The notes beneath the pieces are model-generated. The model ran no database searches and was not told the origin of the DNA. It saw nothing but the letters and a program-made list of their open reading frames with translations. This document shows positions 1-64,000 of a DNA stretch of 64,000 nt, piece by piece. The DNA is taken from IMG/VR virus record IMGVR_UViG_3300030376_004503, positions 7,895-71,894 of that record; one strand, written 5' to 3'. Origin of the DNA: a virus. Lineage: Duplodnaviria; Caudoviricetes. The position numbers were made by a program, and so were the translations under genes. The stretch's first letter is position 1. Each line of letters begins with the position of its first letter.

Positions 1-489
1 TTTCATCTTGATATGAGGCTTGTTATGTAGCTTATAATTACTAACTAAACTGTCTAAAAATGCATTATCTCTAAAATGACGCAGTACATAATCAAAAATC
101 AGGGCGCACTGGTCTTCAGTAGGCGCTAAAACGAAAACAAGGTCCCTAAATCGGTTAAAAAACATAAAAATAACGGCTGCAACAGACAATGCCCAAGATT
201 TTCCACTACCTCTAGGTGCTAAAATCGCTAATTTTCGGTGTTTGTCCGGATTTCCGTCAGGATATGTCAAAGATTTAACTACAATGTCCATTTGTAGTGG
301 TCTTAATCGTAAAGGTCTCTGTTGTTTGTCTAATAAATAGGTTTGACAGAAAGCTCTTACTAGTTTTTCCATCTTTTTTTCATCTTTACGGACTTCTCCA
401 AAAAAAGTGGATAGATTTTGCGAATCGAATTTGTTAGCTCCACCTAAAGCGGCTTTAAACTCTTTCGTCTGGTTCGCTACTGGTATCAT
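1..489 (-). CDS. terL: Terminase large subunit, N-terminal ATPase part (runs off the window edge; missing from the ORF track)
   Basis: Manual translation from ATG at 489: MIPVANQTKEF...LRLRPLQMDIV...LAILAPRGSGKSWAL...VFVLAPTEDQC. This gives a Q-motif, Walker A and motif Ia typical of TerL. The frame stays open to base 1. Confidence 0.9.
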   Translation of the reverse strand, partial: MIPVANQTKEFKAALGGANKFDSQNLSTFFGEVRKDEKKMEKLVRAFCQTYLLDKQQRPLRLRPLQMDIVVKSLTYPDGNPDKHRKLAILAPRGSGKSWALSVAAVIFMFFNRFRDLVFVLAPTEDQCALIFDYVLRHFRDNAFLDSLVSNYKLHNKPHIKMK

Positions 490-790
490 CTTCTTCCAAC
501 TCCCCTAGGAAGTTCATAAAGTTTTCGGTCTTTTCTTCTACTAAAGTAGGTATTTCAATATTAAGAGCACGAAACTCAGTATGAATATCGCGTACAATCT
601 GGTTTCTCTGTTGCAATAACTTTGTTCTAGCGTTAACATCCCGAATACATATAGAAATTTCTTCCCAAAGCAAGTCTTCAATAACAAGATTTCTTGCCAA
701 AAGTCGTACAAGTTCTTTGTGACGTTCATATTCTCCTTCTCCAACGCGCTCTCGTAATCTACCTACGTATTCTTCTACTTTATCTTCCAT
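455..790 (-). CDS. Putative terminase small subunit
   Basis: 111-aa helical protein immediately upstream of and overlapping terL; the call rests on position only. Confidence 0.45.
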   Translation of the reverse strand: MEDKVEEYVGRLRERVGEGEYERHKELVRLLARNLVIEDLLWEEISICIRDVNARTKLLQQRNQIVRDIHTEFRALNIEIPTLVEEKTENFMNFLGELEEDDTSSEPDERV

Positions 791-801
791 TTATCACTTC
801 A

Positions 802-960
802 TTAATTATAAATAAAATAATATCTGTATTCCCCGGAACCAACCTTTACTATCCCTTGGGCATAAACATTGGTAATTGTCAAAGCGGTAGTAGCTGCATT
901 CATAGCTGTAATACACTCTTTGGCTGTTGACTCTCGTCCTTGAACTACAGATGTTGCCAT
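802..960 (-). CDS. Hypothetical protein, 52 aa
   Basis: Manual ORF MATSVVQGRES...YRYYFIYN fills the gap in the minus-strand operon. Confidence 0.6.
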   Translation of the reverse strand: MATSVVQGRESTAKECITAMNAATTALTITNVYAQGIVKVGSGEYRYYFIYN

Positions 961-965
961 ATTAC

Positions 966-1127
966 TTAATTGCCACCAGATGATAGTGTTGCAGGTGCTT
1001 TCACAAATGCAGCTTTATCTTCTGTAGCATCTACGTTAATGGTTGGTGCTCGACCGCCCAAAAATAACATATTTGGGTCATCTCTTTTGCTAACACTTTC
1101 TTCGTATTCTCTTTTGGTTTCTGCCAT
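966..1127 (-). CDS. Hypothetical protein, 53 aa
   Basis: ORF track 966..1160; likely start MAETKRE at 1127. Confidence 0.6.
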   Translation of the reverse strand: MAETKREYEESVSKRDDPNMLFLGGRAPTINVDATEDKAAFVKAPATLSSGGN

Positions 1128-1129
1128 AA

Positions 1130-1255
1130 TTATTTCTTCCCTTTTTTGGTAGGTTTGCAAGAATCACATTCTTCACAACAAGCTAGTAGATATTCTACCT
1201 GTTCGTGTAACCCTGCTATTTGTTCTGCTAAATCGGCTACTTCGAAATCATTCAT
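1130..1255 (-). CDS. Hypothetical protein, 41 aa (coiled coil plus CCEECDSC)
   Basis: Manual ORF MNDFEVADL...KPTKKGKK with an ATGA overlap to the upstream gene. Confidence 0.55.
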   Translation of the reverse strand: MNDFEVADLAEQIAGLHEQVEYLLACCEECDSCKPTKKGKK

Positions 1256-1416
1256 TTTTTAGCCTTCTTCTTTGATGCAGCTTTCTTAGCTGGTGCCTTT
1301 GCTTTTGGCTTTTCTTCTACTTTCTCCTCAACAACAGGTGCTGGAGCTTCTTCTATTAGGTTTCCGTGCCTATCTCTCTTAGGAGCTGGCATCTCTCTTG
1401 CGTGTAATTGTGTCAT
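1252..1416 (-). CDS. Small protein with Lys/Ala/Pro-rich basic tail
   Basis: Manual ORF MTQLHAREMPAPK...KPKAKAPAKKAASKKKAKK with a GGAGG SD and an upstream TATA. Confidence 0.7.
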   Translation of the reverse strand: MTQLHAREMPAPKRDRHGNLIEEAPAPVVEEKVEEKPKAKAPAKKAASKKKAKK

Positions 1417-1450
1417 AATTGACCTCCTTAGAAAAAGTACGTTACGTCAA

Positions 1451-1463
1451 CATATAAATGTTT
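1451..1463 (-). promoter_or_regulatory. Archaeal BRE/TATA promoter
   Basis: Minus strand aaacATTTATATg upstream of the 1416 gene. Confidence 0.55.
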
Positions 1464-1466
1464 CGG

Positions 1467-2006
1467 TCACTTTTTACTTTCCATCTTATGTTCTTGGTCT
1501 TGCTGTTTAGATTCTATATCTTGAGCTTGTTTCAATACAGCATCGTTATAATCGATAACTGACTGTGCCTTCACTTTATAGAACGCGGTTTTCTCTGCTT
1601 GTTCCTGTTTCCAAACATCTAAAGCGTCTTTGATAATCAAGAGGGCTGGCCCACCTAATATAGCTATCAAAGTTGTGTATGCTTCGATGTTCTCAAGAAC
1701 TTGTGAGTTGTTAAGTCCGGTGTGTATAACGAACCCTGCAAACCCAACCCAGAGTAAAACTAAAGGTACAGCAATCATAAACATAAAGATGTCGTTAAAC
1801 GTCACTCCTTCTTTTGCTTCTTTACTCATATATTCAGTCCTCCTTTCTTTCTTTACTTGTTCTGTCTTCTTTTTTGCTTTTTTTAATTTTGGGATAGTCT
1901 TCGGGATTATCCGGCGCACAAATGCTACAAGTATCATCGTTGCAAGGATGATAGCTAATATTGCCATTATTACTGCTGCTATTTCGAGTAGTCCTAACCA
2001 CGTCAT
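1467..2006 (-). CDS. Membrane protein, about 3 TM helices
   Basis: Three hydrophobic segments separated by a Lys-rich loop; GAGGAGG SD with ATGA overlap. Confidence 0.8.
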   Translation of the reverse strand: MTWLGLLEIAAVIMAILAIILATMILVAFVRRIIPKTIPKLKKAKKKTEQVKKERRTEYMSKEAKEGVTFNDIFMFMIAVPLVLLWVGFAGFVIHTGLNNSQVLENIEAYTTLIAILGGPALLIIKDALDVWKQEQAEKTAFYKVKAQSVIDYNDAVLKQAQDIESKQQDQEHKMESKK

Positions 2007-2125
2007 TCCTCCTCACCCACAAAATCTTCAAATGTACTTTCTTTTATCATTGCCTTGACATCATCTAATTCTGATATTATTTTCGCTAACATATTCGTTA
2101 AAACCAACATCTGGTTGGCCTTCAT
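2003..2125 (-). CDS. Hypothetical protein, 40 aa
   Basis: Manual ORF MKANQMLVL...DFVGEEE, coupled at both ends by the identical junction GAGGAGGAATGA (2003-2014 and 2122-2133). Confidence 0.6.
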   Translation of the reverse strand: MKANQMLVLTNMLAKIISELDDVKAMIKESTFEDFVGEEE

Positions 2126-3075
2126 TCCTCCTCCAATGTAATGTTATTTATTAAGAAATAATCTACATACTCGTAAGTGCCGTTTCTACCCCAGTCTGCA
2201 TACAAATTCACATACATCATATACCACCCAGTGTATGGTTCAGTAAACCATTCTGGGCCGGATGAAAGTACATACTCATTACCTTCCCAACCTGTAACGT
2301 TAAAAAAGTAATCGTTCCACATATACCCATTCCACACAGTTTCGTTATCTACTACTTTGATGTGCCCAACGTCGAATCCTACCATCACGGGCAGTGCCTC
2401 TTGGTCACAGTCTGTATCGATATCTACTGTAATATTTAATGAATTATACTCTCTGGAATAGTTTCCATACTCTAATCCGTTATAAAAATAAGTTGCATTA
2501 GGTGTGCATTCATATTCTTCGTATTCGCACGACCCGTCATCTTCTTCTGCACGGTCGTTGTAGTTCAATGCGTCGAAATCCATACATCCGTATACAGTTT
2601 CATTTGTTTGTGTTTCGTTTCCAGTCCCGTTATCAACAGGACCGCCTAAGAATTGACATCTGCCATTATCGTGGGTAGCCGCCGCATTATAGTTGTCGGC
2701 CTCTGGATTAGTACACCCGTAAATTACAGGTGGAGGAAAGGCACAACTTCCATTATCGAATGTAACTTTAGGATTAAAATTTATGGCCCCCGGGTCCATA
2801 CAACCTCCAATAGGTCCCACTTCTTCTTCGTCGCCCCATAAATCTAATAACATTCCTATATCCGCTGTACCACTTCCGAACATTGCAAGAATTAAAACGG
2901 TTAGTATAGAACCGATTTTTTTACCTAACTTTGTCTCACCAATCTTATCTGCTGTTTTTCCTATTTGTTCAAAAACCCCTTCTTCTTCATCATCAGGTCT
3001 TCTACCTCCTAGGCCAAGTGCTTCCCTTTCTTCATCAGAAATTACACTAATACCACCATAGTCGTCACGAGACAT
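2122..3075 (-). CDS. Membrane-anchored surface protein with three GCxD/N...DxGxC repeats
   Basis: TM segment IGSILTVLILAMFG; repeats GCMDPGAINFNP..DNGSC, GCTNPEADNYNA..DNGRC, GCMDFDALNYND..DDGSC; 11 N-x-S/T sequons. Confidence 0.8.
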   Translation of the reverse strand: MSRDDYGGISVISDEEREALGLGGRRPDDEEEGVFEQIGKTADKIGETKLGKKIGSILTVLILAMFGSGTADIGMLLDLWGDEEEVGPIGGCMDPGAINFNPKVTFDNGSCAFPPPVIYGCTNPEADNYNAAATHDNGRCQFLGGPVDNGTGNETQTNETVYGCMDFDALNYNDRAEEDDGSCEYEEYECTPNATYFYNGLEYGNYSREYNSLNITVDIDTDCDQEALPVMVGFDVGHIKVVDNETVWNGYMWNDYFFNVTGWEGNEYVLSSGPEWFTEPYTGWYMMYVNLYADWGRNGTYEYVDYFLINNITLEEE

Positions 3076-3097
3076 ACCATTAACTTGGTTGGAATGA

Positions 3098-3111
3098 TTA
3101 ATAAAGTTTTT
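3098..3111 (-). promoter_or_regulatory. Archaeal BRE/TATA promoter (probably a leaderless transcript)
   Basis: Minus strand aaaaacTTTATTAA about 25-30 nt upstream of the ATG at 3075. Confidence 0.55.
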
Positions 3112-3130
3112 CCCGGGAGCTCTATTATAC

Positions 3131-3146
3131 AGTACTATATAGTACT
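3131..3146. repeat. Perfect 16-bp palindrome AGTACTATATAGTACT between divergent promoters
   Basis: Read directly; the sequence is its own reverse complement. Confidence 0.85.
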
Positions 3147-3194
3147 AGAATACCTTAACATATGCTTTCTTTGCTTAACGTATGCAGTAATACC

Positions 3195-3207
3195 AAACCT
3201 TTATATA
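3195..3207 (+). promoter_or_regulatory. Archaeal BRE/TATA promoter
   Basis: aaaccTTTATATA about 30 nt upstream of the ATG at 3231. Confidence 0.7.
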
Positions 3208-3230
3208 GATTCTAGATGTGTTGAAAAAAT

Positions 3231-4163
3231 ATGAAAGAAACTCAAAGTGACTCTTCCGAGTTCACGTACACTGTCAATGTTGATACTGAAAACAAAGATG
3301 AAGATATAGATTGGACGCCAAGCATTAATCGTTTATCCCCTTCTAAGATAAATACTTTTTTGCACTGCCCAAGGCAATTTTACTACAAGTACATTGAAAA
3401 GTTACCCGACCAACTTACGTTGCACCTTTTTCGCGGTACTATAGTCCACGAAATACTTGAAGATTTATTTGAAAAAGAATTTAAGTATCCTAGTCGATGG
3501 CGAAACGGCGAACCGCAAGAATGGGCAATCCTAGAGTTCCGTAAAAAATGGACAGAACGTAAAGAAAAAATGCCGTGGTTATGGAAGAACCCCGCCATTG
3601 ATGGTGACGTTATGGAAAGGGAAACTATTGACCTTCTCGTAAATTACTGCCACCGTGTAGAAAAGAAACTGTATGAATTAATGGATTGGAAAGTTGCGCG
3701 TTCTAAAGATATGGCGTTTAAACAACTTAAACCAACATTCGCCGAGATGCGCGTCCATAATAAAGAATATAAGATAATGGGTATTATCGATGTTATCCAA
3801 AAAGATTTCGAGGGTAATATCTCTATAATTGATTATAAAACCAGTAAGCGATACGGAAGCTGGTTACCTGATGATTACTACCGCCAATTAATAATATATG
3901 CCCTATTGTACCAAGAAGAAACTGGGGTAACCCCAAAATTCGCGGGTATTGATTGGTTGCGGTATGACGATTGTTATTTTGTCGCAATTAACGATGGTAT
4001 TATCGAAGAAGCGCGGGAACTCATCAAAGGCATACACAACGAATTAAAGAAAAGGGGGGACGACATTGAGCAGTATCCATTGGTGCCCCAGAACCTTTGT
4101 AAGTGGTGTGCCTTCTATAAAAAGCCCTGTGAACCAAAAGGTATATATAGTAAGAAAAAGTGA
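3231..4163 (+). CDS. Cas4-like/RecB-family PD-(D/E)XK exonuclease with Fe-S cysteines
   Basis: SPSKINTFLHCPRQFYY; GIIDVI; IIDYKT; QLIIYA; C-terminal CKWCAFYKKPC (1+3 Cys pattern). Confidence 0.88.
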   Translation: MKETQSDSSEFTYTVNVDTENKDEDIDWTPSINRLSPSKINTFLHCPRQFYYKYIEKLPDQLTLHLFRGTIVHEILEDLFEKEFKYPSRWRNGEPQEWAILEFRKKWTERKEKMPWLWKNPAIDGDVMERETIDLLVNYCHRVEKKLYELMDWKVARSKDMAFKQLKPTFAEMRVHNKEYKIMGIIDVIQKDFEGNISIIDYKTSKRYGSWLPDDYYRQLIIYALLYQEETGVTPKFAGIDWLRYDDCYFVAINDGIIEEARELIKGIHNELKKRGDDIEQYPLVPQNLCKWCAFYKKPCEPKGIYSKKK

Positions 4164-4207
4164 TATTATAATGGGTGACCATAATGGCACCCACCTCGAG
4201 GAAAAAT

Positions 4208-4636
4208 ATGGCAAACGAAACAAATAACGAGACTGCTGCAAATAATACAGCTGGTGATACCAATATGACCGCTGATATTCTAGCAACAGTAGAAGAAAGT
4301 GGTTTGTTAGAAGAACCAATGGTTCTCGCATTGCTAGGTTGCGTCGCTGCTTTAGTAGCTTTTGTGTGTTACACGAATCCTGCTGTTAAGGCTGCGGTAA
4401 TGCCACTTTTGAACAAGTACTTGAAAAAGTACGATGCTCAAATTGATGCACTGCTAGAAGAAAATCTAACAAAAGCTCAGGCAAAAGTCTACGAAAAACT
4501 TGATGAAACACTCAAGACTCAAGTAAAAGACGACTTACTACGTAACGTAGTTCTTACAGCTTGGGACGAAAAGGATGATGAGTTGAAAAGTTTAGTCAAA
4601 GGCAAAGTTAAATCTGCCCTAGACGAAGCTAAGTAA
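4208..4636 (+). CDS. Single-pass membrane protein with N-terminal sequons and a helical cytoplasmic domain
   Basis: ORF track 4175..4636, likely start 4208; NET/NET/NNT sequons precede the TM segment MVLALLGCVAALVAFVCY. Confidence 0.75.
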   Translation: MANETNNETAANNTAGDTNMTADILATVEESGLLEEPMVLALLGCVAALVAFVCYTNPAVKAAVMPLLNKYLKKYDAQIDALLEENLTKAQAKVYEKLDETLKTQVKDDLLRNVVLTAWDEKDDELKSLVKGKVKSALDEAK

Positions 4637-4660
4637 TCTCTTTTCTTTCGTATAACCTGC

Positions 4661-4696
4661 GGGGACAGGGTTCAAAATTTGTCCCCAATTTTTTTT
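4661..4696 (+). terminator. Hairpin plus T-tract terminator
   Basis: GGGGACA(4661-4667)/TGTCCCC(4680-4686) followed by T8, just after the stop at 4636. Confidence 0.7.
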
Positions 4697-4860
4697 AAAC
4701 ATCCCTGCATCATTCAAAATTTTCTAGTATTTGTGTAAAGGGGTGGAACTATATATATATAAATAAGAGAAGATACTTTAGACCCTACCCTTATAAAATA
4801 AGATATTGTTCATCAGTAAATGATGAACTTATCATCTATGATAAAGAATCAGGAAGAGAT

Positions 4861-5175
4861 ATGAAGAAAAACAGAGAAGAATGTGAGATGGAAACAGGTT
4901 ATACACCTGAGTCAATCTCAGAAATGGCAAGAACTCACTTCAGATGGAGTAGAGAACAAAGAAACTGGACACACGACCAGAAGGTTGAATGGGTGTATGA
5001 GGGAATGAAGTTTCAACACCAAAAGATGTTGAATAAAATCCCAAAGAATCAAACTAAGTTAGAAGAATTTAAGAAAGCTTCTGAGTTAACCCATAACTGC
5101 ACAGGTAGCCGAGCTTGTCTTGGTTGTGAAAGTGAAAGGCGTAATGCATATGCATCAGGTGGTAACTACTACTGA
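4861..5175 (+). CDS. Hypothetical protein
   Basis: ORF track; first gene of the plus-strand early cluster. Confidence 0.6.
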   Translation: MKKNREECEMETGYTPESISEMARTHFRWSREQRNWTHDQKVEWVYEGMKFQHQKMLNKIPKNQTKLEEFKKASELTHNCTGSRACLGCESERRNAYASGGNYY

Positions 5176-5183
5176 GTATAACT

Positions 5184-5345
5184 ATGGACTTTATCATTAA
5201 AGTAAAAGCTGAACCCTTTGTGCCTATTAATAAATGTATCATTTGTGATATTCACATAGATTGGTCAAAGGCATCTACGTGTAGTGCAAAGTGTCGTGTT
5301 AAGAAGAATAGATGGTTGAGAGAGGGTGCATATGCCTCAATATAG
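5184..5345 (+). CDS. Small Zn-finger protein, 53 aa
   Basis: Manual ORF ...KCIICDIHIDWSKASTCSAKCRVKKNR... Confidence 0.6.
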   Translation: MDFIIKVKAEPFVPINKCIICDIHIDWSKASTCSAKCRVKKNRWLREGAYASI

Positions 5346-5696
5346 AGACATACATCAGTGTAAGACTGTGAAGAAAACTGTATCCAAGAAGATGCAAGAG
5401 TTAATAGATAGAGAAAAGGCGTCTTACAATAAGGCATCCTGAATATGAAAACAGACTACACACTTGAGTGGTTAGAATTTACTAACTATGAGATAAAGAA
5501 GAAAATCAAGGCACTAAGAGAAAAACTCGAAGAGAGAAAGAATGAACGAGGGTCTCCCTGACGGTCTCCCTATGGAGTAGTTCGTGCATTTAACTAATTA
5601 TATTATCATAAATATAATGATGATTATCTATATAACCGATTCAGTCAGTGACTTGGTCAGTCCTAACTGTCTATCAAGAAGACCAATGTATAAAAA

Positions 5697-6290
5697 ATGA
5701 GTAAGAAACAAGTAAATACAGAGAGAGACACTACGTGGATTCACGTAGTCGAGAAAGAAACAGGTAGTCGTGGAACATATTTCGATGTTCCTGACCCTGT
5801 AACAAAGAATGGCACAGGTGACGGGGAATCTATCTTCCGTGCATATGGGTGTAATGATATGCCTAACAAGAATCACTACAAGAAAGGTTCCAGACCACAC
5901 GGTGGTAGGAAAGACATAGGTGCAGTGGCATCAGTAGGGAGTAAAGTGTATATCGGTAATCCGAATCACCACGCATTAGTCCCAATCACTAAGGAAAAAC
6001 AGATAGCCATTAAGAACTATATGGAGAAATTTGCCATACCAGAGTATAAGGCACGTCAAGAACTACGTAGGAATCCAACAGAAAGGAAAGCTCGTAAGAC
6101 TGCTGAAGTAATTGCAAATGAGATAGCTCACTACAGTGAAAATCCACAAGAATTAAAGAAATATGTCGCAAAGACAAATGAGGCAACTCTAAAGTTTGTT
6201 GACAGTGACTCACAAGATATGATGTTGGATGCATTGTGTAAGTCCTTTATGGAGTCTCGTAAGAAATCTTTGGAGATACTAACTAAGTAA
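5697..6290 (+). CDS. Hypothetical protein
   Basis: ORF track, 197 aa; no recognisable motif. Confidence 0.75.
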   Translation: MSKKQVNTERDTTWIHVVEKETGSRGTYFDVPDPVTKNGTGDGESIFRAYGCNDMPNKNHYKKGSRPHGGRKDIGAVASVGSKVYIGNPNHHALVPITKEKQIAIKNYMEKFAIPEYKARQELRRNPTERKARKTAEVIANEIAHYSENPQELKKYVAKTNEATLKFVDSDSQDMMLDALCKSFMESRKKSLEILTK

Positions 6291-6310
6291 TTTCTTCCAT
6301 AAGAAAGTAA

Positions 6311-6357
6311 GTAGGAGTCAGGACCGAGTTCCTCGGGCTCCTACAAGATTTTTTTTT
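6311..6357 (+). terminator. Bulged hairpin plus T-tract
   Basis: GTAGGAGT/GCTCCTAC outer stem and CCGAG/CTCGG inner stem, then T9, after the stop at 6290. Confidence 0.65.
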
Positions 6358-6367
6358 ATTATTAACT

Positions 6368-6655
6368 ATGAGTAAAGACAAGACATTTAGTATTGTGGCT
6401 AATACATTAGGGACAATGCAGAGTTTAAATAGACTAAACAAAAGAGAGTTTGGTCGTATATTCTACGGACTTTTAATTGACGACTTAGTTCCTTCATTTT
6501 ATATTAATTCAAAATACAATTACTATTGTGAGGAAGGATTCATTAAGGCATACAACAGACTTGATGTAAGAAACGCTACCAGAGTATTAGATTATATCAC
6601 TGAAGAAGTTCACACAGAACAAAGACAGTTAGAAGAAGGAGTTAGAAATGACTGA
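6368..6655 (+). CDS. Hypothetical protein
   Basis: ORF track. Confidence 0.65.
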   Translation: MSKDKTFSIVANTLGTMQSLNRLNKREFGRIFYGLLIDDLVPSFYINSKYNYYCEEGFIKAYNRLDVRNATRVLDYITEEVHTEQRQLEEGVRND

Positions 6656-6914
6656 TTGTGAACACGTAGGTAAATACTCGAAGAAAGTATGTTGTGGTGA
6701 TTGTGGTGAAAGTCTATATGAAGATGCAATGATGGCATTAATCAACGCATTAGACAAGAAACCGACTAATACAAGGTCTGACTGTTTCCATCCTTTAATG
6801 GATTTAGTATACAAAGGAAAGACGTGTAAAATCAATTACGATGAAGAAACCCAGACAGTCATATTTGACCCACTAAAAGAAAAAGACCCATTTTGGTGTG
6901 AAGATATGCACTGA
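6648..6914 (+). CDS. Hypothetical Cys-containing protein
   Basis: ORF track; GGAG SD; CEH...CCGDCG. Confidence 0.65.
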   Translation: MTDCEHVGKYSKKVCCGDCGESLYEDAMMALINALDKKPTNTRSDCFHPLMDLVYKGKTCKINYDEETQTVIFDPLKEKDPFWCEDMH

Positions 6915-6945
6915 TACTTACTCATATCTCACCTAGTTGCGTAGG

Positions 6946-6982
6946 AGGTCCTGAGCACGACCTAAAACTGCTCATCTTTTTT
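6946..6982 (+). other. Predicted H-type RNA pseudoknot followed by a U-tract at the operon 3' end
   Basis: S1 AGGTC(6946-50)/GACCT(6959-63); S2 TGAGCA(6952-57)/TGCTCA(6969-74); L3 AAAAC; then tcttttttg. Confidence 0.55.
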
Positions 6983-7019
6983 GTCTACAGGAACGAAGAG
7001 ACGAAGGCAGTGCGTTTTC

Positions 7020-7560
7020 GCCGAAGCAATCGCTTTCGCTTCGCCGGGGTGAGAAACCTTTGCCGCGGCAGTGAGAATTTGCTGAAGCAATCACATCTAT
7101 ATAAAGGCAATCTTTGCCGTATGCGTTGATGAGAAACTTGCTTTAGTTTTTTTTTCCTTTTTTGCTTTGCTGTAATAGGTCCCACGTGGAAGCAATACGT
7201 CTGATAGCGCTGGTGAGTAATTGCTGAACCTAAACTGGTTCTAGTTTGCTGAACTGGTTTGGTGTGTGTGAGCGTTAACAGAAAGTCCCAAAGCATACGT
7301 GTAAGGACATATTATAGCATTCGTGTGCCAATAACATATGCTTAGCAGGTATATAATAGAGCACTCTCTCTCTTTTTGCTTAATAGAGCTCATAGCTAAT
7401 ATATCTTGCTTAGTGATACTAGAGCATAATATATCTTAACATATGCTTCAATACATATGCTAAGCATAGATAAATTAAGCATACACAATTAAGCCCTATG
7501 CTTATATTAGTTAAGGCTCTATATAAGTCCTTGCATATGCTGTATTACCGCGATTTTTTT
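7020..7560. repeat. Repeat-rich non-coding block, candidate replication origin or control region
   Basis: GAAGCAAT x3, RTGAGWAA(N)TTGC x4, palindrome TGCCGCGGCA (7061-70), then an AT-rich tract with CATATGCT x4 and TAATATATCTT x2. Confidence 0.55.
7096..7107 (-). promoter_or_regulatory. Leftward TATA-like promoter with no downstream protein gene
   Basis: Minus strand CCTTTATATAGA, the same core as the promoter at 3195-3207. Confidence 0.45.
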
Positions 7561-7633
7561 AACGCTTGAACGAGGTTTTATTACTAACCCTGATGTTAGA
7601 GCAGTGTCTATTAAGCAATAGATAGGAGCAAAA

Positions 7634-7990
7634 ATGTTAAACAAAACAGAGCAAAAACAACTAGAAGCAAAAGTTGGTTCGCTCGATTTACTTCCTGCGC
7701 ATTTACAGCAGGAACTAATCGCAGCATTCTACAAAGTGCTTCAAGTAGAAAAAGAAAAGAAACGCATAGAGCAGAAATATTCTACCTATGCTGGAACACC
7801 AGATACGCCGGACAGGAAAATAGAGCGTTATAGAATGCACAAAGCAATGCATTACGGTTTGTTGCCGGGCGTTGTGTGTTCGTGCTTCCGTGACGACACC
7901 GCAGCTACGCCGTGTGCATATGTGCCGGCTAAAAATATTGGCCCAATGCGGCAACATTACGCAGAGCACGGTATTTGGTGGAAAATATGA
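7634..7990 (+). CDS. Hypothetical protein
   Basis: ORF track; AGGAG SD at 7624-7628. Confidence 0.7.
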   Translation: MLNKTEQKQLEAKVGSLDLLPAHLQQELIAAFYKVLQVEKEKKRIEQKYSTYAGTPDTPDRKIERYRMHKAMHYGLLPGVVCSCFRDDTAATPCAYVPAKNIGPMRQHYAEHGIWWKI

Positions 7991-8370
7991 AGCAAGATAA
8001 TCAGGAAGCAGCAATGCCTCCAGCACAAATACTTGCTGAGCTAAATAATTATATGTCACGGCTTAAAGGGTCACGGCCAATGCTTAATGTATATCCAGCA
8101 GATAAGAAAATAAGCAAGTCACTCCGAGAAAATGCAGCAATCTGGTTTTCTAAGAGTCCAGCGATGATTACACACATTGACATTGATAACTTTTTACGGC
8201 AATTCTTTGAGGCACTTGCTGACAAGGATGTTAATCACGAAGCAATTATGACTGACGTAAAGAAGCACGCAGGTATGGGTTACAACAGCGGTGGTGTGCA
8301 CGGCAAGAATGAATACAGCAAAGACAAGAGTCGTGTAGACGGCAGAATGATACAGAGGAAGCGAAGATGA
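7987..8370 (+). CDS. Hypothetical protein
   Basis: ORF track 7975..8370; likely ATGA-overlap start at 7987. Confidence 0.7.
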   Translation: MKQDNQEAAMPPAQILAELNNYMSRLKGSRPMLNVYPADKKISKSLRENAAIWFSKSPAMITHIDIDNFLRQFFEALADKDVNHEAIMTDVKKHAGMGYNSGGVHGKNEYSKDKSRVDGRMIQRKRR

Positions 8371-8516
8371 TACCAAGCAATGAAGAAACATTTAGTATAG
8401 ACTTATTCCCCGGCAACATATATGCAATGGTTGACGGCAAGTTATGGACTGCGCCGTTGTATCAAGACGGCACTGTTGATGACGAGCAATGGGGAGAAGT
8501 AATAGAGCTAATTTAA
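8367..8516 (+). CDS. Hypothetical protein, 49 aa
   Basis: Manual ORF MIPSNEETFSIDLFPG...GEVIELI with ATGA overlap. Confidence 0.6.
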   Translation: MIPSNEETFSIDLFPGNIYAMVDGKLWTAPLYQDGTVDDEQWGEVIELI

Positions 8517-8521
8517 TTAAT

Positions 8522-8605
8522 GAACGCCGATAGGGATGAAGTGGTCGACAAAGCGGGTCTTGTTTTGCCCGTGCTCCTACGTCCGCTTTATTCCCGGCAA
8601 TGTTC
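8522..8605 (+). ncRNA. Structured RNA motif, copy 1 (outer stem, CUCCU internal loop, GCGGG hairpin with CUUGUUUU loop)
   Basis: GGGAUGAAGUGG/CCGCUUUAUUCCC outer stem and GCGGGU/GCCCGU inner stem; several G-U pairs favour the + strand; similar to 14417-14487. Confidence 0.55.
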
Positions 8606-8628
8606 GCTCAAAATACGCTGGTGTGAGT

Positions 8629-8640
8629 CTTTATATATAA
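8629..8640 (+). promoter_or_regulatory. TATA promoter of the Zn-ribbon/peptidase operon
   Basis: cTTTATATATAA upstream of the ATG at 8684. Confidence 0.65.
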
Positions 8641-8683
8641 CCAAAGACCTAAAGCAACAGTGCGAGAGCAAAGAGGAAATGTA

Positions 8684-10408
8684 ATGACAATAGAAACAGC
8701 AGAATGTGATGTATGTGGCGCTGAAGAGCAGTCAACCGACATCGAATCTACAGCAGCTTATGAGTGTGTTTGCTCAGGTTGTCGTGAGGAGATGTGGTCT
8801 TGTAACGACTGCTCAGATGAGTTCACAGCATCAGATGACCAATTCGATACGCCGAATGGCACTATATGTCACGACTGCCGTCACGGTGATGATTATTGTG
8901 ACTGTGACAATTGCGGCGAGGTTATCGCACTACAAAATGGTGACTATTACAACGACCAAGAATACAGCGGTGAGATTGTTTGCTACAATTGTGGAGACAC
9001 ATCTTGCACTGATTGCCGTGAGTGTGGTACTGACATAGATTTCTACGAAGTAGGCAGCGACCACTATTATGACGGCAGATGTGAAGAATGTTACAACAGA
9101 AATGACCAAAGTATTTGTGCTGCCACTAATTCAATGTCACGCAGCGTGACTAATATACTTACAGCAAATTCATACTCACCATTATCGGGTCACGATTATA
9201 TGTTGCTTTCCCGATATTACAATCACGCTTTAGATGATTACGAGCATAACAGGTATGTTATAAACAAAAATGCACTCGGTCCTCGCTTCAATACTGATAA
9301 GGGCGAATCTTGGTGGAATGGTCAAATCAAGCTGACGAGTCCTGTCTACAAACGCACAGCAGCAATGTTGTGCGATATGATGAAATTAGATTTATTCTTA
9401 GACCAGCATAAAAAGTATGGTCTATATCACCCATTACGGCATATTTTTAGAGGTTGCCTGAAATATTATCACCGAAGCAATGGTGAATATATAGATGGCT
9501 GTGAAGTTAGTATGGAAACGCTAGGTCAACACTACTTTGACTATGCTTTAGAACAAACTAATAAAGAAAAAATTATTAGAATGCTGAAAGATAACAAGAC
9601 TGATGACGGAGCAGACCTTAAGAGAGCACTCAATCAAGTCTTTTCCAGAGCATATCGACTTAAATTCCCACAATATACAGGAAGGACAAATGGCCGCACT
9701 GAGTGGGCAGATTATTTCCAACAATATCAAACTAATGTAGTAAGCAAGTTAGTCGATGTCCAAATTGGCTTCGATGTATCAACGTTATGGGAAAATTTCC
9801 AAGCAGGTGAAGCACTGCGTAGTTGTCAGACGCCAAGTAACAGCACTGCATATGGTTTCGGTGCTGCCGATATGATGACTAACCCACATTTGCTTGCTAT
9901 ACTGCGTGACGAACACGGCACTCTTATTGGCCGTGCAGTCATCAGACTATTCAAAGAGCAGTGGGATGACGAGCATCCTATGTGTATTGCTCCATCCAGA
10001 ATATACTTATCACAGCATTCAAATGTAAAGAATGAAGTGTATGTTGGACTATTCGAAGCACTAAATGATTGGGCAACCTCAACATTTACTGAAGGCTTCC
10101 ACTTACTTGCTTACCGTCATTCAAGACACGACAGCAGTATATTTAGTTTTATTAGATACTCAGAAAAATTCAGCAGAGATACTACTACAACACGACCAAG
10201 ACTTTACACGCTGGATTGGGTTCCATTTTGGGAGACCAAACCTGACAACAGTGAAGCGACATTTACTTATTATCAAGACGAGGACCAACGACTCAAGCTC
10301 AGCAATGTGCGTAGAGACGCAGAGGCTCCTCCATTCGTTCAATACTCAGCACGTGAGTATATAAGCGGAGAAGAATATTACATAATCGAGGTAGAAAACA
10401 ATGACTAA
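8684..10408 (+). CDS. Protein with poly-CxxC Zn-ribbon N-terminus and an uncharacterised (possibly GNAT-like) C-terminal domain
   Basis: At least 8 CxxC pairs in the first ~150 aa; C-terminal RSCQ...NPHLLAILRDEHGTLIGRAVIRLF...APSRIY; ORF track 8660, likely ATG 8684. Confidence 0.7.
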   Translation: MTIETAECDVCGAEEQSTDIESTAAYECVCSGCREEMWSCNDCSDEFTASDDQFDTPNGTICHDCRHGDDYCDCDNCGEVIALQNGDYYNDQEYSGEIVCYNCGDTSCTDCRECGTDIDFYEVGSDHYYDGRCEECYNRNDQSICAATNSMSRSVTNILTANSYSPLSGHDYMLLSRYYNHALDDYEHNRYVINKNALGPRFNTDKGESWWNGQIKLTSPVYKRTAAMLCDMMKLDLFLDQHKKYGLYHPLRHIFRGCLKYYHRSNGEYIDGCEVSMETLGQHYFDYALEQTNKEKIIRMLKDNKTDDGADLKRALNQVFSRAYRLKFPQYTGRTNGRTEWADYFQQYQTNVVSKLVDVQIGFDVSTLWENFQAGEALRSCQTPSNSTAYGFGAADMMTNPHLLAILRDEHGTLIGRAVIRLFKEQWDDEHPMCIAPSRIYLSQHSNVKNEVYVGLFEALNDWATSTFTEGFHLLAYRHSRHDSSIFSFIRYSEKFSRDTTTTRPRLYTLDWVPFWETKPDNSEATFTYYQDEDQRLKLSNVRRDAEAPPFVQYSAREYISGEEYYIIEVENND

Positions 10409-11702
10409 GAAAGAAAGCAATAAAACAGTTGCAGAAAAGCAACAAGCTAGTAAGTCAGTTGTTACCAAAATACCAGAAAATATGACAGCAATGAGTGATG
10501 TAGATTTACTCGGCTCTATGTTTTCTATTTTCAGCCCAAGCGGAGACGAACACGCTATGATTGCATACGTGACGCAATATCTCCGTGATGCTGAGATAGA
10601 ATACGAGATAGATACTGCCGGTAATATCTACTTCACAAACCACGTTGAGGGTAATCAACGTATTTTGCTGAATGCGCATATGGACACAGTAGGCAGTGCT
10701 GCTCCCGACATTCTTGTCGAGTTCCAGCCTAATGTCGGAACTGTGTTGCGCTCAACAAACAATCAGGTAATTGGTGGCGATGACAAGTGCGGTGTATTTG
10801 CTGTGTTGAAGACAATCAACAACAAAGCAATAGACATACCACTCAGCGGACTTCTGACCGTATCAGAAGAAACAGGATGCAACGGTGCTCGACACGCAAT
10901 GGAACATCACAGCGACAAGTTCAGTGATATTATATTCAATATTACCATTGACAGGAACGGCAACACCGACATCATCACACAAAATAGTGACTACAAATTG
11001 TGCTCCGATGATATGGACACACAACTTGGTGAGTGGGGTAAAGCATTTGGTCTCAAAACGTGCAACGGTTCAATATCCGATGTCAGCGAGATTGTATCAA
11101 CCCTTGACATCAACGGTATCAACTTGTTTGCTGGTTATTACAATGCACATACAGGCAACGAATATGTAGTTATGGAGCATTTACAACGTTCACTCGGATT
11201 TATGCAGCATATACTACCGTTATTACTTAACTATTTTACAGAACATCCAGAGCAAATCAAATTTGAACCAACTCGTGCAGTATATTCTTGGGCAGGTGCT
11301 TATTCTTACGAATCATATGGCGGCGTCAAGTATTATGGCACACAATCAAGTGGTTGGACTAAAGCAGATGGGTCAGATGAAGATAAACTCATTAAGTTTT
11401 ACGATATGCTTGACCGTATTGAGGGCGAAGAGGGACAATATTCAGGTCTTGATAGACTTGCCGAAGACGAAGAGATACGAGTCAGCAGTTCAGGTAAGTC
11501 CATTGTCATACCTAATGGTTTTGTTGCTTACTTTGTAGAGTGCGACATACTCGAAGATTATGTGCCGATTTTACAAAACAATTATGATGCTATAGTTAGT
11601 ATGGATGACATACAAACATATCTTGACCGCTGGAAAGTTCTTAATGATGACAGTGATTTTTATGATTACGACAGCACAGATGGAGGTTATTACGTTGCCT
11701 AA
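10401..11702 (+). CDS. M20/M28-family Zn metallopeptidase
   Basis: Metal-ligand motifs NAHMDTV, GGDDKCG, SEETG, IDR, YNAHT are all present; no signal peptide. Confidence 0.88.
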   Translation: MTKKESNKTVAEKQQASKSVVTKIPENMTAMSDVDLLGSMFSIFSPSGDEHAMIAYVTQYLRDAEIEYEIDTAGNIYFTNHVEGNQRILLNAHMDTVGSAAPDILVEFQPNVGTVLRSTNNQVIGGDDKCGVFAVLKTINNKAIDIPLSGLLTVSEETGCNGARHAMEHHSDKFSDIIFNITIDRNGNTDIITQNSDYKLCSDDMDTQLGEWGKAFGLKTCNGSISDVSEIVSTLDINGINLFAGYYNAHTGNEYVVMEHLQRSLGFMQHILPLLLNYFTEHPEQIKFEPTRAVYSWAGAYSYESYGGVKYYGTQSSGWTKADGSDEDKLIKFYDMLDRIEGEEGQYSGLDRLAEDEEIRVSSSGKSIVIPNGFVAYFVECDILEDYVPILQNNYDAIVSMDDIQTYLDRWKVLNDDSDFYDYDSTDGGYYVA

Positions 11703-12045
11703 GAAACACGGCGCAAATGTTAAAGTAACTTGCCCTGAATGTAAAGAAGCATCAGAAGGTAAACTAAGGTTTAGAGCAGAGAATAAAAACTCTTTTGATG
11801 CATATCATTGTTCGCTGTGTCAGAATGAATGGGACCCAAGCGAAGTTATTACTGAAGAGTATAAGATTGCTCGGTTTAGGGGTCGTGATGGTGAATGGAA
11901 ATTCGTGTCGCATAGTGAAAGCAACACACGAAAGATGAGAGAAAACACAAATATGTGGAACCCCAGAGCGTTAAAGAGAGATAGAAATTCTGTAGGTAGA
12001 TGGAGCAAAAGGGATGCAAATCTATTAAAGAGGTTGAGAAAGTGA
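11695..12045 (+). CDS. Zn-ribbon protein
   Basis: GGAGGT SD then TTG at 11695; CPEC...CSLC; basic C-terminus. Confidence 0.7.
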   Translation: MPKKHGANVKVTCPECKEASEGKLRFRAENKNSFDAYHCSLCQNEWDPSEVITEEYKIARFRGRDGEWKFVSHSESNTRKMRENTNMWNPRALKRDRNSVGRWSKRDANLLKRLRK

Positions 12046-12221
12046 GACGCCGGAAAAAAGTGTCAGAGATTGACAAAGACCTTATCAGAGCATATTACGA
12101 TGACAGTAAATATTGGCGGAAACGTCTGCTGAAGAATAAAAATCCGAGAGGAACAGGACACAGCACTTACAAAGAACTAAAAAAGAAAGGAGAGCAAGAT
12201 GCAGATATACAGACTGAATAA
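12000..12221 (+). CDS. Small basic hypothetical protein
   Basis: ORF track; real start probably near 12042. Confidence 0.5.
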   Translation: MEQKGCKSIKEVEKVRRRKKVSEIDKDLIRAYYDDSKYWRKRLLKNKNPRGTGHSTYKELKKKGEQDADIQTE

Positions 12222-12972
12222 AGAAATGATGGCTTCGATGGACACAATGACCGACTTAATTGTCGGCGACAGTGACGAGACACACCCAACCCTATCGTTC
12301 GCTCTAAGAGAATGGCGTGATAGGTACACAAGATACGACTTAATGAAGAGCGTTCATCAGATAGGTCGTGCTATGTATGACTCGCTGAAAAGTAACCACT
12401 TTCAACAAGCACACGGGTTCGGTATATTGTATCGTAAGAAGGGTAACAATTATGTGTGGCGTGGTAAACACGTTCCACCACAGCTTGTTACGAGGTTAAA
12501 GAATGGCTTTGACGAAATTACAGGTGACATTATGTTATACAAACGGGGAGCATCAACACGCAAGAATGAAGAGCATTTTCCTATCAGATTATCTGACGGC
12601 CGTTATGCCTTTGTGTTAGGTGCTACTCAACATATAATTATAGAAGCATACAACAGACACGGAATTAGTTTGTCCAGCGAAGAGTATGACCTTGTGTTTA
12701 ACTTGTGGGCTCAAGAGCATTTATTAGATTACGATAGATTACCACCAGCAAGAATGACTAACCCATTCAAGAATAGAGCGCAATTAGTGTGGTTGATGGA
12801 GAACTACATTAATGATAATGATTATGGCAGCGCATATGATGACCACAGAAGTGATGTTGGTCCACGTGCTGCATACTGCGTATGGGAAAATGGTAACACA
12901 ATCCGTTGGGTAAACGCTGGGATAGATGTGCATCCAAAGGTTACAGGTAGACCAGACCCACCTGAAGCATAA
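12199..12972 (+). CDS. Hypothetical protein
   Basis: ORF track, 257 aa; AGGAG SD. Confidence 0.75.
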   Translation: MQIYRLNKEMMASMDTMTDLIVGDSDETHPTLSFALREWRDRYTRYDLMKSVHQIGRAMYDSLKSNHFQQAHGFGILYRKKGNNYVWRGKHVPPQLVTRLKNGFDEITGDIMLYKRGASTRKNEEHFPIRLSDGRYAFVLGATQHIIIEAYNRHGISLSSEEYDLVFNLWAQEHLLDYDRLPPARMTNPFKNRAQLVWLMENYINDNDYGSAYDDHRSDVGPRAAYCVWENGNTIRWVNAGIDVHPKVTGRPDPPEA

Positions 12973-12981
12973 GATTTAAAT

Positions 12982-13251
12982 ATGAAAGAATACAGTATAA
13001 ATGATATGAACGAAGCAGAAAAAAAACTATTTGCGTTGTTTGTGGCTGAGTTGATGAAGAATAATATCATCACAGATGATGACTTGCTGGACTTTAGTTC
13101 AGACGACATCGGAGAATATGTCAAAGAAGACAGAAGCGGTATGATAGAGGTTGGTCCTGTGACTTACGACCCACGTAAGGCTGACCCACCGAGTGTCATA
13201 AGAGAAAATGTATTGGAGAAAAAGAATGAGCGAAAAAGAGAAAAAGACTAA
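12982..13251 (+). CDS. Hypothetical protein
   Basis: ORF track. Confidence 0.65.
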   Translation: MKEYSINDMNEAEKKLFALFVAELMKNNIITDDDLLDFSSDDIGEYVKEDRSGMIEVGPVTYDPRKADPPSVIRENVLEKKNERKREKD

Positions 13252-13540
13252 GAAAGTAAACATAAACAATACTGCACAGTTTATAGATGCAGTTTGTGAA
13301 GCAATAAAGAACAAGGACTATGACGTTCTTGAAAACTTGCCTGACCTATGTGGTTGTGGATGTAAGCAGGATATGATAGATTCTATTACTATTAATGAGA
13401 AATTAGATACTATATGCGACCCTGAACCACTCAGCGGGTATACATTATTAGATGAGATTGAGTTTACATTATATTCAGCACAATCAGAACTGAATAGATT
13501 ACAAAAGTTAATCTTTAAATATAGGGACAACAATAAATAA
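13226..13540 (+). CDS. Hypothetical protein
   Basis: ORF track 13208..13540; likely ATG 13226 after GGAG. Confidence 0.65.
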   Translation: MSEKEKKTKKVNINNTAQFIDAVCEAIKNKDYDVLENLPDLCGCGCKQDMIDSITINEKLDTICDPEPLSGYTLLDEIEFTLYSAQSELNRLQKLIFKYRDNNK

Positions 13541-13665
13541 GATTATGTCAGCAGATTATAGTGACGAACCATCGTGCACACGGCGAGGAACAGGTTGGAT
13601 AGACTTTTCTACTTTGAAAAGAAAACCTAAAAAGCGTGTGAAAATAAAAAAGAGGAAATATAAAA

Positions 13666-13749
13666 ATGAAATGCGTAAGATGTAAGAATCAATACATAGG
13701 AATGAAGCAACACCACACGTTTAACTGCCCTCATTGTGGAGATAAATAA
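13666..13749 (+). CDS. 27-aa CPxCG-type Zn-finger microprotein
   Basis: Manual ORF MKCVRCKNQYIGMKQHHTFNCPHCGDK with GAGG SD. Confidence 0.65.
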   Translation: MKCVRCKNQYIGMKQHHTFNCPHCGDK

Positions 13750-13861
13750 TGGTAAAACATATAGATTATTGGAAGCATAGAGGACACGTTATCCCACGAC
13801 ATATCAAAGAAGCATATGAAACGATAGCAGAGTGGGAGAAAGCGCAAGGGTATATGAATAA

Positions 13862-14056
13862 ATGATTAAACAGAGAGAATGTAGTGCTTGTGAGAAAGAC
13901 TTTACTTCTTATGGTGGCGTTATTTACTGTGATAGCTGTAGATGGGATTTACATTACAGTAGGAATTGGTATAAACGAGATTACACTAAAGAAGAGTGGA
14001 TGAACGAGCAGAGAAGACACAGAGTAATAGGGTATAGAGGAAGATTTATTGAATGA
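13862..14056 (+). CDS. Zn-finger protein
   Basis: CSAC...CDSC. Confidence 0.65.
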   Translation: MIKQRECSACEKDFTSYGGVIYCDSCRWDLHYSRNWYKRDYTKEEWMNEQRRHRVIGYRGRFIE

Positions 14057-14379
14057 AAAAGAAAATTGGACTTCAAAAAATTATAGATGAAATGCAATTT
14101 TTTAAGCTCCCGTTATGGGAAGTGAAACGAAAGGAAAGAAAAAAAATGACAAAAGCAAAAAATATAGAATATAAAAATGGAATGAAGTTTAGTTGTGGAC
14201 CACCGAGAGTTTCCGGCGGTTATGAGAAATGGAATTGGTGTAAAAAATGTGACGCTATTTATGACAAAAGCCATAAGATGTGTAAAGATTGTAGACAATG
14301 TTTGAGACAATCCGCAAGAAGTAATAACAATTGGTATACTGCTGATGGAACTAAAAGAACTAAAGGAGATACACGCTGA
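14053..14379 (+). CDS. Zn-finger protein
   Basis: WCKKC...CKDCRQC. Confidence 0.6.
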   Translation: MKKKIGLQKIIDEMQFFKLPLWEVKRKERKKMTKAKNIEYKNGMKFSCGPPRVSGGYEKWNWCKKCDAIYDKSHKMCKDCRQCLRQSARSNNNWYTADGTKRTKGDTR

Positions 14380-14384
14380 TAATA

Positions 14385-14396
14385 ACCTTTATATAC
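14385..14396 (+). promoter_or_regulatory. Archaeal BRE/TATA promoter
   Basis: aaccTTTATATA. Confidence 0.7.
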
Positions 14397-14416
14397 ATTA
14401 TTGGTAATGAATCTAA

Positions 14417-14487
14417 CCGGAATAAGCACAACTGCGGGTTTTATACTTGTTTTCCCCGCTTCTCCTGTGCTTGTTCCAACCGGAGAA
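14417..14487 (+). ncRNA. Structured RNA motif, copy 2 (5' leader of the 14491 gene)
   Basis: GGAAUAAGCACA/UGUGCUUGUUCC 12-bp stem; GCGGG/CCCGC inner stem; CUUGUUUU in the loop; UUCUCC complementary to the SD GGAGAA. Confidence 0.6.
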
Positions 14488-14490
14488 TAT

Positions 14491-14841
14491 ATGACAGAAG
14501 AAATGAATGAAATAGAAGAAGAAGAAATCTTTGATGAAGAAGCTGAAGATTTATTCGATATGGCAAATGAAGAAGCAGATAATGTAGTAATTAAGAGAGA
14601 ATTAAAATATGCTACATTCGAGTATGATGAGACTGAGAAAACTATTACGATAGAAACTAAGTCTGATTCAATACCTGACCAAAATATACACGAAACAGAT
14701 GAGCAATATAAAGAGAGACTTGCTGTTCACGAACCTGCAATTAATGGTAGGATTAAATTGAATAAAGTTTATAGTTTTGCATTGTTGAGATTTGTTATAA
14801 GAATTGCACAGCGCAATTGGTTTAGGAAAGTAAAGAAATAA
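14491..14841 (+). CDS. Hypothetical protein with acidic N-terminus
   Basis: ORF track 14401..14841; likely ATG 14491 after GGAG. Confidence 0.7.
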   Translation: MTEEMNEIEEEEIFDEEAEDLFDMANEEADNVVIKRELKYATFEYDETEKTITIETKSDSIPDQNIHETDEQYKERLAVHEPAINGRIKLNKVYSFALLRFVIRIAQRNWFRKVKK

Positions 14842-14944
14842 TGCCATTAAGTCGGAGACATATAATGTTATTAGCTTTTGTCCATTTTATAATGAGATTT
14901 ATGGACAAAATATATGAGGGCGAGGATAAATGGGGTGATGCGCC

Positions 14945-15133
14945 GTGGCTAGATATACAGTAGAGTTAGACCAAGAAGATGTAGAATGCTTACCAATGAT
15001 AAGAATGGGTATGCAGCAGACAGAGAATCGTGAGTGGGACCTAGTATGTGACATATTACAGCAGATTGAAGACCAAGAGTTCCAACACCTAATAGATAGA
15101 ATGAATAAACAGCGAGGGATGACTAAAGAATGA
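14945..15133 (+). CDS. Hypothetical protein
   Basis: ORF track; GGTGA SD. Confidence 0.6.
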   Translation: MARYTVELDQEDVECLPMIRMGMQQTENREWDLVCDILQQIEDQEFQHLIDRMNKQRGMTKE

Positions 15134-15234
15134 GCGTAACTGAGTGGGATGATGAAGCGTGTCCTGCCTGTGGTCACGAGTTAATTGAAGGTTGTTGTTT
15201 GCCGTGTGGAGAGTGTTATGACCCAACCCCTTAA
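15130..15234 (+). CDS. 34-aa Zn-finger microprotein
   Basis: Manual ORF MSVTEWDDEACPACGHELIEGCCLPCGECYDPTP. Confidence 0.65.
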   Translation: MSVTEWDDEACPACGHELIEGCCLPCGECYDPTP

Positions 15235-15367
15235 AATTGTGGCGTGTAATACGTGTAGATGTAGATTATCTTTTAACCACGTAAGATATAGAGATACCGC
15301 TGGTAATCCTTATTGTTATACGTGTTATCAACGGTTAATTAAACCAGAAAGGAAAGTGTATATATGA
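15218..15367 (+). CDS. Zn-finger microprotein
   Basis: CNTC...CYTC; likely ATG 15218. Confidence 0.6.
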   Translation: MTQPLKIVACNTCRCRLSFNHVRYRDTAGNPYCYTCYQRLIKPERKVYI

Positions 15368-15406
15368 ATAAAGAAGAAGTAAGAGAAATAGAGATGGGAG
15401 ATTCAG

Positions 15407-15562
15407 ATGCGTAAAAGACATATGTTAAACCCTGAGACAGGAAGCACGATGTGTGGTATCAGAGAAGTAACCTCACAAGAAAAACGATTTATGAGGCGCG
15501 GTAATTGGAATAAACATATTACGTGTCAGAAGTGTGCAGCATTTGTGGAGCACACACATTGA
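15407..15562 (+). CDS. Zn-finger microprotein (H..C..CxxC)
   Basis: Manual ORF MRKRHMLNPETGSTMCG...ITCQKCAAFVEHTH with GGGAG SD. Confidence 0.6.
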   Translation: MRKRHMLNPETGSTMCGIREVTSQEKRFMRRGNWNKHITCQKCAAFVEHTH

Positions 15563-16443
15563 AGCCTGAGTTACTTCAGGGAGACGCTGTTGAAGTAGTG
15601 AGGACATTAGATGATAACTCTATTCAAACTGTTGTCACTTCTCCGCCTTATTGGGCGCTGAGGGACTATGGGGATGATAATCAGTTCGGAGCAGAACCTA
15701 CAGTAGAAGAATATGCTGCGAATTTAGTGAGACTATTTGAGGAAATAAAACCTAAGTTAAAAGAGGATGGAACAGTATGGTTGAATATAGGAGATAGTTA
15801 TGCCGGGTTTTCTGGAAACACAGGCGGTGCTACAGGCAGTGATAGAAGAGGAACGCGAAACACTAAGGTCAATAAAACAGGAGCTAATATCAAAGCCCGA
15901 GACCTCATTGGTGTGCCGTGGGTGGCTGCGTTTGCCCTCAGAGAAGCAGGATGGTATTTGCGTTGTGATATTGTATGGCACAAACCTAACCCCATCCCTG
16001 AAAGCGTTAGGAACAGACCGACACGGTCGCACGAATTTATATTTTTGCTGTCGAAGAATCAACAATACTACTACGATATGGATGCCATAAGAGAGCCTTT
16101 AATTAGCAAACCACCTAAGAAATATAATAAGAAAGGAGAGAGAATGATAGTAGGTGACCCAACCAAAGGAAAGAACTCAAGAGACGTGTGGACTATTGCA
16201 CCTAAAGCGATAAGAAACTCACACATTGCTGTGTTCCCACCAGAGTTACCTAAGAAATGTATACTTGCTGGCAGTAAACCCGGCGACATAGTGTTAGACC
16301 CATTTTCGGGCAGCGGAACAACTTGCAGAGTTGCTCGGGAATTAGGTAGGAAAGGAATAGGAATAGAATTGTCTGAAGATTATCATAAACTAGCAATGGA
16401 GCTAACATTTCAGGGTAATACATCATTGGAGGACTTTAGTTGA
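15559..16443 (+). CDS. N4-cytosine/N6-adenine DNA methyltransferase (beta class)
   Basis: TSPPYW catalytic motif near the N-terminus; DPFSGSGTT SAM-binding motif near the C-terminus; likely TTG start at 15559. Confidence 0.93.
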   Translation: MKPELLQGDAVEVVRTLDDNSIQTVVTSPPYWALRDYGDDNQFGAEPTVEEYAANLVRLFEEIKPKLKEDGTVWLNIGDSYAGFSGNTGGATGSDRRGTRNTKVNKTGANIKARDLIGVPWVAAFALREAGWYLRCDIVWHKPNPIPESVRNRPTRSHEFIFLLSKNQQYYYDMDAIREPLISKPPKKYNKKGERMIVGDPTKGKNSRDVWTIAPKAIRNSHIAVFPPELPKKCILAGSKPGDIVLDPFSGSGTTCRVARELGRKGIGIELSEDYHKLAMELTFQGNTSLEDFS

Positions 16444-16523
16444 TGTATTTTTCTAATCGTGAATGGGCGATAATACTTTACGCTACAATAGTAATACTTA
16501 CACTATGGTGGAATTCATTATGA
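16443..16523 (+). CDS. 26-aa single-TM micropeptide
   Basis: Manual ORF MYFSNREWAIILYATIVILTLWWNSL. Confidence 0.55.
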   Translation: MYFSNREWAIILYATIVILTLWWNSL

Positions 16524-16621
16524 GTATAACAGAATGGGTAATAATAATAAGTGTTCTTGACGGCCCTATTCTTGGTTTATTATATATAATATATAAGAAG
16601 GTGAAATATGAAAGCAAATAA
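16520..16621 (+). CDS. 33-aa single-TM micropeptide
   Basis: Manual ORF MSITEWVIIISVLDGPILGLLYIIYKKVKYESK with ATGA overlap. Confidence 0.55.
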   Translation: MSITEWVIIISVLDGPILGLLYIIYKKVKYESK

Positions 16622-17126
16622 TTATACCGGTAAGAATTTTGAATGGGAAATAAGAAAATCATTAGATGATACAGAATGCTGGTGGTTTAGAATACAAGAC
16701 ACCAATGATGTGTCAAGATTTGTGAAGAAAGCAATCGCAGAAAAACAACCCGGCGATTTCTTTGCAGTTCACGAAGGCACTCCTATTTTGATAGAGTGTA
16801 AGACCAGCAGAAACAAAACTTCTTTTCCCTTATATTATAATAAAAAGGCAGCAGTACCAGAACATCAAATACAATACGCTAAAGATTTAGTGAAAGCAGG
16901 TGGTGAAGCTTGGTTCTTTATTAGAAAAGATAAACCCCGTGATAAACGTGTGTTTGCATTAACACCTTATCAGTTAGATGCCATATACTGTGACGCAACA
17001 AGAAAGTCCGTTAAATGGGGTGTAATAGAGACAATGGGAATTGAACTCCCACGCCTCTCAAAACCTGTAAGATATGACTTAACAGAACTTTTAAATAGGA
17101 ACAAGGGTAGTGAACAAAATGATTAA
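16608..17126 (+). CDS. RecU/Hjc-like Holliday junction resolvase
   Basis: FEWEIRKSL...PGDFFAV...LIECKT...PEHQIQY PD-(D/E)XK pattern. Confidence 0.8.
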   Translation: MKANNYTGKNFEWEIRKSLDDTECWWFRIQDTNDVSRFVKKAIAEKQPGDFFAVHEGTPILIECKTSRNKTSFPLYYNKKAAVPEHQIQYAKDLVKAGGEAWFFIRKDKPRDKRVFALTPYQLDAIYCDATRKSVKWGVIETMGIELPRLSKPVRYDLTELLNRNKGSEQND

Positions 17127-17457
17127 AAAATTTCTGAATCAACTCAAGGACCTTGAGACAGGTCATATAGATTTAGATGAATTACTTAGCTCTGACAGAG
17201 ATAGAGCGGTGTATGAGAAGTGGATTGAGGTGTTTAATATTATGTCACCTATGGATATATTACAATCACTCAGCACTATTAACAATAGTATCAAGATGTC
17301 AAAGCGAGATGAAATTATATTACTAGCTTACACTAAGTTCTTTGAGCAAAAGATGGCTATGATAGGTAGCTTGCCAAAGAACATAACAGATATGTTTGGT
17401 AAAGAAAAGAAAAATGAAAAGAAAGGAAGCGAATATGACGGACAAATGTTTGGATAA
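17110..17457 (+). CDS. Hypothetical protein
   Basis: ORF track. Confidence 0.6.
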   Translation: MNKMIKKFLNQLKDLETGHIDLDELLSSDRDRAVYEKWIEVFNIMSPMDILQSLSTINNSIKMSKRDEIILLAYTKFFEQKMAMIGSLPKNITDMFGKEKKNEKKGSEYDGQMFG

Positions 17458-17716
17458 TTTTAAAAGGATGTGGGATAAATCCAATCCTAAGTTCAAACAT
17501 ACTATTGTCCAAAAGGTAGTGAATAAAGGATTAGAACCTACGTTTGAAAACTGTATGAATCATTGGCTTGGGCTAATAAAACCATACACATATCCTAAGA
17601 GTGGAAAGGTCGAACACCTGCACGTAGCAGAGTTAAACAAAAGGAGGAAATTATATGGAACCACACGCTCAATGGAGAACAAACATAGAAAGAAGAACCG
17701 AAAGCCTTACAGGTGA
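17435..17716 (+). CDS. Hypothetical basic protein
   Basis: ORF track 17396..17716; likely ATG 17435. Confidence 0.55.
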   Translation: MTDKCLDNFKRMWDKSNPKFKHTIVQKVVNKGLEPTFENCMNHWLGLIKPYTYPKSGKVEHLHVAELNKRRKLYGTTRSMENKHRKKNRKPYR

Positions 17717-17945
17717 TTGGTGGCCTTTCGTAGAAAATGTTAAGGATATTCTTGATAAAATGGATGAAATGCATCACGAATTTAATCAATTAGAGAATAA
17801 GGTTGATGAGACTATGGGACTCATAAAAAGTCTATACAAATCTTTTATAAAGATAGGTATATTTGACAAAGAGTTCAAGTTGAATTGGACCGCAGTGAAC
17901 AAAATTGGAGAAATAATAAATGACAGAGAAGAAGAAGATGAATGA
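17655..17945 (+). CDS. Hypothetical coiled-coil protein
   Basis: ORF track; GGAGG SD. Confidence 0.6.
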   Translation: MEPHAQWRTNIERRTESLTGDWWPFVENVKDILDKMDEMHHEFNQLENKVDETMGLIKSLYKSFIKIGIFDKEFKLNWTAVNKIGEIINDREEEDE

Positions 17946-18201
17946 AGAGCCAAAAGAATTGATGGAAAAGTTTGTGTTAGAAGCACGTGAAAACGATTTA
18001 CTTCGAGCACATTCCAGACACTCAATGAGATTAGGTAATGTCGAGTTAGACATTATACCTACAGATAAAACACAGTCTTTAGAAGATGTAATGAAGCAGT
18101 TTGCAGAGTTTGCTAAACTGTTGAAAGAATTGCACGGAGACGCACACTTAACTAGTGCTGACAATCCACCAAGCAGTAGTATGAGAGGAATGTTCGAGTG
18201 A
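17920..18201 (+). CDS. Hypothetical protein
   Basis: ORF track. Confidence 0.6.
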   Translation: MTEKKKMNEEPKELMEKFVLEARENDLLRAHSRHSMRLGNVELDIIPTDKTQSLEDVMKQFAEFAKLLKELHGDAHLTSADNPPSSSMRGMFE

Positions 18202-18491
18202 AACAAGCTAATAGTGTAATCAAAGTCTGTAGTATAGGTGATGAAGAAGCATATTTGGGTAAGTGTTGTATGTGCCAAAGAAGGGTGAATAATGACCCTG
18301 ATGAATTTTGGACTTCAGAAACCAGACTTATAGGTAATAAACTATTTTGCGGTGGATGTTTACTCGAACTTCACCCTGTAGTAGAAGAAGTAAAATATGA
18401 ATATAATACACAAGAAACTATAGCAAACAGGGAAGGATATTTCTATAGTATTGATATGGCCACAGGAAGAATGGTGATAGATGACAGTTAA
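18198..18491 (+). CDS. Zn-finger protein
   Basis: CCMC...CGGC. Confidence 0.6.
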   Translation: MKQANSVIKVCSIGDEEAYLGKCCMCQRRVNNDPDEFWTSETRLIGNKLFCGGCLLELHPVVEEVKYEYNTQETIANREGYFYSIDMATGRMVIDDS

Positions 18492-18495
18492 GGGC

Positions 18496-18508
18496 GAACT
18501 TATATATA
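18496..18508 (+). promoter_or_regulatory. TATA promoter of the replication operon
   Basis: gaacTTATATATA upstream of the ATG at 18542 (GAGGT SD). Confidence 0.65.
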
Positions 18509-18541
18509 CTGGGTTCGTCTTACTTAGCAAGAGGTAATAAA

Positions 18542-18751
18542 ATGCCACAAAGTAATGGAAAATTAGAAGAAATCGTCGGATTATTCCGAAACGAGAGCAA
18601 GAAAGGAGAAGTTTACTACTCCGGAAAGACTAAAGATGGAAAAGCAGTTGTAATGTTTAGGAATTCCTACTGGGAAGAAGGCAGCAACAAACCATACTTT
18701 AGATTGTACGACAAAGGCGACCAGCCGCAACAAACCCAAACCCAAGATTAA
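18542..18751 (+). CDS. Small beta-rich protein, possible ssDNA-binding protein
   Basis: VGLFRNESKKGEVYYSGK...KPYFRLY resembles small phage ssDNA-binding (DUF736-like) proteins. Confidence 0.4.
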   Translation: MPQSNGKLEEIVGLFRNESKKGEVYYSGKTKDGKAVVMFRNSYWEEGSNKPYFRLYDKGDQPQQTQTQD

Positions 18752-18752
18752 G

Positions 18753-19439
18753 GTGAGTGGTTTTAGCGATTGGATACAGTCGCCCAAGAGCGAGAGAGTA
18801 TGGTTAACCAACTCGATGACCGCTTTAGGTCAATTTGCTTATGTTAATCCTTTGAAAAACATTAAGCATTGGAGCAGTGCCAAGAATTCATATGTGAAGT
18901 GTTGGGCTGCTCTTGACCAAGATTGCTTTCACTGCCAAAATGGCATAAAGAAAAGCACAGATTATGTTTATGGTATCTATGTAAGTAAGGGTAATAACGA
19001 GGTTAAATACTTATCAGTAAATTTAACTACACACACTCATTTACAAAAGATATTTTCAACACTCTTTGATGATAACAAGAATCCTTGTGATATAGTTTTT
19101 AAGATTTCATATAGACAGTTAACTAATATGAATGGTAAAAAATATAACGGATATGATATTGTAGAATCAGATGAAGAGATGTATGTAAAAGAAGTATTTA
19201 GACCTTCACCGTTGGATGCATATCAAAATATGGTAAAGGATTTTAAATGGATTGTCCCTGAAGAATTAGTAATGAAACTTGTGGATTACGACCAGAAACC
19301 TATGAGTTTAATAGATTTATTCTTACTAATCAAAGAGATATACCCTATTATAGAAGATAAGGATGCAAAGAAGTATTCAATTAGATTAATAGAAAATGGA
19401 TTATTAGATGTTAAAAAAGCAAAGGAGTATAGACATTGA
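18753..19439 (+). CDS. Putative Zn-containing ssDNA-binding/replication protein
   Basis: KHW...KCW...DCFHC motif within a beta-rich body, upstream of the ATPase. Confidence 0.4.
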   Translation: MSGFSDWIQSPKSERVWLTNSMTALGQFAYVNPLKNIKHWSSAKNSYVKCWAALDQDCFHCQNGIKKSTDYVYGIYVSKGNNEVKYLSVNLTTHTHLQKIFSTLFDDNKNPCDIVFKISYRQLTNMNGKKYNGYDIVESDEEMYVKEVFRPSPLDAYQNMVKDFKWIVPEELVMKLVDYDQKPMSLIDLFLLIKEIYPIIEDKDAKKYSIRLIENGLLDVKKAKEYRH

Positions 19440-20830
19440 GCCAGTTTGAAATAACAGACTTAGTTAGATACTTCCACAATGTAAGAAACAGTAAAGGGGA
19501 ATTGGTCCCTATTATTGGAGAGGATAAACTAGCGGTTACTGCTGCTTTATCTTATCTTCTTGAAGATACAAACTTTATGATTAATGCTTATAGTGGAACA
19601 GGAAAGACAGTGATTATGAATGCTGTTTTTAATTTACTTGAAGGGACACCTATCAAGACTACAGTTATAGAACAGTTATCTGATACTGCTTTATGGTATA
19701 GTATGGATGAGATAAATGGTTCTAGATTCATAGCAATTCCTGAAGCACAGAAATGTCCGGAAAGTATTATTGAAATACTTAAAACTTGGGCAGATGATAG
19801 ACCAGCTATAAGGAAAAGAACTGATGTAACCATAAGTGACATACGTGAACAACGACTTATACCTAAGTTTGTGTTTATGTGTAAAGCTGTAGAAAATAAG
19901 CGTGGTGATGCATTCTTAGATGCTGAGTTAGAACGTAGATATATGGTCACACATACCAATCCTACAGTAAAACAGACCGAAGATGTTATCAAGTATAAAC
20001 TAGACACTACAGCAAGACCTCAAGAAGATATTATAACAATGACAGATGAGGAAATACAAGGATTAAAAGACCACATTGCTAAGTGTATCATTAACAGGGA
20101 TGATACTAGAGCAATACAAGTGCGTAATCCTTGCGCTCCCTTCTTATTTGATATTATACCTACATTATTCCCCATAGCACGGAGTAAAGTGCATTACTTC
20201 TTGAAGTTAATTAACGCTGTAGCAAGGTTTTACCCTGATGAAATGATGACAATGGAAAGAGATGGAAAGACTTATGGGTTAGTTACACCTAAACATAATT
20301 GGTTAGCTGCTCAGATATACTTAGATACTTTTGTTACAGAATGTTTACAGATGCCTTCACACGGTATTGACATACTTAAATTAATTCCAGACAGTGATAT
20401 AGACCAGTTTGGGATGGTGACAAGTGAAGTCGTAAAAATGAGTATGAAAGAAATACAGCAATGTGCTAGACAAGCTGGTTTACCTTTCGCTGGTAAGAGT
20501 GTTACACCACTACTCACATCTTTACAAATGCTTGGATTCCTTGAAATGGAAGAAGATAACGGTAAACGATTATACTTTAAATCACCATTGATTAGAGAAC
20601 CAAGCACTAAGATAAATTGGGGTGATGTAATAGATAATACAGCAGATTTAGTTAAAGATACTTGGGGTGAAATATCAAACGAGTATGTAGAAAGACATTG
20701 TACTGATGTGGAAGTTATCAACCCCTTCACTGGAGATACAGTTCAGTTAGGCACTATGTCCAAGAAACCTTCTCAAGTTGAAACGCCATCCTACAAACCT
20801 GAAGACTATGGAGGTTGGTATGAAGGTTAA
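19436..20830 (+). CDS. AAA+/MCM-related ATPase, putative replicative helicase
   Basis: Walker A AYSGTGKT; arginine-finger-like ELERRY; C-terminal wHTH-like segment. Confidence 0.7.
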   Translation: MSQFEITDLVRYFHNVRNSKGELVPIIGEDKLAVTAALSYLLEDTNFMINAYSGTGKTVIMNAVFNLLEGTPIKTTVIEQLSDTALWYSMDEINGSRFIAIPEAQKCPESIIEILKTWADDRPAIRKRTDVTISDIREQRLIPKFVFMCKAVENKRGDAFLDAELERRYMVTHTNPTVKQTEDVIKYKLDTTARPQEDIITMTDEEIQGLKDHIAKCIINRDDTRAIQVRNPCAPFLFDIIPTLFPIARSKVHYFLKLINAVARFYPDEMMTMERDGKTYGLVTPKHNWLAAQIYLDTFVTECLQMPSHGIDILKLIPDSDIDQFGMVTSEVVKMSMKEIQQCARQAGLPFAGKSVTPLLTSLQMLGFLEMEEDNGKRLYFKSPLIREPSTKINWGDVIDNTADLVKDTWGEISNEYVERHCTDVEVINPFTGDTVQLGTMSKKPSQVETPSYKPEDYGGWYEG

Positions 20831-21107
20831 ACTCCCATATAAACCACGTGGTGAAATGCTTGCTACTGTTACAGATATTACCGGTGGTTCTAGAATGAAA
20901 GCTTTCTGTGAAGATGATAAGTACAGAATGGTACGCATACCCGGCAGACTAAAGAAAAAAATGTGGTGTAGAGTAAATGATATTATAATTATTAAGAAAT
21001 GGGCAGTGCAAAGCGACGAGAAGAGTGATTTAGTTTACAGATACAGGCCTACAGAGCGCGAAGTTTTAAAAAGGAAGGGCCTAGTCCCAGAGAAGTTGAT
21101 AGTATGA
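20820..21107 (+). CDS. eif1a: Archaeal translation initiation factor aIF-1A (eIF1A family)
   Basis: GGSRMKAFCEDDKYRMVRIPGRLKKKMWCRVNDIIII..W..QSDEKSDLVYRY...LKRKG matches the aIF-1A OB-fold signature; GGAGG SD, ATG 20820. Confidence 0.92.
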   Translation: MKVKLPYKPRGEMLATVTDITGGSRMKAFCEDDKYRMVRIPGRLKKKMWCRVNDIIIIKKWAVQSDEKSDLVYRYRPTEREVLKRKGLVPEKLIV

Positions 21108-21361
21108 ATGAAGAAAAAGAAGAGCGAAGATTACAATGGGTAGCAATCCTTAGGGAATGTGCTCAGTATCACAATGTACAATATCAGGAATGTTTGTCTC
21201 CTATACTTGGAGCAGAAGAAACTGAAGATAGTATGATGCATAAAGTATGGGCTATGGCTATAATGGATGCTGTTGGATTGATTGAAGTGTTACCTGTTAT
21301 AGAGCAGGAAGAAGAGGATGAAGATGGGTTACCTCAGCATAGACCGGGACCTATTGGATGA
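21104..21361 (+). CDS. Hypothetical protein
   Basis: ORF track. Confidence 0.6.
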   Translation: MNEEKEERRLQWVAILRECAQYHNVQYQECLSPILGAEETEDSMMHKVWAMAIMDAVGLIEVLPVIEQEEEDEDGLPQHRPGPIG

Positions 21362-23595
21362 AAGTTCCTCTGTCAGCATTTAGTACTTACAACACAGTCA
21401 ACAGAATGACTGGTGACCAGCAAATAATAGTATGGCACAACGGCGATAAGAGAGTTATTAAGTCACCACGAACCCACAAATACTATATGCACGACCGTAA
21501 TGGTAGAGAGTACAATATGTTGGGTAAATCTACTACACAATTATTAAAGGAGTATCACGTAGAAAATTTAGGAGCACTTAGACCTGAAGCTATTTCTCCT
21601 TTAGCTAAGATAGATGGACTTACTAGAAATGAGATAGAACGAGTGTGCATAGAACACCCTGAGTTCTTCACTGAGTTTGAGAGTAGAGAACCTACATCAT
21701 TAGGGTTTGATTTAGAAGTAACCTCAGCAGATGGTTCCTTTCCCTCTGGACCTCAGCATCCTATAGTTGCAGTTGGTATTGTCACTGATGATGGTCAACG
21801 TGAGACTATTTTATGGGATGGTAAGGATGATAAAAAATTAATAATAGAATTCGCAAAGTTTGTAAAGAACTATGACCCTGATATTATTTACGGTTACAAC
21901 GTTATTGGTTACGATATACCACAGTTATTTGCTCGAGCAGGGCATCACAACATTAATTTAAGGCCCTATTTAAACCGTGACAACCACGAAACATATGGAT
22001 GGGAGTCTGATTTTTCATACCATAAGAAGATGAAAGTGGATACTTGGGGCAGGTTAGTGGTTGACGTTTACAACTTTGCATCACGAGATTACGCTCTTGC
22101 TGGATTAAGTAAAAGATTAAAAGATGTGTCTAGATTTTACGGTCTTAAACCTATTGAACTAGATTTTAACCTTAATGACATACTTGATTATGATTTAGAA
22201 ACAATAAATGAGTACGTGTTGAGTGACTGTGATGCAACAAAATATTTATTTAATCATTATTTTACACAACACAAGTATATCGCTGAGGTTCTTAAAGTTC
22301 CACTAGAAACCTATATGAACTCAGCAGATTCTTTTATAACTAAAATACTTCAAGGGAGGGCGCTATTTAAAAAGAAAATTTTAACGTTTGATAAAAACAA
22401 CGAAAGGCACCCTGAAGTTGAGAGCTTTCAAGCAGCGCACATTGACCTTTACAGTCCCGGATTTCATAAGTATAATTACAAGGTAGACTTTGCGTCTATG
22501 TATCCTAGTATAGCTCTTGCTTTAAATTTAGGACCAGATACTACACGTATATTAAGATATGAAGACTATGATATAACTCAGTTTGGTTGTGAGTCCGCTG
22601 AATCTGGATTGTATATGATATTAACTATACCAGATAGTGTATTAGATAAGAATGTTATTATCAGAGTTGATTTGAAAGATAAATCTTGTTTATATACAAT
22701 GTGTAAACAATTTAAAGAAATGCGTGAACCTTATAAAAGAATGAGTGGACACGAAGCAAAGAGTAAATCTAACGGTTTGAAGATAATGGTAAACACATTT
22801 TATGGAGCAAACACTAATCCCTATATGAGTTATGGAGACATAGCTGTAGGTCTAGCCATTACAGGTATAGCAAGATGGTTAATCTTAGGTGCTAAAAATA
22901 TTGTACAAAAAAGATACGGTGATAATGCTGTAGTTTACATACATACAGATGGTGTAAACACTAACTGTGATATAGATGTAGAATGGATTAATGATGAATT
23001 AAGAAATGCAATGACAAGTTTATTCCCACTCAGTGAGTCTGAATGGATATCTGTAGATAAAGACGAGTTCACTGAAGGTATTTGGATAGCAATAGGTAAC
23101 TACGTGTTAAGAAACCTTGATGGTTCTCTAACTAAACACGGTTCTACATTTAAGTCACGCAGTCGTTCTCCATTTTACGTTAAAGTATTAAATAAATTAA
23201 TTGATGCACGTTTAGATGACAAAGTAAATCAGGATTTTATAAAAGACTTATACAACTTTGAAAATTATGAAGTAGATGACTTTTTACAATCCCGAACTAT
23301 GAATCAAAACATAGCTGATTATAAGAACGAAAATGATTTAGTAGTGCAGTTAGCTACGAAAGCAAAAGCAGAAGGGCAGAAGGTAAAGATAGGTTCTTCT
23401 TTTTATTATTACAAAACTAATGGTGGTGTCGAACTTGAAGGAAATGTTGATAGTGTAGATGACATAGACATTAAATACCATTGGAACATTATATCTAATC
23501 TGTTACAAAAGTTTCAGTTAAATCAGTGGATAAATAAAAAACCACCGATTACAGCATTAGATAGGAAACAACAAAGTTTATTGGAGTTTGTATGA
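21358..23595 (+). CDS. polB: Family B DNA polymerase with 3'-5' exonuclease
   Basis: ExoI FDLE, ExoII YNVIGYD, ExoIII YVLSD; motif A DFASMYPS; motif B KIMVNTFYG; motif C YIHTDG. Confidence 0.95.
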   Translation: MKVPLSAFSTYNTVNRMTGDQQIIVWHNGDKRVIKSPRTHKYYMHDRNGREYNMLGKSTTQLLKEYHVENLGALRPEAISPLAKIDGLTRNEIERVCIEHPEFFTEFESREPTSLGFDLEVTSADGSFPSGPQHPIVAVGIVTDDGQRETILWDGKDDKKLIIEFAKFVKNYDPDIIYGYNVIGYDIPQLFARAGHHNINLRPYLNRDNHETYGWESDFSYHKKMKVDTWGRLVVDVYNFASRDYALAGLSKRLKDVSRFYGLKPIELDFNLNDILDYDLETINEYVLSDCDATKYLFNHYFTQHKYIAEVLKVPLETYMNSADSFITKILQGRALFKKKILTFDKNNERHPEVESFQAAHIDLYSPGFHKYNYKVDFASMYPSIALALNLGPDTTRILRYEDYDITQFGCESAESGLYMILTIPDSVLDKNVIIRVDLKDKSCLYTMCKQFKEMREPYKRMSGHEAKSKSNGLKIMVNTFYGANTNPYMSYGDIAVGLAITGIARWLILGAKNIVQKRYGDNAVVYIHTDGVNTNCDIDVEWINDELRNAMTSLFPLSESEWISVDKDEFTEGIWIAIGNYVLRNLDGSLTKHGSTFKSRSRSPFYVKVLNKLIDARLDDKVNQDFIKDLYNFENYEVDDFLQSRTMNQNIADYKNENDLVVQLATKAKAEGQKVKIGSSFYYYKTNGGVELEGNVDSVDDIDIKYHWNIISNLLQKFQLNQWINKKPPITALDRKQQSLLEFV

Positions 23596-23741
23596 AAGAA
23601 GTAGAAGCAATACCTGTGTGCCCTGATTGTAATTGCGTTATGTTCAAGAAAGAATATAATGGCGCATTCGGTATCCTCAATGGTTGGGGATGTTCCGAGT
23701 GTCACGTTACCCAATGGAAAGAGGTAGATAAATATGAGTAG
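23592..23741 (+). CDS. Zn-ribbon microprotein
   Basis: Manual ORF ...VCPDCNC...WGCSECHV... Confidence 0.65.
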   Translation: MKEVEAIPVCPDCNCVMFKKEYNGAFGILNGWGCSECHVTQWKEVDKYE

Positions 23742-24171
23742 AATAAATGTGAAGAAAGACTACGACTGGGGAATCGGTCGTGAAAAGATGGTCATCAAAC
23801 AGATTGGTGATGAGTTAGGAAAGGATTTCGAAAAGTTAGGTAAATTTGACCACTTCGATTATCTAGGATATAGAAATGGTAAACAATGTTATGTCGAAAT
23901 AAAGTCAAGACGTATATCAAAAGATGCATATGCAGAAACTATTGTTCCAGCATCTAAAGTTGCTAAAGCAATAGAACTAATAGGTATGGGAAATAAAGTA
24001 TTTTTTGTAATAAACTTTACTAATGGTATATGTTATTTAGATATGTGTAATGCTAACTTTAAATTAGGATATAATGCTCGCACTGACAGAGGTGCTGTAG
24101 AATTAAACCACTACGCATTCATACCATTAGACCAATTTAAGACAGCAGAACCTTTAAATATAATGGACTAG
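23734..24171 (+). CDS. PD-(D/E)XK nuclease
   Basis: FDHFDYL...YVEIKSR motif. Confidence 0.75.
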   Translation: MSRINVKKDYDWGIGREKMVIKQIGDELGKDFEKLGKFDHFDYLGYRNGKQCYVEIKSRRISKDAYAETIVPASKVAKAIELIGMGNKVFFVINFTNGICYLDMCNANFKLGYNARTDRGAVELNHYAFIPLDQFKTAEPLNIMD

Positions 24172-24198
24172 TGATTAATAATACACCTTGGAGGTGTA

Positions 24199-24396
24199 AT
24201 GATGGAAACAGAGAATGATAAAAAGTTAGCATCTTTTTTAAAAGATGAAGAAGTAAAAGTGGTTTGGAAAGAAGACGACAAGACAAAGGTAGGAAGAGGA
24301 AAGATAATGAACGATGATGATAATTTTATATATCTTACCGGAACTAAAGGTACAGTTATAGTCAGTAAAACTGATGTTATAGCTATCAAACAGTGA
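24199..24396 (+). CDS. Sm/Lsm/Hfq-like small protein
   Basis: 65 aa; V.V......G.I...D.NFI.L......V.K..V..I fits the Sm1/Sm2 spacing of Hfq/Lsm. Confidence 0.55.
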   Translation: MMETENDKKLASFLKDEEVKVVWKEDDKTKVGRGKIMNDDDNFIYLTGTKGTVIVSKTDVIAIKQ

Positions 24397-24403
24397 GGAA
24401 GAT

Positions 24404-25771
24404 ATGAACATAATGCCAATTTCAGATAGCCCTTGGGCACCAACGGGCTTCGGTACTAACACTAGAAACATAGCAAGTATTTTTGCAGATGCAGGACATA
24501 AGGTAGGATATGCTGGATGTCAAAATCCACAGCACGACCCTAATTGGGAAACACCTTGGCCATTAGGACAAGATGAAAAGAAAGTGTCCTTTGAAATATT
24601 ACCATTAATGTATCCCGGCGATGAAAAGTTCGGGGAAAAGTCTATTCAACACTGGTTAGAAGGTTTTAAACCAGATTTAGTTTTTACTCATTTAGATATT
24701 CAGATGTTTGATTATGTTACACACCACAAAAAACCTCCAATGGTAAACTTACCTTTAGCAGATGATAAAGGGACGTGGCAGAATCAACAACAGTTTATAA
24801 GATTAGCACGTAAAGCTTACAAAATGTCACAGAAACCTAGATTTAAATTAGGTTCTATTATTCCTATTGACGGTCAACCCTCAATTCCGGGTTGGTTACG
24901 CACAATGGAACACGTTGATTTCCCTATAGCTATGTCTAAATATGGACAACAGGTTATGTTAGATGATTTTGATGGTTATAAATCTACCTATATTCCTCAC
25001 GGTGTAGATACAGATTTCTTTAAACCAAGAGATATACCTAAACCTAATGATGCTTTCGTAGTTGGATGTGTAGCACGTAATCAACATAGAAAAAACATTC
25101 CTCGTTTAATGAGGTCGTTTAAATTATTTGTAGAGCGTAACAATTTAACACCTGATGACGCTAAGTTAATGTTACATATGCATTGGGAAGACCATATGGG
25201 TTGGAACATAGAATATATGACTAGTGACAAGGTGTTTGATATTAGAGATTACTTAGTCCCACCTACAATGGGTAACCTAGAAAAGGGCGAAAACCCAGAC
25301 GATGATGGTATGGTTGACATTTATAATATGATGGATGTACACGCACTCCCTACTGGTGGTGAAGGATTTGGTATACCAACAGTAGAAGCAATGGCTTGTG
25401 GTGTTCCTAATATTATATGTAATTACACTACTAGTTACGAATTAGTTGGTGCAGATGAACCAGAATGTCCACCTGAAATGTTATTCCCACACGGGTTAGA
25501 TGGTGACAACAAGTTGATAGAATCTGACAGAGGTATTCTTGTACCTTACAAAGATATGTGGTGGGATACTCCTATCAGAGCAGCTCCAATGAGGGCTTTA
25601 TGGGATGAACAAGCTGGCGCTGACGCTTTAGAATACTACTACAAAAACCGTGATGTATGTAAAGAACACGGAAAGAATGCACGTAAATATGCAATAAAAC
25701 ACTATGACTGGATGAAAGCAGTTGGCCCTATGTGGTTAGATTTTATCAAGACGGTGGAGAAACATATATGA
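24404..25771 (+). CDS. GT-B glycosyltransferase (GT4-like)
   Basis: SDSP..TGFG N-terminus; IPHGVD; RNQHRKNI; GEGFGIPTVEAMACG. Confidence 0.9.
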   Translation: MNIMPISDSPWAPTGFGTNTRNIASIFADAGHKVGYAGCQNPQHDPNWETPWPLGQDEKKVSFEILPLMYPGDEKFGEKSIQHWLEGFKPDLVFTHLDIQMFDYVTHHKKPPMVNLPLADDKGTWQNQQQFIRLARKAYKMSQKPRFKLGSIIPIDGQPSIPGWLRTMEHVDFPIAMSKYGQQVMLDDFDGYKSTYIPHGVDTDFFKPRDIPKPNDAFVVGCVARNQHRKNIPRLMRSFKLFVERNNLTPDDAKLMLHMHWEDHMGWNIEYMTSDKVFDIRDYLVPPTMGNLEKGENPDDDGMVDIYNMMDVHALPTGGEGFGIPTVEAMACGVPNIICNYTTSYELVGADEPECPPEMLFPHGLDGDNKLIESDRGILVPYKDMWWDTPIRAAPMRALWDEQAGADALEYYYKNRDVCKEHGKNARKYAIKHYDWMKAVGPMWLDFIKTVEKHI

Positions 25772-25869
25772 ATGATATAAATTGGACAGGACATTTAGAT
25801 GTTATGTTTTTTATTATATTATTTTATCCACTTGCAGTAGAATACCTTAAGTGGAGATTAGGGGTATGA
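25768..25869 (+). CDS. 33-aa single-TM micropeptide
   Basis: Manual ORF MNDINWTGHLDVMFFIILFYPLAVEYLKWRLGV with ATGA overlaps at both ends. Confidence 0.55.
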   Translation: MNDINWTGHLDVMFFIILFYPLAVEYLKWRLGV

Positions 25870-26213
25870 ATTTTATATTTGATATGGAACACGTTATATG
25901 TTCCCCTAACGCTGACTATGGTCTATGTAAACCTATAGCAAACGTGACAGAATTTATGCAATGGTTAAAGAAACAAGGTCATCATATAACTATATGGACC
26001 AAGCGTACAAATGATATGGAAACTAAAATGAAAACAGAAAACTGGTTAAAGATTCAACAAATACCTTACAATAGGTTGTTGTTTGATAGACCACGTCAAG
26101 GTATATTTGTAAATGAAACGCCATCTAATTGTCAATACTTCGGTACAGATGATAGTGATATATTTGTAGTGGCAGAACTGTTCAAGGAGTGGAAAGAAAG
26201 TGTTAGGGAATAA
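25866..26213 (+). CDS. HAD-fold phosphatase-like protein with degenerate motifs
   Basis: FIFDMEH (DxD-like), GHHITIWTKR, IPYNRLLFDRP; likely ATG 25866. Confidence 0.6.
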   Translation: MNFIFDMEHVICSPNADYGLCKPIANVTEFMQWLKKQGHHITIWTKRTNDMETKMKTENWLKIQQIPYNRLLFDRPRQGIFVNETPSNCQYFGTDDSDIFVVAELFKEWKESVRE

Positions 26214-26478
26214 CGGTCCTTTGATGAAAATCAAATGGTTAGATGCAACTAATGCTACACAACAGAAGAAGATAGATATTGAAGACCCTAGTAATCACTT
26301 ATCATATTGTGAAACAATAGGGGAGGTAGTAGCTCAATGTGAAAGAGCTATTGTAATTAACTATCACTATTCTGATATAGATGGGGTAGATTTTATATGC
26401 ATCCCCACTTCTTGGGTAGTTGAAATGGAGGAGTTGTGTCTAAAGGATTCAGAGAGTTCGGTATCCCGCAAAGAATAG
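26200..26478 (+). CDS. Small beta-barrel hypothetical protein
   Basis: IKWLDA...CETIG...IPTSWV pattern, seen in small phage proteins. Confidence 0.6.
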   Translation: MLGNNGPLMKIKWLDATNATQQKKIDIEDPSNHLSYCETIGEVVAQCERAIVINYHYSDIDGVDFICIPTSWVVEMEELCLKDSESSVSRKE

Positions 26479-27506
26479 CTAAGTGCTATAGTGTAGAAGA
26501 TATTCTACAATTATCAACCCACCATTCAGGTACTAACAATTGTTACGTTAGTGTTTACGCTTTTACTGGCATAGAAAACGGTAAAACTATTTACGACAGT
26601 GCAGTAATAAACACAGTATGGTTTGATTTTGACCACGATAAAGATGTTACTAAGTGTTTAAAAGATGTACGTAAACTATACAATAGATATTGTAAACCTA
26701 ACAATTTAGTTCCTCGTATATATTACACAGGTGGCAGAGGTTTTCAATTAAACATAGACTTTCCTTTAATTATAGACTTATCTGACAGTATCAAAAGAGT
26801 GATGATAAAGGATTACTTATTGTTCTTAAAAGATAAGTATACACTTACTACACTAGACACTCAATGTATTAACAACAGTGTATCTTGTTTACGTAGAATG
26901 CCTGACACCCCTTACATAAATAAAAAAACGGGGGAACCTAACGGGCAGAAATGTATACAGATAACAGTGGATGAAATGTTAGACTTAGAATTAGATGATA
27001 TTATTACACTATCTTATAGAGATAACACCCCTATAGTGAACTCTAGAGATAGTAACTTACAAGCCGCCAAAGACTTCGTATACTTTGTGTGCGATAAATT
27101 AGGTGTAACTTACACACCCACTAACTCTATAGACCATTTACTAGACACTATAAATGGCAGAGAGTATAGTAACCCACGCGGTGATGTTAAGTTAGATTAC
27201 ATTATACCACCTCGTGACTGTATACTTACATTAATAAATGAAGGTATAGAAAGGGGTCACTTAGGTCATTCAGAAAATACTGCTATTGCAGTGGAGTTAA
27301 TAAATGCCAACTGGAAGAATAAAGACATAGCTTTTGTTTTTAAAGCTATCTTTAACGACGAGCCTGCTGGTGACTGGGGATGGTATAACGATGATGGTTC
27401 AGCCGGGTATCATATTAGTAACCTTCGAGCGAAAGGTATAAATAGATATTCAGGTGATAAGTTAGTAGAACTAAAAATATGCAAACACAAGTATTGTGTT
27501 TGTTGA
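26436..27506 (+). CDS. Archaeo-eukaryotic primase (PriS-like) with C-terminal helical domain
   Basis: VWFDFDHD (motif I), YTGGRGFQL (motif II), LRRMPDT (motif III region). Confidence 0.85.
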   Translation: MSKGFREFGIPQRIAKCYSVEDILQLSTHHSGTNNCYVSVYAFTGIENGKTIYDSAVINTVWFDFDHDKDVTKCLKDVRKLYNRYCKPNNLVPRIYYTGGRGFQLNIDFPLIIDLSDSIKRVMIKDYLLFLKDKYTLTTLDTQCINNSVSCLRRMPDTPYINKKTGEPNGQKCIQITVDEMLDLELDDIITLSYRDNTPIVNSRDSNLQAAKDFVYFVCDKLGVTYTPTNSIDHLLDTINGREYSNPRGDVKLDYIIPPRDCILTLINEGIERGHLGHSENTAIAVELINANWKNKDIAFVFKAIFNDEPAGDWGWYNDDGSAGYHISNLRAKGINRYSGDKLVELKICKHKYCVC

Positions 27507-27515
27507 GGTAGAAAA

Positions 27516-27830
27516 ATGACAAAGAAACTAGAAAGAAAAGTCGCAGAATTAGAAGACTGGATTGCCCGTTTCGAGGCAAGCAATGATGATAAGCTAGAAA
27601 GTAGCAACCTAAATTTTATGGTATCACAGTGTAAAAACTTAGGTGAAAGACTTACTCAAGTAGAACAATCACACCGGCAACTAGAAGCTGCGCTTCAACA
27701 GAACGCCCAAGTAGTTAACGATTTTATATCGGAACGAGAACTTGATGAACCTTGGCAAGAATACCTTGCTGGTTTACAGGAGGATGCTGATGCCGCTAAA
27801 GAAGGGGAAGACGCAGAAGACGATAAGTAA
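27516..27830 (+). CDS. Coiled-coil hypothetical protein
   Basis: ORF track; GAGGT SD. Confidence 0.7.
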   Translation: MTKKLERKVAELEDWIARFEASNDDKLESSNLNFMVSQCKNLGERLTQVEQSHRQLEAALQQNAQVVNDFISERELDEPWQEYLAGLQEDADAAKEGEDAEDDK

Positions 27831-27942
27831 AAATATTCGTAAGTTAAGAAAGGAAGGTTACAAACCAAAACAAGCAGCAGCAATTGCGTATAACACTGCT
27901 GGAAAAAAAAAGAAACGCAAAACAACTAAAAGAAAGAGGTAA
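27790..27942 (+). CDS. Small highly basic protein (MPLKKG..ISxNI..L...G....QA.AIA family)
   Basis: MPLKKGKTQKTISKNIRKLRKEGYKPKQAAAIAYNTAGKKKKRK; GGAGG SD. Confidence 0.75.
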   Translation: MPLKKGKTQKTISKNIRKLRKEGYKPKQAAAIAYNTAGKKKKRKTTKRKR

Positions 27943-27944
27943 AA

Positions 27945-28235
27945 ATGGTAAATACAACAGACTATAAAGTCACAAGATATGAATGGTACCCAGCTGACGA
28001 ACCTACAGGAATATGTGTAGGGTTTACAGCAACTTGCTCACCTAACGGTAGAAGCCAGTACTGGGATACTTTGGTAGCTAGCGGTGCAACCACCGGAAAA
28101 ACACAAGAAGAAATCACAGGTTTAGCTTGGGATGCTTTATCCGGAACTTGCGTTCCTTGGGGTGAAGTTAACGAAGCAAAATCTGCATTGATTGGTACAA
28201 CTTATAAAACAATATCTGGAAGTTCAGAGGAATAG
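27945..28235 (+). CDS. Hypothetical protein with virion-like composition
   Basis: GAGGT SD; Thr/Ser/Gly-rich with VASGAT, LSGT, ISGS. Confidence 0.7.
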   Translation: MVNTTDYKVTRYEWYPADEPTGICVGFTATCSPNGRSQYWDTLVASGATTGKTQEEITGLAWDALSGTCVPWGEVNEAKSALIGTTYKTISGSSEE

Positions 28236-28368
28236 ATATGGTTAAAAAAGTTAAGAAAGAATTGAAAGAAGTGATTGAAGAAGCAAAAGAAGAGGGCGTG
28301 GAAGTTGAAGTGGTAAATGAAAAGTCAGAACCGACTCAAGTATTTGAAGCTCCACGTAAAAGAAATTA

Positions 28369-28599
28369 ATGGTAGCATCTCCAGAAGAAGGTAAAAGGAT
28401 AGCAGGTATACTGTTGTCCTATCTTCCGGTAGAAGTCTCTATAGAAATGATGGAACAAATGTGGGAAGAGGTTGGAATGCAAACTGATAATGAATCTTTA
28501 GAAGAAACAATATTGTTACTTAAAAAATTATTGGAGTCAGAATGGGAATACTCACTACAGAATCAAGAAGAATCCCCGTCTCAGGGTCACGAATATTAG
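28369..28599 (+). CDS. Hypothetical protein
   Basis: ORF track. Confidence 0.55.
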   Translation: MVASPEEGKRIAGILLSYLPVEVSIEMMEQMWEEVGMQTDNESLEETILLLKKLLESEWEYSLQNQEESPSQGHEY

Positions 28600-28609
28600 T
28601 TGATTACAA

Positions 28610-29338
28610 ATGATATTATTTGCAATTACAACTCTTAATCATAACGATTACACAGAAGCCTTACTGAAGAGTCTACACGAGACTGATATATACAAAGAAG
28701 GTATGATTGATGTTCTTATAGTTGATGATTACAGTCAGAAAGATGATGTCAAAGCTTTAGCTTATAAGTACAAAGCAAGGTTTATGGGTAAAGATAAGCC
28801 TATGGGACTGACAGATAGTTGGAACCGTGCATACAACTACTACAAAAACAATACGTATACTAACTTATACATAGCCAATAATGACATACTTATATCTAAA
28901 GGATGTATAGAAAAAATTGAAAAACTTTTAATTAGATTTCATTCGGTTTCACCTTTATGTAATAGTAAAGGAATCGGAAATTGGGAACCTATACAACAGT
29001 TTGACATAGCCACACAATATCCTTATAATATAGGTCTACAAGAATTGGCAGATAATGAAGAACATTATAATGATGTACCCAAATTTCTTAAGCAAGGGTA
29101 TAAAGAAATAAACTTTTTTCACGGATTCCTAATGTGTTTTACTAGGGATATAATTCGTAATGAATTACCAGATGGTAATTTGTTTCATCCTAATAATATA
29201 AACATAGGTAATGAAATTGAATTGAATAAAAGATTTATAGGTAAAAGGGGAATGGCACTAGATGCTTTTATATACCATCACAAAGGTATAACCCTTAATA
29301 AAAAGAATAGAAATATTCTGGAACAATTTCACCAATGA
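28610..29338 (+). CDS. GT-A glycosyltransferase (GT2-like)
   Basis: ITTLN...VLIVDDYS...SWNRA...IANNDILI. Confidence 0.85.
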   Translation: MILFAITTLNHNDYTEALLKSLHETDIYKEGMIDVLIVDDYSQKDDVKALAYKYKARFMGKDKPMGLTDSWNRAYNYYKNNTYTNLYIANNDILISKGCIEKIEKLLIRFHSVSPLCNSKGIGNWEPIQQFDIATQYPYNIGLQELADNEEHYNDVPKFLKQGYKEINFFHGFLMCFTRDIIRNELPDGNLFHPNNINIGNEIELNKRFIGKRGMALDAFIYHHKGITLNKKNRNILEQFHQ

Positions 29339-30195
29339 AACTAGCCGTAGCAATAATGTCATTCAATCGCCCACACTACTTTGATAAAGTATTACAGTCT
29401 ATTAACCGGCAGACTGATAAAGATGTGGACTTTTATTTATTTCAAGATGGTGCAATAAACCAATACTCTTGGAGGAAATGTGCAAACCAGAGTGATATAA
29501 ACAAAAACTTAGAGTTATATAACTTTTACATACCTGAAGGAAAGGTATACAATCAATCATCTAATGTAGGTATAGCAGAAAACTTTAACTTTGCAGAAAA
29601 CTTATTGTTTGAGGTTAATAATTATGATGCTGTTCTTTTTCTAGAAGATGATTTAGTATTATCTCCTTGGTATATTAGTATAATTAAGAATATGTTAGAA
29701 GCTTATAACTACACTGAAGTAGGTATGGTTTGTGCCTATGGTGACCATAATATTAGTTTAGATGCGCAATTTAAATATCCTAATATGGTAAAACCTATTG
29801 ACCATTTATGGGGTTATGCAACTACTAGGGACTCTTGGGAACAACGTAAACCCTACTATGATGAGTGGTTTAATCAATTTATTAAGGGTATAGATTATGC
29901 AACCCGTGACCACCGTAAAATATTTGAGTGGTATGACAAGATAGGTTTCAAGACTCTAGCATCAAGTCAAGACGCAGCGCGTACAATTGCAATGCTTAGA
30001 GCAGGTCAAATTGGTATTGCTACAGTTACTAACAACGGCGAATACATCGGACAGGTGGGTCAACACGGCACTAACTTAACTGATGGAATGGATAGACCGC
30101 CCTTTACAGAAGACGTAGGACCTTTTATATACAAAGAGGGGACTATGATGGATATACTAATCGATTTAGATGGAAAATGGAGGAAAGAAGAATGA
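29335..30195 (+). CDS. GT-A glycosyltransferase
   Basis: IMSFNRPHY...FQDG...NVGIAEN...LFLEDDL. Confidence 0.85.
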   Translation: MKLAVAIMSFNRPHYFDKVLQSINRQTDKDVDFYLFQDGAINQYSWRKCANQSDINKNLELYNFYIPEGKVYNQSSNVGIAENFNFAENLLFEVNNYDAVLFLEDDLVLSPWYISIIKNMLEAYNYTEVGMVCAYGDHNISLDAQFKYPNMVKPIDHLWGYATTRDSWEQRKPYYDEWFNQFIKGIDYATRDHRKIFEWYDKIGFKTLASSQDAARTIAMLRAGQIGIATVTNNGEYIGQVGQHGTNLTDGMDRPPFTEDVGPFIYKEGTMMDILIDLDGKWRKEE

Positions 30196-31217
30196 AAATA
30201 CTCATAACAGGAATAGCAGGAATGATGGGCTCAAGGTTAGCCGACTGGATTATAGAAAATACTAAGCACGAAGTTGTTGGTATAGATGATTTATCTGGAG
30301 GTTACCGATTTAACATTAACGAAAAGGCAAAGTTTTACCACTTTGATTTAGCTAAAAATAGAGCAGTGTCAGGCACAACTTACAGTACTACAGAAGGTAG
30401 AATGAATTTAGAATTAATATTTAAGAAAGAAAAACCTGATGTGGTCTTTCACTTTGCTGCCTATGCAGCAGAATGTCTAAGTCCTTTTATTAGAAGATAT
30501 AATTACACTAACAATGTAGTAGCAACTGCAAACATTATTAATGAATGTATAAGGACTGAAGTAGATAGGTTAGTTTTTACATCCTCTATGGCAGTGTATG
30601 GCGAAAACGAAACACCTTTTAGTGAAGATATGATACCATCACCTAAAGACCCTTATGGGGTAGCTAAGTTAGCTTGTGAAATGGACATACAAATCGCGGG
30701 GGAACAACACGGATTAGACTGGTGTATCCTCAGGCCGCATAATGTATACGGTAGAAATCAAAACATATGGGACAGGTATCGTAATGTGTTTGGTATTTGG
30801 ATGTATCAACATTTAAACAACGAACCTATTACAGTATTTGGTGATGGTAGTCAGGTCAGAGCTTTTAGTTATATTGATGACAGTCTTGAACCAATGTGGA
30901 AAGCAGGAGTAGACCCTCGTGCAAGTAAAGAAATAATTAATTTAGGCAGTGCTGTGCCTCTTACACTTAAAAATGCTGCAGAAGCTTTATCTAATATAAT
31001 GGGTGGAGCAGAAATTGTACACTTAGAACCACGTCACGAAGTTCATCAAGCGTTCTCTACGCACGACAAGTCTGAGTTATTATTAGACTTTAGAGATGTA
31101 ACTAGTCACTTTGAAGGACTAGAAAAGATGTGGGAGTGGGCACAGAAACAACCTAATATGAAAAGGAAGGATATGAAATATGAAATCGATAAAGAAATGT
31201 ACTCTTATTGGCGTTGA
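30192..31217 (+). CDS. NAD-dependent nucleotide-sugar epimerase/dehydratase (extended SDR)
   Basis: ILITGIAGMMG; FHFAA; TSSMAVYG; YGVAK; RPHNVYG. Confidence 0.93.
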   Translation: MKILITGIAGMMGSRLADWIIENTKHEVVGIDDLSGGYRFNINEKAKFYHFDLAKNRAVSGTTYSTTEGRMNLELIFKKEKPDVVFHFAAYAAECLSPFIRRYNYTNNVVATANIINECIRTEVDRLVFTSSMAVYGENETPFSEDMIPSPKDPYGVAKLACEMDIQIAGEQHGLDWCILRPHNVYGRNQNIWDRYRNVFGIWMYQHLNNEPITVFGDGSQVRAFSYIDDSLEPMWKAGVDPRASKEIINLGSAVPLTLKNAAEALSNIMGGAEIVHLEPRHEVHQAFSTHDKSELLLDFRDVTSHFEGLEKMWEWAQKQPNMKRKDMKYEIDKEMYSYWR

Positions 31218-31923
31218 AGGTGTTGAAAAAAGAATACCACAGTTCCTTAAAGCTGCGGATATCTGTCAACATTATATAGAATTCGGAGATGTAAAACTAC
31301 TGTCTCCTTTTGATTTAAAAAGAAAGGAATGGACAAAAATAAAACCTATGAAAGATAGGGAAACTTACTGTAAATTTATAATAAATGACCTACATAAATA
31401 TGTAGATACAGAGTACTTTTTATTATTTCAAAATGATGGGTGGATTTTAAACCCAGATGCTTGGGAAGATGAGTTCTTAAACTATGATTATATAGGAGCC
31501 CCTTGGACTTGGGATGAATATCCTTGTGGTAATGGTGGGTTCACTTTACGTAGCAAAGCTTTGATGGAAGAATGTAGTAAAATGATTACAGGGGTGTATG
31601 AACCAGAAGACCTAGTCATCTGTACAAAATACAGACCTCACTTAGAAAAGAAAGGGTTCAAGTTTGCACCTAGAGAGGTAGCAGAAAGGTTCTCTTTAGA
31701 AAAGAATGCAAGGTATGTAGACAAATGGAATGGTCAATTTGGATTCCACGATATAGAAAAGACAGACATCAGTGGATGGAAACCACCTAAGAAAGAATTC
31801 AATTTAGATTGGGACCAATTAACAATGCAAGTTAAAAGTAGAGGTAAAAAATATAACGAATACCCTCCTACTATAGCAGCGAGTGCTTTGAAGCTCTCGA
31901 AAGACGAACGTAAAAGGCTTTAA
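31180..31923 (+). CDS. DUF5672-like putative glycosyltransferase
   Basis: LLFQNDGWIL...YDYIGAPW...GNGGFTLRS...PEDL...FGFH. Confidence 0.8.
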   Translation: MKSIKKCTLIGVEGVEKRIPQFLKAADICQHYIEFGDVKLLSPFDLKRKEWTKIKPMKDRETYCKFIINDLHKYVDTEYFLLFQNDGWILNPDAWEDEFLNYDYIGAPWTWDEYPCGNGGFTLRSKALMEECSKMITGVYEPEDLVICTKYRPHLEKKGFKFAPREVAERFSLEKNARYVDKWNGQFGFHDIEKTDISGWKPPKKEFNLDWDQLTMQVKSRGKKYNEYPPTIAASALKLSKDERKRL

Positions 31924-31957
31924 GTAGTCTTTTCAACAATAGAAATGAAGTGATAAA

Positions 31958-33826
31958 ATGTTTAAAAATGAAGTAGCTGAATTCATCTATAAGAGGACAT
32001 ACTCTAGGTGGATAGAACAAGAAGGTCGTCGTGAAGAATGGCCCGAAACAATCGAAAGATTCATCGATTTTTTAATTTCAAAAAGAGGTAAACATATACC
32101 TGAAAAAACAATTAGAAAAATAAGAAAATATATGACAGAGTTTGCTGTAATGCCTTCTATGAGGTTCCTTTGGTCATCAGGTCCAGCAGCTGAAAGAGAT
32201 AACACTGTGATTTACAATTGTTCTTTTGCTAAACTTAACTGTGTAGAAGCTTTTGCAGAATGTTTACACATACTAATGTGTGGTACTGGGTTTGGTTTCT
32301 CCGCTGAAAAGGAAGAAGTAGAGAAGTTACCTAGTATTCCTGAAATCAAATCAGGTAAAGATGTAGCTAGAGTGGTTATAGAAGACTCTAGAGAAGGTTG
32401 GGCAGACTCAGTTAAAATATTAATGAACAGTTTATATGAAGGACAGAACCTTTACTTTGATTATTCTCAATTAAGACCGGAGGGAGCTCGCCTCAGTACT
32501 ATGGGTGGTAGGTCATCAGGGCCTCAACCGTTAATTAAACTGCACGATTTCTTACGTGAAACTATGCATAATGCACAGGGTAGGAAGTTAACTACTCTAG
32601 AATGTCACGATATTGCAAATCAAATTGCAGAAATAGTAGTAGCAGGTGGTGTCAGACGTAGTTCACAGATATCTCTATCTGATTTAGATGATGAAGATAT
32701 GCGTCACGCAAAAGACTGGCCTTTCCCTATACGTAGGGCAATGGCAAACAACTCTGCTATATACAGAGACCAACCTACAGCAGCTGACTTCCTAGTAGAA
32801 TGGGGAGTGTTAGCAAAATCGGGCAGTGGTGAACGTGGGATATTTAATTTAAAATCTGCACAGAATCAAGCACCTTCCCGCAGATATGCACCACTAATAC
32901 AGGGGACAAACCCTTGTGGTGAAATAATGTTACGTGATATGGAGTTCTGTAACCTATCTGAAGTTGTAGTTAGAGAAGATGATGATTTAGATACACTACT
33001 AGATAAGGTAGAAACAGCTACTTGGTTGGGTGTTTTACAATCTACATTTACAGATTTTCCTTATCTCAGGAAAGACTGGAGTAAGAATTGTAACGTAGAA
33101 CGTCTTTTAGGCGTTAGTTTGACCGGTCAGATGGATAACCCCTCCCTAATGAACTCGGAGGTCTTAAAGGCCCTTAAATCGCGTGTTATACGCATTTCTC
33201 GTAAAGCATCGACATCACTAGGTGTCAATATGCCTGTAGCAACCACTTGTGTTAAGCCTTCAGGTACAGTTTCACAGTTAGTAGATTCAGCTAGTGGATG
33301 TCACCCTAGATATTCACAGTATTATATTAGAAGATACAGGATATCTGCTACTGACCCACTATTCAGAATGTTAAAAGCTCAAGGTGTACCTTGTCAACCA
33401 GAAAATGGACAGGATGCAGAAACAGCTACAACGTGGGTGTTTGAATTCCCAGTAAAATCACCTGATGGTTGTTTAACTAGGAAAGATATTACCGCAATGG
33501 AACAACTCAAACATTATAAGAACTTACAATTAAACTGGTGTGAACATAACGCTAGTATGACTGTATACGTCAAAGAAGATGAGTGGTTTGAAGTAGGTAA
33601 CTGGGTATACAAGAATTGGGATATCATAAACGGTGTATCTTTCTTACCATATGACGGTGGACACTATGAACTTGCGCCTTATGAAGAGATAGACCACTAT
33701 ACTTACGAAAGTCTTATAAAGAAATTCCCCGATATTAACTATGACGAGCTATCTCAATATGAACTTGAGGATGAAACTCAAGGTTCACACGAGTATGCTT
33801 GTGTAGGTGATAAGTGTGACATATGA
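31958..33826 (+). CDS. nrdJ: Class II (B12-dependent) ribonucleotide reductase
   Basis: MPSMR, YNCSF, GGVRRS, TNPCGEI, FCNLSE, TCVKPSGT, C-terminal CVGDKC. Confidence 0.93.
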   Translation: MFKNEVAEFIYKRTYSRWIEQEGRREEWPETIERFIDFLISKRGKHIPEKTIRKIRKYMTEFAVMPSMRFLWSSGPAAERDNTVIYNCSFAKLNCVEAFAECLHILMCGTGFGFSAEKEEVEKLPSIPEIKSGKDVARVVIEDSREGWADSVKILMNSLYEGQNLYFDYSQLRPEGARLSTMGGRSSGPQPLIKLHDFLRETMHNAQGRKLTTLECHDIANQIAEIVVAGGVRRSSQISLSDLDDEDMRHAKDWPFPIRRAMANNSAIYRDQPTAADFLVEWGVLAKSGSGERGIFNLKSAQNQAPSRRYAPLIQGTNPCGEIMLRDMEFCNLSEVVVREDDDLDTLLDKVETATWLGVLQSTFTDFPYLRKDWSKNCNVERLLGVSLTGQMDNPSLMNSEVLKALKSRVIRISRKASTSLGVNMPVATTCVKPSGTVSQLVDSASGCHPRYSQYYIRRYRISATDPLFRMLKAQGVPCQPENGQDAETATTWVFEFPVKSPDGCLTRKDITAMEQLKHYKNLQLNWCEHNASMTVYVKEDEWFEVGNWVYKNWDIINGVSFLPYDGGHYELAPYEEIDHYTYESLIKKFPDINYDELSQYELEDETQGSHEYACVGDKCDI

Positions 33827-34103
33827 AACTGATGTAACAGGATACGGACGCAAGATGGGACGTAATGGTGGCGGTAATGGTTACAGTATGGAAGACCCTC
33901 ACCCCTATACTGAAGTAGAACTTAACGAAAGAGCAGTAGCAATTGCAGGTAGAGAACATAACAATGCTATGTTTAAGTATGGTACCTATACTAAAGGTGA
34001 AGCTATCAGATATAGAACACTTAATCCCGGCGGTTCTGAAGCTTTTGGTGGTGGAGAAGAAAAACCACGTAAGACCGGAAAAGGTCTACCTTGGGATTTG
34101 TAG
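33807..34103 (+). CDS. Hypothetical Gly-rich protein
   Basis: ORF track. Confidence 0.55.
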   Translation: MISVTYETDVTGYGRKMGRNGGGNGYSMEDPHPYTEVELNERAVAIAGREHNNAMFKYGTYTKGEAIRYRTLNPGGSEAFGGGEEKPRKTGKGLPWDL

Positions 34104-34195
34104 AGTGCCCTGTTTGTTGGAGTAAAGCTATTGCACATACATATGATGGTAGAAAATATTGTATCCAATGTATGTCTAAGAAATCTAAAGAATAA
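34091..34195 (+). CDS. 34-aa Zn-finger microprotein
   Basis: Manual ORF (TTG start) MGFVECPVCWSKAIAHTYDGRKYCIQCMSKKSKE. Confidence 0.55.
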   Translation: MGFVECPVCWSKAIAHTYDGRKYCIQCMSKKSKE

Positions 34196-35210
34196 ACTCT
34201 GATAATATTGGAGGTCTTTTGTTTATAGTTAATTGTAATCTAAATGTATTAGCTCCACAACTTAAAGATTTACCAACAATTGCATAGTTACCTGAAGTGT
34301 CAGTTTTTTCATCTTTTATGTACACAACATCATTAGGTTCTAAATAAATACCATCAAACGTATCTAGTATATATTCATATTGATTTTTTAAATTAGCATT
34401 AAAAACTTTCTGACCCCAATCCATACACGCAGCCCTACTTTTTAAAGTGTCATTTCTTACAGTCATATAATTCTCACCTAACGCTGCAGCAGCAGAAGCG
34501 TGACGGAAAGTGGCTCGCATTCCACCATCACCCTCTACTATGATAGTAGTAGGTATTTTTCTATCGTTGACTTTAAAAGATATAATATTGTTATTGTAAT
34601 CATAATCCTTTACTACAGTTGCAGTGTCTACATTTTGTTTTTGTTCAAATATTAGTTGTGATTTAGTACCATCATCTATAACTCTTATTATGTTTTCAAG
34701 AGGTATGGCATCATTAGTTAAAACTGTGTTAAAAGCTTTCTTAATTATATCCATAATTTCAAAAGTACCTCTCATCACAGGCATTTGAATTACAGGGGTA
34801 GTGTCACCTATAAAATCAGTTCCTATTATATCTTGTAACTTTGCTATTTTTATAACAGTTCTGATAGTAGCACCTGCGCTCATTCCGTCTACGTTTTTAC
34901 TATCATCGAGTGTTACTCTAGCTTTATAATGTCCAGTTAAAAATCCTATAGCATCTACACAATCAAACTGAACTTGTTTATCTCCAACTATAACTACATT
35001 AGAAACTCTACCTCTAAACATAGGATAAGTGTCAGAGTTATTTGCATAAAACAAAACTTCTTGATTCCAATACTTACGGAAACTTGTGTCTGATTTAGGT
35101 AATACAAAAGAAAACCCAGTAGCAGTAAAACCGCCCTGTTTTTTTAAATCGGCAGTCATAAAATCAACAGACTTACCATTCAGAACTACTTTACTTGAAA
35201 GTTGCTGCAT
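34185..35210 (-). CDS. Tail tip/baseplate hub-like protein
   Basis: Last gene of the tail operon; F.G.V..V...DAIG..L and IIV.G...A pattern of hub proteins. Confidence 0.6.
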   Translation of the reverse strand: MQQLSSKVVLNGKSVDFMTADLKKQGGFTATGFSFVLPKSDTSFRKYWNQEVLFYANNSDTYPMFRGRVSNVVIVGDKQVQFDCVDAIGFLTGHYKARVTLDDSKNVDGMSAGATIRTVIKIAKLQDIIGTDFIGDTTPVIQMPVMRGTFEIMDIIKKAFNTVLTNDAIPLENIIRVIDDGTKSQLIFEQKQNVDTATVVKDYDYNNNIISFKVNDRKIPTTIIVEGDGGMRATFRHASAAAALGENYMTVRNDTLKSRAACMDWGQKVFNANLKNQYEYILDTFDGIYLEPNDVVYIKDEKTDTSGNYAIVGKSLSCGANTFRLQLTINKRPPILSEFIL

Positions 35211-38121
35211 CCTTTATACCTCCTAAAGGAATAACATCACTCATTAACGTACCATCTTTATCTAACAAACAAATCTCTTCAACTAACATAGTAAAACTGA
35301 AATTCATAGGGGCACGAGGTCCATTAACTGAATGTGATTGAGTAACCTGAGTTGGATAACCGAAAAACCTTACATAAGTTCCGTCTTTCTGTGTTTCATC
35401 CCACATTATTCTTGTGCCCTCAGATTGCATTCTACGTAATAATCTTAATGTACCATAAGATGTATAGTCATCGTTAAATTTAAATTGACTTTCATCTCCT
35501 AAAGCTGTACCGCCAAAACTTATAGTTTGAATAGGAGTACCAGTTCTAACAATAAAAACCTTACCATTCTTTGATATAGCTTGATAATAAGTTGAAGCAT
35601 AAGAGATTCCTACGTCACTAGTAATTTCAAAATAACTTAAATCATAAGCTGTGTTATCTTTTTGTACTATAATTTGTGAATCAGATTGAGCAATAGGAAA
35701 CATATTCCAAGGTTGCCATCCGGGTTGAGTAGTACCAGAAATGAAATGGTTACTAGCTCCAGAAACTACAATCTTTAACGGGTAACCTCTAAAATTATTT
35801 TTAACTTCAGTTGTCATCTTTTGTCCTGCACCAGTTCCAGAGGCAAACATCCAATTGTAATGATAAGGGATTGTAGGTGTACCTGTAACATTAGGAACAT
35901 TACCGTTGTCAGATACTTTACTTGCAGCATCAAACACTTCATATATGTTTATACGTCTTAAATAACCAGTCAATGCATCACCAACCGAAGAAGCAATTGA
36001 AAGACCTGTACCTTTGGATAAATATAATTTATTATTTGCAACATTTCCTGAAACTACCCAGAAAACCTTTCCTGCGTCAGGCATTGGTGCAGTAGTGATT
36101 TGATATATATATTTGTAACCAGTCAATTGTTCATTAGTATATCCACTTAGATTTGTAGCACCTGTAAGTATCCATTCAGAAAACGGTCTACCAGCAGGGG
36201 AAACTGCTGTGCCACCATAGTCGGCATTAACAGCTATACTCCAGTCACTAGTTGTTGCTTTAACGTCAGTAGTATTACCAAAGAATCCACCCGTTAATCC
36301 TGAAACGTGAGTTACATTATACCAATCATCAGGTATATCAAACTCGATGTATCCAGACCTACTCATTGTATTAGATTTAGTTTCATATTTACTATCAGTA
36401 CTGTTTCTATACTCCTTTTCTATCTTAGTAGTATCTTCAAACTTAAGAGGTACCCACTCAGCTTTTTGTGTAGTTTTATTACCAGCTATTTCATTAGTTA
36501 CACGTAGATAATATACTCCTGCAATACTACTACCACTATTATAAGCTAAATTAGATTGCATCTCAGGGGAATACATTGTGTTGTTTATAAATACTTTACC
36601 AAACTTATTTTCATTTGTCATCATAAAGTATTCTGAAGCTACACGAGCAGTAGCTGCATCTTGTTCATAGAAAGGTCCAACGTTCCACGTATTAGTGTTT
36701 ATAGCATTTCCACTACCGTTCAACCAAGAACCAGAGGTGTGAATACTAGTTTCGTTAGCTGCTAAACTTGCACCGGGATTAGTAATGTAATACCCATCTG
36801 AACCACTTGGTGTTGAAGTTGGGTGTATTCTGTAAAGTGTCTTAAATGTATCTAATTCACTATATTTAGTACTGTCAGATACAGCTTCTACTCTAGCAAA
36901 ACTATATTGATTATAAAGTTGATTGAATTCGTTGATAGGGAATTGGTCTCTTAACATAGCGTAACTATCAGCACCAGTACCATAAGCCCAAGGATTATCA
37001 TTCTTAAAACCTGTAACACTCTTACCAGTAATACTGCCAAGGCCCATCAATCCATTAGGTTGTGTATAGTAAGTGTATCCTCTTTTTACTATAGCATCAG
37101 TAGTCTTAGTATTGTCATTTAATTGTGTACTACTAGATGCTTGCCATTGAAAATTAGGTTCAAACCAAACTTTACCACTATCATATTTATAATAAGAGAT
37201 AGACTTGTTAGAAGCCTTAGCTCTACTCTGTGAAAAATCTAAAGTAACATTTCTTTTAACATCATCTGTAATTTTAACAGGGTCTCCATTTGTAATGTAT
37301 GTGATTGGGTACCAGTCTCCATCATCAGACTGAGCTATCAAAAATATTTTTAACTTATTATAATTATTAATAACAGACTTAGTAGTAACACCTACGTATT
37401 TAGGATTGACCCATCGAACTTCTAATATTTTAGAAAACATTCCTCCTGCTAAAGTAAATAACGTACTTGCAGGTGAAGCAGAATCACTTGTACCGGGAAC
37501 GTCAATATCAAAACTTTTAGTTACTATAGTTTTTTCTACACCATACTCTGTGTCATTATAACTTGCTGGAGAACCACCCGGTAACTTATCGTTGTATATA
37601 ACAGCACTCATTACACCCGTTATCTCTATTGAAACAGTTTGCATAGCAGCTTTTTCTGCATCAGATAATAATGGAGGTATCATAATGTAAATATCTTTAG
37701 GACCTTCTTCAAATATATTATTATCAATCCCACTCAATACTTCTTTATTTTCAATACGCATAACTGAGGTAGGTTTACCATCAGAAATAGTTATAGGATT
37801 AATACCTGTAACAGATTCTTGTGGTTTAGGTAAATTAGTAACTGAACCGCCACTATAAAGGTATTTTGAAATAAATCCTTCACTATTAATAGTTCTTATA
37901 ACCGGTCCAAATGTGCCAGCTTTAGTATAAGTATGGTCTAAAGTAATAGAATTAGCATCTGTTTCTAACCTTTCCCATTGATTAATAGCGTACTCTAAAG
38001 AATTATCTTCCCCGTCACCCCAATCAACATACACCCATTGTACATCATCGTCATTAAATGTAATATTACCCGACACTTGAGTATACACTTCGGCGGAAGC
38101 AGGTGTCCACGTCAAACCCAT
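35191..38121 (-). CDS. Tail tip protein with N-terminal PKD domain
   Basis: YVDWGDG...LDHTYTKAGTF PKD signature; likely start MGLTW at 38121 (TAATG overlap). Confidence 0.65.
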   Translation of the reverse strand: MGLTWTPASAEVYTQVSGNITFNDDDVQWVYVDWGDGEDNSLEYAINQWERLETDANSITLDHTYTKAGTFGPVIRTINSEGFISKYLYSGGSVTNLPKPQESVTGINPITISDGKPTSVMRIENKEVLSGIDNNIFEEGPKDIYIMIPPLLSDAEKAAMQTVSIEITGVMSAVIYNDKLPGGSPASYNDTEYGVEKTIVTKSFDIDVPGTSDSASPASTLFTLAGGMFSKILEVRWVNPKYVGVTTKSVINNYNKLKIFLIAQSDDGDWYPITYITNGDPVKITDDVKRNVTLDFSQSRAKASNKSISYYKYDSGKVWFEPNFQWQASSSTQLNDNTKTTDAIVKRGYTYYTQPNGLMGLGSITGKSVTGFKNDNPWAYGTGADSYAMLRDQFPINEFNQLYNQYSFARVEAVSDSTKYSELDTFKTLYRIHPTSTPSGSDGYYITNPGASLAANETSIHTSGSWLNGSGNAINTNTWNVGPFYEQDAATARVASEYFMMTNENKFGKVFINNTMYSPEMQSNLAYNSGSSIAGVYYLRVTNEIAGNKTTQKAEWVPLKFEDTTKIEKEYRNSTDSKYETKSNTMSRSGYIEFDIPDDWYNVTHVSGLTGGFFGNTTDVKATTSDWSIAVNADYGGTAVSPAGRPFSEWILTGATNLSGYTNEQLTGYKYIYQITTAPMPDAGKVFWVVSGNVANNKLYLSKGTGLSIASSVGDALTGYLRRINIYEVFDAASKVSDNGNVPNVTGTPTIPYHYNWMFASGTGAGQKMTTEVKNNFRGYPLKIVVSGASNHFISGTTQPGWQPWNMFPIAQSDSQIIVQKDNTAYDLSYFEITSDVGISYASTYYQAISKNGKVFIVRTGTPIQTISFGGTALGDESQFKFNDDYTSYGTLRLLRRMQSEGTRIMWDETQKDGTYVRFFGYPTQVTQSHSVNGPRAPMNFSFTMLVEEICLLDKDGTLMSDVIPLGGIKDAATFK

Positions 38122-41100
38122 TAAGTCACCCCTGTTATTTTCCAAGCAGTAGTGTTACTTCTACATACCTGAGTAGGACTTGCTCCCCTAATGTTATGAT
38201 AATCATATAAAAATAATCTAGCTTGATATTTCAAGGATTCACCACTGCTTAAATCAGCTAATTGTGCAGTTTTCAATAAGAATCTATTAGCGTTAGTAGG
38301 AACATACGCACATTTATCGTGGAATGTAATTTCATCTATAGTTCCATTAAAGAATACACTTCCTCCACCAAATAATCTACCACCAATACCTATCGTATTG
38401 TGAGCTGTAGCGCCACTAAATGTAGTACTATAATCTTTAGTATCCTCTAACTTACCATTTGCATATATTTTAATATTATTAGCAGGTAAATTTTTATTAT
38501 AAGTAATTGTAATTGCAATAGGTTGTTTACCATCGCCATCAAATTTTGTGGTAGTAGTCATATATTGGTCATTCACAAAAACACCAATGAGTCCCGTATC
38601 ATACAGAGCTACATTAAATAAGAAACCACTAGCACCATTTGCGTCAGTAGTAGAAGAACTAACACAGAAAATATTACCATTATGTCTACTATTAGGTTTA
38701 ACTTGACAAGTAAATGTGAATTCATCACCACTACCCACTGTTACACCTGTACTACTAGAAACGAAAGTACTACTTCCATTACCACCAAAAGCATATCCAC
38801 AAGCTCCGTCAATAGTAGGAACGTTAGTTCCGGTCATTGCTACAGCTGTACCTCCTAAATAATTTTGAGCACTTGTGTAATAACTAACTGTAGCTGAATT
38901 CTCATTTAGTGGTGCAATAAAATTAGCACTATGATATTTATTTTGAATACTTCCAGTATCTACCCACAATATTCTATGATTTATATCATCTCCCATTTCT
39001 CTCCAATTTAATTGTATATCAGTAGCATTTGCCTTTGTCATCTCTGCTATTTCTACAGGGTTTATTACACCTTCAACTTTTATATTAGATGTAGCTTCTA
39101 AATCTGTTACTTCAGGTAAAGGGTCTTTTACACCATACACAATTAAAGGCTTATTTGTTGTGGCATCTTTTGTGTTAATATTACAAGCATATAATCCATT
39201 AAACATATTCATATAAGTAGGCTTAACAAGAAAATTAAAAGGTCTATTCATCTGAGGTTTAACTGTGTAAGCGTAACTACCTATGTCAATATAATTTTGA
39301 CCTGCTACTACAAAATCTCTACCAACTCTACCTAATCCACCGTCACTACTTGGAACTTCATCTGAATTGTTAGTAGAATTAACCATACCATATCCAAAAT
39401 CAGTTGATAAATTAATAACACTCTTTTCAACATCATTAAAACTTAAATTCCATTCATTAGTATAAAGACCATCGTTAAATAAAAATTCATTATATGTTGT
39501 ACCTACTACAGTACCGCCACTTACAGGCACTATCCCATCATATGTACGAGTAGCCAAAGCTTGTGTTCCACTGTGACTTACATCTCCAAAAGAATCTCCC
39601 CACTTTACACCAGCAGAAGAAGTAACGTTTAATATTGCCCAATTCATCCAATATTTATATGGACTTATCATAACTTTAGTTAATCCATAATTTGTTTGAC
39701 CATATTTTTGAACGTCAACAGTTCCAAACTCTTTAAGTCGCACAGAGTTAAACTGCGGTTGAAAAGCATTAGCTGGACTTCTTGCATCATCAAGATGTAT
39801 ACTTCTAGATAAATATATAGTGTTTCCCTTTCTCTTGCGTGTTTGAACCAAAGGTACATTTCTACCTACCTTTGTAGCAGGACCTACATCATAATACCCT
39901 AGAGAACCTGAACCATCTCTTAAGTATGCATATGGTACATTGTTCATCTCTACGGCGAGAGGGGTATTTAAAGGAATATCAAAGAGCTGGGGGTTATCTA
40001 CGATTATAGACGTGCCTTCAGGGTTAGTACTGATAACTTTTGCAGCACATAATGGGTTACCTGTCTTAACCCAGTCAGTAAAAGCTGATTTTATATTTAC
40101 TAGTCCCTTTTGTACAAAACCATCTACACTAGCAGTGCCACCAGTAATATGTATTTCTTTAGTACTATCTCCTACTGTTAAATTATTGAACCAACCATTT
40201 TGGAAATTTTCACCAAACAATCCTTTGTAATTAGCAGCTGTAAAAAATCCACCTGATACGTGACTGATAGGTTGTACAGTTTCTTCACGTCCTGTACTAA
40301 AACTATTAAATAAGAAGCCATTCGACCCTGATGTGTTATTAGATATCTGACCTGAAGCCTCAAATCCAAAAGACATATAACTAGCTGTTATAGCAGACTC
40401 TTGTCCATAATAATTATCAGGTTCATTAACAAGTACGGTTCCTGTTGCGGATACTGAAATTCTACCTGTGTAACCCGGTGCAGTATTATTACCTGCATAG
40501 AATGTAGGTGTTACCATAGGTGGAGAAGGTATCTTAGTTAACCTACCCATACCATTTTCTGTACATATTGTAGCGTTAGTTGTAGTAGGACCCCATTGAT
40601 TAAAAGATATTTTATCTATAAGAACATCTACTGTTTTATCATCATTAGTAATTTCATCTACACTAGTGTAAGAATTGTTAATATGATTACCACTTACAGC
40701 ATTCGGTACAACATTAATAGACCTCATATTATTAACCCATAAAGTCATATTAGGAAAGTGAGCGTTATTACCTGATATAGAATATCCACCAAAAGTTGCT
40801 CCTGAAGCAGTATCACCCCACATATTCTCTCCCCAAGAACCTGCGTGAGCTAAAGGAGCATATGCGTATTGACCATTCTCATCCATTATGTCAGGGAAAT
40901 AAACTATACTACCACCTCCACTCGCATTTGGCACCACACCACCAGTATTACCTGAATTAGTATACATATTTAATTTAATACGCATTCTAACCCACTCACC
41001 AATAGGAACTTTTACCTTATAATCATCTGCATTAACGAAACCTAAAGTACTTCCAGCCCCACCCCCAGCCGTAGTGTTTCTTTTAAAATACCAATTTTGA

Positions 41101-42740
41101 TAAGTATTATAAATACTTGAATTAGTATAACAATTAACATATCCGTCATCAGATTCTTCATTAACAAAAATAATAGCAGGAGCTTGTCTACTATTAACTA
41201 TACCGAGAGTTCCTAAATCTCTCCAATATGTAGAAGCAGTACCTAATTGTAATCCACCACCGTTTGTGTCATCTGAACCTGCTGGAGCATTGTCATTAAA
41301 CCATATACTAAAACTTCTATCTAATGTTTTAGAACCACTTCCTACTTCATAACCGTCTCCACCAGAACCATATTGATAAGCCCTTTCTGTAGTAAGGTCC
41401 ATTGCGTTAATTTTCAGCAATATTTCTATCTCAGGGGCGTAAGCTGGTCTGCCTGTACCAGAAGCAGTAACGTCTATAGGTGTAGGTTGAGGTATTCCAT
41501 AAATAGTCATAGAAGTAGTTTGTTGTAAAGGTCCTTTATTTAAGAGACCACCACCGGTTTGATAACCAAACGGATTAGCTGTAACCACTGGTTCTGTACC
41601 GTCTACACTACCACTATAATTTTCCCAAAAAGACTTTAATCGTAAAGCTCTACCATTAGTAGGAGCATCAGAACTAACTAAATTAGCGTAACTAAAAGCT
41701 ATAAATTTTGAACTATCACCCGGACCTTCTAAGGTTTGGTCTTTAATATCTCTTATATCAGGTGAAAATAATATGTTTGAAAAAATAGAATTAAATTGAG
41801 TACACCTTTCTTGAAAATCTTCATCAAATTGATTGAATGTACTATCTGCCATATCAACGCGTGGCATATTAGCCCACCATTTAGCGCCCCTACTTATCCA
41901 CCAATCAGCATTGTTAGCTAAAGGGTCTATACGTTTAGCAAATATACCAGTCTCTTGATTATGCACTGGAGTGCCTGAAGCTGCTGTAGATTCGGCTACT
42001 GAAACCCTATAAAGACCATCAGTTCCTTTAGTAATGAAAAACTCATCATCTGCGGCTCCGCCTTCAAAAAACTTTGGACCAAAATAATCTATCAGATTAG
42101 CACTTATAGCACCCGCAGTAAATTTAGTCCAGTCCCAAGCTTGACCTAACTCTTCAGATACATTAGACCACACTTCACCCCAAGCCCAACTATGTTCCTC
42201 TTTAGGTTCCTCTCTTTCTTCATACATAGCTTTCATTAATTTTCTTCTTGATATTACTAACAACGGAGCTTTACCCATCCCTATCATTTGTTTTGGAGTT
42301 GAAGGCATATCCATAAAATCTTTATTACTACCGTCAAAATCCTCTACCATCCAAGGGGTGTTTGCATTTAAACTATTATACAATAAAATAGGAGCATCGT
42401 AAGCTCCACTTGTAATCACTAGATTACCTTCTGTAATGTCTAAATTCTCTCTCATATTAAAGACATCTAAGTAATTAGGTGTTTGTGAATTCTTTTGTGT
42501 TAAACTATTCACATATAAAGAAAGAAACATTTCTGTTATTTGCCCTTCTCCATAAACAAAATCATCAGGAGATACAGTATTACTTTCTACTAAATAGAAT
42601 GAAGTATCAGGGTTACTCTTAATATCATAAGTTGGTGATAAACCAATATAAGCATCAGCATAACAAGGAATGACACCTATGTCGTCTGTAAATTGTTTCT
42701 TGACATAAAAAGTATTCGGTTTAGGTGTTATAGTGTTCAT
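38121..42740 (-). CDS. Large tail/receptor-binding protein with C-terminal LamG-like domain
   Basis: 1539 aa; C-terminal FTFTCQVKP...IYANGK...IGIGG...FNGTIDEI. Confidence 0.7.
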   Translation of the reverse strand: MNTITPKPNTFYVKKQFTDDIGVIPCYADAYIGLSPTYDIKSNPDTSFYLVESNTVSPDDFVYGEGQITEMFLSLYVNSLTQKNSQTPNYLDVFNMRENLDITEGNLVITSGAYDAPILLYNSLNANTPWMVEDFDGSNKDFMDMPSTPKQMIGMGKAPLLVISRRKLMKAMYEEREEPKEEHSWAWGEVWSNVSEELGQAWDWTKFTAGAISANLIDYFGPKFFEGGAADDEFFITKGTDGLYRVSVAESTAASGTPVHNQETGIFAKRIDPLANNADWWISRGAKWWANMPRVDMADSTFNQFDEDFQERCTQFNSIFSNILFSPDIRDIKDQTLEGPGDSSKFIAFSYANLVSSDAPTNGRALRLKSFWENYSGSVDGTEPVVTANPFGYQTGGGLLNKGPLQQTTSMTIYGIPQPTPIDVTASGTGRPAYAPEIEILLKINAMDLTTERAYQYGSGGDGYEVGSGSKTLDRSFSIWFNDNAPAGSDDTNGGGLQLGTASTYWRDLGTLGIVNSRQAPAIIFVNEESDDGYVNCYTNSSIYNTYQNWYFKRNTTAGGGAGSTLGFVNADDYKVKVPIGEWVRMRIKLNMYTNSGNTGGVVPNASGGGSIVYFPDIMDENGQYAYAPLAHAGSWGENMWGDTASGATFGGYSISGNNAHFPNMTLWVNNMRSINVVPNAVSGNHINNSYTSVDEITNDDKTVDVLIDKISFNQWGPTTTNATICTENGMGRLTKIPSPPMVTPTFYAGNNTAPGYTGRISVSATGTVLVNEPDNYYGQESAITASYMSFGFEASGQISNNTSGSNGFLFNSFSTGREETVQPISHVSGGFFTAANYKGLFGENFQNGWFNNLTVGDSTKEIHITGGTASVDGFVQKGLVNIKSAFTDWVKTGNPLCAAKVISTNPEGTSIIVDNPQLFDIPLNTPLAVEMNNVPYAYLRDGSGSLGYYDVGPATKVGRNVPLVQTRKRKGNTIYLSRSIHLDDARSPANAFQPQFNSVRLKEFGTVDVQKYGQTNYGLTKVMISPYKYWMNWAILNVTSSAGVKWGDSFGDVSHSGTQALATRTYDGIVPVSGGTVVGTTYNEFLFNDGLYTNEWNLSFNDVEKSVINLSTDFGYGMVNSTNNSDEVPSSDGGLGRVGRDFVVAGQNYIDIGSYAYTVKPQMNRPFNFLVKPTYMNMFNGLYACNINTKDATTNKPLIVYGVKDPLPEVTDLEATSNIKVEGVINPVEIAEMTKANATDIQLNWREMGDDINHRILWVDTGSIQNKYHSANFIAPLNENSATVSYYTSAQNYLGGTAVAMTGTNVPTIDGACGYAFGGNGSSTFVSSSTGVTVGSGDEFTFTCQVKPNSRHNGNIFCVSSSTTDANGASGFLFNVALYDTGLIGVFVNDQYMTTTTKFDGDGKQPIAITITYNKNLPANNIKIYANGKLEDTKDYSTTFSGATAHNTIGIGGRLFGGGSVFFNGTIDEITFHDKCAYVPTNANRFLLKTAQLADLSSGESLKYQARLFLYDYHNIRGASPTQVCRSNTTAWKITGVT

Positions 42741-42743
42741 TCA

Positions 42744-45353
42744 TTATCCTCCCAATTCATCCGCTGAGTAGAAAAGGTCTTTAAAGTTATTACTTTCAAT
42801 GTAGGCGTTGTCGATATATAAATCTTGTCCTCCACCAGTTGTTACACTACTTGTGTTCATTTGGGCGGCCATAGCGTTAGAAGCGAAGTTTTGTGAAGTT
42901 GGTATACCAAATACTGCACCGTAACCACCATACATAGCACCTGCTCCGCGCAGCATTCTTGTATAACCATCTGCTCTTGCATAATCATCTGCAAAATTTA
43001 TTAAATCTTTTCTCATAGTGTAACCCGCTTGGGTTGGATAAAAAGTTCTATATTTATCAGGTCCCATTGTCAGTGAACCAACGTCACCTAACTTTGTTTG
43101 TTGAGCACTACGACCATATTGGTATAATTGCCCACCACCGAGTTCATCTGCCCTACCGAGTGCAACACTTGAACTTCTTTTACTAGACATTGTTGGTCGA
43201 ACTACTGATTTGAATTTCCCAAAGTCAGGGTGTGCTAAATCACTATATCCTTTTCGAGTCATAAAGTCATCCATCTTTCCTGCATATCCTTTACCTTTGA
43301 AAACACCTCTTGCACCAGTCAGTCCAGCAGTTCTACCACCAGCAGCAGCAGCTCCTCTAGTTGCTAACATAGCACCTCCTCCTGTGTATAATGCACCACC
43401 AATCATCAAAATCGTACCAACCACATCTCCAATCCCTTCTGCCATATTTAAAACGTAAGCTACAGCGTCACCTAATACCATAGCTGCAGCAGCAGTAGAA
43501 CCAAAAACCATACTTAATCCGTAAAATTTGAATATAAGACCATTAGCATCAAGACCAGTTCCTAATATATTACCTGTTAGAGCTAAGACATTAGATATTA
43601 AGTTAAGTGGTATAAACAATGTTCTAGCCATATCTGCTAAACTAAAACCTTGTTGAGTCATAGAAACTAACTGTTCTATTAAAGTAGTCATCAAATCTGA
43701 AAACCCTTGTAAACTAGTTATTACAAGTTCTCTTAAATCGTAAGATAATTGAGTTAATTGTTTACTACCATCAGGCATTTCTACTAAAAACAACTGTGTA
43801 AAATCATCAACTAAATTTTTCAATTCATAATCAAACTCGTTCATATATCCGTTAGCTACAAACTGTGCTTCAGATAAAAAGAATACTTCTTTAGTAGCGT
43901 TAATCATTTTCTGTGTCATCATAGCTAAAGAATTTTGCTGTACGTCAGCCATCTTTGCTGCTGCACCTTGCGAATTAGATAATTCCGAAACTGCTTGTTC
44001 AAACTCATCTACGTTTTGAACTAAGTGAATGAACGCGGTAGCACCACGAATGTTTAAATCTTCAATCAATGTGGTCAATAACTCTGTATCGTTAGCTATT
44101 TCAGTACCTATTGCATTAGAAAAATTTCGGGCGATTTCTGTCAATTGCAAGAAATTACCTTGTGCATCTGTAACTTCTACACCCATTTCTGCAAACTTAC
44201 GGGTAGAATCTTCCGCACCCTCAGCAAATTCCGCAAGTGCCTGTCTTAAACCACGACCTGCAATACCAGCTTCCAGTGCACGGTCAGACAATACTTGAAT
44301 AGAACCAAGTAATTGGTCTAAGTCCTGATTAGTAGCAGCGTAGAAAGGTAAAGCGAATTTGATAGCACTAGCTAAATCTTGATATTCAATTAAAGATGCG
44401 TTAATAGAGTGAGCAAACTTATCTGTTACTTCACCAGCATCAGACATCTCAAGACCAAAACCTTTGATTGTCTGAACAGTTAACTTACCTATAGTGTTTG
44501 CGTCTCCCTGCACAGCCATAGATAGTATCAATACATCATTAAGTACAGCTTGAGCTTCAGCTGCTTCTAAACCTGCGGAAGCAAACTGGTATAATACACG
44601 AGATGCATTATCATATGCAATACCGTAGTTTTCTCCGAACTTTATAACACGGTCAGAAATTTCATATAATACTTCATTTTGTTCTTGCCAAATCGAATTT
44701 GCATTAATCAATTCTCTTTCAAAAACAGCGTAGTCTTGAGACAGACCTCTTATTGTATAACCTAAAGTAGTTAACAGAGTTATACTAGTCATCAATGCAC
44801 TTCTAAAAGTACCAATTAAAGTAGCTGCCATACCTTGTAATTCTTGAGCAGCTTTAGCTGAATTTCTTGCAGCAGCTTCTTGAGCTATCGCTAATTTTTT
44901 TACTTGTACTTCTAATAACTTTATATCCTCTGTATAAGCTTTAGCAAATGACGCTCTACTACCTTTAAATGTACCAAGTTTAGGCATAGTTTGACTAACT
45001 TGTTGTAAGTTTTTCATTGCACCGCCAGCATATCCAGTATAACTCTTAAACCTCCCACTTGCGTTCCTAGTAAAAGATTGAATCTCAGTTAAATTTTTCT
45101 TTAAGTTGCCTAAAGTATCTTTACCAGTCTTATTACCATAATCCTTAACCAACTGTCTACTATTGTTTAATGTCTTTTGTAAACTTCTAACATTATTTAC
45201 AGAGGCATTATTAAAATAAGATTTTTGTTTTCCTTGTATTTTATCAACCAACATACCAAAAGAACTGGCAGCTTTGTTATACTCCGATTTAGGGGGAAGC
45301 AATAAACGCATCCCAACGTTAGCCATAAACAGCGTTCCGAGATATCCTGCCAT
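42744..45353 (-). CDS. Tail tape measure protein (TP901-like core)
   Basis: Ala-rich helical protein; FERELINAN...VTDKFAHSINAS...DLASAIKFA...AGRGLRQAL; lies downstream of the chaperone pair. Confidence 0.9.
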   Translation of the reverse strand: MAGYLGTLFMANVGMRLLLPPKSEYNKAASSFGMLVDKIQGKQKSYFNNASVNNVRSLQKTLNNSRQLVKDYGNKTGKDTLGNLKKNLTEIQSFTRNASGRFKSYTGYAGGAMKNLQQVSQTMPKLGTFKGSRASFAKAYTEDIKLLEVQVKKLAIAQEAAARNSAKAAQELQGMAATLIGTFRSALMTSITLLTTLGYTIRGLSQDYAVFERELINANSIWQEQNEVLYEISDRVIKFGENYGIAYDNASRVLYQFASAGLEAAEAQAVLNDVLILSMAVQGDANTIGKLTVQTIKGFGLEMSDAGEVTDKFAHSINASLIEYQDLASAIKFALPFYAATNQDLDQLLGSIQVLSDRALEAGIAGRGLRQALAEFAEGAEDSTRKFAEMGVEVTDAQGNFLQLTEIARNFSNAIGTEIANDTELLTTLIEDLNIRGATAFIHLVQNVDEFEQAVSELSNSQGAAAKMADVQQNSLAMMTQKMINATKEVFFLSEAQFVANGYMNEFDYELKNLVDDFTQLFLVEMPDGSKQLTQLSYDLRELVITSLQGFSDLMTTLIEQLVSMTQQGFSLADMARTLFIPLNLISNVLALTGNILGTGLDANGLIFKFYGLSMVFGSTAAAAMVLGDAVAYVLNMAEGIGDVVGTILMIGGALYTGGGAMLATRGAAAAGGRTAGLTGARGVFKGKGYAGKMDDFMTRKGYSDLAHPDFGKFKSVVRPTMSSKRSSSVALGRADELGGGQLYQYGRSAQQTKLGDVGSLTMGPDKYRTFYPTQAGYTMRKDLINFADDYARADGYTRMLRGAGAMYGGYGAVFGIPTSQNFASNAMAAQMNTSSVTTGGGQDLYIDNAYIESNNFKDLFYSADELGG

Positions 45354-45360
45354 ATTAGTC

Positions 45361-45660
45361 CTATAGTTTTAAAGCTTCTCTAAAACTTTTTGGTTTTGTT
45401 GTTGCCATTCCCCTATAATACTTCCGTTTTTGAGTCAAGTATTGAGCATATTGAGAACGAACGCGTGGTTTTTGTTTGGCCATTTTGTTTATATCATCTT
45501 CATCATACCCGTCTAGACTGTGCAATTGTTGATATTCTGCTAGTGCACACAGCAGACCTTCGAGTTCAACACGGGGCGTATTTTTTATTTCGTTCCACGA
45601 CAGACCTAGTTCTTTCATCAGGGGGATGTAGAGAAGTACCGGTTCTGGTGACTCCCTCAT
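45361..45660 (-). CDS. Tail assembly chaperone, frameshift extension (lambda gpT-like)
   Basis: Lies in the -1 frame of the upstream chaperone, directly before the tape measure gene. Confidence 0.75.
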   Translation of the reverse strand: MRESPEPVLLYIPLMKELGLSWNEIKNTPRVELEGLLCALAEYQQLHSLDGYDEDDINKMAKQKPRVRSQYAQYLTQKRKYYRGMATTKPKSFREALKL

Positions 45661-45675
45661 CCACTGGTAAAATTT
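45624..45675 (-). other. Programmed -1 frameshift signal (A AAU UUU, 6-nt spacer, hairpin)
   Basis: Heptamer at 45675-45669 in the correct phase; the -1 frame opens right there after a TGA; stem GGAUG-AGGGAG/CUUCUCU-A-CAUCC at 45662-45624. Confidence 0.75.
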
Positions 45676-46019
45676 TCAGCGATGTTATCCTTGAGTTGCA
45701 ACACTTCAGCAGTTATTTGGAAACGCAATGTTGCAGGTAGAGTGTTCCATAATTCATCAGTTAAAGTTGTCCCATCAGGGTTTTTATCGTTGGCCTTTCT
45801 GACCATCGTTAATATCCTTTCTGTTCCTACCTTAGTGTAGAATTCGTTTTTCTCATCTGCACTTGCACTGTCATCAGGCATTGCGAGTTTAGGCTCTTCA
45901 GCCTCAGTTAATTCACAATATTGAAAACAGAATTTCTTTCCTCTATATTCTACTTCTCCTTGCTGCACTTCTTCAGTAAGTGCGACTAGCTCTTCGATTG
46001 TCCATACGTCTTCAGGCAT
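45657..46019 (-). CDS. Tail assembly chaperone (lambda gpG-like)
   Basis: Acidic 120-aa protein between the tail tube and tape measure genes. Confidence 0.75.
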   Translation of the reverse strand: MPEDVWTIEELVALTEEVQQGEVEYRGKKFCFQYCELTEAEEPKLAMPDDSASADEKNEFYTKVGTERILTMVRKANDKNPDGTTLTDELWNTLPATLRFQITAEVLQLKDNIAENFTSG

Positions 46020-46049
46020 TTATATCATTCCTTGATTACTTGTTATTCA

Positions 46050-46700
46050 TTAAATATTGCCAGTTGGTGTTAAAGCTATAGTAGCTCCTGACACAGAAGC
46101 TATAGGTTGTACATATGAATATAATTCAATAGTTTCTTCTGTAGCTCCATCTGGAGTCATTGTTCTTGAGTGTCCAGTGACACAACAATTAGCTATTGTT
46201 AATACTTCATCAACATTAGCTGTACTTCCACTTGCAAATCTTAAATGTATTCGGTATCCGAAACTTTGATTGTTAGATGTTGTTAACCCATCAAATAAAT
46301 ATGCATCTCCTGTGGCAGTTTGCCCACTTGTGGCATAACATCCATCTCTTGCATAATTATAAACGTAATCAAAACAGGCATTACTTACTTTACGTGTAAT
46401 AGTAATAACCATTGCTTTTTTAATTTCAGCGGTTAGGTTTGTATTTTTACCCATATAAGATATATTTTCATCCATAACACTAGGACTAAAATCGATACCT
46501 GTAACATCAGTTAACCTACTAGCGGCTGCAATTCCTGTATCTCTTTTAGGGATAACAAAGAAATCTCCAGTACTAATGTTTGCATCGGTAGCTGCTGACA
46601 CAGCTGTCATTCCAGTAGCTGCGTAATTTCCAGAAACAGCTAAGTTCTTCTGCTCTGTTGTCATAAATATTTCTACATCTTTTCCTAGCCAGTACGTCAT
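46050..46700 (-). CDS. Major tail (tube) protein, paralogue 2
   Basis: Similar to the adjacent gene: YWLGKDV..., DENISYMGKNTNLTAEIK, YGYR..., CCVTGHSRT..PDGATEETIE. Confidence 0.7.
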   Translation of the reverse strand: MTYWLGKDVEIFMTTEQKNLAVSGNYAATGMTAVSAATDANISTGDFFVIPKRDTGIAAASRLTDVTGIDFSPSVMDENISYMGKNTNLTAEIKKAMVITITRKVSNACFDYVYNYARDGCYATSGQTATGDAYLFDGLTTSNNQSFGYRIHLRFASGSTANVDEVLTIANCCVTGHSRTMTPDGATEETIELYSYVQPIASVSGATIALTPTGNI

Positions 46701-47302
46701 AGTAAAGCATCTCCTGTTGGGTCAGTATAAGCAGCGTTATCAATAACAGGTTCTACTTGACTACTGAATTCTATTGTTTCTTCTTGGGTTCCGTCGGCAT
46801 TCAAAGTTACCGTGTGTCCAACTAAACAAGCGTTACATACTGTAAAACATTCTGCTCCGCCTTTCATATGAATTGCAAGTCTGTATCCGTAAAAGTTATC
46901 TGGTTCTGTTAATCCATCTGCTAATGAACCAGCTTCGTTTACTCCCCATCTTCCGATATCACCAGATGAATCACCACTATACATTATATCAAAATTGGCA
47001 TTCTTTCTTTTTAATGTTAAACTAACTGTAGTTTCTTTGTGTACTTCAGCCTTTAATGGAGTTCTGTGCCCTAAGTAGGATATATCTTCATCCATTGCTC
47101 CGATACCCAAATCTAAACCTACTACATCAGCCATTGCGTTACTAGTGCTTAACTCAGTACCACCGCGTTTTTTAATAGTCGGATTTGATGTAGTTGTTGA
47201 TAGGGTGTACAAACCCGTCGCTCCACTAGCAACTAAAACACCTGTGGTATTGTGTTCGGTTGTTAATGCAACTTTTACGTCACTTCCAAGGAAATATGCC
47301 AT
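46697..47302 (-). CDS. Major tail (tube) protein, paralogue 1
   Basis: YFLGSDV..., DEDISYLGHRTPLKAEVH, CLVGHTVTLNADGTQEETIE; has its own promoter. Confidence 0.7.
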   Translation of the reverse strand: MAYFLGSDVKVALTTEHNTTGVLVASGATGLYTLSTTTSNPTIKKRGGTELSTSNAMADVVGLDLGIGAMDEDISYLGHRTPLKAEVHKETTVSLTLKRKNANFDIMYSGDSSGDIGRWGVNEAGSLADGLTEPDNFYGYRLAIHMKGGAECFTVCNACLVGHTVTLNADGTQEETIEFSSQVEPVIDNAAYTDPTGDALL

Positions 47303-47338
47303 ATTTTGAAACCTCTAACTTTAATTAGTTCTCAATAT

Positions 47339-47352
47339 TATATAAAGGTTTT
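47339..47352 (-). promoter_or_regulatory. BRE/TATA promoter of the tail tube operon
   Basis: Minus strand aaaaccTTTATATA. Confidence 0.7.
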
Positions 47353-47355
47353 CCT

Positions 47356-49695
47356 CTAACCGGCCATTGGGCCGCCTTCCCAATCACCTTGCACGTAGTA
47401 TCCGTGTGGTCTACGACCTACATTCTGTGCTTGTCCTAAATATTTAGTACTATGAACGAATGGACCTAATCTAACTGGCCCTGCCCAAGTTCTAGCTAAA
47501 CTTGGAGGAGCAGCTGTTACCCCTCCTCCAGCATAAGTGGCTACCCACTCTTTCCATTGAGCTTCAATATTATTATTAATTTGATGTTGTAATTTATGAG
47601 ACTCTTCTTGCCATTTCATAGCCCACTGTTTGAAAGCTCCACCTTCCATATTATGTAAATCAAAGAATCCTCCAAACCCATCAGGTTCTCCCCACCAAGT
47701 TTCAGCACCAGTATCTACTAAAGCTTTTAATTGTTGTGCAAAATCACCTACAGATATAGCACTAGTAAAAAATGCTACACTCTGAGCTGGACTGAAGTCA
47801 CCCATAAACATACGAGCAGCTTCACCAGTTTGTGTAGCCATTGTCATTCCTAAATATTGGGCTCCTATACCAGTCTTCCAAAACTCAGCAGTAGTAGCTT
47901 GATGTGCATTTAAAACTTCTTGACTTTTCATTGAAACAATTTCGTACTCTTGCAATGTCATAGGTATATCAGGTATAAAATGAATACCGTCTTCAGTACC
48001 AAACTGTTTACTTTTAAATGGTATATATATTTCTGCATATGGTCTATTACGTGGACCTTCAGGCACAATTCTTACATTTAAAGACACTCTCAAAAGACCA
48101 CCCTTCAATGGAATATGTAAGTCAACTCCTCTTTTCTCTCTGTCTATGTTCTGCCATCCCCATTCACTACCACTTTCTCCCTGCACTTTACCAAATCTAT
48201 TAGCCATTAAATACTTAGCTTCATCGTTTAATACTCCAAAGTCACTCATAAAACCTTTTACTATTTCAGCTTTAAAATCTCCGGCGCCACCTCTACCATA
48301 ACCTTCGAGACCTCCTAAAAACTTAGCTGTCTCACTATATCCTGAACCAAAACCTTTAGGAAATTTACCTAACGATTCCATTCCTTCAACACCAGTACGC
48401 CACAGGGATTTAGGTACATAGGGCTCAGGAATTATCTCGTTAAGTTGTTTTAATTCGTCATTTACTGTCTTTGCCATCCATCTTATAAAATTTTTAGCCT
48501 GAGGTATAGACATAATACCTGAAGAAACCTTTGGGTCACTTAATACCTTTTTAGGGTCCATCTTGGCATTCTTTTGATATTCTTGAAAAGCTTTAGGAAA
48601 CATCTGGTCAAGACTTTTTTTCTCAAACGATGCACGTAACATTCTAGGGTCAGCTACTTCCATATTATTAGCAATAAGATGTCCACCATCCCCAGTAATG
48701 TCACTACCCTCATTTTTCGATGGACCAACGCGTGATACTCCCATATCTAATTCTGTAAAGTCAGGGTCAAAATCAGTAAAACCGGGCACTGTATCATAGT
48801 CTGTGTAAGGTGCTCCTCTTTGTTTCAAACCTTCATCACCTCCGGGTCTGTCGTAACTAACTGCTAGTAATCTATTTTTATAATATTGATATTTAGCTGG
48901 GTCTTCACTAAGTTTAGAGTCTAATAACTTTTTCGCATATTCGTGTTGTAAAAATCCATAACTTGTGTAAACAAATTCCTTCATATTCTTTGTTGGTCTA
49001 CCATACTTTTTCCACGAAGCATTAAACTTTCTTATAGCTTTCTTTGCCCATTGTGGATTTGAAGCAGCCTCACTTCCTATTTTTGGAGTTATGTAATTTT
49101 CAAATTGACTATAAGATAAACCTAGTTCTTTAAATGATGGTACCATTTCTTGACCACTCAAATCAACTACACCTGACCTCTTGTTAGCATTTTGTGCTAC
49201 TAAAGAAAATAAATCAGCTGCAGCTAACTGGGATTTACCTCTCAAGATGTGCATCTTTCCTTTCTGTTGTTCTAAATATGCTTGCATCAAACGGTCAGAC
49301 TCTACCCTAGCACTACCCAATCCTGTCCCTTTAGTCTCAGGTATACCGGGTTGAAGACTTTCCATATACCCACCTTTACCAGTGCCATTCCATCCTGTAC
49401 CCTTTCTACCTGCCCAGAATCTACGAGCAGCTCTTTTGTTAGGGTCACCTTCGTTTATAGATGTCTCTAATCTACCATCTTTAGCTCCCTGATAAACCAT
49501 CTGAGAGTAATACTTTTTACGCATATACTCTTCGTCTGCAAGTGCAGGTTCGTTATTTCTTAGTATAGGTTCGAAAGTAAAACCGTCATTGTCTCCCCTT
49601 CTTTCATAAACATATTGTTTTTGTACAGCCTCTTTTCTAGCTAACAATGCTGCAAAACCTATTTGCATAAACTTACGCATATCTTCGTCTGCCAT
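47356..49695 (-). CDS. Uncharacterised 779-aa protein in the neck/tail-completion block
   Basis: ORF track; no recognisable domain. Confidence 0.75.
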   Translation of the reverse strand: MADEDMRKFMQIGFAALLARKEAVQKQYVYERRGDNDGFTFEPILRNNEPALADEEYMRKKYYSQMVYQGAKDGRLETSINEGDPNKRAARRFWAGRKGTGWNGTGKGGYMESLQPGIPETKGTGLGSARVESDRLMQAYLEQQKGKMHILRGKSQLAAADLFSLVAQNANKRSGVVDLSGQEMVPSFKELGLSYSQFENYITPKIGSEAASNPQWAKKAIRKFNASWKKYGRPTKNMKEFVYTSYGFLQHEYAKKLLDSKLSEDPAKYQYYKNRLLAVSYDRPGGDEGLKQRGAPYTDYDTVPGFTDFDPDFTELDMGVSRVGPSKNEGSDITGDGGHLIANNMEVADPRMLRASFEKKSLDQMFPKAFQEYQKNAKMDPKKVLSDPKVSSGIMSIPQAKNFIRWMAKTVNDELKQLNEIIPEPYVPKSLWRTGVEGMESLGKFPKGFGSGYSETAKFLGGLEGYGRGGAGDFKAEIVKGFMSDFGVLNDEAKYLMANRFGKVQGESGSEWGWQNIDREKRGVDLHIPLKGGLLRVSLNVRIVPEGPRNRPYAEIYIPFKSKQFGTEDGIHFIPDIPMTLQEYEIVSMKSQEVLNAHQATTAEFWKTGIGAQYLGMTMATQTGEAARMFMGDFSPAQSVAFFTSAISVGDFAQQLKALVDTGAETWWGEPDGFGGFFDLHNMEGGAFKQWAMKWQEESHKLQHQINNNIEAQWKEWVATYAGGGVTAAPPSLARTWAGPVRLGPFVHSTKYLGQAQNVGRRPHGYYVQGDWEGGPMAG

Positions 49696-50204
49696 TATCT
49701 ATAATTCTTAAAGGCAATCATATATACAGCAGATGCGCCATACATTTCTAATGCAGGGTCATATCCAATATCAGACCAATTGTTTAAGTCTTGCTGTAAT
49801 ACTTCAGTGCCAGCGTACCAAGAACCTCCACTAGCTGAACCCATATCTGTTAACACGTTTGCGACGTTTAACATTAAATAATTAAGTAATCTTCTTCCTT
49901 TGTAAACTACAACTGAATCGTCATCTTGTGTGACTGACAATTTAGAATCTTTAGCAATAACCAGATGATAGGTAAATATAACACCAACAATTTCTCCTGT
50001 CTTTACCTCACTACCAAAGGTAACTTGCTCTGCCATAAACTTATCGAAACGTCCTGAACTAGTTATCTCTGAAATAATCGCGGGGTACTGAACGTCTGCG
50101 GCCTCAGGATACTGTCCATAAATGTGTGCATCAGGAAAGGTAGTCCTAAGTTGGTCTATAACTGCCCTCTCAATATCATTAATAAAATCTTTTGGTGCGC
50201 CCAT
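49695..50204 (-). CDS. Putative tail terminator/completion protein
   Basis: Size, position and the ...YGQYPE..QYPAII pattern. Confidence 0.55.
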   Translation of the reverse strand: MGAPKDFINDIERAVIDQLRTTFPDAHIYGQYPEAADVQYPAIISEITSSGRFDKFMAEQVTFGSEVKTGEIVGVIFTYHLVIAKDSKLSVTQDDDSVVVYKGRRLLNYLMLNVANVLTDMGSASGGSWYAGTEVLQQDLNNWSDIGYDPALEMYGASAVYMIAFKNYR

Positions 50205-50210
50205 ATTTAT

Positions 50211-51197
50211 CTACGGTGTGTTGTAACCAGTACCGTAAGCCCTCCTTATCTTATCTCTTTTACCTGTTGTTCTTACACAATCAAATACCATATATTCATC
50301 ATTATAATCGTTTACCTTTTGTACCGACCATTTAGATGATTTGTAAAATTTTAAATCTTTAATGTATAATTTACTACTAGCTCCGGATACATCAAACTCT
50401 AAGTTATTAAACGCATAAGTACCATTCTTCCAACTTGCACCTTGTGTAACGTTAAATCCATATCTAGTACCACTTAGATAAACACTAGACAATGAGGTTC
50501 CTGAAGTATATGGGACATCTATAGTTAACCATTCTTCATTAGGAACTTTAACGTTAGAAGATGTAGAACTAGCATTGATTCCGTACTTCCAAGCAGCAGT
50601 TGTTCCACTGGCATATACGTTCACGCCTTTGAAATAAAGAGTGCCACTAGCTTTCATTTGAAATGTAAGTCTATCAGATTCTAAAATATTAGCTCCTGCA
50701 TTAGTGTAAGTAAACGTACCAGAAGCACTTGCCCCTAATGTAACAGTAAGAGTAGTCCCACCATAACCTTCAGCTGCAAAAGTAGAAATCATTGTTCCTG
50801 ATGCCCACCCTGTGTTACTAGATATAGTAGGCACAAATATAGTTCTATCGTAATCAATCAACTGGTCAAACCCAGTTATATCATTAAAGTTAGTATTGTC
50901 ATCTTGATTTAGATTAGGGTAATTTTTTAAAGTAGTTATGTTAGGTAAATAAATTCTAGCCTTACCTGTAATATTATGTCCACCTCTTTCTACTACGTAA
51001 TCTTTGTCAACTATGTTTCGAATATAAGCATTAACGTTAGGCACATTAATTTCGTTAGAAACAACTGTATTACTTTCTACTCCGTAATTATCTTTACCAT
51101 AAATAGGTGGTCTGTAGTAAACTACTCTTCTAGACTGTCCAGTACGGAAACTCAATTTTTTGAGTAGACCAGACATATTGATTCCTATTTTACCCAT
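50211..51197 (-). CDS. Putative head-closure protein with an internal beta-sandwich insertion
   Basis: Stopper-like N- and C-termini flank a ~170-aa Ser/Thr/Gly-rich insert. Confidence 0.5.
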   Translation of the reverse strand: MGKIGINMSGLLKKLSFRTGQSRRVVYYRPPIYGKDNYGVESNTVVSNEINVPNVNAYIRNIVDKDYVVERGGHNITGKARIYLPNITTLKNYPNLNQDDNTNFNDITGFDQLIDYDRTIFVPTISSNTGWASGTMISTFAAEGYGGTTLTVTLGASASGTFTYTNAGANILESDRLTFQMKASGTLYFKGVNVYASGTTAAWKYGINASSTSSNVKVPNEEWLTIDVPYTSGTSLSSVYLSGTRYGFNVTQGASWKNGTYAFNNLEFDVSGASSKLYIKDLKFYKSSKWSVQKVNDYNDEYMVFDCVRTTGKRDKIRRAYGTGYNTP

Positions 51198-51204
51198 ATT
51201 TTAC

Positions 51205-51669
51205 CTACTTATTATAATTCATACCACGTGGTTTCTTTCTGAAATCCAAGGTACTATCCACACCTGTAACGTTCTTGTCCCAATTGACTCTGCCCAGATA
51301 TGGGTCTGCATTATAAGTAGTTTTCTTGATACTAATACCAAGTTTCATTGATAACAATTCTAATGCTAATTCTACAAAGTTAGCAAACTCAGCATTGTTG
51401 TATTTAACATCCACATCTGCAAGTTTAATCTGACTAATACCCATTCCACTTTCTACAATTGAGCCTAAATAACAGGTGTAATATACGACAGCTTGGTCAT
51501 ATGCAGCATCACTACCTAACGAATAAGTTAAACCAGTTTGCACATCAAACCAGTCTACAGACATATCAGCTAGTATGTCTAAATTAGTGTCATCTAGTTC
51601 CTCTGAAGAAATACCGGCTAATAATCTTACCTTATTTCGGAAAGCAGCTGTCCACGTTGGGTATGCCAT
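51205..51669 (-). CDS. Putative head-tail adaptor
   Basis: VRLLAGI...YDQAVVYYTCYL...IKLADVDVKY pattern, plus position. Confidence 0.55.
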   Translation of the reverse strand: MAYPTWTAAFRNKVRLLAGISSEELDDTNLDILADMSVDWFDVQTGLTYSLGSDAAYDQAVVYYTCYLGSIVESGMGISQIKLADVDVKYNNAEFANFVELALELLSMKLGISIKKTTYNADPYLGRVNWDKNVTGVDSTLDFRKKPRGMNYNK

Positions 51670-51884
51670 TATACTACCCCCATCATCATTGCGCCGCTAC
51701 CTGTTGCTATTGTTACCACTATACCAATCCACCATCGCATTTGTAATCTTAAATCATTTTCCCACATTTCGTGGTGATGCAAATGATTAGTAAAAAGAGT
51801 TTCAAAACCTTCCATTCTTGTAAAGATGGTTTTCACCCGTTCGTCCATCCGAACCAGCAACTCCTCTTTTTCTCTATCATCCAT
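51669..51884 (-). CDS. Small coiled-coil protein with C-terminal TM segment
   Basis: LLVRMDERVK...WWIGIVVTIA; GGTGAGG SD. Confidence 0.6.
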   Translation of the reverse strand: MDDREKEELLVRMDERVKTIFTRMEGFETLFTNHLHHHEMWENDLRLQMRWWIGIVVTIATGSGAMMMGVV

Positions 51885-51903
51885 ATTTAAATACCTCACC
51901 AAT

Positions 51904-51918
51904 TATATTAAAAGGTTT
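51904..51918 (-). promoter_or_regulatory. Probable BRE/TATA promoter
   Basis: Minus strand aaaccTTTTAATATA. Confidence 0.45.
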
Positions 51919-51920
51919 GT

Positions 51921-54900
51921 CTAATCGTTTAACTCCTCCGTATCGAAGTAAGAGTCTAAATCATCCATTAAATCGATAGGTTCGTATTCGTGTGGTGTAG
52001 AACCGTCATCGTGTATAGTACCACCATACACATCGCTTCTTATCCACTCTCCTTGACTATTATCAAAATCTTGTGTATAGAAATCTGCATTTGTAACAAT
52101 ACGAACATACCCTGCATTAACTAATGTGTTACATTGTTCGTTGTTTGCGTTAGAATCAAAGTTGAAATAAGACCTGTGTGAACCGTTAGCTAATATCTTA
52201 ACGTCGTTTACAGTACCTATTGAAGCTGCCTCTTCTATTTTTTGGTAGTTTAACCAGTCGTTAGTGCCACTTGTAGCAATATAGTACTCTGTGGTACCCT
52301 TATGTGACTTTGAGGCAAATTTGGACCCTACAATCAATTCTCTGTTAGCTAACTCAAAAGTAGAGTTTGTAAACACAGTTGGTGTTACACCAGTTCCTAT
52401 GTATAATTTACCAGTGTGTGCAGCACCACTCAAAGTATTGGCGTTCCAATTACCTGCGGTTGCCCAAGGACTTGAACCAGTAAGAGTAGCAGTATTTCCA
52501 GAGCCACTCATATCAGATATACTTGTTCCTAACCCTTCATTAAATTGATACCATCCACAACATTTTGTATCATCTATACTACTTGCATCAACAGCACCCC
52601 AGTCGTAAAACATCATTTGCCTAACTTGAGGGCCTGTAAGCGCAGTTTTCCAAATAGAAGCTCTAGCTATGTTACCTTCCCAAGGCCAATCTCCATTATC
52701 TCTAAGAGTTCCTATACAAGCTTTAGTTAAACCATAAGGGCTTCCAGATAAAGCAAATGACTTAAGTAATTTCCCATCTGCATAAACTTTACCAGTAGAA
52801 CCGTCCCACGTAAAACAAATGTTTACCCACTTATCTACTACCCAATTATAATCAATGTCAGTGTAACTTGAGTTTACTGATTCGTGTTTAACTCTAATTT
52901 TATTCAGGGTATTAGAAGATAAAATACCACCTTTTGAACCATCAGTACCAATCATTGTATTTTCATAAGGAGCTTCAGAAGGTTTTACCCACGCTTCAAG
53001 AGTAACAGCGGTAGCTGTACCCATCCCATCTCCCATAGTTGCATATTCATTGCCATCCAAATCTAACGCAGAAGAACTAGTAAAGAATCCACCACGTGTA
53101 TTGAAAGTACCAGTGTTTTGTATTTTAAATACGTTAGTACTACTAGATACAGTTCCTCCGTTCAAAACCCTTATAGACTTTAACATCTGTGATTCAGATG
53201 TAGAACCTATTGGTCTATTACTTGCACTAAATTGTTTGCCAACTATTAAGTTACTGTTACGGAAAACTGAATCTTGATTGATACGAGCATCTGCATTCCA
53301 GAATACATTTTCCCAACCATTATTCAAATAACCACCATTTGGACTATAATATCCTGTAGAGTTCCACCATAGTGTTGCACCATCACCACGTCCGTAACTA
53401 GTAGCACTATTATCTTGTAAATAACTAGCTGTACCATCAAATATAACAGTAGCACCACTAACTATTTCCTTAGTACCATCACCCGGTAAGAAATTACCAC
53501 CGTATTTAACCCACGTTCCACTTGTAACGGTTAAAGTTTGTGTTGTACTATCATTAGTTGTAAGACCTCCTTGGAAATCTACGTTACTTACATTTATAGT
53601 AGCGTTATCGTCAGATGTTTGTGCATCAGTAAATATAACATTGTTTAAAGTAGTAGTTGCAGTATGGAAATCAAATTTAGTGCCTGAAACAACAGCAGGG
53701 AAAGCTTCAGAAGCTCCTGATATAATAGGGTTAATAGCAGACTTAATACCTACTCCTACGTTTGTAACTAAATATCCTGTACTAGATGTAGTTCCAATTG
53801 CCCAATTAGCTCCATCCTTGTAAAACCCAGTAGCTCCACCACCATCTCCAGTAGTAGCCCAAGTATCTTCAACAATAAACCCACTGTGTGCATACCCGAA
53901 CCCAGTGTTTAACTTATTAAAAATAGTTCGAGATGAACCTGTAATTATAGTGTCACCTCCTGCACCATATTCCATAGTAACACTTCCACTATTATGGTGA
54001 AAAGTACCATCGTTACTAAAGACAGCCGGGATTGCACCATTTCCAACAGTTGTCAGGTCAGTACTAGCATACATATTACCACCTGACTTAATATCTACTG
54101 AACCTATTGAAGAAGAAACTTCAAAATCGCCACCAACATAACCATAGTTTCCTCCAGATTGAACTTCAAGAGCTCCAGAAATTACCATTGTATGGGATGG
54201 TGCTGTGGGTCTAAAAGAACCTTCTTTTATAGTTGCATTGTTTGCTATTGTAAAAGCGTAAGGAGCACTTCCCTTTCCTCTCCAGTTTACACGATTAGTA
54301 GGAGCAGGTAAAGTTTGTTCGTAATTATAAAACATACTTTGGTTTCTAACAACTGTAGCATCTGTACCAGTGAAGTTAATAGCTACATTTCCATTATTAT
54401 GTACGAATGTTCCTTCCGGATTATACATAGTATATCCACCAATAACTTTGTTAAGTACTAAAGTACCAGTAGGTGCCTTAAAATATGAACCTTCGGACAT
54501 ATATAGACGTCCCCAAGTATTAGTGCCTCCTTGGTTTGCATAGTTACCCCAATAAGCCCATCCTTGTAGCTCAACACTTCCACTGATTGTACTACCGTAA
54601 GTACTTTTATCTATACCACCAGAAGTTAAAACAGTCAAGTCGTTACCAACTAAGATGTTACTTACAGCCTGTAAACCTAAATGACGTGATGGGCTATCTC
54701 CATCTCGGAACCCTACACTCATATTGTATAAATATCCACCGTCACCGTTACTAGATTGTCCTGTACCATCAGCAGGCCTATCATTGTTTTTATAATTATT
54801 GTAAGTTGCATTTTCTGATGTTTGACCAATTGCTAATAAACCTACACCACCAAACTGTATAGTACCATTGTTATGATAAACTGTTCCTTTAAGATTATTT

Positions 54901-55574
54901 TCCCAAACATAATGGTCACTGTCATTACCTGAGTATGGACCTAACACTTCAATAGTTCCGCCATTACCCACAAAGACTCCGTTATTACCGTTAAATATAA
55001 CACTCTGTACTGAAATTGAACCAGAAGAATCCCAGTTATTATAACCAGCATTATTCACAGTTGCTACGTTACCTGCTGAAAATGTACCACTAGCACCTAT
55101 GTAAACGTGCCCTATTTTTGTAGTATTAGTAGCAGTAGTATTTCCTATACGAGCTGTACCTGATACTATAGTTAATGAATTTTCAATACCCATATAATTA
55201 GCACTTGATTCTCTAGTAACTAACAACACTGGGTCTGTTGCACGAGGGTTACTTCCTTGGTCAACTATTAAATCGTAAAATTGTCCCTTTCTACCTGTAG
55301 TAGCGTTAACTGGAGCAGCGCCATCAGTGTTAACTTGAGTTCCACCACCATATGTAATTTTAACAGTACCACTTTGATGATATAAATAATCTGAACTACC
55401 TTGCCATTGATAAGCAAAAGCAAGATTACTTCTTTCACCTGTAAGGGTAAAAGTGCCGTCGGGAAGATAAACTCTCCCAGTTCCAGCTGTGTTATATTCT
55501 GCCCAAAACCATTCTGCGGTTAAGTCTCCACTTCCCGAAAATACTCCTCCTCCTGATACGTGTATACCTGCCAT
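51921..55574 (-). CDS. Large virion fibre/surface protein (beta-helix-like repeats plus LamG)
   Basis: Four xxH[NQ]xG[TSN] modules; LamG VTLEAWVKP...WVNICFTWDG..YADG...GNIA. Confidence 0.7.
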   Translation of the reverse strand: MAGIHVSGGGVFSGSGDLTAEWFWAEYNTAGTGRVYLPDGTFTLTGERSNLAFAYQWQGSSDYLYHQSGTVKITYGGGTQVNTDGAAPVNATTGRKGQFYDLIVDQGSNPRATDPVLLVTRESSANYMGIENSLTIVSGTARIGNTTATNTTKIGHVYIGASGTFSAGNVATVNNAGYNNWDSSGSISVQSVIFNGNNGVFVGNGGTIEVLGPYSGNDSDHYVWENNLKGTVYHNNGTIQFGGVGLLAIGQTSENATYNNYKNNDRPADGTGQSSNGDGGYLYNMSVGFRDGDSPSRHLGLQAVSNILVGNDLTVLTSGGIDKSTYGSTISGSVELQGWAYWGNYANQGGTNTWGRLYMSEGSYFKAPTGTLVLNKVIGGYTMYNPEGTFVHNNGNVAINFTGTDATVVRNQSMFYNYEQTLPAPTNRVNWRGKGSAPYAFTIANNATIKEGSFRPTAPSHTMVISGALEVQSGGNYGYVGGDFEVSSSIGSVDIKSGGNMYASTDLTTVGNGAIPAVFSNDGTFHHNSGSVTMEYGAGGDTIITGSSRTIFNKLNTGFGYAHSGFIVEDTWATTGDGGGATGFYKDGANWAIGTTSSTGYLVTNVGVGIKSAINPIISGASEAFPAVVSGTKFDFHTATTTLNNVIFTDAQTSDDNATINVSNVDFQGGLTTNDSTTQTLTVTSGTWVKYGGNFLPGDGTKEIVSGATVIFDGTASYLQDNSATSYGRGDGATLWWNSTGYYSPNGGYLNNGWENVFWNADARINQDSVFRNSNLIVGKQFSASNRPIGSTSESQMLKSIRVLNGGTVSSSTNVFKIQNTGTFNTRGGFFTSSSALDLDGNEYATMGDGMGTATAVTLEAWVKPSEAPYENTMIGTDGSKGGILSSNTLNKIRVKHESVNSSYTDIDYNWVVDKWVNICFTWDGSTGKVYADGKLLKSFALSGSPYGLTKACIGTLRDNGDWPWEGNIARASIWKTALTGPQVRQMMFYDWGAVDASSIDDTKCCGWYQFNEGLGTSISDMSGSGNTATLTGSSPWATAGNWNANTLSGAAHTGKLYIGTGVTPTVFTNSTFELANRELIVGSKFASKSHKGTTEYYIATSGTNDWLNYQKIEEAASIGTVNDVKILANGSHRSYFNFDSNANNEQCNTLVNAGYVRIVTNADFYTQDFDNSQGEWIRSDVYGGTIHDDGSTPHEYEPIDLMDDLDSYFDTEELND

Positions 55575-64000: not shown

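What the first reader, a model, noticed from the sequence alone, without database searches (positions are those of the whole stretch)
8522..14487. Two dispersed copies of an unrecognised structured RNA motif with a CUUGUUUU loop and anti-SD CUCCU
Seen: copy 1 (8533-8595) is GGGAUGAAGUGG..GCGGGU-CUUGUUUU-GCCCGU-G-CUCCU..CCGCUUUAUUCCC. Copy 2 (14419-14477) is GGAAUAAGCACA..GCGGGUUUUAUA-CUUGUUUU-CCCCGC-UU-CUCCU-GUGCUUGUUCC. The architecture is the same and stem sequences differ but still pair, including G-U pairs that favour the + strand. Two motifs are invariant: CUUGUUUU and CUCCU. Established: CUCCU is the anti-SD at the 16S 3' end, and Sm/Lsm/Hfq rings bind U-rich single strands. The virus encodes an Sm-like protein (24199) and aIF-1A (20820). 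Inference: a virus-encoded translational switch made of an RNA element, an Lsm protein and an initiation factor. I know no family that matches it.
Basis: partly seen in the sequence, partly recalled or inferred. Interest (0 to 1): 0.82.

Follow-up and report, generated by a model that had tools for sequence, protein, structure and literature searches.

The report
Viral small RNA with tRNA-intron ends
An uncultured marine archaeal virus carries a conserved, previously undescribed small structured RNA whose ends form the cut-and-rejoin signal of archaeal tRNA introns and whose exposed loops match the ribosome-binding region of a viral gene, so the virus probably uses the host's tRNA-splicing enzymes to make a regulatory RNA.

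Summary
Both copies exist as described and fold far better than shuffles. No Rfam family or tRNA matches. The two "invariant" motifs hold only within this genome and its close kin.

Copy 1 (8533-8595) has orthologs at the same place in at least 8 lineages of related viral contigs. Across 14 elements, 94% of cells are paired and 21 of 26 pairs show compensatory changes.

Its flanks form an archaeal bulge-helix-bulge (BHB) motif: a 4-bp helix (8526-29/8595-98) between two 3-nt bulges. This is the substrate shape of the tRNA-splicing endonuclease, and it predicts a roughly 69-nt, probably circular, RNA.

The two unpaired segments of copy 1 complement the Shine-Dalgarno region and early codons of gene 7634, the first gene of the operon that ends just before it. 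This match co-varies in relatives and ranks first of 165 gene starts here.

Copy 2 (14419-14477) is a paralog without a BHB, sitting at a predicted transcription start. The neighbouring Sm/Hfq-like protein and aIF-1A are real, but no link to the RNA is shown.

No RNA data exist, so cleavage, circularity and regulation are inferred. The scan has noted BHB introns inside genes of other archaeal viruses. It has not noted an intergenic small RNA like this one.

The parts
8522..8525 (+). Outer helix h, 5' strand (pairs with 8602-8605)
   Evidence: Read from the sequence. The closing pair next to the 3' bulge is kept in 14 of 14 elements with four pair types. The helix is only 1-5 bp long in relatives.
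8526..8529 (+). Central 4-bp helix H of the BHB motif, 5' strand (pairs with 8595-8598)
   Evidence: 56 of 56 cells paired in 14 elements. At least five co-varying versions occur: GCCG/CGGC, GCUG/CAGC, GCGG/CCGC, GUGG/CCAC, GUCG/CGAC.
8530..8532 (+). 5' three-nucleotide bulge (AUA); predicted 5' cleavage site
   Evidence: Always 3 nt (AUA, AAA or ACA) in all 14 elements. The cleavage position is inferred from the tRNA-intron BHB.
8533..8594 (+). Copy 1 body: 12-bp stem h' (8533-44/8583-94), inner hairpin (8553-58/8567-72, loop 8559-66), unpaired 3' strand 8573-79
   Evidence: Fold. Stem h' is 97% paired, and 12 of its 15 pairs show compensatory changes.
8559..8566 (+). Hairpin loop; 8560-66 complements 7654-60
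   Evidence: In G003 the match is 8 nt; in L204 a different loop matches +13 of the ortholog.
8572..8579 (+). Unpaired 3' strand with CUCCU; exact complement of 7623-30
   Evidence: duplex -13.0 kcal/mol. It co-varies with the target in G003 and L204.
8595..8598 (+). Central helix H, 3' strand
   Evidence: Same evidence as for 8526-8529.
8599..8601 (+). 3' three-nucleotide bulge (AAU); predicted 3' cleavage site
   Evidence: AAA in 13 elements and AAU in 1 of the 14.
8602..8605 (+). Outer helix h, 3' strand
7623..7660 (+). Proposed target: ribosome-binding region and codons 1-9 of gene 7634-7990
   Evidence: Rank 1 of 165 ORF starts for complementarity to the copy-1 apical region. 0 of 268 control start regions score as high.
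8633..8640 (+). TATA box of the downstream 574-aa gene (start 8684)
   Evidence: A conserved T-rich TATA-like box lies 15-40 nt after the element in nearly all orthologs. Promoter function is inferred.
14390..14397 (+). TATA box predicted to start transcription at the foot of copy 2
   Evidence: the same box sits at 21-22 nt spacing in G003. The start site is inferred from the usual archaeal spacing.
14419..14477 (+). Copy 2: 12-bp stem (14419-30/14466-77), hairpin 14434-38/14455-59 with loop 14439-54, unpaired 14460-65; no BHB
   Evidence: The G003 ortholog has the same stem and a roughly 60-nt insertion.
14482..14493 (+). Shine-Dalgarno GGAG and ATG of gene 14491, complementary to 14460-65
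   Evidence: duplex -8.7 kcal/mol.
24199..24396 (+). Sm/Hfq-fold protein, a candidate RNA chaperone (link to the RNA not shown)
   Evidence: 91% identical copy in G003.

Best explanation
Copy 1 is a member of an undescribed family of small structured RNAs of marine archaeal tailed viruses. It is transcribed at the 3' end of the operon 7634-8516.

Its flanks fold into a bulge-helix-bulge motif, the signal that the archaeal tRNA-splicing endonuclease cuts. The host enzyme is therefore predicted to excise a roughly 69-nt RNA (about 8532-8600), which the tRNA ligase would circularise.

The RNA is a long stem that presents two unpaired segments. These pair with the Shine-Dalgarno region and early codons of gene 7634, so the RNA most likely controls translation of that gene. 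It could act by fold-back within the same transcript before excision, or in trans after excision.

Copy 2 is a paralog that keeps the same two seed segments but has no BHB. It is made by transcription from its own TATA box, as the 5' leader of gene 14491 or as a separate RNA. The virus's Hfq-like protein is a plausible helper.

Shown: structure, conservation, covariation, BHB geometry and target complementarity. Inferred: cleavage, circularity, direction of regulation and the protein partner.
For: Structure and covariation: 14 elements, 93.9% paired, 21 of 26 pairs with double changes, 0 of 500 shuffles as high, slid controls 37-46%.

BHB: the central helix is 100% paired in at least 5 co-varying versions. 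Both bulges are always 3 nt. The closing pair of the outer helix is kept in 14 of 14 elements. This geometry matches the published definition of a 4-bp helix between two 3-nt bulges (PMC7714728).

Not coding: predicted excised lengths of 64-107 nt (69 and 71 nt in the two closest lineages) shift the frame, and the spliced frame stops at once in L027.

Target: 8-nt and 7-nt exact complements lie at -11 and +20 of gene 7634, rank 1 of 165 starts here and rank 2 of 143 in G003. Different sequences match the orthologous gene in L204, L218 and L212. A U-to-G change in the G003 mRNA is matched by A-to-C in the element. Duplex energies are -13 to -16 kcal/mol.

The matching segments are the unpaired ones in the fold. 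Sm/Hfq-fold protein.
Against: No RNA data: no listed run holding this stretch is on record as RNA.

The outer helix of the BHB is short, 1-5 bp. Strict endonucleases may not accept that, and the host and its enzyme type are unknown.

The target match is weak in L206. No clear target was found in lineages that lack the 7634 ortholog.

Start regions are purine-rich and the loops are U-rich, which raises chance matches. In G003, 6 of 268 control start regions and 103 of 2000 shuffles score as high.

Copy 2 does not single out gene 7634.

The element always lies 15-40 nt upstream of the next promoter, so a role at the 3' end of transcripts or at the DNA level is not excluded.
Confidence: 0.55

Rival explanations
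1. The elements are only stable 3'-end or 5'-end hairpins that protect or terminate viral transcripts. On this reading the BHB-like flanks are not cut, and the matches to gene 7634 are chance between U-rich loops and purine-rich start regions.
For: Copy 1 orthologs always lie at the end of a transcription unit, 15-40 nt before the next TATA box. Copy 2 sits at a predicted 5' end. The loops contain U-runs, which are archaeal termination signals (own knowledge). The target statistics are modest in G003, L218 and L206.
Against: A plain protective hairpin does not explain three things: a 4-bp helix with two exactly 3-nt A-rich segments kept through five compensatory versions, rank 1 of 165 and rank 2 of 143 for the same orthologous gene, and the matched change in G003.
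Confidence: 0.17
2. One reading: the RNA displays a copy of the 16S anti-SD, binds the viral Sm-like ring through its U-rich loop, and acts with viral aIF-1A as a general switch of translation initiation.
For: CUCC is present in most elements. About a third of the viral genes have GGAG/GAGG upstream, against 5.5% background. The Sm/Hfq fold of the 24199 protein and aIF-1A are real.
Against: CUCCU and the loop motif are not conserved. They are absent in L206/L212 and in the G003 ortholog of copy 2. Where present they extend into a longer, gene-specific complement that co-varies. No evidence links aIF-1A to the RNA.
Confidence: 0.08
3. A selfish, intron-like BHB element, a relic of a mobile archaeal intron, carried passively in an intergenic spacer near tRNA genes.
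For: BHB introns occur at many sites and are thought to move (PMC4090602). In relatives the element abuts tRNA-Glu or precedes tRNA-Lys. Second-site elements exist in L208 and L219. The scan noted BHB introns in other archaeal virus genes.
Against: The element holds the same locus across neighbour-protein identities of 32-95%, with purifying selection on a structure that lies in a spacer where removal is not needed. It carries no homing-endonuclease ORF.
Confidence: 0.08
4. A DNA-level element, such as a cruciform or operator, that controls the promoter of the 574-aa gene.
For: Constant position 15-40 bp upstream of the conserved TATA box.
Against: G-U pairs make the structure strand-specific: three in copy 1, and the - strand folds worse. 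Many GC-to-GU changes occur. Copy 2 lies downstream of its promoter.
Confidence: 0.05
5. Copy 1 is part of a small protein gene (ORF 8520-8684), and copy 2 is the N-terminus of ORF 14401-14841.
For: Open frames run through both copies. Gene callers called such small ORFs in some relatives.
Against: Orthologs differ by indels that are not multiples of three, and conservation is at nucleotide and base-pair level, not at peptide level. The ATG at 14407 lies only 10 nt after the TATA box.
Confidence: 0.02

Closest known systems
BHB intron in the 5' UTR of Haloferax volcanii HVO_1309, and the cbf5 pre-mRNA intron of Crenarchaeota (PMC7714728; PMC2738675)
   Same: A bulge-helix-bulge motif outside tRNA and rRNA, in an mRNA-type transcript. 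Excision gives a small circular RNA. The function is thought to be regulatory.
   Different: Those are cellular and single-locus. This is a virus-encoded family at the end of an operon or next to viral tRNA genes. It has a long conserved inner stem, seed-like loops and a co-varying mRNA target. Its outer helix is much shorter.
Processing stems of archaeal 16S/23S rRNA and BHB-excised circular RNAs (PMC7714728, PMC10351888)
   Same: A long helix formed by the two ends of a functional RNA, with a BHB at its base. The product is excised and circularised.
   Different: The product here is about 65-107 nt rather than an rRNA, and the gene is viral.
3'-UTR-derived, Hfq-dependent antisense sRNAs of bacteria (own knowledge: CpxQ, SroC type)
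   Same: The RNA is released from the 3' end of an mRNA by a host endonuclease. Unpaired seeds pair with ribosome-binding regions. An Sm-fold protein is encoded nearby.
   Different: The organism is an archaeal virus. Release is predicted through the tRNA-splicing endonuclease, not RNase E. The target is the first gene of the same operon. Hfq dependence is untested.
tRNA-linked small RNAs of murine gammaherpesvirus 68 (own knowledge: tRNA-miRNA chimeras cut by tRNase Z)
   Same: A virus uses host tRNA-processing enzymes to mature a non-tRNA small RNA placed next to a tRNA. In relatives L206, L212 and L213 the element starts 2 nt after tRNA-Glu CCA.
   Different: Different domain of life, different enzyme and different product.

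Membership tests
Archaeal bulge-helix-bulge (BHB) splicing motif | Central helix of exactly 4 base pairs | tested here: met
   8526-29 with 8595-98. 56 of 56 cells paired in 14 elements, with at least 5 compensatory versions.
Archaeal bulge-helix-bulge (BHB) splicing motif | Two 3-nt bulges on opposite strands, each 3' of its strand of the central helix | tested here: met
   8530-32 and 8599-8601. Both are 3 nt in all 14 elements. The polarity matches the tRNA 37/38 intron (derivation from own knowledge).
Archaeal bulge-helix-bulge (BHB) splicing motif | Flanking helices h and h' on both sides (strict hBHBh') | tested here: inconclusive
   h' is 10-17 bp. h is only 1-5 bp (5 bp with a G-U pair here), although its closing pair is kept in 14 of 14 elements with covariation. 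Short h resembles relaxed motifs, which only some endonuclease types cut (PMC6379350).
Archaeal bulge-helix-bulge (BHB) splicing motif | Cleavage by the splicing endonuclease and ligation of the products | not testable with these tools
   No listed run holding this stretch is on record as RNA.
Any Rfam family | Score at or near the family's gathering threshold | tested here: not met
   No match at gathering scores in the whole window. At E up to 10 in 8000-15000 there were only two unrelated weak hits elsewhere.
tRNA or tRNA intron | Cloverleaf in the exons or in the element | tested here: not met
   ARAGORN finds no tRNA in the window. By inspection, the joined exons lack D and T arms and U33.
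Antisense sRNA acting on a translation start region (works like) | Unpaired seeds complementary to an SD/start region, with the complementarity kept in relatives by co-variation | tested here: met
   It holds in the clade that has the 7634 ortholog. It is weak or absent in other lineages.
Sm/Lsm/Hfq proteins (gene 24199) | Sm fold: N-terminal helix plus a five-stranded bent sheet | tested here: met
   AF2 pLDDT 87 with one helix and 5 strands. Top PDB matches are Hfq and M. jannaschii Hfq-like protein, TM 0.6-0.78, E 0.03-0.1.
Sm/Lsm/Hfq proteins (gene 24199) | Sequence match to a curated Sm/Hfq model | tested here: not met
   No Pfam or PHROG hit. Three of 19 homologs touch RNase P p29, itself an Sm-like fold, only at E 0.11.

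The most novel reading that the evidence does not exclude
An archaeal virus uses the host tRNA-splicing endonuclease and ligase to cut a circular antisense RNA out of the tail of its own operon. This RNA, helped by a virus-encoded Hfq-like ring, shuts off or times translation of the operon's first gene. That would be a complete virus-borne sRNA-chaperone circuit in Archaea, matured by tRNA enzymes.
Probability: 0.3. Interest if true: 0.88.

Novelty: new variant of a known kind. Interest (0 to 1): 0.76.

Why it matters
BHB motifs outside tRNA and rRNA are very rare. The literature held here names one cellular mRNA intron and one 5' UTR intron (PMC7714728).

I found no report of a virus-encoded small-RNA family bounded by a BHB. 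I also found none for an archaeal virus sRNA with a co-varying target.

If the prediction holds, three things follow:
- Archaeal viruses exploit host tRNA-splicing enzymes to make regulatory, probably circular, RNAs.
- The elements give a natural, compact scaffold for circular RNA production.
- The very abundant viral Hfq-like protein family gets a testable RNA partner.

The work also gives a covariance model (R2) to annotate these elements in marine viromes.

Tried and rejected
- **Motif scans.** Exact-motif scans of viral contigs and metagenome contigs gave, apart from G001/G002/G003 and L157, only chance matches without the stems.
- **Cellular genomes.** A 19-nt pattern of the BHB plus stem scanned over the cellular genome collection gave 54 chance hits and no true element. 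The host therefore stays unidentified.
- **aIF-1A.** Back-translated aIF-1A found no cellular relative.
- **Host identity.** PolB against GenBank phages gave only 20-23% matches. Whether this is a magrovirus was not verified.
- **RNA evidence.** No RNA holder is listed. Contigs of four runs show no joint at the BHB.
- **Loose BHB descriptor.** It gives 95 chance hits in the window, so the motif alone is not significant without conservation.
- **Whole-length duplex folding.** Run against all start regions, it was too permissive to rank targets and was replaced by exact-complement coverage.
- **Families rejected by inspection.** tRNA, a split or permuted tRNA, H/ACA, C/D box, a k-turn and a riboswitch were considered and rejected: no boxes, no G-A pairs after the bulge, variable junctions.
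- **574-aa neighbour.** It gave only a weak GNAT-like fold match, with no clear link to the RNA.
Full report
**The observation**

The window is bases 7895-71894 of a 71.9-kb virus record that CheckV rates complete. It uses TATA-type promoters and encodes aIF-1A, so its host is an archaeon.

- Copy 1 (8533-8595) folds at -28.4 kcal/mol (z = -4.6). Copy 2 (14419-14477) folds at -23.9 kcal/mol (z = -6.5). No shuffle out of 200 folds as well.
- The + strand is favoured, and copy 1 has three G-U pairs.
- The joint motifs occur twice, against about 0.02 or fewer expected.
- Rfam has no match and ARAGORN finds no tRNA.

**Relatives**

The 574-aa gene just downstream of copy 1 has homologs at 32-95% identity in viral and metagenome contigs. 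Every contig that reaches upstream of that gene carries an ortholog of copy 1.

The orthologs differ by indels that break any reading frame, and their predicted excised lengths range from 64 to 107 nt. The small ORF 8520-8684 is therefore not a conserved gene.

I aligned 14 elements to covariance model R2 and counted pairs (a 10-sequence set gave the same picture):
- 93.9% of cells are paired.
- 21 of 26 pairs show changes on both sides.
- No shuffle out of 500 reaches the observed values.
- Structures slid by 1-3 columns pair at only 37-46%.

**The flanks are a bulge-helix-bulge motif**

The 12 nt before and 9 nt after the stem are more conserved than the stem itself. They fold as follows:
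- helix h: 8522-25 with 8602-05
- central helix H: 8526-29 with 8595-98
- a 3-nt bulge at 8530-32
- a 3-nt bulge at 8599-8601
- the long stem as h'

H is paired in 56 of 56 cells and occurs in at least five compensatory versions. Both bulges are always 3 nt. The base pair closing the 3' bulge is kept in 14 of 14 elements with four pair types.

This is the published definition of the substrate of the archaeal splicing endonuclease (PMC7714728). Each strand reads helix, H, bulge, helix, as in the tRNA 37/38 intron (my derivation).

The weak point is helix h, which is only 1-5 bp. That resembles relaxed motifs, which only some enzyme types cut (PMC6379350), and the host is unknown. A loose BHB descriptor alone hits 95 places in the window, so the case rests on conservation.

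By analogy, cleavage would release about 8532-8600 (69 nt), and the tRNA ligase would circularise it.

**Context**

- In three lineages the element begins 2 nt after the CCA of a viral tRNA-Glu. In others a tRNA-Lys follows it. The window itself has no tRNA.
- A conserved TATA box for the 574-aa gene follows the element by 15-40 nt.
- Some relatives have a second BHB element elsewhere: L208 8546-8657, and L219 5258-5365. In the L219 element the outer helix includes the Shine-Dalgarno sequence of the next gene.
- Copy 2 of the window has no BHB. It starts 21 nt after a TATA box, at the predicted transcription start. G003 has its ortholog, with the same stem, a roughly 60-nt insertion, the same loop and no CUCCU.
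- No further copy exists in the rest of G000 or G003.

**A target**

8572-79 is the exact complement of 7623-30, the ribosome-binding region of the gene. Loop bases 8560-66 complement 7654-60. I confirmed both. These are exactly the unpaired segments of the fold.

Gene 7634 is the first gene of the operon that ends 16 nt before the element. Evidence that the match is more than chance:
- Among 165 ORF starts of the genome, gene 7634 ranks first for complementarity. The G003 ortholog ranks second of 143.
- In G003 a U-to-G change in the mRNA is matched by A-to-C in the RNA, and the loop match grows to 8 nt.
- In L204 (45% protein identity), quite different segments match -14 and +13 of the orthologous gene. 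In L218 and L212 the loop matches the start codon region.
- The number of 268 control start regions that score as high is 0 (G000), 2 (L212), 4 (L204), 6 (G003), 12 (L218) and 65 (L206).
- Duplex energies for the SD match are -13 to -16 kcal/mol.

Lineages without this ortholog give no clear target.

Copy 2 keeps the same two seeds in shorter form. It could pair with gene 7634 or with its own Shine-Dalgarno sequence at 14482-87, but it does not single out gene 7634.

**Proteins**

- The 65-aa product of 24199 has no Pfam hit. Its model (pLDDT 87) matches Hfq and archaeal Hfq-like proteins best. The family is very abundant in marine data and is present in G003.
- aIF-1A is confirmed.
- The 574-aa neighbour has zinc ribbons and a weak GNAT-like fold.
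- About a third of genes have GGAG/GAGG upstream, so Shine-Dalgarno pairing matters in this system.

**Reading**

The best-supported model is a virus-encoded small RNA that is matured by the host tRNA-splicing enzymes and acts by antisense pairing on the start region of gene 7634. Copy 2 would be a promoter-driven paralog.

Whether excision relieves a fold-back within the transcript, or instead creates a trans-acting repressor, cannot be told from sequence.

No RNA data exist for this virus. Rivals are listed separately.

The literature held here knows BHB motifs outside tRNA and rRNA only in cbf5 mRNA and one haloarchaeal 5' UTR (PMC7714728). I found none for viral small RNAs. The scan itself has noted BHB introns inside genes of other archaeal viruses.

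Noticed in passing
L206:1654-1813; L212:5602-5763; L213:766-920; L208:8546-8747; L027:2893-2970: In relatives the BHB element is physically tied to viral tRNA genes. tRNA-Glu(CTC) ends 2 nt before the central helix in three lineages. tRNA-Lys(CTT) lies 12 nt (L208) or about 120 nt (G003/L027) downstream. The window's own genome has lost these tRNAs.
   Followed up: partly
L219:5258-5365, L220:5813-5920, L208:8546-8657: Second-site BHB elements exist in other lineages. In L219 and L220 the outer helix pairs with the GGAG of the next gene, so excision could change access to that ribosome-binding site.
   Followed up: partly
window 24199-24396: The 65-aa Sm/Hfq-fold protein belongs to a very large, highly conserved marine family: 337 clusters at 70-95% identity. 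JGI labels some members RNase P/MRP subunit p29, but Pfam support for that is only E 0.11.
   Followed up: partly
window 8684-10408: The 574-aa protein always found downstream of the element has about 140 aa of zinc ribbons, then a domain whose model (pLDDT 82) weakly resembles GNAT N-acetyltransferases such as NatD (E 1e-3, TM 0.18/0.44). It overlaps (is translationally coupled with) an M20/M28/M42-like peptidase gene.
   Followed up: partly
window 7634-7990: The proposed target gene encodes a 118-aa protein with a conserved Cys motif and no Pfam family. Orthologs occur in five lineages at 33-61% identity.
   Followed up: partly
window 8629-8644 and orthologous sites: The promoter-like box GTCTTTATATA is conserved at nucleotide level across lineages whose proteins are only 35-60% identical.
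   Followed up: no
window 8647-8696: One metagenome contig (run X18) replaces these 48 bases by 174 other bases. This is probably the tRNA-bearing variant seen in L027.
   Followed up: no
whole window: GGAG or GAGG lies within 20 nt upstream of 23 of 65 crude ORF starts, against 5.5% of random 18-mers. This points to a host that uses Shine-Dalgarno initiation.
   Followed up: partly

What the first reader, a model, noticed from the sequence alone, without database searches (positions are those of the whole stretch)
20820..21107. Virus-encoded archaeal translation initiation factor aIF-1A inside the replication operon
Seen: a clear aIF-1A signature (RIPGRLKKKMW, W..QSDEKSD...RY) with a very short N-terminal tail, translationally coupled between the helicase and polB. 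Established: a/eIF1A occupies the A site and tunes start-codon selection. Inference: it biases initiation toward viral mRNAs, which mix strong-SD, leaderless and GTG/TTG starts, or replaces an inactivated host factor. This is unusual for a mid-sized tailed virus.
Basis: partly seen in the sequence, partly recalled or inferred. Interest (0 to 1): 0.7.

Follow-up and report, generated by a model that had tools for sequence, protein, structure and literature searches.

The report
Archaeal virus carries its own aIF-1A
A complete 72-kb tailed virus from the ocean, and its whole lineage, carries an intact copy of the archaeal ribosome start-up factor aIF-1A next to its DNA-replication genes, most likely to keep viral mRNAs translated; I found no paper that describes this.

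Summary
Confirmed. ORF 20820-21107 (+), 95 aa, is a genuine aIF-1A. It passes the Pfam and NCBIfam aIF-1A cut-offs. Its AlphaFold model superposes on Pyrococcus abyssi aIF1A (TM 0.92, rmsd 1.1 A).

The window is a CheckV-complete 71.9-kb virus record. The gene is a core gene, not a stray pick-up. In 39 IMG/VR contigs and 6 assembly contigs it sits in the same place. It overlaps the 3' end of an MCM-like AAA+ ATPase gene and lies upstream of PolB. Its divergence tracks that of those two genes. dN/dS is about 0.15. Every residue conserved across cellular a/eIF1A is retained.

The viral clade is monophyletic. Its nearest cellular relatives (48-53% identity) are in class Poseidoniia (Marine Group II/III). 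The exact donor is unresolved.

The short N-tail is real but specific to this subclade; most relatives keep a basic tail of about 12 residues.

The virus is not a classical magrovirus: Pfam found no MCM, PCNA or AEP primase.

Binding to the host 30S A site, to sustain or retune viral translation, is inferred and not shown. A replication role for the OB fold is not excluded.

This scan found the same thing earlier on other DNA (e1-5359194).

The parts
20820..21107 (+). Viral aIF-1A gene: 95 aa, OB fold plus a C-terminal helix, N-tail trimmed
   Evidence: Pfam and NCBIfam hits. AF2 model pLDDT 86.8. Foldseek top hit 4MNO, TM 0.92. dN/dS about 0.15.
20810..20815 (+). Shine-Dalgarno GGAGGT, 4 nt upstream of the aIF-1A ATG and inside the 3' end of the ATPase gene
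   Evidence: Sequence. SD-supported starts at the equivalent place in most related loci.
19436..20830 (+). 464-aa P-loop AAA+ ATPase, MCM-like by predicted fold, with no N-terminal OB/Zn domain. Its last 11 nt overlap the aIF-1A start.
   Evidence: phrog_12057 1e-30, function unannotated. Only weak AAA_5 in Pfam. AF2 pLDDT 73.7. Foldseek top hits are MCM2-7 and archaeal MCM, E 1e-9 to 1e-7, TM about 0.43.
21104..21361 (+). 85-aa acidic ORF of unknown function. Overlaps the aIF-1A stop (ATGA) and the PolB start. Only weakly conserved in relatives.
   Evidence: ORF list. No Pfam or NCBIfam hit. tblastn 27-64% identity in about half of the related loci.
21358..23595 (+). Family B DNA polymerase
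   Evidence: Pfam DNA_pol_B_exo1 1.6e-21 and DNA_pol_B 7e-10.
18753..19439 (+). 228-aa conserved ORF of unknown function, always directly upstream of the ATPase
   Evidence: Found at 38-96% identity in nearly all related loci. No Pfam or NCBIfam family.

Best explanation
The ORF is a functional, virus-encoded orthologue of archaeal translation initiation factor aIF-1A. An ancestor of a lineage of roughly 65-80-kb marine tailed archaeal viruses captured it once from an archaeon related to class Poseidoniia (MGII/MGIII), and the lineage has kept it as a core gene. It is transcribed and translated together with the early replication genes: its start lies inside the 3' end of an MCM-like ATPase gene.

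Inferred mechanism: the protein occupies the A site of the host 30S subunit during initiation, as cellular aIF-1A does. It would work with host aIF1, aIF2 and aIF5B, so that initiation capacity for viral mRNAs is sustained, or its start-site behaviour retuned, while host gene expression declines. The viral protein is a bare core. It lacks the long N-terminal (minor order) or acidic C-terminal (major order) extensions of Poseidoniia aIF-1A. In this subclade it also lacks the short basic N-tail.

Shown: identity, fold, conservation, synteny and purifying selection. Inferred: ribosome binding and any benefit to viral translation.
For: Identity and fold:
- HMM scores are above curated cut-offs.
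- Full-length alignment to solved aIF1A structures.
- AF2 model pLDDT 86.8; top Foldseek hits are P. abyssi aIF1A free (4MNO, TM 0.92) and bound to the 30S (7ZAI).

Viral setting:
- The record is a 71,894-bp virus, CheckV 100% complete.
- It has a tape-measure and a tail-fibre gene.

Core gene:
- 45 related loci all show orf228 - ATPase - aIF1A - PolB.
- aIF1A identity of 43-80% runs parallel to PolB at 45-91% across full-length matches and ATPase at 49-86%.
- One variant (P0058) is indexed in 94 blocks of the assembly collection.

Selection:
- Median dN/dS is 0.15 over 138 unsaturated pairs, maximum 0.43.

Same constraints as cellular factors:
- All 14 positions that are at least 80% conserved in 155 cellular a/eIF1A keep the same residue in 130 viral sequences.
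- No position is switched or relaxed.
- Per-site entropies correlate (Spearman 0.58).
- W49 aligns with P. abyssi W60, which sits at the P/A codon edge (PMC7005279).
- The C-terminal helix that contacts aIF5B in P. abyssi (PMC9226500) is present as H77-86.

Origin:
- The viral clade is monophyletic (SH-aLRT 98).
- It is sister (94) to a clade containing Poseidoniia.
- The nearest cellular sequences carry NCBI labels Poseidoniales, Poseidoniia or Thermoplasmatota and sit in the cellular aIF1A-RIO1-KH context.

Rationale from the literature:
- In HFTV1-infected Haloferax, host aIF1A, aIF1 and aIF5B stay up while most of the translation machinery falls (bioRxiv 10.64898/2026.09.13.751334).
Against: - There is no direct evidence of ribosome binding or of expression.
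- The gene sits in a replication module, overlapping an MCM-like ATPase gene, not beside other translation genes.
- The genome has no tRNA, and no other translation gene turned up in the roughly 31 ORFs I scanned.
- Several positions are conserved only in the viral clade: P9, G23, S24, M37, K45, L71-V72-Y73 and P90. They could reflect a new partner rather than adaptation to a host ribosome.
- The host is not identified beyond class level, and the lineage's ATPase was not found in 401 Poseidoniia genomes.
Confidence: 0.62

Rival explanations
1. Tail-less competitor. The viral core-only aIF-1A displaces the host factor, which in Poseidoniia carries long N- or C-terminal extensions. This changes start-codon or leader preference, or shuts off host initiation, so that viral mRNAs are favoured selectively. 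It would be take-over rather than simple supplementation.
For: - Host-class aIF1A has Lys/Glu-rich N-extensions of 40-90 aa, or acidic C-tails of 70-110 aa. The viral proteins lack both.
- This subclade also lost the basic N-tail of about 12 residues.
- In eukaryotes the eIF1A tails tune start-codon stringency (established knowledge, not tested here).
Against: - Most members of the lineage keep the basic N-tail, so tail loss is not the lineage's defining trait.
- Nothing here measures selectivity.
- The role of aIF1A tails in archaea is not established.
Confidence: 0.15
2. Exaptation to replication. The OB-fold protein no longer acts on ribosomes. Instead it serves as a single-strand nucleic-acid-binding accessory of the neighbouring MCM-like helicase, which lacks the N-terminal OB/Zn domain of cellular MCM.
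For: - The position is invariant and the gene overlaps the ATPase gene in all 45 loci.
- The ATPase has an MCM-like AAA+ fold, with its Walker A motif at residues 53-58 and so no room for an N-terminal domain.
- No SSB or RPA was recognised among the ORFs scanned.
- Some residues are conserved only in the viral clade.
Against: - Every family-wide conserved a/eIF1A residue is kept, including the basic RIPGKLKKxxW loop and W49, with none relaxed or switched. This is not expected after a change of function.
- The helical C-terminal subdomain specific to a/eIF1A is retained.
Confidence: 0.12
3. General RNA chaperone or cold-shock-like role. This would resemble what has been proposed for bacterial IF1 and the CspA family. 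The protein would help the structured, AT-rich viral transcripts rather than acting specifically in initiation.
For: The OB fold is of the S1/IF1 type (with IF1 structures among the hits). The setting is a cold marine habitat. That IF1 has chaperone-like activity is my own knowledge and was not tested.
Against: The C-terminal helical domain and the residues conserved for the ribosomal A site are kept under strong selection. A generic chaperone would not need them.
Confidence: 0.07
4. Passenger or artefact. The gene would be a recent accidental capture, a cellular contaminant, an assembly chimera, or a decaying gene.
For: None found.
Against: - The synteny is the same in 45 independent contigs from many samples.
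- The reading frames are intact.
- dN/dS is about 0.15.
- The viral clade is monophyletic and deeply diverged, at no more than 53% identity to any cellular sequence among 1.84 billion representatives.
Confidence: 0.01

Closest known systems
Cellular archaeal aIF-1A (P. abyssi PDB 4MNO, 5JB3, 7ZAI; M. jannaschii 1JT8)
   Same: Same family by HMM. Same OB fold plus C-terminal helix (TM 0.92). All family-wide conserved residues are present, including the basic loop and the Trp equivalent to P. abyssi W60.
   Different: - It is encoded by a virus.
- It is 38-45% identical to the solved proteins.
- The N-tail is 10-13 residues shorter in this subclade.
- It is not in the cellular aIF1A-RIO1-KH gene context.
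aIF-1A of class Poseidoniia (MGII/MGIII), the nearest cellular relatives
   Same: 48-53% identity to the 45-genome minor order. Shared motifs LPYKPKGEMFAV and IPE.LDI. The viral clade is sister to the clade that holds Poseidoniia.
   Different: - The cellular proteins carry long Lys/Glu-rich N-extensions (minor order) or acidic C-tails ending DIDSFFG or DIDALFA (major order).
- They have a one-residue shorter WxFQDxKAD loop.
- The viral proteins are core-only and keep the commoner WxVQSDxKxD form.
eIF1A and other initiation factors encoded by giant viruses (Klosneuvirinae, Tupanvirus), and IF1/IF3 genes reported in huge phages (my own knowledge; an IF1 annotation in archaeal proviruses is listed in PMC13573593)
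   Same: A virus carries its own homologue of the universal A-site initiation factor, presumably to support translation of its own mRNAs.
   Different: - Here the genome is only about 72 kb and has no tRNA; no other translation gene turned up in the ORFs scanned.
- The factor is a lineage-wide core gene fused into the replication operon.
- The host is an archaeon.
Magroviruses (Philosof et al. 2017, PMC5434244)
   Same: Marine tailed dsDNA viruses with a PolB, linked to Poseidoniia-type archaea.
   Different: - Magroviruses are about 100 kb and all encode MCM, clamp, RFC, AEP primase, RadA and SSB.
- This record is 72 kb, and Pfam MCM, PCNA and AEP models find nothing.
- Magrovirus papers do not mention aIF-1A.

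Membership tests
a/eIF1A (Pfam PF01176; NCBIfam NF003084, TIGR00523) | Score above the curated family threshold | tested here: met
   PF01176 scores 50.4 against 30.2. NF003084 scores 103.7 against 91. The TIGR00523 equivalog scores 97.4, just under its 102.9 cut-off.
a/eIF1A (Pfam PF01176; NCBIfam NF003084, TIGR00523) | Five-stranded OB fold followed by the a/eIF1A-specific C-terminal helical subdomain, which bacterial IF1 lacks | tested here: met
   The AF2 model has strands 12-74 and a helix at 77-86. Foldseek gives 4MNO at TM 0.92 and rmsd 1.1 A over 94 columns. Bacterial IF1 structures align over only about 66 columns.
a/eIF1A (Pfam PF01176; NCBIfam NF003084, TIGR00523) | Family-wide conserved residues: the basic R-I-P-G-K-x-K/R loop followed by Trp, plus the other invariant positions | tested here: met
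   P6, G22, C30, D32, R36, R39, I40, G42, W49, D54, W61, K68, D70 and Y75 are conserved in both the cellular and the viral sets. None is switched or relaxed.
a/eIF1A (Pfam PF01176; NCBIfam NF003084, TIGR00523) | Binds the A site of the small ribosomal subunit and acts in initiation | not testable with these tools
   Inferred only from conservation and fold.
Cellular archaeal aIF1A orthologue (housekeeping copy) | Chromosomal context, typically aIF1A-RIO1 kinase-KH protein | tested here: not met
   The Poseidoniia copies have that context. The gene here lies between an MCM-like ATPase and PolB in a virus record.
Magrovirus (Philosof 2017) | Genome of about 100 kb encoding MCM, sliding clamp, RFC, AEP primase, RadA and SSB besides PolB | tested here: not met
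   The record is 71.9 kb and CheckV 100% complete. Pfam MCM, PCNA_N and DNA_primase_S give no match at E 0.01. RFC, RadA and SSB were not searched by family. The ATPase is MCM-like only at fold level.
Bacterial IF1 | OB fold of about 70 aa only; the best HMM match is IF-1 (infA) | tested here: not met
   All six NCBIfam hits are archaeal or eukaryotic IF-1A models. The C-terminal helix is present.

The most novel reading that the evidence does not exclude
The aIF-1A homologue has a second or replacement job in replication. It would be a trans-acting OB-fold partner of an MCM-like helicase that has lost its own N-terminal OB/Zn domain, made in fixed stoichiometry by translational coupling. Alternatively it could physically couple viral genome replication to translation.
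Probability: 0.1. Interest if true: 0.85.

Novelty: new member of a known kind. Interest (0 to 1): 0.6.

Why it matters
Translation factors in viruses are known mainly from giant viruses and huge phages. Here a universal initiation factor is a core gene, maintained over a long time, in ordinary-sized tailed viruses of some of the most abundant planktonic archaea.

- It gives a marker gene and a host clue (Poseidoniia-type archaea) for a widespread viral lineage that I could not match to a described group and that is distinct from magroviruses.
- It offers a natural 'minimal' aIF-1A, with and without the N-tail, for testing what the tails of a/eIF1A do in archaeal start-site selection.
- Together with the report that host aIF1A is sustained in late HFTV1 infection, it suggests that A-site factor supply may limit archaeal virus translation.

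Tried and rejected
- tblastn of the protein against 50,697 GenBank phage records gave no match. PolB there reaches only about 23% identity. The named Poseidoniales virus PP497040 is not in that collection, so these blanks say little.
- The ESM Atlas gave only generic aIF1A clusters.
- The contexts of P0101 and P0102 were too short to be useful.
- The genome search does not accept a taxon name, and it hides names for genomes reached through loci. The two orders within the class therefore could not be named directly. 'Minor order = MGIII' remains my inference, from its size (45 species against several hundred) and from NCBI labels.
- The viral class II RNR as a host clue was uninformative: one hit at 47% identity in one minor-order genome and none in 61 major-order genomes.
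- The lineage's ATPase was not found in 401 Poseidoniia genomes, so there is no provirus or co-binning evidence.
- An AU test could not separate 'sister to the minor order' from 'sister to the wider clade' (p 0.46).
- Sequencing runs: no RNA holder is listed.
- Complex prediction of the ATPase with aIF-1A returned no answer (score 0.01). This is not evidence either way.
- The papers by Zhou et al. 2023 and Haro-Moreno et al. 2017 are not held.

Full report
**Observation.**
The ORF at 20820-21107 (+) encodes 95 residues.
- It matches Pfam eIF-1a over the whole model, at 50.4 bits against a cut-off of 30.2.
- It matches the NCBIfam aIF-1A subfamily NF003084, at 103.7 bits against a cut-off of 91. 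The TIGR00523 equivalog scores 97.4, just below its 102.9 cut-off.
- Against PDB sequences it aligns end to end with M. jannaschii aIF1A (1JT8, E 1e-23) and P. abyssi aIF1A (E 1e-20).
- An AlphaFold2 model built on a 75-row alignment has mean pLDDT 86.8 and shows a five-stranded barrel plus a C-terminal helix.
- Foldseek ranks P. abyssi aIF1A first, both free (4MNO, TM 0.92, rmsd 1.1 A) and on the 30S subunit (7ZAI). Eukaryotic eIF1A in 43S/48S complexes follow. Bacterial IF1 covers only the barrel.

**Coupling.**
- GGAGGT lies at 20810-20815, 4 nt before the ATG.
- The ORF overlaps the stop of the upstream 464-aa gene by 11 nt.
- It shares an ATGA with the next ORF, which in turn overlaps the PolB start.

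**It is a virus.**
- The window is bases 7895-71894 of a 71,894-bp IMG/VR record that CheckV rates 100% complete.
- The minus-strand half holds a tape-measure protein and a tail-fibre-like protein.
- The plus-strand half holds a DNA methylase, a RecU-like resolvase, PolB, glycosyltransferases, an epimerase and a class II RNR.
- No tRNA gene was found.

**It is a core gene of a lineage.**
- A word-indexed protein search returned 98 clusters at 52-92% identity, all from marine metagenomes.
- Every context I opened was viral and syntenic, including proteins with a long basic N-tail that look 'cellular' at first sight. The order was RecU ... orf228 - ATPase (459-499 aa) - aIF1A - small ORFs - PolB - PDDEXK - GT1.
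- A scan of IMG/VR with an alignment found 39 contigs. The longest run 60-81 kb.
- tblastn of the window's neighbours shows the same order in all 45 loci. aIF1A identity of 43-80% moves in step with PolB (45-91% where the match is full-length) and the ATPase (49-86%).
- This is the signature of one old capture followed by vertical descent.
- One variant alone is indexed in 94 blocks of the assembly collection. Near-identical DNA occurs in marine metagenomes of several studies.

**Selection and constraints.**
- Nei-Gojobori dN/dS over 138 pairs with unsaturated dS has a median of 0.15 and a maximum of 0.43.
- I compared weighted residue profiles of 130 viral and 155 cellular a/eIF1A sequences.
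- All 14 positions that are at least 80% conserved in cells have the same residue conserved in the viruses: P6, G22, C30, D32, R36, R39, I40, G42, W49, D54, W61, K68, D70 and Y75.
- No position is switched or relaxed. Per-site entropies correlate (Spearman 0.58).
- The C-terminal helix of aIF1A, which contacts aIF5B in P. abyssi (PMC9226500), is present.
- There are also positions conserved only in the viral clade: P9, G23, S24, M37, K45, L71-Y73 and P90.

**N-tail.**
- I used SD-supported starts in 42 loci.
- About 30 genomes encode 30-35 residues before the GGSR motif. That is a Lys/Ser-rich tail of about 10-14 residues, similar in length to cellular aIF1A, and it is encoded inside the 3' end of the ATPase gene in another frame.
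- The window and its close relatives (L077, L025, L079, L091) encode only 19-22 residues.
- The short tail is therefore real but derived within one subclade.
- In every locus the aIF1A start lies upstream of the ATPase stop, so the overlap itself is conserved.

**Origin.**
- An exhaustive HMMER search of 1.84 billion cluster representatives found nothing above 53% identity outside the viral cluster.
- The best cellular hits belong to a cluster whose NCBI member is labelled 'Candidatus Poseidoniales archaeon'. They lie in the classical aIF1A - RIO1 kinase - KH protein context.
- From that genome I searched its GTDB order (45 genomes, 40 with a match): most matches are 48-53% identical, and two divergent genomes reach only 41-44%. 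I also searched a 401-genome sample of its class, in which the other, much larger order is 40-44% identical.
- Labels for members of both orders are Poseidoniales, Poseidoniia, Thermoplasmatota, Euryarchaeota or 'marine group II/III'.
- The class is therefore Poseidoniia.
- I infer, without proof, that the small order is MGIII and the large one is MGII.
- In a 129-row maximum-likelihood tree the viral sequences form one clade (SH-aLRT 98). That clade is sister (94) to a clade (95) holding both Poseidoniia orders and some unnamed sequences.
- An AU test does not reject a viral plus minor-order clade (p 0.46).
- The alignment is short (101 columns), so the donor is unresolved below 'Poseidoniia-related'.
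- The viral proteins share LPYKPKGEMFAV and IPE.LDI with the minor order. They keep the commoner WxVQSDxKxD loop rather than the one-residue-shorter Poseidoniia form.

**Neighbours.**
- The 464-aa ATPase has no significant sequence family. Pfam gives only weak AAA_5, PHROGs gives phrog_12057 (unannotated), and PDB sequences give nothing.
- Its AF2 model (pLDDT 73.7) is closest to MCM subunits (E 1e-9 to 1e-7, TM about 0.43).
- Its Walker A motif is at residues 53-58, so it lacks the N-terminal OB/Zn domain of MCM.
- It also raises the rival idea that the adjacent OB-fold protein works with it.

**Not a magrovirus.**
- Magroviruses as defined in PMC5434244 are about 100 kb and all encode MCM, clamp, RFC, AEP primase, RadA and SSB.
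- Pfam MCM, PCNA_N and DNA_primase_S find nothing in this complete record.

**Literature.**
- None of the magrovirus, Poseidoniales-virus or archaeal Caudoviricetes papers I could open mentions an initiation factor.
- A 2026 provirus survey lists 'translation initiation factor IF1' among genes of five archaeal proviruses, without further analysis (PMC13573593).
- A 2026 preprint reports that host aIF1A, aIF1 and aIF5B are sustained or slightly raised late in HFTV1 infection while most translation genes fall. This gives a rationale for a virus to carry its own copy.

**Earlier findings of this scan.**
- The same lineage feature was reported on another genome, with a follow-up that reached the same reading (e1-5359194).
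- Two first-reader notes concern further genomes (e1-5908495, e1-5908507).

**Conclusion.**
- Identity, viral ownership, lineage-wide conservation and purifying selection are shown.
- Canonical A-site binding on host 30S subunits is the best-supported function, because all family constraints are kept. It remains an inference.
- Whether the factor merely supplements, or selectively retunes, initiation cannot be decided here.
- A replication-linked role is a minority possibility.

Noticed in passing
L067-L072, L075, L076 (large order of class Poseidoniia): The cellular aIF-1A here carries an acidic C-terminal tail of 70-110 residues ending DDDDIDSFFG or DDDDIDALFA. This resembles the eukaryotic eIF1A DIDDI tail, although PMC9226500 states that archaeal aIF1A has no such tail. 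The scan noted this earlier (e1-902127).
   Followed up: partly
L037-L066 (45-genome order of class Poseidoniia): aIF-1A in this order has a Lys/Glu-rich N-terminal extension of 40-90 residues and no C-tail. Locus GC is mostly 34-44%, with two at 59-67%.
   Followed up: no
window 19436-20830: The 464-aa ATPase has no sequence family, but its predicted fold is MCM-like AAA+ plus helical and winged-helix-like C-terminal parts. It has no MCM N-terminal domain.
   Followed up: partly
P0047 (676-bp metagenome contig): This aIF-1A has an N-terminal half like the long-tailed viral clade and a C-terminal half like the window's clade. It is either a natural recombinant or an assembly chimera.
   Followed up: no
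L009 / L033 (contig NZMJ01000097.1, G001:C53): A viral contig of this lineage (ATPase - aIF1A - PolB - GT1) is binned in a MAG labelled Maricaulis sp., an alphaproteobacterium. This is probably mis-binning.
   Followed up: partly
L016 and L017: MAGs labelled Methanophagales and Nitrosotalea carry almost identical aIF-1A. This suggests contamination or mislabelling of one of them.
   Followed up: no
G032:C24:14298-16217: One genome of the 45-genome order has a class II RNR 47% identical to the viral RNR (window 31958-33826). The other 44 genomes have none. It may be another co-binned virus or a gene transfer.
   Followed up: no
Its fold was not tested.
   Followed up: partly
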